This document shows positions 1 through 63,999 of a stretch of 63,999 nucleotides of DNA, one piece after another. Within the stretch, counting starts at the first letter, position 1, and each line of letters opens with the position of its first letter. The position numbers and the translations under genes were made by a program. The notes under the pieces are model-generated. The model was not told the DNA's origin. It ran no database searches and worked only from the letters and a program-made list of their open reading frames with translations. Source of the stretch: Octopus sinensis (Eukaryota); the NCBI RefSeq assembly GCF_006345805.1, contig NC_042998.1:112964002-113028000 (forward strand), written 5' to 3'.

Positions 1-770
1 TTTGTTTTGTGTAGGGAGACCACAGTGGACAGCAGTATTCAAGGTGGGGTCGGGCAAAGTGGAGAAGAGAAGGATAATAGCGTGGGAATCTCTCGACTGG
101 GAAGGTTCTGAGATCCAGGAACACATTCTGAGGGGCAATGTCAACTTTGCTGCTATATGTGTAGCCCAGCTTATGTTGTTGTCCAAGTTACCCAGGTCTC
201 TGAGTTGGATGCCATGAGAATTTCTCCAGAAGGAAGAGAGTAGAGTATGGAGTTTCAGAGCGTCCTCCCTTCCAAAGTGGACAGTTCGAATTTGTCTTCA
301 TTAGCAACATGTTATTCTTTTCCGCCCATTGGACAACAGCCAGTAGGTCTGACTGAAGGTTTATTCGGTCATCCACGCCATTGATGACATCTGGAGCTTG
401 GAATCATCAGCGAAGGTTCTGATTTGAGTGTTGATGGTGTGTGATGGTGTGTCAGTAATATCTTTATGTAGAAGATGAAGAGGAAGTGGGCCCCACACAG
501 TGCCTGTGGGACACCACTGCGACTTGCTTTGGCTGGGCTGGATTTGACTCCTTCGACTAAAACATGCTGGTTCTGTTAGAGAGGAAAGGCACTTGATCCA
601 TTGCAGCAGCTTTCCAGTGACACCAAATTGGGACGCTTCTCAGAAGGATCTTATGATACCCTGTCAAACGGCCTTGATGAAATCAAGGTAGATGACATCA
701 GTGTTGGGACCCTTCCCAAGGCTCCAAAATGTATCAAAATGATTGCAGTAGCTGCGTCAAGCAATCTCTC
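1..770 (-). mobile_element. CR1/Jockey-group LINE reverse transcriptase fragment, decayed
   Basis: The minus strand carries frameshifted RT motifs: DFxKAFDRV (~655-690), SGVPQ..GP.LF (~470-520), TFADDSK (~395-418) and W...N.M (ORF 188-376). Confidence 0.8.
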
Positions 771-774
771 CCAA

Positions 775-1082
775 TATATACAATATATATGATATATAAT
801 ATGGATATATATATGATATATATGTAATAATATGTATATATAATGTAGATATATAGTATATGTATTATATATTATATATATATATATATATATGTTATAT
901 AATATATATATATGTAATATATATGTATTAGATATGTATATATATATATATATGTAATAGTATATATAGATATGTATATATATGTATAGATATGTATCTA
1001 TATGTATATATAATTATATATGTATATAATATATATATATATGTATATATATGTATATATATATATTATATGTATATATATG

Positions 1083-1113
<31 letters not shown>

Positions 1114-1235
1114 GTATATATATATATGTATATATATATATGTATATATTATATATATGTATATATATGTATATATATATGTATATAATATATGTATATT
1201 ATATATGTATATATATATATGTATATATATATATG

Positions 1236-1282
<47 letters not shown>

Positions 1283-1526
1283 GTATATATATATGTATAT
1301 ATATAGGTTTATATATATATATATATATGTCTATATATATGTATATATATATGTATATATATGTATATATATATGTATAATATATGTATATATATATGTA
1401 TATATATATATATGTATATATATATATGTAGATATATATATATATATATGTATATATATTGTATATATATATGTATATATATATGTATATATATATGTAT
1501 AGATATATAATATGTATATATATATG

Positions 1527-1561
<35 letters not shown>

Positions 1562-1602
1562 GTATATATAGGTATATATGTATATATATTAGTATATATA
1601 TG

Positions 1603-1640
<38 letters not shown>

Positions 1641-1849
1641 TGTATATATATTATGTATTATATATATATATGTATATATATGTATAATATATATATATAT
1701 GTATATAATATATATATATGTATATATATGTATATATATGTATATAATATATATATATATGTATATATAGTAATATATATTATATGATGTATAATATATA
1801 TATATATGTATATATATGTATATAGTATATATATATATGTATATATATG

Positions 1850-1903
<54 letters not shown>

Positions 1904-2276
1904 ATATGTATATATATGTATATATATGTATATATGTATATATATTTATGTTATATGTATATATTGTATATATATGTATATATCTATGTATATATATGTA
2001 TATATATATATGTATATATATATGTATATATATATATGTATATATATAATATATATATAAGTATATATATATATATATGTATATATATATGTATATTTAT
2101 ATATATATATGTATATGTATATATTATATATATATATTATGTATATATATATATATGTATATATATGTATATATATATATGTATTACTATATATGTATAT
2201 CTGTATATATTATATATATGTTATAATAGTATATATATAATGTATATTATATGTTATATATATGTATATATATATG

Positions 2277-2327
<51 letters not shown>

Positions 2328-2623
2328 GTATATAATATATGTATATATATATATGTAATATAATATGTATATATATATGTAATATATATGTTATATACTA
2401 TGTATATATATATGTATATATATATGTATATATATATGTTATTATATATAATATAGTATATATATGTATATATATATATGTATATATATATATTGTTATA
2501 TATATGATATATATATGTATATATATATGTATATATATGTATATATATATGTATATATATATATGTTATATATATGTATATAATATATATTATGTATATA
2601 TATATGTATATATATATGTATTA

Positions 2624-2700
<77 letters not shown>

Positions 2701-2823
2701 ATATAAATATAATATGTTATATATGTATATATATATGTATATATATGTATATATATATGTATATATTGTATATATATATATTATAGTATATATATGTATA
2801 TATATATGTATATATATAGTATA

Positions 2824-2855
<32 letters not shown>

Positions 2856-2958
2856 GTATATATATATATGTATATATATATGTATATATATATGTGTATA
2901 TATATATGTATATATATATGTATATATATATGTGTATATATATGTGTATATATATATG

Positions 2959-2991
<33 letters not shown>

Positions 2992-3057
2992 GTATATATA
3001 TATGTATATATAATGTATATAATATGTATATTATATATATATATGTATATATATATG

Positions 3058-3132
<75 letters not shown>

Positions 3133-3282
3133 GTATATATATATGTATATATATATATGTATATATATATGTATATATATATATTGTATATATATATGTA
3201 TATATACATGTATATATATATATGTATATATATATGTATATATATATGTATATATATATATGTGTATATATATATGTGTATA

Positions 3283-3331
<49 letters not shown>

Positions 3332-4053
3332 GTATATATATATGTATATATATATATGTATATATATATATATAATATAATACATGTATATATATATGTA
3401 TATATATATAGGTATATATATATATGTATATATATATGTGTATATATTATATATGTATAATATATTATGTATTATATATATGTATATATATATGTATATA
3501 TATATGTATATATATATGTATATATATATGTATATATATATGTATATATATATATGTATATATATATGTATATATATATATGTATATATATATATGTATA
3601 TATATATGTATATATATATATGTATATATATATATGTAGATATATGTATATGTATATAAGTATATATATATATGTATAATATATGTATATATATATAGTG
3701 ATATATATATATGTATATATATATATGTATATATATATGTATAATATATATGTATATATATTATATGTATATATATATGTATATATATATGTATATATAT
3801 ATATGTATATATATATATGTATATATATATATATGTGTATATATATGTATATATATATATGTATATAATATATGTATATATATATGTATATATATATGTA
3901 TATATATATATATGTATATATATATGTATATATATGTATATATATATATATATGTGTATATATATGTTATATATAGTATTTATATATGTATATATATGTA
4001 TATATATATGTATATATATGTATTATATATGTATATATATGTATATATATATG

Positions 4054-4111
<58 letters not shown>

Positions 4112-4527
4112 TGTATTATATATATGTATATATATGTATATTATATGTATATATATGTATATATATATGTATATATAATGTATATATATATGTATATATA
4201 TATGTATATATAATGTATATATATGATATGTATATATATAGTATATATATATGTATATATATATATGTGTATATATATGTATATATATATGTATATGTAT
4301 ATATATATATGTATATATATATGTTATATATATATATATGTATATATATGTATATATATATATATGTATATGTATATATATATGTATATTATATATATGT
4401 ATATATATATATATTTATATATATGTATATATATATATATGTATATATATGTATATGTATATAGTATATGTATGTATATATATGTATATGTATGTATATA
4501 TTATATATATGTATATGTATATGTATA

Positions 4528-4568
<41 letters not shown>

Positions 4569-4668
4569 TATATATGTATATGTATATATATATGTATATG
4601 TATATGTATATATATATGTATATGTATATGTATATATATATATGTATATTATATGTATATATATAATG

Positions 4669-4705
<37 letters not shown>

Positions 4706-4890
4706 GTATATATGTATTATGTATATATATGTATATATGTATATATATATATGATATATATATGTATATATATATATATGTATATATATGTTATATATAT
4801 ATGTATGTAATATATATATGTATATATAATTATATATAGTATGTATATATATATATTTATATATTATATGTATGTAATATATATATGTAT
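775..4890. repeat. Giant imperfect (TA)n/(TATG) microsatellite, about 4.1 kb
   Basis: Directly visible TA/TG alternation. All Y/I/M/C/V-rich ORFs here are artefacts of the repeat. Confidence 0.97.
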
Positions 4891-5885
4891 ATATATGTAT
4901 ACGTGTATGTATATACATATATATATATATATATGTATGTATACGTGTATGTATATACATACATATATATATATATGTATGTATACGTGTATGTATATAC
5001 ATACATATATATATATATGTATGTATACGTGTATGTATATACATACATATATATATATATGTATGTATACGTGTATGTATATACATACATATATATATAT
5101 ATGTATGTATACGTGTATGTATATACATACATATATATATATATGTATGTATACGTGTATGTATATACATACATATATTATATATGTATGTATAGTGTAT
5201 GTATATACATACATATATATATATATGTATGTATACGTGTATGTATATACATACATATATATATATATGTATGTATACGTGTATGTATATACATACATAT
5301 ATATATATATGTATGTATACGTGTATGTATATACATACATATATATATATATGTATGTATACGTGTATGTATATACATACATATATATATATGTATGTAT
5401 ACGTGTATGTATATACATACATATATATATATGTATGTATACGTGTATGTATATACATATATGTATGTATACGTGTATGTATATACATAAATGTATGTAT
5501 ACATGTATGTATATACATATATGTATGTATACGTGTATGTATATACATATATGTATGTATACGTGTATGTATATACATATATGTATGTATACGTGTATGT
5601 ATATACATATATGTATGTATACGTGTATGTATATACATATATGTATGTATACGTGTATATATATATATATGTATGTATACGTGTATGTATATATATATAT
5701 GTATGTATACGTGTATGTATATATATATATGTATGTATACGTGTATGTATATATATATATGTATGTATACGTGTATATATATATATATGTATGTTACGTG
5801 TATGTATATATATATATATATGTATGTATACGTGTATGTATATATATATATATGTATGTATACGTGTATGTATATACATATATAT
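4890..5885. repeat. Minisatellite with core ATGTATGTATACGTGTATGTATATACAT, about 27 units
   Basis: ACGTG recurs at 4901, 4943, 4985, 5027... (42-bp period), then 5401/5441 (40 bp), then 5471, 5531, 5561... (30-bp period). Confidence 0.9.
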
Positions 5886-5894
5886 ATGTACAAC

Positions 5895-6077
5895 ATTCGA
5901 GCATAAAATCACCCACTACACTCTTGTAGTGGTTGGCATTAGGAAGGGCATCCAGCTGTAGAAACCCTGCCAGATCAGATTGCTGCCTGATGCAGCCATC
6001 TGGCTCACCAGTCCTCAGTCAAACCGTCCAACCTATGCCAGCATGGAAAGCAGAAGTTAAACGATGATGATAATGAT
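5895..6077 (+). mobile_element. RTE LINE 3' tail (5'-truncated copy)
   Basis: Matches 11810-11983 (cacccactacactc...ttggc.ttaggaagggcatccagctgtagaaac...gcatggaaagc...ttaa) and ends in (GAT)n. Confidence 0.85.
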
Positions 6078-6080
6078 GTG

Positions 6081-6111
<31 letters not shown>

Positions 6112-6182
6112 ATGTACATATATATATATGTGTGTGTATATACATATATATATATATATGTACATATGTGTGTGTGTGTTGT

Positions 6183-6760
6183 TACCTTGACTTTTCTAAA
6201 GCTTTTAATTCTGTGCCACAGAAAAGACATGGCAAAGCTCTCTGCAATGGATGTGACAGATGATCTTTTTAATTCTCAGCCGAAAAGAGGTAAGTCACAG
6301 TTCTAGGACAGTATTCATCACCCTATGAGATGTCATCTGGTGTACCGCAGGGATTTGTTCTTGGTCCCCTTTTTTTTGTGCATGCATTTTGATATAGCTG
6401 CCAACTTAAAGAATACCACAGTGCTGAAATACCACAGTGCAGAGGACAAGTTGTACTATGAGATAAGAAGGACAGATCCTGAACACTATAAATCTTTCCT
6501 GCGATCGGACATGGACACAATGCAGCAATGAATCATGGACTGAAGCTGGCTGTGGACAAATGTACCATGCATTTTGAGAGGAAAAACCCTAGCACCCACA
6601 TACTCTCTCCACAACACTAATGTCAAGAAGTCTTCTTGTGAATGAGACCTGGGCATTATTGTCAGCAGCGATTTGCACTGGACACAGCACATCTCTAAAG
6701 TTGTTAAGAAGGCCCAGACATGAATGTGTCTGTGGCTTATGACTGGTGAAATTTTCCCAA
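6183..6760 (+). mobile_element. CR1-like RT fragment, decayed
   Basis: YLDFSKAFNSVP at 6183, SSGVPQG.VLGP at ~6333, and a *DLGI (ERDLGI-like) motif at ~6643. Confidence 0.75.
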
Positions 6761-7348
6761 AGTTTGCAAACTTTAAAAGATTTATTGCAAAAATAAATTT
6801 CAAAGCAATGATTAGCATATAAAACTATATCATTAAACTAAATATGAAATCAATACAAGTAGGAATTGAAGAAACTGAAAATTGGCAGCCAAACGGAAAA
6901 TATCTCAATTCTTTTCAAATAGTCATATATCAGACACTACAATAGCATGTTGTGAGGGAGAAAAAGAAGGAAAGGAAAAATAACATCAATGCCACACTAT
7001 GTGCTTCAATTGGTCAAACACAACACGGTTCAACAGAACCTAGTATAAAGAGAAATAGATTGATGGTGATAGAGAGTTATCAATTTAAAAGTCGAGTTAT
7101 TTCTCATAGCAAATTGTATTTTTTTTTTTACTATTATTTACAGATTACCTTCTCTTTGAGATGCAAAGTCAAATTCATTTTTGTCAAGGACACACTGTTT
7201 CAGAGCCTTTCGGGGGTCACTGATATGGACATAACCACATACACTCAAATATGAATATATATATATAGAAAGAGAGAGAGGGAGTAAGATAGCTAGTTGT
7301 AAAGTCTCAATAAGAGATGAGAGTAGTAACTATACTAATAAGTAAAGT

Positions 7349-7586
7349 TAATCACCACACCAATGTGGCTGTTCCATGTTACTACTAGTTTAACCCCAGA
7401 TCTGCCTGGGTTAAACTAGTAGCAACATGGAACAGCCACATAGATGTGCTGATTACTTATATACAAAAGGATACACAGACAAGTAAAAGAACAACAAACA
7501 GAATGTATTTGCTTAGATCTCTTCCGTTTTTCCTGTGTGTTAAACTAATACATTCTGTTGTTCTTCCACTTGTTTTTCCTTGTATA
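7349..7586. repeat. Two adjacent inverted repeats (hairpins 7349-7455 and 7460-7586)
   Basis: atgtggctgttccatgttactactagtttaaccc pairs with gggttaaactagtagcaacatggaacagccacat. The second pair is tatacaa...aacagaatgtatt / aatacattctgtt...ttgtata. Confidence 0.85.
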
Positions 7587-7616
7587 TTTTTTGACCGCAC
7601 ATAAACCAAATCTATA

Positions 7617-7782
7617 GGCATAGCTGTGTGGTAAGAAGTTTTCTTTCTCAACTACATGATTCTAGGTTTAGTCCCACCGCATGGTATCTTGGACAAGAGT
7701 CTTCTATTATAGATTTGGGGAACCAAAGCTTTGTGAGCAGACTTGTTTGTGTATGAACAATGGAAACTGAAAGAAGCTTGTC

Positions 7783-7814
<32 letters not shown>

Positions 7815-8000
7815 ATATTTATGAGTGTATGTCTTTGTGTCTGTGTTTGTCACCCCCCCCCCCAACCTTCCCTTGACAACTGTGTTTATATCCCCATAAC
7901 TTAGTGATTTGGTAAAAGAGACTGATAGAATATGTACTAGACTTACAAAGAGTAAGTACTGGGGCCAGTTTCTTCGACTAAAAAACCCTTTAAGGCAGTG
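7617..8000 (+). mobile_element. tRNA-derived SINE (octopus-type, internal microsatellite)
   Basis: Pol III A-box-like ggcatagctgtgtggtaag head and a degenerate B-box. The same family is on the - strand at 42810-43245. Confidence 0.75.
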
Positions 8001-8004
8001 GCAA

Positions 8005-8589
8005 TGAAACATGGACCGTGACTGCTAAAGACATATGTAAGCTTGCAAGGAATGAAGCTAGTATGCTTCACTGAATGTGTAATGTCAGTGTGCATACACA
8101 ACAGTGTAAATGCCCTGAGAGAAAAGTTTGACATAAGAAGCATCAGATGTGGTGTGCAAAAAAGACAACTGCGCTGGTACTGTCATGCTATTGGAGATAT
8201 GCTATGCTTGAGAAGACCTGGCAAGCCAAGTGAGACCGTAACCAAGGCCTATGCCAGTGCAGCACAACCAGCCCATCTAAGAGTACCCTTCAGTCGTTAG
8301 GCAATAAACTGCACTTGCAAAGACCTGTTGAGTTAAGTGAAGTCATTGTTGTGGTCAATGACTACCGCCTGACTGGCACGTAAAAAGCACCATTCAAGCA
8401 TGGGCATTGCCAGTGCCACCTGACTGGCTCCCGTAAAAAGCACCCACTACACTCTCGGAGTGGTTGGCACTAGAAACTCTGCCAGATCAGATTGGAGCCT
8501 GGTGCAGCTTTCTGGCTTGCCAGCCTTCAATCAAAGCACCCAACCCATGCCAGCATGCAAAGCAGACGTTAAACGATGATGATGATGAT
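8005..8589 (+). mobile_element. 5'-truncated, internally deleted RTE LINE copy
   Basis: Homologous to 11050-11983 (gtgactgct..gacat.tgtaagcttgcaaggaatgaagc; QLRWY; same 3' UTR) with a (GAT)n tail. Confidence 0.85.
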
Positions 8590-8714
8590 ATATTCATCAT
8601 GTTGAATCCTTACACATTTTGTGTCTTGCTCCATTTTTTTCATTCTCTCTTTTTTTTTACCTCTTCGTCAGAGTATGTGACAGAATACTTAAGATTAGAT
8701 TAGTGCTTCATCAT

Positions 8715-11700
8715 GGGTTAGCAACCATTATCTCGACCTATGCCCCTCAGCCAGGGCTACCCAATGGACAGAAAGACTGATTCTATGATACCCTCTTGCA
8801 AACTACTGCGTTGACGAATGACAGGGACCTTCTATTTGTGGCTAGTGACTTCAATAGACATGTTGGACAACATGCCGGGGGGCTTCCATGGCGGCTACGG
8901 TTTTGGCTCCTGCAATGAGGAGGAAGCCAGGCTGCTGGAGTTCTGCGATGCAAATGATCTTATGGTTTGCAATACCAACTTCAAAAAACCTGCCAGTCAC
9001 CTACCATTCTGGCAGACACACTAGCCAAATTGACTACATCCTCACCAGAAGAAGGGAAAGAAGGGCTGCTTATAAATGCCAAAACCTTCCTAGGCAAAGA
9101 ATGTACCCCACATCATAGACTGGTAGTTATTGACTTCACAATCAGGGCTAAGTGGATGCCCAGAAGATGATCAGCATGGAGGAGAAGGGTCTGGAAGCTT
9201 AAAGATCCTGTAAATGGACAAAGATTTAGAGACATATTACTCGAAGACTTTGACGAAATAGAAGGGGATATAGCTTCACACAATGTAGAGGACAACTGGA
9301 GGTTTCTACGGAATAATCTGCTGAAGGCCACTGACCAGATCTGTGGATGGTGCAAAGTCCCCTCTCGACCCAAAATAACATGGTGGTGGAACAATTGTTG
9401 TTGACAGGGCTATTAGAGAAAATAAACGGGCGTGGAAGGACTGGAAGAATGGTGGTAGCAGGGAATTGTATCAGACTGCCAGAAGGGAAACTAGGAGGCA
9501 GGTTTATTTAGCCAGAGGGGAAGCAGATAAGAAAAAATTTGCCAATGTTCTGCACTGTGAGGACCAAAGACTTGAGGTATTTCATGTTGCAAGACAGTGT
9601 GTGAGAGAGAATCATGACATTGTAGGAGAGAAATGTGTTCGCATGGATGATGGTTCACTTGCACTAGATGAGGCTGCAATGATGGAGGTTTGGAGACGCC
9701 ACTATGAAAGGTTGCTCAATAAAGAAAATGAATGGGAGAAAGAGAGTCTGCTGAATGTCAATCCAACAGAGGGACCAGCTATCCAAGTTGACAGTACCTT
9801 GGTAGATAAAGCAATTAAGAGTATGAAGACAGGGAAAACTCCCATCAGGAATCACTGTAGAAATGCTTAAAATATCTGGCAATGTTGACTATAGCCTAGT
9901 CACCCGTATAGTTAACCAGGTGATACACGAAGGAGTTATACCCAATGACTGGTGTAGCAGCATCATAGTCAACTGCTACAAAGGTAAAGGTGACGCTCTA
10001 GATACAAATAATTACAGAGGTATCAAGTTGTTAGATCAGGTAATGAAGGTCAAGGAGAGGGTCATAGCCCAACTAATTAGGGAGAGAGTCAGTTTTGATG
10101 AGATGCAGTTTGGGTCCATACCAGGGAAAAGCACCACTGATGCTATATTTCTGGTAAGACAGCTGCAGGAGAAATACCTAGCTAAAGATAAGCCCCTGTA
10201 CCTGGTTTTTGTTGACATGGAGAAAGCCTATGACAGGGTCCCCCGATCCCTTATCTGGTGGTCAATGAGGAAACTAGGGATAGATGAATGGTTAATGAGA
10301 ACTGTGCAAGCCATGTTCAGGGACGTTGTCAGTATGGTGAGGGTTGGCAACGAGTACAGTGAAGAATTGCGGGTGGAGGTAGGGGTCCACCAAGGTTCAG
10401 TCCTTAGCCCCCTCCTATTTATCATAGTCCTCCAGGCAATAACAGAGGAATTCAAGACAGGATGCCCCTGGGAGCTCCTCTATGCTGACGACCTTGCTCT
10501 AATTGCTGAGTCACTATCAGAACTAGAGAAGTTTCAGGTGTGGAAACAAGGATTAGAATCGAAGGGCTTTAGAGTCAACCTAGCTAAAACCAAAGTCCTA
10601 ATAAATAGGAAGGCTGGCAAACCACAAATCCCTTCAGGTAGATGGCCCTGCTCGATCTGTAGAAAAGGCATAGATAGAAACTTAAAAAGATGTACCCAGT
10701 GTAATCTATGAACACATAAGAGGTGCAGCAATATCAAAGGAAGGCTAACAGGGAAGATAGTTTTTGTATGTGGCAGATGCTCAGGAGCAATAAACACTGA
10801 AAATGTACACAGAACAACTTCTACCACATTCCAGGGAGAAAAACTAGAAGTAGTTGATAGCTTCCATTACCTAGGTGATCAAATCAGTAGCAGGGGAGGG
10901 TGTGCTGAAAGTGTAGCCGCTAGAATAAGAATAGCCTGGACAAAGTTCAGAGAGCTCTTTCCTCTGCTGGTGACAAAGGGCCTCTCATTCAGAGTAAAAG
11001 GTAGACTGTATGACGCATGTGTATGAACCGCCATGCTACATGGCAGTGAAACATGGGCTGTGACTGCTGAGGACATGTGTAAGCTTGCAAGGAATGAAGC
11101 CAGTATGATCCAATGGACGTGTAATGTCAGTGTGCATACTCGACAGAGTGTAAGTGTGAGAGAAAAGTTGGACCTAAGACACATCAGATGTAGTGTGCAA
11201 GAGAGATGATTGCGCTGGTATGGTCATGTGGTGAGAATGGATGAGGATAGCTGTGTGAAAAAGTGCCATACTCTAGTGGTTTAGGGAACCTGTGGAAGAG
11301 GTAGACCCAGGAAGACCTTCGAACATAAGCCTCACCAAGGCAATGACTAGTGACCGAGACTTTTGGAAATATGCTGTGCTTGAGAAGACCCAGCAAGCCA
11401 AATGAGACCATAACCTCGTGACCTATGCCAGGGGTGTAACCAGCCACTTATGCATACCTTTCCTTCATTGAACACTAAACGCTACTTGTGAAGACCTGTT
11501 GAGGCAAGTGAAATCGAAATCAAATTCGATGACTGGTATCTGTGCTAGTGGAGCGCTAAGAGCACCATCCAAGCGTGATCGTTGCCAGAGCAGTTGACTG
11601 GCTTCTGTGCCGGTGGCACATGAAAAGCACCATTTGAGCATGATCGTTACCAGCGTCACCTTACTGGCACATGAAAAAAACATTCGAGTGAGGTCGCTGC

Positions 11701-11983
11701 CAGTGCCGCTGGACTGGTCTCCTGTACAGGAGGCACGTACAAATCACCATTTGAGTGTAGCCGTTGCCAGTACCACCTGACTGGCCCTTGTGCCGGTGGC
11801 ATGTAAAAGCACCCACTACACTCTTGGAGTGGTTGGCGTTAGGAAGGGCATCCAGCTGTAGAAACTCTGCCAGATCAAGATTGGAGCCTGGTGCAGCCAT
11901 CTGGTTCGCCAGTCTTCAGTCAAATCATCCAACCCATGCTAGCATGGAAAGCGGACGTTAAATGATGATGATGATGATGATGA
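8715..11983 (+). mobile_element. RTE-clade LINE, near full ORF (APE C-term + RT + PHD insertion + C-term) with stops/frameshifts, repeat-containing 3' UTR
   Basis: APE motifs YAPQ, xDFN, QIDYIL and HRLV; RT motifs NYRGIKLL, QFG, FVDMEKAYD, GVHQGSVLSPLLF, YADD and YLG; (GAT)n tail ends at 11983. Confidence 0.93.
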
Positions 11984-11986
11984 ATC

Positions 11987-12110
11987 CTTTCTGTTGAAGA
12001 GCGCAGGCTCAAAAAGTCAGTCTTTTCTAGTCTTCCAGTGCATTAAACTAATACACCTGCTTGTTGTTCCTTCACTTGTCTTCGTCTTTTATCCTCTGTA
12101 TAATTGAACT
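11987..12110 (+). mobile_element. Short Penelope-pLTR-like repeat with degenerate hammerhead motif
   Basis: Same family as 31830-31995 (-): cttt CTGTTGAA gagc....gctc followed by aaactaatacacctgcttgttgttc. Confidence 0.55.
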
Positions 12111-12513
12111 ATGTATATCTATGTGTGTATGTATAATTTATTTTTTATAGGTAAATTTTTTCTTTATATAGAGGACACACCGAAGTGCTCAAGACATTTG
12201 AGCCATAGGAAAAAATAATGATGAGAAACAAAATACTGGTTACCAATAAGCATTAAAAATTATGTGCACAAAATCATACAGTAAAAATATATTGATATAT
12301 AAATGCATTAAAAATACATTAAAAAATATAAATATATCGATACAAATACACTAAGATTATACAAATATTTAGACCTACTTAGAATAAAAGCAATATTAAA
12401 AATATACAAATAGAATGGGTGGAGTATTTGTGTGTGTACATATATTGAATCTTCCGTATGTTAACATGTACCTCCTTATGACAATGTAAGCTTCATTTAA
12501 TCAAGATAAAATT

Positions 12514-12597
12514 GACCTGAAGGATAACCAGTGATGTACACCTCGCTTCAATATTTTCCACTTTGGAGGTTCCACTCGCTATGAAACGTATGTAGTC
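12514..12597 (+). ncRNA. Type I minimal hammerhead ribozyme motif (degenerate) upstream of Penelope ORF
   Basis: gac-CTGAAGG-ataac...gctat-GAAA-cgtatg-TA-gtc: stem I gac/gtc, long stem II, near-palindromic loop III. One core deviation (A9 to G). Confidence 0.65.
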
Positions 12598-12979
12598 TAG
12601 ATTTTATCTAATCCATTCTTTAAATCTTGTATTTAATTCGCATACCCAGCAACCTTGGCTACCTCCCATGAAATTTCAAATAATAATTTTTTTTTTCCAG
12701 TTTATCGTACTTCGATATAAAAATAATCCATGAGCTCCCGCTTCAATAAACCGCTATTGTTCGTGATGGTTGCTTTTTATATTTCTACAGATTGCTTGAA
12801 GCTCACCTTCTTGCTACACCTCGGTACTTAGATCTTACATGTATGCACACACACATACACAAATATGTACCGCAATAGGGCACACCACCACAAGGAACAA
12901 ATACAAAATAGCTACTGTCCCAACCACCGCAATCATTTTTTAAACCTAATACACAAACACAGAGACACAAGATAACACC

Positions 12980-15230
12980 AGACAGGCAGGAGGAACCAAA
13001 AGTGATAAAAATTATCAATCTAACTCATAGTGAACTAACAGCAAACCAAATCAATATACTCTCTAAAGGACTCAAGTTTACACCCACCCCACAACACCCC
13101 AACCACAATGAAATGAAAGAAGACATCGCAGAATTCTGTAGAAAATTACGACTTGCTGAGGAGCTATACGACAAACTCAACGAGGTCGAATCATTGGTTC
13201 GAAATAGAAGTAACTATACCCCCTCAAAAGGTAAGAACAAAACTCTTGATCATTTCTGTGAACACATCTCGAATTACCCATATCAACATATGCACAAACA
13301 AAAACACAAACCAAACTTCAGCAAAAAAGAATGGGCTGAACTGAACAAATTAAAACAAGACAAAGCAATAACAATCAAAGAAGCCGATAAAGGGAGTGCA
13401 GTTGTCTTAATGGACACGGTATTTTATCTAACTTTAATACTATCCATATTGGAAGACACAACATATTATGAAAAGGCCCAACACTACAGTCAGCAGAGAA
13501 TAACGAGATAGCTAAAATCTATGTTAAACCTATACAAAGAAGGGCTTACCGATGAAGAATATGACTTCATGACCAATTTCAAAAGTAAAACCAGCCAATT
13601 CTACGGTATTCCCAAGATACACAAAAGTGAGAAAATAAGTAACACATGCAAGATAGCCACATACATAATAATTAAAATCCCTACTCCTAATGTCCTCAAA
13701 TTGAGACCTATAATAGCAGGTCCCACATGCGAAACCCACCACCTCAGTAACTTTTTAGATACCCTCTTAAAACCATTCCTCAAGCATGTCAAAAGCTATA
13801 TAAGGGACAACCTGAATATGCTCAATTATCTTCTAGGTGTTTGAACAATAAACAAAAACACCCTACTAGTATCCTTCGATGTAGTCAACCTCTATTCCAA
13901 TATCCCCTACAACCTAGGAATAGAGGCAATTCAATTTTGGCTAGAGAATTACGCCAACGAACTCCCACATCACATCAAAAAAGAATTCATGATAGAAGGG
14001 CTAAAATTCATCCTGGAAAATAACTACTTCGCCTTCAAAAACAACTTCTACTGACAAAAATCAGGGACTGCGGTGGGTACGCAAATGGCCCCCTCCTTTG
14101 CTAACCTAGTCATGGGATATCTAGAAATTAGACTTTATCGTAAGGTTCTAGAAAGATACAGCAGCCCATTCTCCCTCTACATAGAAAATACCTGGAAGAG
14201 ATACCTAGATGACTGTTTCATTCTTTGGCATGAAAGTATAGAGAAACTTAAAGAATTCCAAGCACCTTTTAAATGGACTTGACGTAAACATTCAATTCAC
14301 GATGGAATATAGCCAGCAACAACTTTCCTTCCTCAACGTCCTCATTAAGAAATCTAACAATGTAATAGAAACAGATATATACTATAGATTCCAAGCAATA
14401 TCTACCATTCAACTCATACCACCCCAGAATGAATATCCCCTTCAACTTAGCAAAAAGGATATGTACTATAGTTTCTAATGCAAACACTAGAGACACATGA
14501 CTACATGAACTAAAGGATACACTCATCACCAGGAACTATCCACCTTCACTAATTGACATATGCTTTCAACGTGCCCTTCTACTCAACATCCAGGAACTCA
14601 GACATCCCAAATTAAAGAAACATTTACAACCAAAAGCCCTACCATACATCTCCACACACAACACTCTCAACAATGAAACTTTCGACACCATCCTCCAAAA
14701 CATACCCCTACTAAAAAAGGACCACAGAATGAACTTAATCCTCCAAACACACACCATCATAAAAAGCAAGAGACAGCCCAAATCTATGAAACGTCTCCTA
14801 ACACAAGCCCGAATACGCTTAACAACACAGAAGCCGTCAGTAAAAAAATGCGGAAGACCCAACTGTGGGATATGCAACTATTTAATTGAGGGATCAGAGT
14901 TCTTCAAACAGGGACAACGTTTCACGGTGATAAACAACTTCACGTGCTTTGGAGAACCTGATATATGCACTAACCTGCTCTGGGTGTTTAGAGCAATACA
15001 TAGGCCAAACAAAAAGCAGTCTACATAAAAGAATGGCTCTGCACAGATCCCAGATCAAAATTCCCCAAAACAGAAAAATAGCATTCAGCCAACACACAGA
15101 CATTTGCGCCAATAACAAAAATTCAAGATTCAGAATTTTTCCCTCTACCAATTCAGGGACAATACAACATGGAGCCAACGAATTAGTAAAGAGACTCTCT
15201 TTATTACAAAATACAGACCCCTTTTGAACG
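12980..15230 (+). mobile_element. Penelope-like retroelement (RT + GIY-YIG), frameshifted
   Basis: LSKGLKFTP, IKEADKGSAVV, FYGIPKIHK, LRPII, SFDVVNLY, GTQMAPSFANL, RYLDDCF, CGRPNCGIC and NLIYALTC...YIGQT across ORFs 13002-15227. Confidence 0.95.
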
Positions 15231-15692
15231 CATCTACGACAAGTGATATATTCACCATGACCTTAGAATAACACAAATACACACGCAAATATTAAAAATG
15301 ACACACTCAAGAGATTCCCAAGAATTCATTAAAAATAAGTCCCAATCACTGCTATAATCCATAAGGTGCCAATTTTAAGTCATTTGAACATTTATCACCT
15401 CACTACATTCCTTCTTATTCTCCCTTCTCTTTCTTTGTCTCCTTCCATAACTTTACCACTATTGCTGTTTAGAATCAGTGGGTCAGGGTATTTTCGGGGC
15501 AGCTGACCATTCAACATACTACACTCCCACATTCTTCATCTTCTTCTTCCCTATCAAGAATTCACAACGACCTCGAACCTACAAGAGAGACAGAAACAAG
15601 GAAAATGCCACTTGTGTTTGAACACTATACAAATATTCTTTAAAAAAAACTTTACTTTTAATTTTTCCAAATTTAATTGTTTTCCATGCTTA

Positions 15693-15728
15693 CAGTTGAA
15701 AAAGTCTCAATGACTGAAACTGGTACTG
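15693..15728 (+). ncRNA. Minimal type I hammerhead ribozyme motif (variant core) downstream of Penelope ORF
   Basis: cag-TTGAAAA-agtc(tcaat)gact-GAAA-ctgg-TA-ctg: perfect stems I and II. Core has U3/A8 in place of C3/G8. Confidence 0.65.
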
Positions 15729-15894
15729 AAATGTTTTTTTATAAAATTATATATATAGAGAGATGTACTTGCATAGCAAGTGACCTGATCTGAGATCGTG
15801 TGCTGGAACGAAAACAATTGCAGCATGGTAGGTGTTTATAAGCCATGTAAGAAACACACAAAAATCGTTAGATTCACTTCAACATTTAAATTTA

Positions 15895-15949
15895 ATTTGT
15901 CAAAATATTTTCGTCGCTTTGAAACTGCGACCTGTTCACGGACAAAATT
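15895..15949 (-). ncRNA. Hammerhead-like motif with G3/C8 core
   Basis: Minus strand reads tttgtcc-GTGAACA-g-gtcgc(agtttcaaa)gcgac-GAAA-atat-TT-tgacaaa. Confidence 0.5.
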
Positions 15950-16036
15950 CCGTGCTGCATTTATATATATAAATTTTAGCATTTTCTATCTTGACCTTTT
16001 TTTTTTCCCCATATATATATATGTTTGTGTGTGTGT

Positions 16037-16208
16037 GGTACTATTTAAGAAGAGTGGTCCCGGTGCGCACACTCGCGCTAGCTAGTCGTGACTAGTCGAT
16101 CCTACAACGACTACCTAGCAAAGTAAATAAAACACAAAATAAGGATCCACTAGTCACGACTAGCTAGCGCGAGTACGCGCACCGGGACCACTCTTCTTAA
16201 ATAGTACC
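16037..16208. repeat. Long palindrome: 67-bp arms, 38-nt loop
   Basis: 16037-16103 is the near-perfect reverse complement of 16142-16208, embedded between TG and TA microsatellites. Confidence 0.95.
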
Positions 16209-16222
16209 TCTATATATATATG

Positions 16223-16982
16223 CAGGTAGGGCAAAATGAGTAAGATTTACTACCTTTTTTACTGAGAAAAATGTTTTAGAAATGTGCACTGCCTAACAAA
16301 AAATTTATCAGCTAAACAAATGACTTTCTCGAAAAACATCGTAACATATTCAAAACATTATTTTAGAAAATTATCACCGTTCTGTGACAAACTTAGCTGG
16401 GGTAAAATGAGTAAGACACGATACGGTAAATTTGCTTCAGAATTTCACTGTAAAAAGACTCACACAAATCAGTATCCATTCTTGGACATCAGAAGTGCAG
16501 CAAAAATTAAAATATCTAGGTTTAATGGAAAATGGCACATGATTTGAAATTAACAAAACCCGACTGAACCTAAAAGCTCAACGTGAAATGTTCCGCGACC
16601 TGCTTGCGGTCTCTTTTTGATGTATTTATTACGTACCATACTGTTGAAGAGAAGAAATTATGGGAATTAGTCATTACTTATTTTGCTTCAATTTAAACTT
16701 TTTTAAAATGAAAATTGTCAAATTAAAGATTAGTGTAGGAAAAAAATGACTTTGAATCCAATAGAGAAAAAGAATATTGACTGTTAAACATAAAAAATTA
16801 TTCAGATATATTAACATCAATCACAATCGGGTCAAAGTTTGAGGAAACATTTCTTGAAAAAAAAATGTACTTGTCATCTGATGTTTCAAATTCTCTCAAT
16901 TTCACTTCCAAAGATGATACAATATAAAATGATAATGTAATGGTTTCAAACGAGAAATCAAATTACTTGTTTTGCCCCACTA
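16223..16982. mobile_element. Non-autonomous Tc1/mariner-superfamily element
   Basis: Imperfect TIRs caggtagggcaaaatgagtaa / ttacttgttttgccccacta, an internal copy ggggtaaaatgagtaag, TA-rich flanks and no ORF. Confidence 0.6.
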
Positions 16983-17113
16983 TATACACCGTCTCGCACG
17001 CACATCTGTATATATGTGTGTGTGTGTATGTATATATATATATATATAAATACGGCAGTGTCCTAACATGATCAAAAACTTTAAAAAGAGATAAAAGATT
17101 TACACATACGTAT

Positions 17114-17160
<47 letters not shown>

Positions 17161-17170
17161 TCCCTCATAT

Positions 17171-18226
17171 TCACACACTTGTCCTTTTCTTTATTTTATA
17201 CGTTTGTTTGCAGTCTGCTTGGAATTTCACTATCCGAGGGTTAAATACAGTTCTAGAGTCGCGTAAAATTTCAAAAACATCTATTTCCTTTGACAAATAA
17301 ACCAGACTTTTAAAAACCTTCAGAAACAAAGACCTGGGATATGCGTTCCAGTATATTTGAAACTGTTCACGTCTTTCTTGGTCTGGCTCGAACATGTCAA
17401 GTAGTGTCGCTTCAAATTCCTTCTTTTCCAAGTCAGTTTCTGCTATCTTCCACAAAAGCTTTTCAGTATGAACCTCGCTTTCTTCAACAACAACAAAATC
17501 CTTGCACAAGTCATTATTATTATACACGAACTTTTTGTAAGTTTCTGCTGATGGTAAATATTGGAAAGCAAACTTAATAGGGGCATTGTTTAATATGTCA
17601 GTGATAACTGACATATCCAGGCCAACTTCGCTCGTTTTTCTGTACTGTTGAAGCGAACAGAAATTTCCAAGATAATCGAAGTAACGTTCAGGAGTTTGTT
17701 TCTTTTCCCATCCGAAAAGTTGCTCTTGGTGCTGATCCATCCACGTTCTCTCGATGTTATCCAATTCGTTGTAATCACCAATTTCCGTTTGTGACCATTC
17801 TTCAAACTCCTCCTTAATTTTCTCAGCAATTTGAGTCTTAGCTATGTTGAAAAATATTTCTATCAACGTGTAGACTGTCTTTTCGTCTCCATTATGTCTC
17901 GTAATAATGAAATTTACGAAAAGAGTTAGAGCCATTTTTGATATATTTAAATAGTGTTCTCTTTCTAAATCCCAAAGTATATCGGAATCATAAAACATAT
18001 TAACTCCAAGTTTCACAACGTCTTCCAGGTTATTGAAGTGTTCCGAAAGATCTCTCAAGCGTTTTTCTGTAAAGAATGCAAGTGAAGTAAAATCTTTTGG
18101 TAAATTTATACCTTTATTTTGATTCCAGTATTGTCCTCCTAAGTTTTCTAAACTCCTTGGATTTTTCTTCCAAAACAGTTTTCGAAATCTGTCCATTGTG
18201 ACGATCTCTCGATTGTGACCCGACAT
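17171..18226 (-). CDS. Intronless 351-aa hypothetical protein; aa ~51-140 resemble a death-fold domain
   Basis: Uninterrupted ATG-to-stop ORF of ordinary globular composition in stop-rich AT DNA. The helical pattern FTEKRLRDLSEHF..DVVKLGVNM..DILWDL...ISKMALTLF...TVYTLIEIF..IAKTQIAEKI fits the death-domain consensus by eye. Confidence 0.7.
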   Translation of the reverse strand: MSGHNREIVTMDRFRKLFWKKNPRSLENLGGQYWNQNKGINLPKDFTSLAFFTEKRLRDLSEHFNNLEDVVKLGVNMFYDSDILWDLEREHYLNISKMALTLFVNFIITRHNGDEKTVYTLIEIFFNIAKTQIAEKIKEEFEEWSQTEIGDYNELDNIERTWMDQHQEQLFGWEKKQTPERYFDYLGNFCSLQQYRKTSEVGLDMSVITDILNNAPIKFAFQYLPSAETYKKFVYNNNDLCKDFVVVEESEVHTEKLLWKIAETDLEKKEFEATLLDMFEPDQERREQFQIYWNAYPRSLFLKVFKSLVYLSKEIDVFEILRDSRTVFNPRIVKFQADCKQTYKIKKRTSV

Positions 18227-18399
18227 GATTAACTTTGCAAATTTGTTAGTTGTAATTTGCTGAGATAACGAAGAAATTCGAATAACTTTGGGATAAATTT
18301 AAGTTATATTAAACATAAGTTTCCTTACGAATGCGGAAGTAAAATTGATGGTTGCAAAAGCGCCGAGCCTCAGGAAAAAATGCTTTATTTACATTTACA

Positions 18400-18660
18400 C
18401 TGTGAGTAGGAATCCTACCGAGGTAAACTCTCCTTTTATCCGTTTTGAGGGTCAATAAAATAAAAGATCAGTCTCGTACTGTGGTCGATTTGGCAAGCTG
18501 GAAGAGTTCTTAACGTCGGTAAAATATTTAAGCGGTTCAAATACCACGGAAGTCAACTTTGCATTTTATTCTTTCGGAGTCAGTAACATACTTGAGTTGT
18601 TTTAATTAACTAACCTGAAAAACTGCAGACCTTGTACTAAAATTTTAAACAACTAATATA
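18400..18660 (+). mobile_element. Two decayed SINE fragments (Nin-type core)
   Basis: ccgaggtaaactctccttttatcc and ggaagtcaactttgcattttattctttcggagtc resemble the SINE core at 60360-60415. Confidence 0.55.
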
Positions 18661-19104
18661 ATGAAAAACAACGAAAAAAAAAAACTTTTACGGTATTTAC
18701 TTGCAGTAGTGGGAGCAGCAGCAAGTTTAGCAGTTTAAAAAGTTATGACAGCCGTAGTTGTAGGGTGAAGATTGAGTTATGTCCCCTGAATCAGACACTT
18801 CAAACGTTTTTTTTTACTCCTGCCTCAACATTATTGCTTTATCTGACAGCAAAATGACCGTGAAACAGAAACGGAATAAATATCATAAAGCTTCTATTCA
18901 AAGGCACCTATGTGTCGTATATTTTCGTCAATCTTTTTATCATTACGTCGAGATACAATCGCCGAATCCAATCTACAGTGGCACAGCGAAAATTTACTAG
19001 GTATTCCAATATTTTTCCCTGAAATTCTTATTTGAGTAGATGTACACACTTCAGTGTATGCATCGACGGCATACTCAGACACATACATAAATCATATACA
19101 TGCA

Positions 19105-19335
19105 TACATAGATACATTACATCCCAACCAGAAGGGTATACTTTCGCTATCCAGGAACAGGAGTTAGCTACTAAATACCTGATAAATAAGAGGGACAAAG
19201 ATAGCACCTTTATAAACAAGGAATATTCGTGGAACACCAATAAAATCATGAATTCGGTGCAAACGTAACAGACCTGATATTATTCTGTGGGACAAGGATT
19301 AAAAAGTTATGCACTATTGTAGAGGTCACCTGGGG
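19105..19335 (+). mobile_element. RLE-type (R4/Dong-like) LINE C-terminal fragment
   Basis: EGYTFAIQEQELATKYL followed by RPDIILWD...CTIVEV (PD-(D/E)xK endonuclease motif). Confidence 0.65.
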
Positions 19336-20481
19336 TGATAGATGTAAAACAAAATAATAGGTTAATTAGGTTCGAGTTTTATTTGTGAACTGCAGTTGTT
19401 TTGAATTTACTGCAGAAAGTGGTCTCCATCTGTGATGGGGAAGGACGCTAGGAATGTGGCCTGTGTGCCAAGGGGGTGGGTAACCTGAAAAAGTTTGGGA
19501 ACTACTGCACTAGATGGTACTTCCTCCTCACTATTCAATGGTGAACCCTTAGATTTACTGCAGTTTAGCAATATTACAAATTAGTACCCACCCTAAATAT
19601 TCTGAAGCCTAACCCTCCCCCTAGACACCAAAGTCTGGTTGACGATATCTCAGTGATGCTATTTATATTTCCAATATATGGAGCGATTTACCTACAAGCA
19701 GAGAAAAACACCAACATTGCTTCTTTATGGGTGATCTGAATATATCTGCTAAGAATACAGGGATGAAGTTTGGCAAAGTTAAATCTTTTTATATTGTCAG
19801 ATTAAAAGGAATATTAGAGGGCTGAATCCAGCATAACGTGCTATACAGACGAAGACCCCTTCGAGAAACGAGAACGCAGTCACACCGCTACAAAAAGCGC
19901 GGCATAGAAATAGAGGTTGAAGAAAAAGACCACAGACTACGACATCACATGTTAGAGAAATGCAAGCCTTACTCTTAACAGCAGTAGCAGATGTAAATTG
20001 TGCTTTAAGGACAAGAGACGGATACTTAAGAAATCTCATGTCTGGGATGTATTTTTTTTTTTTGCCAAATCAGATATGTTTACGCTTTATTTACATTAGA
20101 AGTAGAACGTCAAATACTGATATTTAGCTGCTGCAGAAAAGTCGATCCAACTTCTGCTCCCTCCTTCCTTCCTTCCTTCACGCATTCATTACTTCCTTCT
20201 ATCCTAAGCGCCATCTGCTTTTCTTTCGTTCTTTTTTCTTTTCTTCAAGCCCCTCCTCTTTCGTTTGTTCCTTTACCCTTTCCGTCTCTTATTCTTTTTT
20301 ATACATTACTCTCACTCCTCCTCTCTTTTCTTTTCCATTTGACTCTACTTTTTCTCCGTCCCTCTACATTTATAACTTTTCATTTGTTTACTTTCTTTTA
20401 AGGTGAACATTTGGGTTACGATTTTATCCTTGTTTACTTTCTGAGAGATTTTCATTCAACTTTTATTACAGCGACCGGATC

Positions 20482-21145
20482 GGATCTTTTCGGTTTGAAC
20501 GGCAGTTTTTTCTAGCGGCGTCATATGAAATTGTCACCCATAATTATGACCCTAGTATCGATCTATTGCATTTCAATCTGTTTTAGGGTTAGGGGTGGGG
20601 TGAAGGGTATCTTTTTTTCTTCACAAATGTAAATAAACCCAATCTGTTTCTTAAACGAGGGACATATTCATACGGCACAGAATGTTTTTTACCTCAATAC
20701 ACGTCATTGATTGGTTGAAATTGCAGAAATTGGAAAAAAGCAACAAACATCTTACAAACTATAGAATTTTCTCAATAAAGCCAAGAGAAAAAGATGTTTT
20801 ATAGACACATTCTACCAGTATACGAAGTTTAAAAGGGTTAGGGTTAGGGGTGGACGAAGGGTATCTTTTTTCTTCACAAATGTAAATAAACCCAATCTGT
20901 TTCTTAAAGGAGGGACATATTCATTATGCACAGAATGTTATTTACCTAAATGGAGGTAATTGATTGGTTAAAATTGCCGAAATACAAGAAATTTTAGACG
21001 AAATATGTTACAACCTATAGAATTTTCTCAATAAAGCCAAGAGAAAATGATGTTTTATAAACACATTCTACCAGTATACGAAGTTTAAAATTTTTTAGTT
21101 ACCTAGAAATTATGTTACAAACTGCCGTTCAAAAGGAAAAGATCT
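20482..21145 (+). mobile_element. GGATC-ended MITE with internal tandem duplication and TTAGGG motifs
   Basis: TIRs ggatcttttcggtttgaacggcagttt / aaactgccgttcaaaaggaaaagatc. The internal ~255-bp block occurs twice (20585-20835, 20835-21090). Confidence 0.85.
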
Positions 21146-21590
21146 GGAGTTGCTAGAAGTAACAGTCAAAATATTGTTTAAAATAGACATTAGTTTTAAA
21201 ATTTCAAGAACGATAGTTTGCAATACACTCTAGGATTTTATAAAATAAATCTTTCTCGTATCTCCTTCTCCACATAAATTCACAAATATAAGAGTCAACC
21301 ATGCCCAGATACTTTCAATTTGTCAAGTGTGAGTCTCATCCGTTATGCAAACGAACAGTTATAGAACAAGTGGTGGTTACACTCCTTGTACGCATGCGCA
21401 GCATCTTTGGTAACTATAGAAACTAAGTTCTTCGCAATCACCTATGGAACACGTGGTGCTTCTTTGCTTCGGTTACTAAAGAGAAAGATTTCTTTGCCAC
21501 GGTGATGCCTAAAATACTTCTGATTGGTTAAAATACCCAAATTGTAAAAGCTAATAACTTTTTAATTATAGGTTTATAGGGAAAATAAAT

Positions 21591-21998
21591 GGATCTTTTC
21601 GGTTTGAGCGGCAGTTTTTAAAAATAATTTCCACGTAACTAAACACTTTTAAACTTCGTATACTGGTAGAATGTGTTTATAAAACATCTTTTTCTCTTGG
21701 CTTTATTTAGAAAATTCTATAGTTTGTAAGATATTTGTTTTGTTTTTTTCTGCAATTTCAACCAATCAATGACGTCTTTTGAGGTGAAAACATTCTGTGC
21801 CGTATGAATATGTCCCTCGTTTAAGAAACAGATTGGGTTTATTTACATTTCTGAAGAAAAAAAGATACCCTTCCCCCATCCCTAACCCTAACTCTAAAGC
21901 AGATTGAAATGCAATAGATCGATACGAGGGTCATGATTATGGGTGACAATTTCATATGACACCGCTAGAAAAAACTGCCGTTCAAACCGAAAAGATCC
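21591..21998 (-). mobile_element. Complete 408-bp MITE of the same family, opposite orientation, 7-bp TSD AATAAAT
   Basis: 29-bp TIRs ggatcttttcggtttgagcggcagttttt / aaaaactgccgttcaaaccgaaaagatcc; aataaat at 21584-21590 and 21999-22005; internal ccctaaccctaactctaa. Confidence 0.92.
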
Positions 21999-22199
21999 AA
22001 TAAATTTCATTTTCATAATTAGTATACAAATCTTATTCCATATACCAAATTTAAAAGCAGTTGGAGCAAAATCGTAAACAGTGACGAAAACCACAAAGAT
22101 CCCAAGTCACAAAAACTTTTCGTATGATTATACACCTAAATCAGAATTGGGGGGAAAAAAAGTTAACTGTGTAAAAATCATCACTAAATAGCCAGCGGA

Positions 22200-23010
22200 C
22201 ACTTTTGACAACATTCAGTAAGGAAGTTGATGCAACAACTGAAGCCAATTTTGTTATGTCATGGAATATTGTTCATGCTAAACACCCATATTCTGATGGC
22301 GAATTTGTTAAGAAGAATATAATTGAATTTATTGCTGTGTTAGATCCAAATAACACAAGACTTCAGTGACTAATAGCATAAACACCAGTTTCACGCCACA
22401 CTACAGAGAGGCATATTTCTCATATCAGTGCTGATGTTGCAGGCAAAATGCAAAACGATTTTTAAAATTTTCTTACATTCAGTTCTCTTGGCGAATTAAC
22501 AGACATACAAGACAACCCACAACTGACAGTATTTATTCATTATGTTTCCTCTGATGTAACTGTGAAAGAAGAGATGTTGGACTTTGTGGCATTAAAAGAA
22601 ACAACTCATGGTGTTGACATTAAAAATGCGCTAGATAAAACCATAACAAATGCTGATGTTCGACTGAATAAACTCGTCAGTGTTGCAACAGATGGAACCC
22701 CTGCAATGGGAGGGAAAAAATTAAGATTAATAGCACTTAATGATCCCAGATTTCCAGAGTTTCTCCCTGTTCATTACATTATTCATCGCGAACACCTGGC
22801 AGCCAGATACTTCAAGTATGAAGATGTTATGAAATCTGTCCTTGAAATTGTCAATTTCATACGCTTAAATGAGAAGACTCGCCGATAGGTCAGAAATTTT
22901 ATTGAAGAACTGGATCTTGAAGATAAACCTAGTGGTGTCTCTTTCTACTGCATTGTTAGGTGGCTGTCAACCAGCAATGTCTTGAGAAGGTTTGTTAATC
23001 TGTTGGAGCC
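22200..23010 (+). mobile_element. hAT (Buster/Charlie/SPIN-like) transposase pseudogene fragment
   Basis: PYSDGEFVK, TD.QD.PQL, EEMLDF, ATDGTPAMG, VHxIIHREHL and RWLS motifs, interrupted by stops. Confidence 0.85.
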
Positions 23011-23019
23011 AAGTGCATC

Positions 23020-24400
23020 AACTACTATTGGTATCAAGTCTATTCTCCTCATTGACCACAACCTTCATATTTCCCACTTCAAATCATCATAGTTGTTTAT
23101 TTTTTTCTCATTGATCCATTTGTCACCAGGGCATGCTATGTGGATTATCATGCACGTTCTTTTTTATTCACTGCAACAACGTCTGGTCAGGTGACCCCTC
23201 TGAATCATTGCATCTCACAGGATTTTGCAATTCTCATTCTCGGTGACTCCTTCAGGGGTTACTCATACCACGTCTTTTGCTCTTTGTAGGCTGTAGTTTC
23301 TTCAGAGCTCCCAATGGATCTTTCTTGCCACATTGTTCTGGCGTCTTTTGTATTCGCGTTTTGCCAATTTCGGGCATTTGCTAACAATGTGCCATACTGT
23401 TTCACCCCTCTCACCACACATTCTGCATTTGTCGCTGTCGGTGGTGTTGTCTATTCTGCACTTCACATAATTGGTCCTTAACGCTTGTTCCTGAGCTGTG
23501 CATATGAGTGCTTCTATCTCTATCTTCAGGTCACTCCTCCTCATCCATAGCCACTGGTTTTCTGTATCTGTCTTGGCGTTCACGTCTCTTGTAAATGGAC
23601 CGTACATTTTTCTCCTTCCATGCTATTTCTTGTGTGTGTGTGTTCATTTCTTTAAACTTTTCTTTCATTACAAATTCTCAGTTTTGATGACACCAGACTT
23701 TTTGTATGTTTCAACAATGTCTCCACGACATTTTTTATATACCACCCTATGCTGTTTTCCTTTGCTTCGATATAGTCCTGGCAACTGACAAAACTTCTCC
23801 CACCCTTTCTTCTTGACAAAAACAGTTTATCGGTGTCACTCTTAGGTTGGAAGGCTCCGTGTACTGTCAACATTTTCCTTGTCTTTGTATCCAGCTTCAT
23901 CACTTCTCTCTTTGGCCATTTTATAATTCCTACTTCATACTGAAGTGATGCTATCGCCCATGTATTAACTGCTTGGATTTTGCTTCATCCGGTCAATTTT
24001 GAGCGCAACACCAACCTCAGTCTTTGGAAATATTCCATCCTCAGTTGTTTCATTTCTTTCCCCATTATCTCGTTGAAATGTAGTACACCTGTATTTGTAG
24101 CCTTCCGTTTCAATTTGTTTAATCAATTCTCTATTCGGTAATTCTATCCCTGCTAGGGACTGTACTTTTCCTCTTTTTAGATAGATTATTCCGCACTTCT
24201 TGAGTCCAACTTCCATTCTAATATCAGGACTAAAACAGTGGACTGCATTCAACAAGGAACTCATTTGTGTCACATCTTTGCCAAACAGTTTCAAATCATC
24301 CATGAAGTGGAGGTGGTTGATTGTTTGGAATTTTCCCTGTAGTTGGTATCCCAGGTTCATTTTCCTAAGTACCAAGGTCAAGGGTATCATGCAGAGAGCA
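23020..24400 (-). mobile_element. R4/Dong-like RLE LINE fragment (RT C-term + CCHC + endonuclease)
   Basis: NHLHFMDDLKLF, CRMCGERGETVWHIVSKC and AQEQALRTNY. Confidence 0.88.
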
Positions 24401-24519
24401 AAAAAAAAACGACGGAGATAATGGAATATTATTATTATCATTATCCTTTTCTCGTTATCACAGGTTTTACTGGAGCTCCTGGAGTCTTGCATGCATAGCG
24501 GGCTTGCTACGTGCAACCT

Positions 24520-24812
24520 ACAGTACCATACTATTCACTCTTTTCAGCTATCTAATACTTCCCTGATGATTCTGGCCATGCCAAGGAAGCAAGCCTTTTG
24601 TAACAGTTCTACTGGGCATGATTTCAATTTCTTTTATATTCCTCTTGATGCCTTCTGATACTCTTCCCAAGGACCCAACAATAATTGGTACCATCTTCAC
24701 CTTCATTTTCCATAGCTTGGGTATTTCGTATTTAAGAGGGTTGTATCTATCTATCTCTTCGCCCTCTTTCTTGACTATTCATGGGTTAAAGGGGCATTCA
24801 ACATCAACTATA
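24520..24812 (-). mobile_element. R4/Dong-like LINE 3' end fragment
   Basis: Minus strand gives IVDVECP and VPIIVGSLG, typical of the RLE C-terminus, flanked by (ATT)n tracts. Confidence 0.65.
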
Positions 24813-24879
24813 TCATTATTATTATTATTATTATTTCACATACGCACAACAGATTAGACTGCTGGAATAGAAAATTTCC

Positions 24880-26800
24880 TAATGGCTACAAGTAACCTTA
24901 GATGCCAAGAATACAACTAAGTATTCTAGCAGTCCCTAATAACATTGTTTTCTGGAGCTGTACCAAACTAGGTTTAATGCTTATTTCCTCTACCCATCTG
25001 TTCAAATCCTTACGGATAGTTCCTAATGCACATATAACTACAGGAATATAATTTACCCACATTTTTAGTAGTCTCTGTAACTCAATGGCTAGACCTTGGC
25101 ACTTTGCTATTTTCTCTATACCTCTCGTATTGACTTTTCATCATTTTGGGACTGTAAAGTCAATTATCTGTCACTTTCTATTCTCCTTGTCTATTATTAC
25201 TCAATCACGCCTTCTAGCTTCTATTACACCGTCCGTCTGAATGTTGAAGTCCCTCAACATCTTATATTTCTTACTATCTAGTACTTTACTAGGTTCATGT
25301 TCATACCATTTATCAGTATAGTCAAATTCTAGCTTTCTACATAAGTCCAAGTAGATTACTCTCCCTAGGTCATCTTATCATTTCTTGTATTCTTTCTCTT
25401 CTATCTTGCTACATTCACTTATCATATGAGTAACACTTTCCTTTTTTGAATTCCATAACCTACATTGGGCATCTACCTAGTTTTTGTCTATCTTAGCTTT
25501 TATCCAATTAGTCCTCAATGTTTGAACTTGTGCTGCTACTAACAAACTCAACCTTCCTTCCTGCAACCATAACCGTGTCTCAGTAATACTATTTCTTGCA
25601 ATTTTCTTTGGGAATCTACTATGCAAAGCGTTCCCCTGCCAGTCAGATAATCTTTCTTCTTTTTTTCTGTTTTTTAACTTCTTTTGGCTTTTTGGTTTCG
25701 CTATATTTTACTGTGACTCTAACAGCTCTTAATAAAATTTCTTCACTATTACCTACATAAGAGGCTATATCTACTCTAGCTAACTCCACGCAGTCTTCTA
25801 CTGATTTTAAACCTCCCCCACCTTCCTTTCTAGGTAAGTATAATCTTGCTACTCCTGCCATTGGGTGGAGTTCTCCATTCATATCGAATTCCTTCCTAGT
25901 TTTCCTGTCTAGATTTTCTAATCCAGATTTTGTCCAATCTGCAATAGTTGCTGAGTATCTAAGTAATGATACTGCCCAATTATTTACACCCTTCACTAGA
26001 TTCGCACCATTTAGCTTTGACTTCATTAATTTCCTCCCTCTTCTGATGTACTCCTCAATTTTCGTTTTTAATTCTGTAGTTAGTACTCTATCAGATTCTA
26101 ATACTCTTCTAGATACTTATAACTTTCCTTCTTTCAGTAATTTTAATGTCTGGCCATCTGGTAATAGGATGCCTTCACTGTTGACTACCTGACCCTTTTT
26201 CATGACTAATATTGCACAAATTCCATGCCTATATCTTTGCTGAAGAGTCTTACAGTTTGTATTAAGCAATCTATCTCTTTTTTATTCTTACTAAAAAGCT
26301 TCAGATCATCCATGTAGAGCAAATGGTTTATATTTCCTTTACTATTTCTGAACTGATACCCGTTCCTTTGCCTTCCTGAATACTAAACAGAGGGGGATCA
26401 AACACAAGACAAATATTAAAGGGGATAATGAGTCCCCTTGGAAAATTCTTCTTTTGATATTAACTTTCCCCAAGACTGTATCACCTGATTAGAGATCTAC
26501 TTCCCATTTCTTCATACTAAATCTAATTAGTTTTCTTGTCTGTTATACTGAATATACTCAAACATTCACTTATCTATGAGTGTGGGATTATGTCATAGGC
26601 TTTCTTAAAATCTATCCATACTATTGTTGGATTTTTTTCTAGCTTTTACTTCATTTAGAATTGCTTTGTCTATATATAATAGATCATGCGTTCCTCTAGC
26701 CTTCTTCCTGCAACCTTTCTATTCTTCTGACAGTAAATGTTGGTTGTCAAGGTGCTTATAAATGCTTTCTAAAAGCATTCAGTCATACACAGGCGAGACA
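24880..26800 (-). mobile_element. Second R4/Dong-like RLE LINE, decayed
   Basis: WIDFKKAYD, IFQGDSLSPL, NHLLYMDDLKLF, RLYLPRKEGGGGL and a CCHC region. Confidence 0.88.
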
Positions 26801-29214
26801 AATCACTCCACCTTCCATCCAAAATTTTCTTTATATTTGTAAAAAATCTATGTTCGTTGATGTTATTGTATCGAGGTGGCTATAATAAATCTTTCACAAT
26901 GGAATATCCTGTGAAATTCATTCTTAGTTTCTTGAAGTTATTTCCCCATGTTCTTTGATATCCGCTACTCCAATTAAAAATTAAATTTTAATTTAGGGTT
27001 TTTTGTTGTTTTATGCTGTTTTTCAGTGGTCCACCACTTGAATTTTCCTAATCACTCAGCCATACCTGCACCCTTATTGATATCAATTTCTAATATTGGT
27101 TCTGCTTCTATGATTTGTCAGGAAATAATATTGGTATTATTTTCACTTACCTAATCGCTCCTTGTGAGATGGAAAATAAAATCAATTTCGGCATGAACAC
27201 AAAGAGACATGTTTAGATAAATATTGATTCCTAAAAGAAGACATCTCGTCTCGAATCCAGGTGAAGGATGTAGTTGATAGATTCTTGTTGCTGTGGATGC
27301 TGCTGCTGCTGTTGTTGTTTGTGGTGGTGGTGGTGGTGGTGGTGGTATTTAACTTCTGGTCAACCCTGATTGAACAGATTTGTGATTGTAGGCATTCTAA
27401 CCATGAATATTCCATCATTTTCCTAAACAGAGAACACCCAATACCATATAATTTTGTATGCTCTTCTTTTCTAACACAATAGGGAGATTTTGAGAATAAC
27501 CACGTACAGGTTCCTTTGTTGGCTTGACTCAGGACACGTTATTTAAACTTTATGTCAGCTCCGAGCTGACCTAAGATCAAAGGCATTTCAACCTTGTCTA
27601 TCCAATAATTTAAGACACAGTGCATCCAGGGCCATGTTGCGTTGGTTTACATATTTAAGACAGCAGAGTGTGATTTAAAGAAGATTTTTTTGCTATTTCT
27701 GTCAAACATTCACAACACAGATGATGTATTTTAATAGTGTTCTAACAACTAAATAGTTTACGGTTTACAATATTATAGCATTTAAAATAATTTTGTTATT
27801 CAGTTGGTTGATTAAGACAATTGATACTTCTCATTCACAATGCATGGCAATAAAAATAAAGGCCTGGAAGCCTAATTAAAGAGGAAGTCAAGCCAAAAAC
27901 GGAACCTCTGAGTACTCATAAAACTTGCTAGAAATAGCTGCCAAAATTCTCTCAACTCACACTATCTTTAGGAAGGAAAGATTATCTTTTGTTTAGACAT
28001 TGGGTAATGTGCTCAGAGATGCACAATGTCTGGACAAAACATAGGATAATCACGGCTTGGATGCCTTTGTGATTCTGTTCATTGACCCTTGACTAAACAA
28101 CAACATTTTATATTATAGTTATGATATATATATATTTTTTAATTCCTCACTTTCAGTGTTAATAACTTTGGGATCAATAGATTTAAGCTTCATTTAACGC
28201 TGCAGAAGTAGATTTCTTGAATCAAATCTTTATCTAGTACACTGTAAGCATACATAAAGTTTATGGATTGGATTTGTTTTTACCTCTTAGTAGAATTGGA
28301 CGAAAATTATTGTTTAAAAGAATACTTTGAAGACGTATATGTTATATACAAATTAGATTGTATTTAGATTTTGACACTTATGTTATAAAGTTTTGAAATA
28401 AAAGTTGTAGTCAAGCATGCTAACTAATTTCATTACCGTCTACTTGTTTAAGAATGTCTAAATGTGAAAAGGAAGTAGAGCAAAATACTAAGTAAGGATT
28501 CGAACCCAACCGCAAGATATTCAGTTTGGGATTACGATTAAGCAATCACAGTTTCATTCGATTGATCTATAAATCGGTCAATTAACAGGAAGCTTTGGCG
28601 TGACTTGGTTCTTTGGATGATCTAAAAGTCGCCCTTTTTTCGCAATATAAAAACCGCTTGACACCTAACTAAGCCAGATGGTTTCGAGCATTCGCGTAGA
28701 CCACCTTGGGCAAACACAGAAGGCAGACCGCTTATACCAGACCACGTCAGACATTCGGACAGAATACCTCGAGCAAGAAACGATTTCGGACACATACGAT
28801 GGATTCCAGTTAGCCTTCTACAAGATACAGCGTGGTTCTCTCCTCCTAGTCGGCGGTTATATTATCAGCACTTTTCTTTTGTAGACAGTTAACGCAGCAA
28901 ATCATATCCAGCAATAAATATGTTAAAAGTTCGTGAGTCGCTTCATTTATTATACGCGCAGCCAGCTAGACCACAGGATGATGGTCTTTAACAAGACAAT
29001 ACATACCAACAAACGAACATCACAACAATGAAGATCAAACATCCTTAGGTCTCTAGTAAGGACCACGATGAAAAGTGTCGTATAAAAATAATATTGAACA
29101 GATCGTCAACTTGTTTAAGAAAAAGCTAAATTCGAAAGGAAAGTAGGCAAAAATGTTAGTAAGGAATACAGCGAAAAATGTCGCTCAAAAACACTATTGA
29201 ACAAACAGTATTTA

Positions 29215-29260
29215 AAATTATGGCGGCTGCAAATATACGTCATAGGAAAATTGTGACGTT
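29215..29260 (+). promoter_or_regulatory. Possible TSSK proximal promoter motifs (YY1-like ATGGCGGC and two CRE half-sites)
   Basis: atggcggc ~29220, cgtca 29238-29242 and tgacg 29254-29258, about 150 bp upstream of the ATG in CpG-retaining DNA. Motif matches only. Confidence 0.3.
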
Positions 29261-29399
29261 GTGAATTGGACTGTAGACATACTGTATGGAAAACATTAAG
29301 AATTGGGGGGAAAAGGAACGGGTGTTACATCACCTTTTCTATGAATTAGTAGTTCGTTTATTTATTTATTAATATATTTTTCTTAATGTAATTACCAAA

Positions 29400-29595
29400 A
29401 TGCCTTCCCCTCAGAGAAAACGAAAGGTAACACCGTTTACCACACTGCTTAATTTTGTGCCTTATAAGAAACCACTGAATTATGTTCATTCTGACCTAAA
29501 ACAAAGCACGAAAAGTAGCACAAGAAGTGGAAGCAATCAACCTACATATCGTCAAATTCTAAGTGACCACAACTATTCCTTGATAAAATCTTTAG
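29400..29595 (+). CDS. TSSK: Testis-specific serine/threonine kinase-like gene, coding exon 1
   Basis: caaaATG start; translation ends ...QILSDHNYSLIKSL-G followed by donor G|gtgag (phase 1), which joins exon 2 in frame to give LGSGSYSKV. Confidence 0.88.
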
Positions 29596-30511
29596 GTGAG
29601 TTTTTTTTTTTTTGTACGAACAAACCTATGTACAATTCAAGAACAAACTTCTGTACATTCACAACGCAGTCATGTGTTCAAATGCACACACCTTACACAC
29701 ACAAACACACGAATATACGCACAAGCACATAGTATGTACACATGTAAAAATACAAAAACGTATTCTAACATACAGATACATTAATAAATAAAAGAATGCT
29801 TGCGCGAATGTACACATGCATATAGACATGCACATCCATCCATACACACGAATACACACATTTGTTTATATAATCATTCAACTACGGTATATCAGAATTT
29901 GTCGCTAATTCAATTCTTAACCAAATGGAAAACTAGCATTGTTGAAGAGGACTAGTCACTAGCTACATTTTGGCATTAAAAAAACTGAGATTTGGTCCAG
30001 TTGAAAAAAAAAGTTTACATCAAAATTTGTAGCTACGTTATAGGAGAGTAAGTAACGCCACCAATCAAGTTTAGATCTAAATAACTTTTTTTATTTTAAA
30101 AGCAAAATATATTTATTTTAGATTCGATGATTGAAGAAAGCATGAGGAATTTTATAGTTTTGGTCCCATGCAACAAAAATTTGTATAAAAAATGTTGTAA
30201 GGTAAAATATCACGAAAAAATATAAGTAAGGCAAAGTGTAATTAACTTTTTTTATTTTAAAAACAAACTATAGTTTAATTAAGCTTAAATGATAGTGCTT
30301 AATTCAAGGAATTTCATGCAATGCAGTTTTGAAAGAAAAAAGTTATGAGTGTTTTTTTTCTCAAATTTGAGGGTGATAATATAGCTCTAGGGGGCTTTTA
30401 ATATATATATCACCGGCATCATTGAAGTGAGGAAAAAAATTATCAACGCCACTGCTAATTGACACATTTGACACATCATTAATTAGCATAGCCTGCAAAA
30501 AACATGGGTTA

Positions 30512-31703
30512 CATGGAAAAATACGAGCAAGAGAAATAATATTCTTAAGATTATAAATGTGGAAAAATACAGGACAGGTTATTACACTTGGAAAAATTCC
30601 GGACAAGATATTATATCTGGTACCATCATTTTGTTAAAATATTGACACACTAGAATACTTAAAAAAATTCATTATGTAAAAAATAGGCATAGGGTCAAGA
30701 CTAAAAATGTGAAAACTTAGGCAATAACTCAAGCAAATCTTACTGTGAATTTGTTCTTATAGGTAGATTTTACTGTAGACAACGCTATTCAAAAGAAGAT
30801 TTGTTTTTTCTAGCTCAGAGCTGAGAAAACTAAAAAGGAGAGTACAGGGGACGGTCGAAAACGCCAGCTTCTGTATGTAGCTGAAACGGGAAGACCAAAA
30901 ATGGCTTGAAAGTCATAACATGCTGGCAGGAAAATAACATCACTAGGTGAGACAAGCTAACACTGAATTAGCATCGCTGATTGACAGGCGACGGTCTCGT
31001 TTAGAAAATGGTCAGTTAAAGTTGAGACAGTGTCACGTGACGACTTGTTGGGGCTGCCTGCTGGAGCCTGGCAGCAGGTATTTAAAGGGAAAGAATTTGA
31101 CTAGGTAGTCAGTCGCCCGCTGAATCTCGTTGACGCTACATCGAAGAGGCCAGGGAACAGAAGAAAGAAGACATGCACCCAACACCAGAGCTGAAGGGTG
31201 GGGCGCCACGTCAAAACGGTAGAGGAGTAGGGGCCGGTGGTTCCTCCTGATGATGTCTTGAGCTACTTGGATCCTATAAAGGAGCTGTTGTGGTAGCAAG
31301 CCACGAAATACGGTTGAAATTCCTAATTTTTTTTATTATTCTATTTATTGTACTAAATAATTATGTTCCACTATCATTTTTTACAACCTATTTTCAAATT
31401 TCTAATTTTTAATTAATAATTTAAAAAATGAATTTTTTTAAAGTGCAAAAAATATTTTTATTGAGTTATTTTTAATAGAAGTTACAAGTAATAACAAATA
31501 GAAGTAATAACTTGTAATAATTTTTTTTGTTTTAATAAAAGCTGATATTTTCTAAATCTAAATATTTGAAATTTTACCTTAGCTGCAGTAGTTTAAGTAA
31601 ACATTTTCTTGTTCTGTTCTTTACTAGATGTAATAACTTGTCCTGAACTTTTCCAGATTTATAATCTTAAGAATATTATTTCTCTTGCTCGTATTTTTCC
31701 ATG
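30512..31703. mobile_element. Non-autonomous DNA transposon with ~75-bp TIRs (CMC/EnSpm-like termini)
   Basis: catggaaaaatacgagcaagagaaataatattcttaagattataaat... is inverted at 31630-31703; flanked by TA on both sides. Confidence 0.85.
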
Positions 31704-31829
31704 TAATTATATATGCGTGTGTGTGTGTGTACGTGAATGATATGTATGTTATCGGCCACACATACTTGTCGATAATGTTTACTACACTTGCAGTACTTCT
31801 AATTCATACTTGAACATATATATATATAG

Positions 31830-31995
31830 TTGAAATTTACAGAAAAACAAAGGACGAAGAGAGGTGTATGAACAACAAGCAGGTGTATTAGTTTGACACT
31901 AGGGAAAATGAGAGAGTCTTTTACGTTTCGAGCCTTCGCTCTTCAACAGAGAGGAATAAGAGAAAATAAATAGAGAGAATAAGAAAAAAACTTGT
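31830..31995 (-). mobile_element. Short pLTR-like repeat with hammerhead-like motif (31918-31953)
   Basis: Minus strand reads ctct-CTGTTGAA-gagc(gaag)gctc-GAAA-cg-TA-aaag; flanked by (TA)n; same family as 11987-12110. Confidence 0.6.
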
Positions 31996-32034
31996 GGATT
32001 TAGCGGTCAAGTTATATATATATATATATATATA

Positions 32035-33282
32035 TTGGATAGGAAAGAAAGTAATTTCGGTTTTTTAGTGTGAAATAAAAGTCATTCATTTTTCATACAA
32101 AGAATGAACTTTAATATATTATATATTTTTTCTTTTGTTCGATGACCTTTTGCCATCTTTCTAGCAACTTCATGATTCCGCGCTCCTAGAACTTCTGGTC
32201 CTTATCAGCCAAAAACTGAAGCAAGTGTGATTTCAGGTCATCCTCATTATTGAATGTTTTACCATTCAAAGAATTTTGCAAACTTCGAAATAAATGGTTA
32301 TCTGATGGTGCAAGGTCAGGGTTATATAGTGGATGTGACATCACTTCCAAACCAAGCTCCAATAATTTTTCACAAGTTAGCAAAGACGTGTGTGGTCTAG
32401 CGCTGTCGTGGTGGAACACAATTCCTTTATCATTTGCCAATTCTGGCCGTTTTTCTTTGATTGCATCCTCCAGTTTCATTAGTTGTTGACAGTAAACATC
32501 TGAATTGATCGTTTGGTTCCTTGGAAGCAGCTCAAAATACACAACACCTTTGTAATCCTTGCATGCCCTATTTTTTATGCATTTCAGCTTTCGATTGGTT
32601 TGTGCTGGAACATGATCGTTTTCGATTAATGTTATTGTAGACAATCCATTTTTCATCACCAGTAATTATTCATTTCACAAAAAGGTCGATTTCATTGCGT
32701 TTAAGATGCATATCGCAAATATTGATTCGTTGTGTTAAGTGAATCTCTTTCAATTTATGTCGAACCCAAATATCGAGCTTCTTAACGAATCCGAGACATT
32801 TTCAGTGATTTTCAATTGTTGTGTGTGATAAATTTAACCTCTCTGCAATATCTCGCACAGTCATATGACAATCATATTCAATTATGGCTTTGATTCGGTC
32901 ATCATCAACTTCAGTAGGTCGATCAGAACATTGGTCATCTTTGAGTGAAAAATCTCCAGAATGGAATTTTTTGACCGTTTCTGACATGTGCGTTCTGTTA
33001 AGCCATCAACACCATAAGCTTAACATATCTCTGTGAGCCTCAGCAGCTTTCTTGCCTTTATGCAAAATATGATGAACATGTTCGTTTTTGCTCTTCATGT
33101 TAAAATTAATACTGAAGTAGCAGCTGTAAACAAAATTACATGCAATTTGCTTCTGAAGTAAGCTAAAAGTAACGGCTATCAAATGACAAAAGGAAAAAAA
33201 TCTTAACCTTGACAAAAGTCATTCAAAAAAATCGTAACTCTCTCTATTTGCGAAAAACGAAATTACTTTCTTGTCAAATCAA
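32035..33282 (-). mobile_element. Full-length decayed mariner transposon
   Basis: TIRs ttggataggaaagaaagtaatttcg / cgaaattactttcttgtcaaatcaa in TA tracts; HHDSARPH and HPLYNPDLAPSD motifs. Confidence 0.93.
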
Positions 33283-36200
33283 TATATATATATATATATC
33301 TTACTCAACGAGGGTATATTGAGAGAAAAGTATAATACTATGGTAGTCGTCTTCAGAAGATATCTCTTTTAGATGTATAGTGCTAAAAAACACAGAAATA
33401 TCAATAGCAGACGAAATGTGTCCAGCAGTGGTGGTGTAGTTGCTAGATCAGGTGATTTCAACACATTTGTGGGTCATCGGTAGCAGCTATCCACTATCAC
33501 CGCCTGTTTAGACAATTTTCGTATCAACTGATGTATAGAAAAACAATGAGAAATCAATCACTGGTGTCACAAAAAGCTGGCAAGTTGGGTAAAAATTCGT
33601 TATTAGCAACTAAAGCACTATTAGTACCAAAAACCAATCTGTAAACTTACTTAACGTGAATGTACTAAAAGAAAGCCACAATACTGCGGTATTCGTTTTA
33701 AGAAGGCATCTGCTATAGATGTATATGCATACACACACATGAATGTTTGTGCATGCGTATGTCAGTCTGAATGTATGTATGTATGTATAAATGCATGTAT
33801 TAAAACAAGAACAATAAATAGAATTTATACTAATTTCTATATAGTTAAGTCTAGAGAGAGGAGCTGTGTGCATGGCCTTAACAAGCTTTTTGAGACCAGT
33901 GAACTGAAGTTGTTAACGTTCCGTTCTAACTCTCACAAATCAACGACTGCAGGAAAGATATGTGAGAGGATGGGTATATCCGATGATTCAAAGAGAAAGA
34001 CCGGACTGAATAATGAGCGCCAAACAACTGGGACGGAGTGTGACAAAGCTTGGAGAAATTGCACCAGACAGCTCCGAGGAGCCGTGAGAAGGAACAACAC
34101 GTCTATGGGTAACCAACTGGAGTTTGTCTGTGAGTGATGCTAATCAATCAAATGACCTTTCTTTGGATGCGATCTAGGTCGGTCGGTGTGAGTTGCAGTA
34201 GAGTGCCCTAGATGTGGGAACAGTATTCCTTTATCAGTTTCACTTGAGCTTCATAGAAGTTGATAGCTGATGTATTTTCTAGATCTGAAGAGAAAGGCCA
34301 AACTTAGAGATGTAGACTATATGTCAAGATTGTGCCTCCTTAAGATATATTCCCTATTTGCAAAAAAAAAAAGAACGGGCAATATACCTAAGAATTTGGT
34401 CAAATAAGGCTTAGACATTTAACCCAGTAAAACAAAAACAATTAAAAAAAGGAACAAGAAGGAAGTGAAACAGCTTTAAATTATATATATTGTGATCATC
34501 AATTTTACTTTTATTTTCACTTTTCATTTAGGATGTAGTGTGGCATATTTAAAATAGTAGATAGCACCACTATTTAGATATTTATAGCATAGCTAGGGTA
34601 GTAAATTGAACTATTTAGATATTTATAGCATATTTAAATATGCTATAAGTTAAGATAGTATTGACGTACTTAGAATCGTAAAGGTTTAGTTTCCTTACCT
34701 TTGGCTTCGAGAGCCTTTAACGGAGTTAATTCATTTACAAGCATTTATACAGAAGTCACGTTTAGCTCCCAGCCCATGTTTTTTTTTTTTTTACCTGGCC
34801 TTCAGCTGTTTTAACTGTGAGTCAGCTGAATTAATATCACCAACCTGTGGGACCTACAAAGGTTATAGGCATTGATCTTTCTCCTCAACTAACTTATAAA
34901 TTTAAAAGATGGCTCCTAAACCGGTCAAATGTTCCAATAAATCGAAACCCCAGGTCAAATGTTTCAAGAAATCGAAACCCCAATCTCAAGTGCAAAGGAC
35001 CGAATATTATGACAATTAGGAATAGAAACGAATATAAAATTATTCTCGGTCCCGAAAATGTTCATAATAGTAGTCAGAAATATTTCTAGGAATTTGCGTT
35101 GTTGTGGCGTTGCTATTTGAGTCAAAGTATAACATAGTTTGTAATTGATTGATACTTCCGAACTTTCTGAGCAAACAAAAATTTAATCCAACATTGTTAT
35201 TCTACAAATTATTAACAATAATAAATTTTATAATGACATATATATTTTATTAGCTATGAAAACTTGTCTGGTTCGAATCACTTGCGTGCTAGAGTGTGTG
35301 CCACCCGGGGCGGCCTTTCCGTTTGCCTCCCCCCGGACTCCACAAAAAGCACATTGCCTACAGCAGACCCAAAAGTGGTGCTGCCCGGAGCTGTAATTTT
35401 TTTTCCCACGGGAGTTCCGGACCCCAGTAATGAACTCATTTGGATACAGCCCATCAGAGCTCCTCGTGACCTTGTCAGGTTAACAAACACACTCTACCAA
35501 GTAAACTCAAGACGAAGATCGATGTTGTAAATCGACCGATCGCCAAGTTATGCCTGATTTTAGAAAGAGACAAGTAATTAGATAGATTTGCATCTATACC
35601 TATTATCGGATTTTGTTAGGGCCCCATAAGGTAAAGATGTAGATGGGAAAAATGTGGATAGAGGGTAATGTGCTAGCAACCCTCTTCCCTTGCTACTTTA
35701 CAAAGTGAACAGCACAAATAACTACACAGAGGCAGCCATGGTTGAAACAAGAACAACAACAAGCATTCTTAAAAGAGAAAAGAAGTATGATCATTCCTTA
35801 CCCAAGAGATCTTATATTATCGTCCATCACTTGTTATGCGCTCATTAATTAGTTTGATGGTTGAGCTCTGATTGGCTGTGTGCAAATGAGTTGTTCATAA
35901 CTGGAGTCCGGAACTCTCGTGGAAAAAAATTTCGCGCTCAGGGTGGACAGGCCCTACCACCACCACCCCTTAGCTATGCTAGTAGTTCGAATTAACCACC
36001 TATTCATCTCAAGCGACGTTAAAGAGTTTTTCTCTTTTTTGTATTTCTCAGAAAATTCTTTATCATCTTGGTTCTTATCAAGTTCACGCCTGAAATCATG
36101 TAATCTTTGAACTGTTTCAGGACTGCCGCTAGTCACAGTGCCGTTGCTCACTTCTACGTCTTAACTAACCACTATCATCATTAGAAATTATATCAAATTT

Positions 36201-36621
36201 CTGTAACTGTCGATTCGCTCAGAATTTTTCTTTTCTACAATTAATAACAATTACGTAATTTTAAATTTGATTACCATCTGATATCTCACATTTATTAAGT
36301 ACATTACTTGGTTCTCTCCTCCTTGACAGCACCCTTTCTTAACAGATACCAGTTTCTACGAATCCTTTCAAGAACAGATGATTTCTTATTGATGACAGAC
36401 GTGATTTCAATTGTGATTATTACGGTTAACATTTCCTCCCTTCCTCTCTCTTATCTTTCTCTCTCACATACACATTCAAGCACACATATACACACATGCA
36501 CGCATATACGTACGCAACACATACACGTACGCACGTACACGTTCCTATACACATACGCACATATACACACATACACGTACGCACATACACACACTCATGC
36601 ACATACACACTTAAAGACAGA

Positions 36622-36790
<169 letters not shown>

Positions 36791-36899
36791 CATCGTAACG
36801 TATAATCATATATCAAAGCTTTCTCTATCTTCGGAACAGTGAAGACAAATCATACATCTTAAGTGTGGTTTTATACACTATATTTTGAAATCTGTTAGT

Positions 36900-37560
36900 G
36901 ATTTTCTAAAGTGATACAGGAGGAAATAGATACTCTTCGAATATCACTGGAAATTTTTCATGCAATCCAATAGAGTTCACAATTTTGCTGTTCTAAAGAA
37001 TAAAATGATTGTTGCTAAATATGTGGCTAGCAATATCTATCTAATGTTAGGCTCTCAGACATTCTTTAATACAGTTGTAAAAGTCTACTGGTCTTTAGTT
37101 TTCAATATAAACTTTGATTACGTCTTGTACATTTCAGTAATTCACAAGTCTTTCCATTGTGCCAGTAGAATACCTTCCCTTAATGACTTATTGTACAGGA
37201 TAGCAAAAGGATGATTATGAACATAAGTTAGTTTCTATCATAAGTATGAATGTCACCAATCCGGATTAATGCCTTATCTGTGAGTAACACCTTATATTTC
37301 ATACGATATCGATATCAATTAAGGTTGTTCTTCAAACAGGTAATCGTGGTTGAGTCATAAATCTTTGATTCCGGGACATTTCTTAGGAACTGGTTCGAAG
37401 AAAGTGTTTTATTTCCTGGAGAAGCAGCGAGGCATATTCGGAAATTTTAGTCTGGTCTTCAACACAGATTGGATGTACATTCAGAGAGATATGGAATTCT
37501 ATTCTATGTTTGAGGTTATATTCATTTCAAATCTACGAGCAGGTTGCGCTATATTAATTA
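36900..37560 (-). mobile_element. Decayed CR1-like LINE fragment (pre-RT region)
   Basis: Minus strand reads PFAILYNKSLREG...QWK; homologous in inverted orientation to 42640-42810. Confidence 0.55.
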
Positions 37561-38127
37561 GATCGCTTGTTTAAGTACAGTATAGTAATAGATTACAAGT
37601 ATGAATACAAAATAGATGACATAGACTGATAGCACAAGTTAGTTGAGAAATATAATACTCCAGAGACATCATCTGTATGAAAGACAGAAATTAAGTTAGT
37701 GTTAACAAAAAATTAATGCAAGGAACACTAAAAAGCTCAGTCTGAAAATCCCGGATTGCCACAGTTGTGTATTTTTTAAATACCGTATTTACACAATTGT
37801 GGAAGTTTTAAAACTGCCCTGCTTGTCTTGCTTAGTGTCCAATTAGTAAGACAACTAATTGTTTTTATCGTCTTTCTTTTGTATTAGACTTTTCCTGATA
37901 GAGAGCCAGGTTCATCAAATCCATGTGTATCTGTATACTATTGCTGTTTAGTTGATTTGACATGCAACACTCTCAAAACAGTGTCGTATCAATAAATATC
38001 TAGTCCTATACAAAAACAGCTTTCGAAATGAACAGGGAAGGGAGGGAAACCTGAAAAAACATTGACTGGCCTCCACTCAAAAGGTTCCTGAATAGGGGTT
38101 GTTTAATGATGTTGAACAAAACACCAC

Positions 38128-38209
<82 letters not shown>

Positions 38210-38384
38210 TAAGGCGGTGAGCTGACAGAATCGTTAGCGTGCCGGGCAAAATGTTTGACGGCATTTCGTCCGTCTTTGTTTTGAGCTCAAATTCCGCCGA
38301 AGTCGTCTTTGCTTTTCATCCTTTCAGGGTCGATAAATTAAGTACAAGTTGAACGCTTAGGTCGATGTAATCGCCTAACCCTCT
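38128..38384 (+). mobile_element. (ATT)n tract followed by tRNA-derived SINE with Nin-type core
   Basis: aaggcggtgagctgacagaatcgttagc...aaattccgccga...ttcatcctttc.gggtcgataaattaagta; same family as 60279-60495. Confidence 0.85.
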
Positions 38385-38507
38385 GCCAGCTGGTTTTCGA
38401 TGCAACGTTCGGGCACCCTTTATCTCATATAAATAAATGCGAAAACTAATTTCTGTGTGTCAGTGTGTCATACTTTGACCCCCTCTCTCACTATTCAATG
38501 ACACTTC

Positions 38508-39090
38508 GGATCTTTACCTTTTCACCGACAAATTTAAAAATTATTTTTTGTAACTAAACACTTTCAAACTTCGGACACTGGTAGAATGTGTCATCTCTTA
38601 CTCTTAGCATTTTTGAGAAAAACTTATATTTAGGAAGTTATTTCACGTTAAAGTAGTCGTATTTCGGTAATCAATGCCATGTATTCAGCTGAATAAAATT
38701 ACTGTTGTTGTTTGTCAACAAGAACTTCCGGCGGTGTATATTTCGTTTGTCACTGTTATTAATGACAACCCTAACCCTAAAACCCTAATCCTAACCCTAA
38801 AACCTTAACCCTAGCCCTAAAACCCTAACCCTAAAACCCCAACCCTAACACCCTAACCCTAAAACCTAAAGCTAAAACCAGTACAAACGCACGAACGATG
38901 TCATAAATAACAGTGACAAACGAAAAATACACCGCCGATAGTTGTTGTTGACAAACAACGGCAGTAATTTTATTCAGCTGAATACACGTCATTGATTGGT
39001 TGAAATTACCGAAATAGGACAACTTTAACGTGAAATAACTTCCTAAATATAAGTTTTTCTCAACAACGCTAAGAGTAAAAGATGTTTTAT
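38508..39090. mobile_element. Foldback element with ~170-bp arms around a telomere-like (CCCTAA)n core
   Basis: 38595-38767 is inverted at 38899-39083. Core 38768-38878 consists of ccctaa/ccctaaaa units. Begins GGATCTTT like the 20-22 kb MITEs. Confidence 0.88.
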
Positions 39091-39729
39091 TAAAAGTCGT
39101 AGTGTTGGTGGTGGCAGTGGGTGTAATGATAAGAGAGAGAAAGAAAGAGTGGGTGTGTGAGGGAAAGAGGAACTAAACACTGAATTCATTTTCTTAGTAC
39201 CACCACCGTCGCCACCACATCTGTCATTCACCATTCAGACTTCTGACGCCACCACCATCAATACCTTTGACTTTTCCGCCTCAACCATCACCACTCTCCA
39301 CTTCCCCTCCACCACTATCACCACTGTCCACTTCTCCACCATCATCACTGTCCACTTCACCTCCACCACCATCACCACTGTCTTTCACATCGCTTACTCT
39401 AATCGTCTCAGCTACCACCACCACCGCCACCGTCATCACCGCCGCGTCTGCCTCTATCACAACTGCAGCTCATACTATTACTATCACCCCATTACCATCA
39501 CAAAAAGACTGAATGGTGTGTGTGTGGCAGATGTGGTGGCGATGGTAGTGGCACTGCTGTTTATTATGCAGCTTTGCAATAAGTTCTAAATTATATTGTT
39601 TTGATGAAAATTGTTCATTGCTTGAAAAATATTATTCAAGTTTAATAAAATTTAATATGTACTCAATGCATGAAGTGTCATTGGTGGGCCCAAGGACTAA
39701 TGAAGAGACCTCTATAGGTGCAAGCAATC

Positions 39730-39868
39730 GCTAGCAGGGGGAGCGAACCCCTGCTAGCCTCCATCAGCTAACAAGATCACAGGACTGGCCCAGTTTCGAG
39801 CTAGTTGGGCCAGTCTCGCGATCCTGTTAGCTGATGGAGGTTAGTAGAGGTTCGCTTCCCCTGCTAGC
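39730..39868. repeat. GC-rich palindrome (~63-bp arms)
   Basis: gctagcagggg.agcgaacc.ct.cta.cctccatcagctaaca.gatc...actggccca / tgggccagt...gatcctgttagctgatggagg...ggttcgct.cccctgctagc. Confidence 0.9.
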
Positions 39869-40035
39869 ATTATATTGCATTGAAAACCAGCTGGCTGAGA
39901 CTCTGCCTGTTTAAACTAGTAATAACATTCAACTGCCATTTTGATGTGACAACCCATTTACAGTTTAGTATACGTTACTACTCTCTCTTCTTGGGATTTT
40001 ATAACTAGCTACCTAGCTTAATGATATATAATATA

Positions 40036-42577
40036 CTAGCAGAGATACCCGGCGTTGCCCGTGTTACATACAATTGAAGAATTAGATTTTTCTGTTATAT
40101 TTTCTTTAATGAACTGGAATATCTGTTTCGAATTTCATCAAAATTGCAGATGAGGGTTATTTCCCTCTTTACAGACCCCCTCAAAAATTGTAATCGTGCC
40201 ACATGTATCCCATACTACTGATTTTTATGCGCATATTCCAAAATTCCAGTCTTATTGAACCTGTTAAAAAGATTTTGCTCCTGAAAAATGAAGGTCATGG
40301 AGCTCTAAAATGTGAGAGTTAAGGCCCCTGTTGGGGGTGGGCATCTTAATGTCAACCAGAGAAGTTGAATTGTTGAGAATCTTTTTAACTTGGGTCTTAT
40401 ATCTATTGTTTGAATTTCTTTGAAATAGGAAATATATGTTCACTGGGTTTGTAAAAGAGAGCAAAGCTAAAGGAAACCAAAAGACGAATGTTCACAATAA
40501 GCAGTCAGTTACCCTACCCTAGTCGTTACCAGACCCAATGTAGGATTCCTCATCATCCAGGTGACAGGCACAGCCGTAAGATGCATTACGAATCTATAGC
40601 AATGGGAAGGGCGTGACCCAACTGAAATAAACACTAACAACTGTGTGACGTGAGGGCTAAGGAGAAATGAAAGTGTCACCTTTGGAGTTCGCAAATGACC
40701 ACTATACTGATACGTAACTGGACAGAATAAATTTACAATCTATAAATGTCTTTGAATAACCAGTCACTTATCTGGGAAGGCCTTGAAATCAATGTTACTA
40801 TCTGGGGACTATGTGTGACCGAGTGATAATAAAAAGACTGAAAGGAGGTCTGCAATCAAATAACTTTACTCAACACTTTGCAACTGAATCACTGGAGGCA
40901 AAGATGCCTCTCATTTACTTGACAATTTATGCAGCACATTGCAGAAATCACTATGTAAGTGTACGAGGGACGTTCAATAAGTAATGCCTCTGACCCACTT
41001 GCAGTTGTTTGATCTAGCTGAAATTTTGCATGTGCAATCATATATATATATCTATAGAGTAAGTGACAAATTACAGCTCTGAACTAATTGTGGTTTCTGA
41101 TTTACAGGTGTTTGAACTGAGTTAAGTGTGAAATGGAGCCTGTTGAGTTTTTGTATTTGAAAGGACGCACACCACGGGAGACTTTTGATGAAATGAAAGT
41201 AACTTATGGTGATGATGCCCCATCATAAGACCTTGTAAAACGCTGGGATCGTGAATTCAAACATGGTCGGAACTCTGTGGAAACAGCTCCCAGATCTGGT
41301 CGCCCTCTTCTGCCATTGATGAGGCATCTGTCCGTCAAGTTGAGGCTGCCATTTTGGAAGATCGACGCATAATTATTCGCCAAATAGCCCATGAGGTCAA
41401 GATTAGTACCGGGTCTGTGGAAACTATCATTCATGACCATTTGCATATGCAAAAGGTGTCTGCCAGATGGATTCCCAGGTTGCTCACGCCTTTCCAGAAG
41501 CAAGAACGCGTCGAGTGCTCGAGGATGAATTTGGAGATGTGCCAAGAAGATGAGTCAAATTTTTTCAAAAGACTGATTACACAGGATGAAACCTGGGTCC
41601 ATCACGATGATCCAGAGACCAAAGCCCAGTCAATGCAGTGGAAGCACCGTGACTCATCCCCTCCAAAGAAGGCAAGGGTGCAGCCCTCCGCTGGCAAGGT
41701 CATGCTCACAGTCTTCTGGGACCAGGACGGAGTAGTGATGACAGATTTCCTGGCAAAGGGTACCACAATTACAGGAGCCTATTATGCTTCACTTTTGAGG
41801 AAATTAAGAGAAGTTATCAAAATCAAGAGGCAGGGCAAGATCAGCAAAGGCATCCTCCTCCTGCAGGACAACACCCCGGTCCACAACTCGCTTGTCGCCA
41901 GATCAGAAGCACAGGCGTATGGCTATGAACTCCTCCCCCATCTTTCCTGACATTGCACCCTCTGATTTTCACCTCTTCCCAGTCATGAAGTTGTTTTTGA
42001 AAGGAAAGCGTTTCCCAGATGATGCAGCCTTAATTTCTGAAGTCACGTTCAGGTTGGAGGACCAAGCTGGGGTCTTCTACAAAAACGGTCTCCAGAGCTG
42101 CATCAAACGATGGTAGAAATGCGTAACTCTGGGTGGTTCCTATGTAGAAAAAGACTAATAACTGTGCCAAGTTTCGTTGCTCTACTGCTATAGGAAGTGG
42201 GTCAGGGGCATTACTTATTGAACGCCCCTCGTATGTCAAAGCAAACTGTTATATATACAACAAAGAGATGCTTTTGTTTCACTTTTAGCACGTAATACTG
42301 AAATAGTGGAGAAGATGTGACATTGCTGTGGGCTCGCCCTAGGCAAGAAGTTAAACATTTTTTTTTGCCCATGACACTACATGGACCCTAAGTAAGGCTG
42401 TGTAAAATTTGAATGAAATTGGTTGTGTAGTTCTCAAGTTTTAGGGATTCATAGTGGAGAAGATATGATATTGCTATGGGCTCACCCTAGGCAAGAATGA
42501 AATTGGTTGCTTAGTTCTCAAGTTTTAGGGATTTACACAGACAGACAGACACACCTTCTCAGTTTTATATATATAGA
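40036..42577 (-). mobile_element. Non-autonomous Helitron (hosting a mariner insertion)
   Basis: Minus strand starts A|TCtatatatataaaac...gtctgtctgtc and ends with a cgggcaacgccggg hairpin then CTAG|T. Confidence 0.75.
40964..42231 (+). mobile_element. Full-length mariner transposon (irritans-like), inactivated
   Basis: TIRs cgagggacgttcaataagtaatgcc / ggcattacttattgaacgcccctcg with TA TSD; WIPRLL, TQDETW, LQDN and DIAPSDFHLF motifs; stop and frameshift. Confidence 0.95.
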
Positions 42578-42809
42578 TTCCATTATTGTAACAATGAAGT
42601 AAAGTAAAAGTAAATGCAACAATATGTGTTCTATTTGCTACGAAGACTCCACCGATGTAATCTTTGTATAACTAATGAATACTATTGTGTAACAAATGAA
42701 TACTGTAAGTAGTTTTTTAAACAATACTTTTGTTATCCTGTACCATAAGTCATTAAAGGAACGTACTTTATCGGAACAATGGAAAGACTTGTGAATTGCT
42801 GAAATGTAA

Positions 42810-43245
42810 AAGACTCTTTTATCTTTTACTTGTTTCAATCATTTGACTGCGGCCATGCTGGGGCACGCCTTGAAGGATTTTAGTCGAACAAATCGACCCC
42901 ATGACTTATTTTCAGTTTAAAAAAATTTTAAACCTGGTATTTATTCTATCTGTATCTTTGCCTGAACCGCTAAGTTACGGACACGTGAATACACTAACAC
43001 TAGCTGTCAAGTTGTGGAGGGGGATAAATACATACACAAAGATACACATACATTCACACACACACACACGTGTGAGTGTGTTTGTGTGACAAACTTCTTT
43101 CAGTTTCTGTCTCCCGAATCCACTCACAAGGCTTTGGACGGCTCGAGGCTATAGTAGAAGACAATTGCCCATGGTATCACACAATGAGATTGAACTCGGA
43201 GTCATGTGGTTGAGATGCAAACTTCTTACCACACAGCCATGTTGC
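42810..43245 (-). mobile_element. tRNA-derived SINE
   Basis: Reverse complement begins atggctgtgtggtaagaagtttgc...gagttcaatc (A/B boxes); same family as 7617-8000. Confidence 0.85.
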
Positions 43246-43395
43246 TTATAATCTTATTTTATAAATTTGTCCTTTTTCATTGCATAATTCCCTTTTCGAT
43301 ATTGCTTTAAATTGACAAGCTTCTAAGTTCTTTAAAAATATAAAAATTCCTGTATAACCAGCTACTCTTCTAAGCATTTTATTCTCTGTTTCCAG

Positions 43396-43697
43396 GAAGT
43401 GGTAGTTATTCGAAAGTCAAATTGGCTCAAAACTCTAAGAAAACTTCTTTAAAAGTGGCAGTGAAAATTGTTAATCTTTCAAAAGCACCAAGCGATTTCC
43501 TGAAACGGTTTCTACCTCGAGAATTGGAAATATGGCCGAAAATCGAACACCAGAACATAATCAGATTCTTTGATAGTTTTGAAGATTCCGGATATGTTTA
43601 TATGATTCTTGAATATGCTAGCAATGGAGATATGTTGACATACATCCAAAAGTATGGACCGATTCCTGAAATACAGAGTCGAGGAATAGCCAACCAG
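43396..43697 (+). CDS. TSSK: TSSK-like gene, coding exon 2 (kinase subdomains I-VIa)
   Basis: Acceptor ttctctgtttccag|GA and donor CAG|gtattg. Encodes GSGSYSKV, VAVK and the TSSK signature KAPSDFLKRFLPREL, then HQNII and ILEYASNGDML. Confidence 0.93.
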
Positions 43698-44474
43698 GTA
43701 TTGTAGGCTGATTAGTATTCGGACAGGTCGCAAGCTGGTGCGAATGCCCATTCATGCACACATCGAAACACACACAAACGCATATATACTAATACAAACA
43801 CATCTACAGATACATGTATACACTTAAATAGATACACATATTACATACAGATATATACTACATAAATGTATACATGCCTACGCGGACACACAGGGGTACA
43901 AATACACACACATATACACATGCGCGTGCGCGTAAACGCACAATATACATATACGTACGTATGTATATATATATGTATGTATATGTATGTATATATATAT
44001 ACATATATACATGCACACTCACTCACACACACACACGCGCACTCACCCACACAAACACACACACACACACACACACATATATATGTATAATATATATATA
44101 TATCAACCATTTGATACTAACTGCTGGAAAAACAGAATATTCAATATCATAGAAGATATTCATAAAACATTTTATTTTGGTCGAGTCAGTCTCTTGCTAC
44201 TCTTTCACCTGCACAAGGTCTGAGGACAAATTATGACTGGAAGTTGATAGAGTAACTCAAAAACTTTGTATTAGCGTGCAAACCCTATCAGTTTCCAACC
44301 ATAACTTGCTTGAAGATCTTGAACATCTACAGGTCTACAGGTGAAACTCAAAGTAATAAGAGACTGACTAGAACGCAATAATATATATTCTTTTATTATT
44401 CTATACGTTGCAGCCCTTGGGCTGCAGCCATGCTACAGCACCACCAGAGTAAGGACCTTTTCAATGGCCATTCT

Positions 44475-45625
44475 TATGTGACTGGCTTTTGGTGAAGGAG
44501 GGGGTATCGACACTGCTGCCCGCTTTTGAGTTTCTTGCCTTGATATAGGTTTAGCCCCTCCAAGAACGTCCATACGTATATCCTTGCATACCTCTCTCGT
44601 CTTCGCGCCAGGGAGTAGAGTTGTAGCTCTTTCAGTCTCTCCCAGTTACGTTGATACAGTCTTTCTGGCGTTACACTGCTGAACTGCCTCAAGTTCTGCT
44701 ATTAATTTGACACTGTAGTGCGACTACAGTTGAAAGCAGTAGTCCAGACAGCTGATAACAAATATCTTCCATAAAATCAGTATAGTTTCCTAGCCCCTGT
44801 TCTGAAGGTTCTTAGAATTCATCCGGCCATGCGCCTACACTTGCCACCATCTTGGTGATATGTGCGTAAAATGAGGCATCGTTGCTCATATCAATCCTTA
44901 GATCACACACTGTACGTGACTCTGTGATTGCCGCTCTTTTTGATCCAAAGTATCGTTGTTGCGACTTGTGAGTCACAATTAGCAGGTAGCGGAGGACTTG
45001 GAATTTACCTGCATTAAATTGCATGTTGTTTTCTTCAGCAAGTTTATGTATGGCATCTAGGTCTTTTTGTAGAAGATTAGCATCAGAAGGTTCCTTGACT
45101 GTTTGTACTGCATAGCTAGTAAGTGTAGCTGTCTGTGTGACTGATGGCATATATGAAAGAGCCACCATGAAGAACAATAGCCCCAATACAGTTCCCTGAG
45201 GCACTCTACTCTTTATCATTGTCTCCTTGGAGAGGGCTCCATTGGCTGCCACAGGTTAGAAGGACAGGTCTATAATTTTTAACATCCGCTCTACTACCTC
45301 ACTTAAGGATAGGAGATATTATGGTTTCTTTTAACTTTCTGTGAAGTCTCCAATTTGCAAGGATGTTTTGGACGAGAATCTGTAATGGTCTTGCATCTCT
45401 TTATGAGGATTGCTGGGGATCCATCAACGTTTGTGGCTGAGTTTGAGGTCATTTCATCAATGGCTAATATTACATCTGTTTCCTCTATTTTGATGCTATC
45501 AATAACTGCCATTTCTTTGTGTAGAACTGTGGCGCTGAAGAACTCATTAGGCATAACTACTTGCAAGCACCCCAATGGAGTTGTGAAAACACTTGTATTG
45601 CACATTCAGTATCTCACTGATCCTC
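44475..45625 (-). mobile_element. CR1-like LINE fragments
   Basis: SRVPQGTVLG, NNMQFNAGKFQVL and LQLYSLARRRERY. Confidence 0.85.
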
Positions 45626-45682
45626 TGGGGGTCTGCATGTGTGTGTGTATGAGTGTGTGTGTGAGTGTGTGTGTGCGCGCGC

Positions 45683-45732
<50 letters not shown>

Positions 45733-45893
45733 ACATACATATATATATATTTCAAAAATTAGACAGAGAAGAGGAAAATAGATGAAATCTAGGCGAAAAC
45801 ATAATGGACAGACAAGGGAGACAAAAACACACTACAAGGAACATTCGCAGCTGACTTTCTCAGTTGGTTTCCGAGACGTCTTAGTGGTTTCAC

Positions 45894-46027
<134 letters not shown>

Positions 46028-46109
46028 AAAACGCACATATATTAATTTTAAAACTGTTTCAGCTTTAAGGCTGCGGTCATGCTGGGGCACCGCCGATGGT
46101 TGTGCTACA

Positions 46110-48210
46110 TTATTATTTGAAACCTCTTCTGATAGGTGGCATTTGGTCAATGAGGGAGTTTGATGCTGCTGCCCTCATCTGTGTTTCCGGCCGTGAGGTA
46201 GGCTCATCTGGAACCCTTGACAGGAGGAAATCCAGTTTTGTTTTGAAGACACTTACATCCACACCATGCATCTTCGACATTTTGGAAGTATATTGAAGAA
46301 CTGTGGGCCTTGAAACCCACGCTGTTGCAGTATCTGGCCCTGTATTTTGATGGCGATGCTCGGATCTTTGGAACTATGCAGTGGCGCCTCGTTCTGCTGT
46401 TTGTGTAACTTTCAGTGCCAAAGTTTAGTACAAGGTCTTCCTGGATTTTCCAGATGTATATCACTGCATATCTTTTCCACCTTCGTTCTAAGGAAAAGAG
46501 TTATAATTGTTTCAGTCTTTCCCAGTAGCTGATACGTCGCACTGAGACGATTTTCTTGGTGTGGCTTCGTTTGATTACTTCGAGTTCCACCTTTAATTTT
46601 ATAGTGTGTTGGACCATAGTTGGGGGCAGTAGTCCAAGCGGCTGAGGACGTATGCCCCCCTAAGGACCATCATTGTCTCCTTTTCTCTTGTCTTGAAAGT
46701 TCGGAGGATCTGTCCAGCTAGCCGTCTGCATTTTATTACCAAATTGGTGATATGCACCTGGAAAGATGCATCATTGCTCATATGAATGTCCAGAACACTC
46801 ACTGATTTTGATTCCTCCCGGGCCAGTGTATCCTGGTCCGAGAGTCTGCATGTCGTTAAGCTTTGTGTGCTGGTAGCGCAGGGCTTGGAATTTTCCTGCA
46901 TTAAACTGCATTTTGTTGCCCAGGATTTTGTATTGTCTGAGAGACTTTTTTGTTATCTGCATAGCTAGCAACGGTGGCTATCTGAGCAGCTGACGGCATG
47001 TCTGTGAGGGCCACTATAAATAGCAGTGGCCCTAAGACAGTGCCCCGTAGAACACCACTCATTATTTTTGTTTCCTTTGGGGTGGCTCCATTGGCCACCA
47101 CTGCCTGACGTCTATCTTTTAAAAAGTCGTGCAGCCATTCTCTTAGTTTTCCGATTATGTCGAGATCACTCAGTTTGTGACATATATCATAGTCGACTTT
47201 ATCAAAGGCTTTTGGAAAGTCGATATATATCGTCTCCACGCTCGAGTCATTTAGCAGCTATTTTAACATCGAGTCGTAATGTTGCAAGATCTGTGTCAAG
47301 CACCTTCTGCCTAGTCGAAATTTATGCTGGGTGTCAGTCAGAAAATCATTTTCTTCAAGGAACGTGATTAGTTTCTTGCGGACTATTCGTTCCTTGACGT
47401 TGCTGATGTGTGAGGTCAGAGAGATAGGCCATTAATTTTTTGTGTCTACTCTGCCTCCTCCCTTATGGATAGGGCATATTATCCCTTCCTTCAGTTTGTC
47501 TGGGAGTTTAGCACTTGCAAGAAAGTTTTAAAAAAGAAGCTGCAGTGGTTTTGAAAGGGCTCGTTTGCACAATTTTAGGACCTCTGGGAATCCATTAGGG
47601 CCAGAGTCTGAGTTTGTGTCAACCTCATCTGTGGCCAGTGTTACATCTTCTTCAATGTTGATGCAATCAATTTTCGCCTCTTTGGTTGCAGGTAAAGTGG
47701 CAAAGAATTCTGTGTCCCAGAGGTGTAGTGAACACACTTTGAAACTGTTAGTTCAGTATTTCACTTATCCTCATTGGATTTCCTGTGAGGGAGCCATCTT
47801 TTTTGGAAGAAGGGTTTTATCATGTGGCGTACTGAGGCTGTTTCTTTGGCAAACATAAAGAAAGCTTTAGGGTGCAACTTTATATTTCCTATAACCCAAG
47901 CTTCCGTATCTTTTCTCAGTCTCCAACAGCGCTCTCTCCAAGCGAGACTTCTCATCACTTTTGGGGTGTTTGTTCAGGCGGTTCGCAAACTTTGCTCGTC
48001 GTCTTATAAGAAACTTCCTTTCTCTCGGGATCCTGTTTTTGTGTATGCTGGCCCTATGTTACATATGGCTTGCATTACAGGCATGAAGTGTTTTTGTTTC
48101 ATGCCAATGTCTGTAGTGGAGAGACATTTAGGCCAATCCTGTTTGAGGATCTCTTTTTCAATCAATTTCCAGTTTGCTTTATGAAAATTCAGTTTGGAGA
48201 GTTTTTGGGT
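46110..48210 (-). mobile_element. CR1-like LINE, decayed ORF2
   Basis: YIDFPKAFDKVD, SGV..GTVLGPLLF, YADN, MQFNAGKFQ and SRLDYC; same family as 44475-45625. Confidence 0.9.
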
Positions 48211-48645
48211 GCTTCATATAGGCACGCACATACACACGTAGGCGCACACACACATATAGGCACATATGCATACCTTCAAAAGAGCTTCTTATATAAGAAG
48301 AGATTTATGTGTTAAATTCTCATTCTATTACTAGGAATTCAACGCAACATTAAATAGTTTAGGGTACAGTATTTTAAAGAAGCGCGTAGGAATTTTGTCG
48401 TATTAGTGGTTTGAAAATAAAGATACTAAAGTAGCTGAATTAGAAATAAATAATAATGATTGAAACAATTCATAATTAAACGAACATTTTTACATCTAGT
48501 AGGATATTAATAAAACATTGAACCGTCTGAGTTGGTTAGGAAATAATTCCCCAACTTTCGTTTGAACGTACTAGCAACTTAAACTATTAAATAGGAATAA
48601 TTATAAATCCATATAAATACTACTGAGCCATTATTGGGGAATATA

Positions 48646-49527
48646 CGAGGTGGTATCAAAACGTTCCCGGACTAGTTCTGTAGTGCGCCAACTGATGACA
48701 GCACACAGTTGTAGTGCAGTGAGAGCTAGCAGTGACCATCATGAGGCAGTTTGCTGAGTGACATCACTGTGTTTATTTCGCAGGTTCTGAAATTTGTGTT
48801 TTTGTGATCACGTGTATCGTGCAGTCTGTGATTTTGTCATGGACAGGAACAAAGAGCTAACGTGAAAGTTTGCGTTAAACTTGGGAAGTCTGCTACAAGA
48901 GATACTGAGCATGCTTTGGCAAGCTTACAGCGACGTAGCAGTGGGTCGTACGCAATGTTTCGTGTGATACAGGCGCTTCAAAAGAGCCAGAGCTCAATCA
49001 AAAGCATTCTCATAATTTTTCTCGACATCTGCAGTATTGTGCTTCGGGAATTCTCCCCACCCCCGGGTCAGACCGTCAACTGAAAGTTCTACTGCAATGT
49101 TTTAAAGCGTTTGAGGGAAAGTAACTGGATCTGTGGAGCGCGCGGAATTGGATTGTTCACGATGACAATGCATCCTCTTCACCGAGCTCTCTTCACTTGT
49201 GAGTTTCCCTCCAAAAACAACATGGTATTGCTTCCGTACCCGCCCTATTCACCAGATTTAGTACCTGCAGACTTCCATCTCTCCCCAAGATGAAACTGCA
49301 GCTCAAAGTTCGCTGTTTTATCTCGTTGTCGAGATCGAAAGCGAATCAGAGAAAGACCCCGACTCACTCACAGAAAACGACTTCCAGGCCGGATTCCGAA
49401 AGTAGCAGGAACGCTAGCTGCGATATATTCCTGTGCAAGGTGACTATTTCAAAGGAGATAATGTTAAAACTTAGGTAAATATAACTATTAAATATAACTA
49501 GTCCGGGAACTTTTTGATACCGCCTCC
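48646..49527 (+). mobile_element. Internally deleted mariner
   Basis: TIRs cgaggtggtatcaaaacgttcccggactagtt / aactagtccgggaactttttgataccgcctc with TA flanks; PYSPDLVPADF motif. Confidence 0.9.
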
Positions 49528-49823
49528 TATATTATAAATGTTCAGTTTCTGAGTTTTATGTTTCGATCGATCTATGGGTGGATGAGTGAATGGGTAGATC
49601 GATGGATGGATGGATCGATCCATCCATCCATCCTACATTTTCTTGCAAAGCACATATACACGTACGCACGCACGGACACACACACACATTCATTCATTCA
49701 CTCACTCACTCAAACACACACACTAGCAACAAACACACACACACACACCTATATATACACGTTCTTTCACGTATATTCTTGCATATACAGATAAATATTA
49801 ATCATTAAACATTAAGTGAGGGG

Positions 49824-50250
49824 AAGGCGACGAGCTGGCAGAATGTTTAGCATTTTCAGGCAAAATGTTTTTTTGCGGTATTTCGCTCGTCTTTGCGTTG
49901 TGATTTCAAATTCCGCCGAGGCCGACTTTACTTTTCATCCATTCGGAGTCGATAAAATGAATACCAGTTGGACACTGGCGTCAATGTAATCGAACTTCCT
50001 GACCTCGTGCTAAAAATGTGAAACCATTCCTATGGGGTGAAGAGCGGGCAGAATCGTAAATGCTACGGAGACAATGCTTAGCGGCATTTCATTCGTTTTT
50101 GTGTTCTGAGTTCAAATTCTGCCGAGGTCGATTTTTGCTTTTCATCCGTTCGGAATCGATAAAAATTGGTACCAGTTGAATACTGGTGTCGATGTAATCG
50201 ACTTGACTCCTCGGCCGAAATTACTGGCCTTGTGCGAAAATTTGAGACCT
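49824..50250 (+). mobile_element. Two tandem Nin-core SINE copies
   Basis: aaattc.gccgagg.cga.ttt..ttttcatcc.ttcgga.tcgataaaa occurs at ~49910 and ~50115. Confidence 0.85.
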
Positions 50251-50539
50251 AACGTTAAACGAGATGGGAGAACGTGAAGGTTAAAGATTAACAGATGGAA
50301 CGAGATAAAGACGGAAACAGAAGAGCGAAAACTGTTTGGGAAGAAAAAATAATCCGGAAAAGTTTGGAGAAACATTAAGTGGAACCAATACAAATACAAT
50401 ATGAAATCTGTAAAGGACAAAGACAATACTGGAGAAAGAAGTGGCCTATGGAAGAGCACACAGTAAAAAACTTTTTTGGATGTGCAGCATATTAATATTC
50501 TCGTTTAACGTTAAGATACAAGCTTGGTTGCTACAAATG

Positions 50540-50900
50540 CCTTAAGATTATGCTCTTTTCTGTTATGCAGAGTTTACATATCTCGGTAGCCTCCGTGTTT
50601 GGCTTGGAATTTTCAGCGATCTTACAGCCGATAACAAAAGCTATGCCATTTCCTCTTCACTGCCAGATATAGTTTATATAATCGTTGCCGTATTCCGTTT
50701 TACAATGTTTCTGGATGATGCAGTATGGTCGTTGAATCGCCTTTTGAAGTCTCCTTCGGTTAATCCGATATATCGTCTTAGGTTGCTGTTCTGATTACAA
50801 TCTGTATATTTAATGCCCATCTCATAAGTGATGCTCTCGGTGTTACATGCTTCATGAGAAAGGATGCCGTAGGGTTTCTGCCTCAATAACTATCCTCAAT
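50540..50900 (-). mobile_element. Penelope-like GIY-YIG endonuclease fragment
   Basis: C..ESITY...YIGLTEGDFKRRFNDH in ORF 50674-50886. Confidence 0.75.
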
Positions 50901-51403
50901 AGTTAAGGTGGGTTTGTGAGAGACAATTTGTTTAATGCATTCTTTTATTTTTAAGGCCGGTATGTGTTATTATATAAAGGTTTTGATTATTACATTTATC
51001 AGGTCGATCTCCAGTTTAGTGGATCTTTTAGTTGTTAATAAGGTCCATTTTAATTTCGATCGAAAAGATGCGTGATGAAAGGCAATCCAGTCATGACTGT
51101 TCCTAATGTCATTTATGTAACGGCGCCCTTCAGTAAGCTCTACCTATCACAGTACGTTGGCTTCCGTAGTTATGAATGTGTGTGTGTGCGTGTGTATGTG
51201 CATGTATTTGTGCATGGTTCTGGTGTTCGCTGTATTTTTCCTCTAGAGAATTTCCTTGTAGTTTGACATGCACATACACACGCACACACACACATTCATG
51301 CACATACACACACATTCATGCACATTCATGCACACACATTCATGCACATACACACGCATATAGATATATATAGATATATACATACATATATAATATTATG
51401 TTC

Positions 51404-51453
<50 letters not shown>

Positions 51454-51492
51454 GAACATAATATTATATATGTATGTATATATATATATATA

Positions 51493-51998
51493 TCTATATA
51501 TATAAAACTCTAGTTGTGTGAGTGTCTGTCCCCTTCGATTTAGATTCCTAACTCCTCCCACATTTTGCGGTGCAGTTTAACCAAATTCGGGTATCTTATA
51601 GTCGTGATTCATATCGAGCCCGTCTGACTATTAGCGCGCGTCAACGATGAGTCTACGATTTTAAAAATAATTTAACATCATTTTTTATTCCATTTTAATG
51701 CATAAAATGCATCGCGTGTCGATGGCGGCGGAGTTGGCGTCCACGCTCACAGCTGCACCTGTTTGCTTCTCCCCCTTCCCTCTCTCGTGAAGCTGTGGGG
51801 AAGGGAGTGTAAAGAAATCAACGTCGTAATGCGTTGTGAAGGAAACCAGCGTTCTTTTAGAACAACGACTTCATGGCTTGAAGACACCAAAACAAAAATG
51901 GCTAAGAAAGCCCGAATTTATAAGGGAAGTAACTCTCTAAAAATGCTTATATAGTTATTTCCCTTACAAACCCGAGCAACGCCGGGCGATACTGCTAG
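51493..51998 (+). mobile_element. Complete non-autonomous Helitron (506 bp)
   Basis: A|TC 5' end (tctatatatataaaac...gtgtctgtc); 3' hairpin cccgagcaacgccggg then CTAG|T. Confidence 0.88.
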
Positions 51999-52070
51999 TT
52001 TATATATATAAATGTGTATAACCAAAAAATAAGCAACAAGAATAGATCCGGTAAATTAGTATAATTGTTG

Positions 52071-52332
52071 TTTTCCAATAATGTAAAGTTCTCAAATCAA
52101 TTAGTAACATCTTATAGAGTGTAAATATACCGATAAAGTTGTAGATGTGAGTTTCAGGAACTTGAAGCAAGATGCCAAGCAAACCAAGATTGAGTTCATA
52201 TATGCTTTCCAACAATGTAAAGTTCTCAAATTAATTAGTGACATCCCAGAGAAGGTAAATATACCGATAAAGTTGTGGATATGAATTTCAGGAAACATGA
52301 AGAAAGATGCCAGTCAGACCAAGATTAAGTTC
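52071..52332. repeat. Diverged tandem duplication, 2 x ~130 bp
   Basis: tttccaa.aatgtaaagttctcaaat.aattagt.acatc...gtaaatataccgataaagttgt...accaagatt.agttc occurs twice. Confidence 0.85.
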
Positions 52333-52434
52333 GCATCTAACTGTTGCAAGAAAATATTTCTTTAGTGGTAGGAATGGTAGTAGGGTAGGTTAAGGAAGCT
52401 GAATAGCTGGAGAAAAGAACAGAAGAAGAATGTG

Positions 52435-53675
<1,241 letters not shown>

Positions 53676-54148
53676 TCGCCTCAGAAATTTATTTAGCGCG
53701 CCAGAGCCAAGACATTTGAAATTTTATCACTAGTGTAATCGGTAAAGCTACACACGTGTCTGTACTGGCACGAATGCTGGGGTTAGCTTTTCCGTTTACA
53801 TTACTATGAACGGATGCACTGAAGAAGCACGGACATTTGGATTGCGTAAGTAATTCTCTTGTTAAGGCTGAAACCGAGGTATGCATTTAATTCTGTTTTT
53901 TATATAAATTTTCATCTGTCATGCCCGCCAAAGTTGGTTCTGGTGTTCGCTGTATTTTTCCTCTAGAGAATTTCCTTGTAGTTTGACCGTTGATGGTCTA
54001 TTTCTAGTATACGGCCGACTCCCTAGCAGTAAGCCCTGCCAATATACACATATATTAGAATTTTCTCTGACTTCTCAGATTTTTGTATGCTGGACTACTG
54101 GTTTTAAATTGATATTAAAATTAATATTAATTTATCTCCCTCATTATT

Positions 54149-54199
<51 letters not shown>

Positions 54200-55858
54200 G
54201 ATAACATTATATATATACACTAACATAACATTATATATGTATGTGTATGTGTGTATATATATATATATATGTATGTATGTTTGTATACGGATGACATCTT
54301 TCGGACATTATTGAAAACACGACTATATTCTAGTTTTATCAGTTTTATATTAGTTTTTTTTTCAATATTTTTTATGAGTCCTTACAGTTCTTTTGGACTA
54401 TTGAAGTTCCTAAATTTTTCATCAATGTTTCTAGACTTTCACAGTCTCGTCTCTAGCTTGTGAAGTGTTTTTGGTATGATTACCTCTTCTGTTGCTAGTA
54501 AATGTGGTTCTGGTGACACGCACTTTACCACCAACATTTGAAACTAGACTTATACATTGTCAGTCGCAGGTTTATTTTGTTTGTGACATGTGAATGTAAT
54601 CTGTATGTTTACCATAGCATTGTACTGTGTTTCCTGAGTAATGTATCCATCATAAATCGTACATTTTTGTAGGAAGTTCTTTATATCGCAGATGTGCAGC
54701 CATTAATATTTTCCTATTTAGCCTTATTTTGTATCCTGTGGAATAGTGTGTTGCAATTGCCCATTATTGCAAGTGCATTGTAAACCTACGAAAGAGAGCT
54801 ATACTAACAAGAATATTTAGATTCTTTTCCATAGATGAATTACTAGATAAGGAAATCTACAATATAAAAGCACTAATAATCAAATAACATTCTTATAGAC
54901 AGTAGGCAAAACACAGACGAATACAGATGCAAAAACAACGCAACAATTATATTAAGCATTACACACATTAATATTATACAAATCCCGCAAAACGTTATAT
55001 AAATCATAAGCATACAAACTACAAAACGAACGAAACGCCACCGAATACCTATCAAAAGATGGCATAAAGCACATCACACCAAAACATAAGCTAACACCAG
55101 TTCTACACCACAAAATTATTAAAATCAAAAACTTCGTTATCACCAAAAAAAGCACAAGCATGGAAAACCGAGAACAAGCTACAAACCATGTGATTCACAT
55201 ATTCAGTTAAAAAAATAAAAGTGATAAGCTTCACGAACTTGTTATATTAACCATACATGTACAACATCCTCCTGGTGGCTTACCATGCACTTACAAAGAA
55301 CAATTGCGACACAGTATACCACACAGCACAAAACAAAGTTAAACAGGAAAGCATTAGTGGGCAATACATTCATGTTATATATAATTCACTGTTAAAGTAA
55401 ATGATAAATGATAAAGCATCTCTCATAAATCAGTACATTGTTGAAATAAGCACGCGGAAAACATACATTGCGAATAAAATAAGCAGGGGACTAATGTCAC
55501 ACAAATCTAACGTGCAATATTCAAATTCTGATGGATAATTCTACAGAAATCAGTTTTGGCAATTATAAAAGCGCTGATTACATTCGCCAACAATACATCA
55601 CATCTTGATGAAAAAACTGAAACTCTAGAAATGTTATTAATGGATTTAAGAATTTTATTGTTCCAAACACCAAAATTTTAATAAAAAAAGATAAAACTAA
55701 AACCTAGTTTTGTTTTCAATGCAACACAAACAGACATACACAGAAACACGCACAAGAGCACACACACACGCACAAATAAACGCGCGCACACACACACACG
55801 TTTGTATGTAAGTATGTATGGGTGTATGTAGTTATGTATGTATGTATGTATGTACGTA

Positions 55859-55900
<42 letters not shown>

Positions 55901-56438
55901 CACATATCTACTATGATTTTCGTGTCCCACGTGTACGGACAGTAATAGCTAGTAAGTTTTAAGCTTATAAAATATTAATATACATGTACATATAATGTGT
56001 GAATGTGTGTGTATATACATATATATGTATGTATGCATGTATGTAATGTTTTGCTCTCTTTCTACTAACTCTGTGTTCATTTCCTGATAAGGGTCATCCT
56101 TACTTTTCGTCCTTTCGAGATCGATAACTAGAGTACCAGTCTAGGACAGTGGATCGGCGTAAATCTTAGTGTGTCTAATAGGATGCCTGTGGTACTTGTT
56201 TCAGCTGTTTGCGTTCTGGCGGCAAGGTCTGAAACGACAGATGTTCCTTGCTAGATCAGCCTTGTTTTTCCCTTGGCCATGGGTGACGAGAGGAAAAGAA
56301 GCTTGTATGTATGGGCAACTGCTAGTTTTCTACAGAAGAAAAATATAACTAGGTCCTTCGCTTTGAAGAATTATTTTTTAGATGCTGACAGTCAGACCCC
56401 CTATAACAGACAACAATGAACATTGAAATATGTGCGTG

Positions 56439-56486
<48 letters not shown>

Positions 56487-56667
56487 CGACAAGAAATAAT
56501 TTTTACCTCTTTTTATGGAGACAAAAGGGTTTATAACACTGAAAAAAAGAAGTGCTCAAATGTAATTGAGACAGAGACAAAAAAAATCATTGATTAGAGA
56601 ACAAACATCAAATTCGAGTCAACAACTTTATATAATGCCATACACCTTACATTTGGCCATATATAAC

Positions 56668-57595
56668 TATTACCATGGCCTTTACTATATAAAGAATACA
56701 TATATAAAAAAACACAGAAGGTAAAAAAATATATATGCGAATAAAAATACTAGTATGCTACATCATCAATTTTTCTTTTAATTTCATACTTGGTCATACA
56801 GTAGAATTATTTGGTTACAATGACCGATACTTGTTTCTGCTGCACAGTATGTGCGGTTACACATGCGACTCTGGATAATCTTCCGTGCACCTTCATTCAG
56901 GGTTCTTCGACAAGCGTGTTTTCTTTGCCGTATATAAGAGACCCGCTTAAAAGCCACACTCCATGTGAACTTATAAGCCAGCTCCAGTATGGAGGGCTAA
57001 TTGGGCCTGCGGTCCAAAATTAAAGAGAGCAATAATAATAACACATTTATTGGTACCCTACCATCTCATATTTATATCACAGAGTATCACATTTGGAGAA
57101 TTTTGTATCACTGTGACATTTGGAGATCACTGTAAAGCAGTAAGATAAACAACATTCTTGGTTTTACCATTTTGAGTGACGAGCAATTGGTTGAGATTCC
57201 TGTTCATCCCGATGAGGGGGTCATTGCCGAGATGCACCTTAACTCGTAATCGAACCGCGGCAGTGAACTCCCGAAATGGCCATAGATGTCTTTCACTTGA
57301 TTTTGTGGAACTCTGTTACGCTCCTGTACTCCAACCTACCTTGGTTTTTTGAATTGAACATTTTTGACATATTTTTTTTATTTGAGGGGAGTAAGAAAAT
57401 CTTTTTAGTCGATTAATATTTTATTTTGTTTAGATTTTTAGTCGCATGACACGCTTTAGAATTTTTAGTCGATTGTATATACTTTCTTGATAGGCCTTTC
57501 TATATATTTGTATTTTTATTCGCATATATATTTTTTACATTCTGTGTTTTTTTATATATATGTATTCTTTATATGTTAAAGGCCATAGTAATATT
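56668..57595. mobile_element. Composite: inverted ~85-bp arms enclosing a Helitron-end duplicate and a hammerhead-bearing pLTR-like segment
   Basis: 56668-56750 is inverted at 57510-57593; 56755-57180 duplicates 59345-59745. Confidence 0.75.
57205..57288 (+). ncRNA. Type I hammerhead ribozyme motif with long stem II
   Basis: catc-CCGATGA-gggggtcattgccg...cggcagtgaactccc-GAAA-tggcca-TA-gatg: palindromic loop III; single core change U4C. Confidence 0.75.
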
Positions 57596-57674
57596 TATAC
57601 ATGATCAAATGTATGGAAGTGTGGTGTTATATAAAGTCGTCGACTCGAATTTGATGTTTGTTCTCTAATCAACG

Positions 57675-57766
<92 letters not shown>

Positions 57767-57927
57767 TATATTCTGTTAAGAATGTAGTAGAGTACAGTAT
57801 AAAGCTGGTCCACCTTCAGATTTCACCCTCTGCTGTCCAGTAGTAGTATTATACGTACTTCCAAGTTTGCGTTTGGGCTTCTGTCGTGTGTGAATAGATA
57901 ATTTTAAAATTTGGAGTTCACAAGAAG

Positions 57928-58073
57928 GAGTACAGTTGGACATTTATTTTTAATCACGACAATTGTTTCTACGCAATGTAGTTCTCTAGGCGTGCACGCA
58001 CTTGATTATGCCTGGAGAACTACATTGCGTAGAAACAATTGTAGTGATTGAAAATAAATGTCCAACCGTACTC
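57928..58073. repeat. Long palindrome (~65-bp arms)
   Basis: gagtacagttggacatttattttt...gcaatgtagttctctaggc / gcctggagaactacattgc...aaaataaatgtccaaccgtactc. Confidence 0.93.
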
Positions 58074-58149
58074 TTTATTGACTCAATATTTTTTCAATTA
58101 CACCCCCACACACACGAACGCATACACACACACATATGTATATATATTC

Positions 58150-58393
58150 ATATATGATGTACTCTGCCGTCGAAGACGTCGCATTAGCGTTCAGCTTTTG
58201 TCGTTCGACGTTGTCTGAACGGGTACACTGTGTGCCAAGCGTCAGGTATGGAAGTAATCGCAGATGAAGTGATCGCAGATCGAGATGAAGTGTTTTTGCT
58301 CAAGAACAAAACGCACGACTCCGTCTAGGAATTGAAATCACGGTCTGGCAGTCGTGAGCGTAACACTATAGCCACTAGATCATGCGCCTTCAC
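58150..58393 (-). mobile_element. tRNA-derived SINE (third family)
   Basis: Reverse complement begins gtgaaggcgcatgatctagtggctatag...gatttcaattcc (A/B-box-like) then ttcttgagcaaaaacactt. Confidence 0.65.
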
Positions 58394-59078
58394 TTATGCA
58401 TTATTCATGCATAAGAATATAGATATTTATAGATTTACAGAACAGATTCATATAGAGTACAAAAGAGTCACAAAACCAAGGAATGAATGTATGGTAGTTC
58501 AGGTCCAACACCTGTTTCTAGGAGCTTGTAATTACGTGATAGTTGAAATGTTAGCAGATGGAGTGTGCAAAAAGTCAAGAATATGTAACCAGTAATGAAG
58601 GCATTTAAAGATTGCCGTAAATCCGGCTGCCGTCTTCAGGGTGGAGAGATTGGCATCTAACGTTTCAGATCATAATACAGAGAATTTAAGGGTACGAGTG
58701 AAGAAGAAGGCAAATAAAATCAGGTGGAAAGAGGAAGTAACGATCGAAGGAGAGCTGGAGGAAGTAAGTGGTTCAGGGAGAAGGGGAACGTTAAAGTAAC
58801 GGAAGGGCAAGGAGAGATAGGAAAGGCACAGCTGAGAGAGAGAGAGGGGGGCGTGAGTGACTAGGCGATTGAGAGAAGTAAAGTTGAGCATTACGACGTG
58901 TTTTCTACATTGGGCGTCTCTGGATCTATATATATAGATATATATGAGAGTGTATGTATGTATGCTTATATATGTATGTGTGTGTATGTTTGTGTGTCTA
59001 AATATATACGCATACATACATGCACATATATAAATATATACATAAATGCATTTATAAATACATATTTACCCACATACG

Positions 59079-59134
<56 letters not shown>

Positions 59135-59344
59135 ATGTAAGTGTATAGGAATAAAATTATCCAAGCGATTACTGTGGTAGCTCCGAGGTGTATTCAAGGT
59201 TATGGCTAACTGCATCATGTAGTGATAATCATCAATGATGGCTGAGTATTCGCAATCACGCTGTAATTATTCTGACGAATTTGCTCCTCTGGATTATGAA
59301 TATTATCGGGGATGTAGATTTCAAAAATTATCAAAAATGCAAAT

Positions 59345-61223
59345 ATACTACGTATCAATTTTTATTTTAATTTTATACTTGGTCATACAGTAGAATTACT
59401 TGTTTGCAATGACCGATACTTGTTTCTGCGGTTGCATATATGACTCTGGATAATCTTCCGTGCACCTTCATTCAGGGTTCTTCAACAAGCGTGTTTTCAT
59501 TGCCACATGTGGACTTATAAGCCACTCCATGTGAACTTATAAGCCAGCTCCTGTAAAGGGCTAATTGGGCCTGCGGTCCAAAATTAAGGAGAGCAATAAT
59601 AATAACACATTTATTGGTACCCTACTATCTCATATTTATATCACAGAGTATCACATTTGGAGAATTTTGTATCACTGTGACATTTGGAGATCGCTGTAAA
59701 GCAGTAAGATAAACAACATTCTTGGTTTTACCACTTGGAGTGAGTATGAACAGGTTGTTGCCATTTCCAACTTTGAAGCAAACAACATAGAGCTGACCAT
59801 GCGAAAAGCATTGTTGCATGAGGTGAAGTCCAACAATTTTCAGTGGTTGTCCTTGACTTTTGTTAATTGACATTGCAAAACTAACTCTTACTGAAAATTG
59901 AAGCCTCTCGAATTCAAAGGATATGTCTGCTGGAATCAGTGAAATTCTTGGAATAAACACATTTTTTTCCCTTTCCTTGTCCAGTGAGAATTGATGCTTC
60001 CAAAATATATGGATGCATTTGTCTGACACTCAGTTTTGCTCCGTTGCACAGCCTTCTAGATTTCTCAAAAGCATGATTGAAATTCCTTTCCTCAATGTCA
60101 GTTTGTGAGAAGGCATTCCAGGAGGAGCCAAAGAGTCAAGGAACCCACTAAGATAATTCACAGCCACATTGGAGTCCATAACTGTATCAATTGAGAATTT
60201 TTTTTTCTTCGGTATTGATTGACTGCATAAGTTTCCAATTGACAACTTAGACAGTTTCATTCTTTGGTGTGTGCAAGTAAGGCGGCGAACTGGTAGAAAC
60301 GTTAGCACGCCGGGCGAAACGCTTAGCGGTATTTCGTCTGTCTTTACATTCTGATTTCAAATTCCGCCGAGGTCGACTTTGCCTTTCATCCTTTCGGGGT
60401 CGATAAATTAAGTATCAGTTGCGTACTGGGGTCGATCTAATCGAATGGCTCCCTCCCCAAAAATTTCGGGCATTGTGCCTAGAGTAGAAAAGATTCTTTG
60501 GTGCAAGTAGGGCTCTTTCACCAAGCCAATCCTGATCTTGAAAATTATGTCCAATGTTTCGGTAAATCCTGGTAATCAACTCTTCTACAGTTTTAACCAA
60601 AATGTCACTGTCATTTCGAAAAGTGATGTCTCTATTACTGTTTTGCTTGAATGCTTCCATTTCCCAGATTCATTAGCTGAGCTGAAAATCTTCCATCATC
60701 CAAATCTGCGAATAAACTAACTCCATCGATAGTTCGATCCAGCCGGAAATCCGACTAGGCCGAAAGTTTGACTTGGGCGGACGACCGATGTGGGCCGAAA
60801 GTTCGAGTTCTTCAATATTTCCTTCCGAGCATTTCACTTCACAAACTCTGCAGAACTTCGAAACTTCACGAACATGAAATCTCTCACTCTAACTTGGATC
60901 TAGTTTTAATTGAACTGAATTGAAAATATTTTTTTTCATTCACAGTTTTGCTATTACTTTAAATTCAGTTTAAATGAAAACTTGTAAGTTCACAAATTTT
61001 GGGAGTTCTTTTGAAATTTGGATGTTCATCTCTTAGCATATAACAAATCCTCATCCAGACCTGATCCCAATGCTGGATGTTCAAGAACCAAATGAAGGAC
61101 ATATTTTCAATCCTGGGATCATCTGATTCCAAAATGGTATAATATGTCTATGTAGAGCAAATGTAGATTGAGATACAAGGGTCCTCGACAGACAGACGGA
61201 ATTGCACGTTTATTATAATAGGT
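59345..61223 (-). mobile_element. Helitron with decayed Pif1-family helicase fragment
   Basis: ERALLAPKN, PPGMPSHKL.L..G..IMLLRNL, IPRI...FERLQF...FAMSINKSQGQ and FSHGQLYV; 5' end ctattataataaa...tccgtctgtctgtc near 61223. Confidence 0.88.
60279..60495 (+). mobile_element. Young Nin-core SINE inserted in the Helitron helicase
   Basis: Intact head and core; flanked by TSD-like attctttggt(gtgt)gcaagta on both sides. Confidence 0.9.
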
Positions 61224-61499
61224 GAGGGCATCAACGCCAGGTTGATAGCACTTATTATAGCGTAATAGAATAATTGCTAATCATTTCATATGTTTATGTG
61301 GCAATTACGTAACTCACTCATCAGGTGCACAAACTATCGATGACCGTTTTGAATGGAAACGAAAATATATAGAACTGATTGTATTGTGAATATATTGTGA
61401 GATGGCGCTGATGAGTGAATGAAGCAATTATGACGTAATATCCCACGAAACGATTCTTATACATACACAAACACACACACACAAACACACAAACACACA

Positions 61500-61713
61500 C
61501 ATGCATACATACACATACATACATACATACATACATACATACATACATACATACATACATACATACATACATACATACATGCATGCATACATACATACAT
61601 ACATACATACATACATACATACATACATGCATGCATACATACATACATACATACATACATACATACATACATACATACATACATACATACATACATACAT
61701 ACATACATACATA
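61500..61713. repeat. (CATA)n microsatellite
   Basis: Directly visible. Confidence 0.97.
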
Positions 61714-61730
61714 CGGCCACTAAGTTAAAA

Positions 61731-62080
61731 CACAACCGACCAGATATTTTTGTGGGACGACAATGGAAGGATGTGTTATGTTGTGGAAATCAACAGTCCT
61801 GTGGTCACCTTTGTGGTTAGAGAAAACATGAGGTTAGAGAAAGCATAAAAACATGACATTTATGGACAATTGATGAGGTGTTTAGTAATCCAATACCCAT
61901 GGTACACTTTCAGCTTTTCATCTATTATTATTGGAGCAAAATAATTCTTACCAACCCGTCTGGAGCAAAGTATGGCTGAACTTGGGTTCTTGGGAAGAGA
62001 ACCTAAATCCTAAACTCATATACTTCAAATGATCACGATCCCTAGGACAATAAAAATTTGCAAGACCTTAAAATTTAAAG
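61731..62080 (+). mobile_element. RLE-type LINE 3' fragment
   Basis: HNRPDI...C(Y)VVEI..P and IIIGA motifs. Confidence 0.6.
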
Positions 62081-62214
62081 GATGATGAAAAACAACAAGA
62101 GCTTTTCTTCACAATCTTGCTATTAAGCAGGTGGCCAGTCAAAATGTATTCTAAATTAAGAAGAGAAAGAGAACATACAAGCATAAAATATATAGAGACA
62201 TGAGAAAGTTGTCA

Positions 62215-62897
62215 TGGTGATGCCTGCCCAGTGGCCTATGCAGTGTTGCAGAAACTTTATGGAGAGGAGTGTATGAGCCTCACGCAAGCGTACGAGTGTT
62301 TCAGACGTTTCCAAGATGGCCGAAAATCTGTCGATATTGATGAACATTCTAGGAGTCCCGCAACCAGCAGAACTGGGAAGAATATCGCAGATGTGCGTGC
62401 ATGTGTTAGGAGAAATCGTCGAATCACCATCCGTGAGTTATTAGAGGATGTGCAAATTAGTTATGGTTCAGTTCAATCCATTATCACTTAAGATATGGGT
62501 ATGAAACGCATGTCTACCAAGTTTGTGCCAAAACAGCTTTCAGCTGACCAAAAGGACACTCGGGTTTCTGTTGCACAAGATCTCCTTGATCGTGTCGAAA
62601 ACGATGGAAATTTTTGAAAACTTTGCGTAGGCGTCTGAACAGGCATCGTCAAGCTTTTGACAAAATTTGATGCCGATTCTCTGCTCACCTTATTCTTTCA
62701 TGGTCAATGAGACGATAACACGCTATACACGTTCCTTCCAATCACTGTTGTAAACAGCAGAAGTGGACTAGAGCGTTAAAACTTAGTGCGCATGCACAGC
62801 AGAGATCACGGTCAATTTGTACCAAGCGGCTTTACTCTGCGTGCTTTACCTTCGTTACTATAGCAGCAGTCCGGCGACTTATTGATCAGACGACGTA
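62215..62897 (+). mobile_element. Truncated mariner (HTH region + right end)
   Basis: LYGEECMS...F.RFQDGR.S..D..SRSP, NRRITIREL and KFVPK; ends gtccggcgacttattgatcagacgacg|ta. Confidence 0.8.
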
Positions 62898-63048
62898 TGT
62901 ATAAACATCGGTCGCACAATCATAGTGTACGTGTTTTGTTTATACACCCATTCGCTGCAGTAAAGTGGATGAATACAACACATACTGTATGTATGTGCAA
63001 CCGATAATGTTTACATTCTTAGAGTGGCTTTTAATTCGAAATTTAATA

Positions 63049-63124
<76 letters not shown>

Positions 63125-63959
63125 TGCCTGTGTTTTCATTTCTGTTCTTCTTTTCTGCTTCTTTTCTGTTTTCTCAGTCTTATCTATTCTCTTTCTCCCT
63201 CTCTTTCTTTCTTTCTCTTACTCTTCCTCCCGCTCCCCTTGCTTCACATTTTATATCTGAAAATTAAAAGGTTTCATGATAAAGTTCTCAATGAATATAT
63301 TCAAGAATTGTTTAAATGAAAATATATAGTTATGGTGCAGTAAAGATACAAGCTGCAGAATTTTGTTTATGAATTCTACAGTTTAGAGATTCATGCAAGA
63401 ACATGCAGCTTCTTAAATCAAGACATACACAAGCGCCTAAAGCAAATATATACAAATACTCTATGAACACACATTCATACAAACATGCTAGGTTTCTCAT
63501 GCGCGCATACATTCGGGTATGCATTATCTTGTACACGTGTGCAAACAAATTAAAAGCACTCACATGCACAAGTCCGCGCAAACATGAGAATATGTCTACA
63601 TGGCAGTTCGCATTAATGAAAAAACATACGAATACAGAATAGCTCACACAAACTAAAGAGGGATCCTCTGTGTGTTGGCTTTCACAAACTAGAAATAACA
63701 GCCAAATTTCTCTGAAACCACATATTACCGTGTTACAGAAAAGAAGGGCATATTGAATGATATTGTTCCAGATATAGAAAATGTCGAGATGGTTATGATT
63801 AGAATGCTCTTGATTATAGGTGATCATGATCAGACTAGCCTGGAATTAAACAAGAATGACTGCATATAAATTTTGTCACACGTATATAAGCCGTGTATAC
63901 AAATGCAAAGCGGCGCACACGCGTTAACCACAGCTTACAGAAATAGAGCGTGCGTGCGT

Positions 63960-63999
<40 letters not shown>

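What the first reader, a model, noticed from the sequence alone, without database searches (positions are those of the whole stretch)
17171..18226. Intact intronless orphan ORF with a death-fold-like domain amid decayed TEs
Seen: a 351-codon ORF with ATG and stop and no frameshift, whereas every neighbouring TE ORF is broken. It has no RT, transposase or helicase motifs. By eye, aa ~51-140 (about 18076-17807) follow the six-helix death-domain hydrophobic pattern, and two later blocks (PERYFDYLG...VGLDMSVITDI; TEKLLWKIAE...) look like further degenerate helical repeats. Inference: a lineage-specific immune/apoptosis adaptor, a retrogene, or a captured viral or TE-cargo gene. An ETS-like gcggaagt (~18334) and an AT-rich TATA-like stretch lie upstream.
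Basis: partly seen in the sequence, partly recalled or inferred. Interest (0 to 1): 0.72.

Follow-up and report, generated by a model that had tools for sequence, protein, structure and literature searches.

The report
Octopus-only twin death-domain adaptor gene
This is an intact one-exon octopus gene, found so far only in octopods, whose protein is predicted to carry two death-domain-type modules, and it likely works as the soluble, fast-evolving counterpart of a nearby sister gene predicted to be membrane-anchored, in immune or cell-death signalling.

The parts
17171..18226 (-). Single-exon coding sequence, 351 aa (clade A member, P0001)
   Evidence: relatives start with Met at the same alignment column
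18083..18226 (-). N-terminal two-helix segment (aa 1-48) with invariant F14, R15, W19, P23, L26, W34; no fold assigned
   Evidence: model pLDDT under 50
17798..18082 (-). Death domain 1 (aa 49-143), DD subfamily; nearly invariant against O. vulgaris
17480..17797 (-). Middle helical block (aa 144-249) with the family's signature motifs at aa 171-192 and 212-230; most conserved part between the two clades; fold unassigned
   Evidence: no profile match to death folds
17207..17479 (-). Predicted second death fold (aa ~250-340), subfamily undecided, DD slightly favoured
18227..18684 (-). Likely 5' untranslated region; holds the ETS-like 8-mer (18333-18340), a short high-copy repeat piece (18535-18586) and an untested donor/acceptor-like pair at about 18700 and 18259
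   Evidence: one contig of run X1 (guessed RNA) covers 17160-18684 without a joint; splice-like sites read by eye
17123..17157 (.). (TA)n microsatellite 14 bases after the stop codon; no poly(A) remnant

Best explanation
This intact single-exon octopus gene encodes a protein with one death domain and a predicted second death fold, and it likely acts as a soluble adaptor or decoy that docks on a host death-domain partner and tunes a signalling platform that its sister protein, predicted to be membrane-anchored, would help build. Shown: intact ORF; two clades (A without, B with a hydrophobic C-terminal segment); DD1 almost invariant while the rest changes fast. Predicted: the two death folds and the tail anchor of B. 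Inferred from general death-fold biology: DD1 binds another DD by like-to-like contacts, the second fold and middle block recruit or block downstream proteins, and lacking the anchor makes A cytosolic and a likely competitor or relay for B. The fast change outside DD1 would fit pressure from pathogens or from changing partners.
Confidence: 0.47

Rival explanations
1. A male-germline protein that uses its death folds as a polymerising scaffold in spermatogenesis or sperm, evolving fast as reproductive proteins do.
For: Two TSSK-like kinase genes lie 25-80 kb away (best PDB sequence hit TSSK6, E 1.4e-17) and an intronless ELL-family ORF about 50 kb away. Single-exon coding and rapid change are typical of testis genes (own knowledge). 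A sperm-axoneme chain is among the fold hits of both domains (9ijj_4Y).
Against: Neighbourhood alone shows no co-expression. The stretch is held by many small-assembly runs from several studies, tissues not shown. Single-exon death-fold ORFs are common in this genome, such as the CARD-DD cluster on C14.
Confidence: 0.2
2. A constitutive scaffold in a non-immune pathway (ankyrin-, UNC5- or p84-type death domains), with B and A acting independently.
For: The best structural matches are ankyrin DDs and p84 DD. In B the two death folds vary and the N-terminal and middle blocks are conserved, the reverse of A.
Confidence: 0.13
3. The ORF is the last coding exon of a longer gene, so the real protein has more N-terminal domains.
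For: The frame is open 24 codons upstream (375 aa), and an acceptor-like site at about 18259 is in frame (read).
Against: P0003 and all four B proteins start with Met at the same column. Contigs of X1 and X5 cross 18259 without a joint. No relative of 673-2000 aa among 7833 candidates (weak by the tool's own note).
Confidence: 0.07
4. A duplicate under relaxed selection, drifting towards a pseudogene.
For: 30 of 340 residues differ from O. vulgaris while B has 0 of 214. The family has dead copies: a truncated, frameshifted B copy on C14 and a DD remnant upstream of B.
Against: DD1 is spared (p 0.001), the three indels are in frame, and the A clade has stayed open over 41% divergence (P0003).
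Confidence: 0.08
5. Cargo of a transposon or a captured viral gene.
For: Intronless and surrounded by TE fragments.
Against: Only 3 places match in the genome (a lower bound). No enclosing terminal repeats. No viral relative by fold or in viral contigs (0 of 34 pattern matches confirmed). A and B have consecutive accession numbers in O. vulgaris, which suggests conserved linkage.
Confidence: 0.03

Closest known systems
Bipartite death-fold adaptors FADD (DED-DD), RAIDD/CRADD (CARD-DD), ASC (PYD-CARD)
   Different: The DD comes first, after a 48-aa segment. A conserved ~105-aa helical block, not a short linker, separates the folds. No sequence homology detected. Found only in octopods.
Bivalve MAVS (CgMAVS: CARD, death domain, TM; PMC5557890, passages read)
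   Same: The sister clade B has two death folds and a C-terminal hydrophobic segment with a basic tail.
   Different: The first fold is DD-class, not CARD. This gene has no TM. CgMAVS itself could not be fetched or compared.
Short cFLIP and viral FLIP (tandem DED decoys); DcR3 as a TM-less decoy (PMC11874512, section 10 read)
   Same: A catalytic-free death-fold protein that could act as a competitor; weak Foldseek rows to tandem DEDs (E 2-5).
   Different: Only one DED aligns (aa ~252-345). The middle block does not match a DED and no DED profile match was found.
P0011, an unannotated 380-aa single-exon ORF on C1 of the same genome with two DD-like segments
   Same: Its second DD matches DD1 (hhalign 95.7%, 92 columns, 0 of 100 shuffles). 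Similar length and spacing.
   Different: Its middle block and first DD do not match the middle block or second fold of this family, so whole-length homology is not shown.

Membership tests
Death-fold superfamily (aa 49-143) | Six-helix bundle that superposes on known death folds | tested here: met
DD subfamily (Pfam PF00531) for aa 49-143 | Profile similarity to DDs above DED and CARD | tested here: met
   hhalign 67%, E 5e-5, 69 columns against 15 own-genome DD segments; 0.2% against DED (2 rows) and CARD (14 rows) sets; 0 of 200 shuffles
DD subfamily (Pfam PF00531) for aa 49-143 | Score over Pfam's curated cut-off (22.6 bits) | tested here: not met
   No hit for this protein; 13.1 bits for the sister gene's DD1
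Death-fold superfamily (aa 250-340) | Six-helix bundle that superposes on known death folds | tested here: met
Death-fold superfamily (aa 250-340) | Assignment to DD, CARD, DED or PYD | tested here: inconclusive
   CARD, DD and PYD rows tie within 1 Z; marginal DD profile match over 24 columns, none to CARD or DED
Death-fold adaptors (FADD, RAIDD, ASC type) | Like-to-like binding that bridges a sensor and an effector | not testable with these tools
MAVS | N-terminal CARD | tested here: not met
   First fold is DD-class; neither A nor B is among the 34 CARD or 8 CARD_2 matches in the genome
MAVS | C-terminal transmembrane anchor | tested here: not met
   Not met for this gene (maximum hydropathy 1.09); a candidate is present in clade B
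MAVS | Binds RLR CARDs and TRAF6 at mitochondria | not testable with these tools
   Only a recalled TRAF6-type motif in clade B
cFLIP/vFLIP tandem DED | Two rigidly linked DEDs | tested here: inconclusive
   Only one module aligns; the middle block is modelled at pLDDT 37-72
Retrogene | Intron-bearing parent gene, poly(A) remnant or target-site duplication | tested here: inconclusive
   All matches are single-exon (lower-bound searches); no poly(A) after the stop; an old event would leave no trace
TE or viral cargo | High copy number, enclosing terminal repeats or a viral homolog | tested here: not met

The most novel reading that the evidence does not exclude
Octopods built their own organelle-anchored signalling adaptor (clade B: death domain, new middle domain, second death fold, tail anchor, TRAF6-type motif) that stands in for or parallels MAVS, and this gene is its anchor-less, TRAF-blind twin under positive selection: a paired signal-and-decoy system with an undescribed conserved domain at its core.
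Probability: 0.1. Interest if true: 0.8.

Novelty: new variant of a known kind. Interest (0 to 1): 0.5.

Why it matters
Cephalopod innate immunity is known mostly from homologs of vertebrate genes, and proteins like this one escape Pfam and are filed as hypothetical. The family gives a concrete, small test case: two linked genes, one soluble and one predicted to be anchored, with opposite patterns of constraint and a conserved middle block of no known fold. If it signals, it shows how octopods rebuilt death-domain adaptor wiring. It also shows that death-fold counts from Pfam miss members: neither gene nor P0011 is among the 22 Death matches in this genome.

Tried and rejected
Pfam on the ORF and relatives: nothing over cut-off. 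PDB sequence searches: only E 0.11 or worse; a PDE10A row (E 0.16) was taken as chance. The PTPR-eta hit of the representative search (E 9e-9, 34 positions in a repeat protein) was dropped as a repeat artefact and left out of all alignments. ESM Atlas on aa 150-351: no usable hit. Viral fold library and viral contigs: nothing. Longer fused forms: none. No known fold was listed for the middle block, but the second death fold filled the lists and the block was not modelled alone. Expression: no RNA holder listed. Run X9 gave no laid contig, which may be a filter effect. X1 and X5 do not cover 18760-19050 while the DNA-sized run X18 does, but they stop at different places (18684, 18745), so this marks no start site. 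Word-share estimate of selection: 10 runs of organism B hold 0.49 of the sampled words; if they carry the P0002 allele, this fits dN/dS of about 1 or more with neutral flanks and makes 0.3 unlikely. The bacterial promoter scan is not applicable. Literature: six accessions of family members occur in no searched paper; four topic searches and one on orphan genes listed no paper on this family, judged from listings. The supplement of PMC11431876 could not be read and could list the proteins. Earlier scan notes: none near this place or by sequence.

Full report
Observation. The ORF runs 18226-17171 on the minus strand, 351 codons from ATG to TGA. At local composition an open frame this long has a chance near 7e-12. 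Pfam and PDB sequence searches find nothing. The window lies on a 208-Mb contig (C2) of a 2.72-Gb genome. The host is an Octopus close to O. vulgaris, probably O. sinensis (recalled from genome size). The chromosome-scale contig and the named octopus relatives argue against the parasite DNA that earlier notes reported in this assembly.

Family. Protein searches gave P0002 (O. vulgaris hypothetical, 90%) and P0003 (unnamed source, 55%). The own genome holds an intact sister ORF, B (P0004, 384 aa, 37%), about 30 kb away on the opposite strand, tail to tail; a 5'-truncated frameshifted B copy on C14 (94% DNA identity over 638 bases); and a decayed DD piece 1.3 kb upstream of B. A profile search of 1.84 billion representatives gave 4 hits at E up to 0.001: three family members and one repeat artefact. 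B relatives come from O. vulgaris, O. bimaculoides, Argonauta hians and one unnamed source. The O. vulgaris A and B accessions are consecutive. A tree of 7 rows splits A (3) from B (4) at 100/100. Since Argonauta carries a B-type gene 55% identical to B and only 30% to A, the duplication likely predates the Octopus-Argonauta split. No named relative from squid, cuttlefish or other molluscs was found; this is a detection limit, not proof of absence. None of P0001, P0004 or P0011 is in the protein collection as an exact sequence.

Two clades. All four B proteins extend about 25-30 residues further and end in a hydrophobic segment followed by basic residues (hydropathy 1.99, 1.99, 1.92, 1.48); none of the three A proteins does. 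That pattern is typical of tail anchors (own knowledge). A recalled TRAF6-type motif is in all four B rows at aa 220 and has Lys for Glu in all three A rows; it lies in a predicted helix and may be chance. Oyster MAVS is CARD, death domain, TM, self-associates through the TM and binds TRAF6 (PMC5557890, passages). Abalone appear to lack a conventional MAVS (PMC11103948, passages). Some lophotrochozoan RLRs carry a death domain instead of CARDs (PMC8998645, passages). This genome has one clear RIG-I C-terminal domain, 63 kb downstream of a CARD_2 match on the same strand. I did not identify a conventional MAVS, but did not search for one thoroughly. B fails the MAVS membership test (no N-terminal CARD) and only resembles it in layout.

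Selection. Between A and B, dN is 0.65 and dS about 2.3, near saturation; the core gives about 0.3. Against O. vulgaris, A has 1 change in 95 DD1 residues and 29 in the other 245 (p 0.001); against P0003, 26 of 95 and 112 of 241 (p 0.0014). B has 0 changes in the 214 residues comparable with the O. vulgaris model. Within B the pattern is reversed against P0010: DD1 29 of 98, middle 11 of 111.

Transcription. Twenty-three runs in 8 studies hold the stretch; none is on record as RNA. In X1, a 42-Mb assembly guessed to be RNA, one contig covers 17160-18684 without a joint; X5 covers most of it in pieces, with one difference at 18204 that changes codon 8 from Ile to Thr. This fits an unspliced transcript with a long 5' leader that would contain the ETS-like 8-mer, but does not prove it. 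Tissue is unknown.

Context. TE fragments surround the gene but no repeat pair encloses it; a 1.5-kb foldback element at 20479-22001 lies beside it. No viral relative was found. Two TSSK-like kinase genes and an intronless ELL-family ORF are nearby, which keeps a testis role open. Single-exon death-fold ORFs are common in this genome, such as a CARD-DD cluster on C14, so lack of introns is not by itself a sign of retroposition.

Mechanism and verdict. Death folds work by like-to-like assembly (PMC8998645 passage; PMC11874512 passages and section 10). A protein with two of them and no enzyme found is most simply an adaptor. The near-invariant DD1 points to a fixed host partner. The missing anchor and the fast change elsewhere point to a soluble relay or decoy beside the anchored twin, much as loss of the TM explains the decoy DcR3. 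Confidence is about 0.9 that this is a functional host gene, 0.9 for DD1, 0.7 for the second fold and 0.47 for the adaptor or decoy role. PMC4199593 (passages) lists the standard octopus adaptors and does not mention this family in the passages seen. It is a new variant of a known kind; interest 0.5.

Noticed in passing
window 43374-43703 (+); L010:4349-4852; G000:C2:113055150 and 113059684: Two tandem TSSK-like kinase genes, each seen as an N-lobe and a C-lobe open frame; best PDB sequence hit TSSK6.
   Followed up: partly
L006:6533-7801 (-), G000:C2:112930534: Intact 423-codon intronless ELL-family ORF (Pfam ELL E 7e-43), a possible retrogene; the version tried is not in the protein collection.
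   Followed up: partly
L018:790-1932 (+), G000:C1:197463551: P0011: unannotated 380-aa single-exon ORF with two DD-like segments that Pfam Death misses; a sub-cut-off Adeno_E4_ORF3 hit on the first is likely chance.
   Followed up: partly
L002:1489-2643 (+), G000:C2:112950126: Sister gene B. The O. vulgaris model P0005 leaves the frame at aa 240, at a GT donor-like site, probably a gene-model artefact.
   Followed up: yes
L003:1504-2110, G000:C14:5089088: 5'-truncated, frameshifted copy of B; dN 0.055, dS 0.121 against B over 198 codons.
   Followed up: yes
L030, L033, L053-L055, L061; G000:C14:63.80-63.87 Mb: Cluster of single-exon CARD-DD ORFs of about 200-220 aa (RAIDD-like layout), one of them cut short.
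   Followed up: no
L062, L063; G000:C26:17.2 Mb and 15.1 Mb: Long single-exon ORFs with an N-terminal CARD followed by repeated ~130-aa units, in clusters.
   Followed up: no
L059, G000:C18:47065893: Single-exon CARD plus caspase-like ORF of 406 codons (the caspase label is recalled).
   Followed up: no
window 20479-22001: Non-coding foldback element with inverted arms of several hundred bases and internal telomere-like repeats.
   Followed up: no
window 38767-38879: Degenerate (AACCCT)n interstitial telomere-like array.
   Followed up: no
window 17174-17185 (-): The C-terminus ends in T-x-V in both this protein and P0002 despite nearby changes, a possible class I PDZ-binding motif (recalled); absent in P0003.
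   Followed up: no
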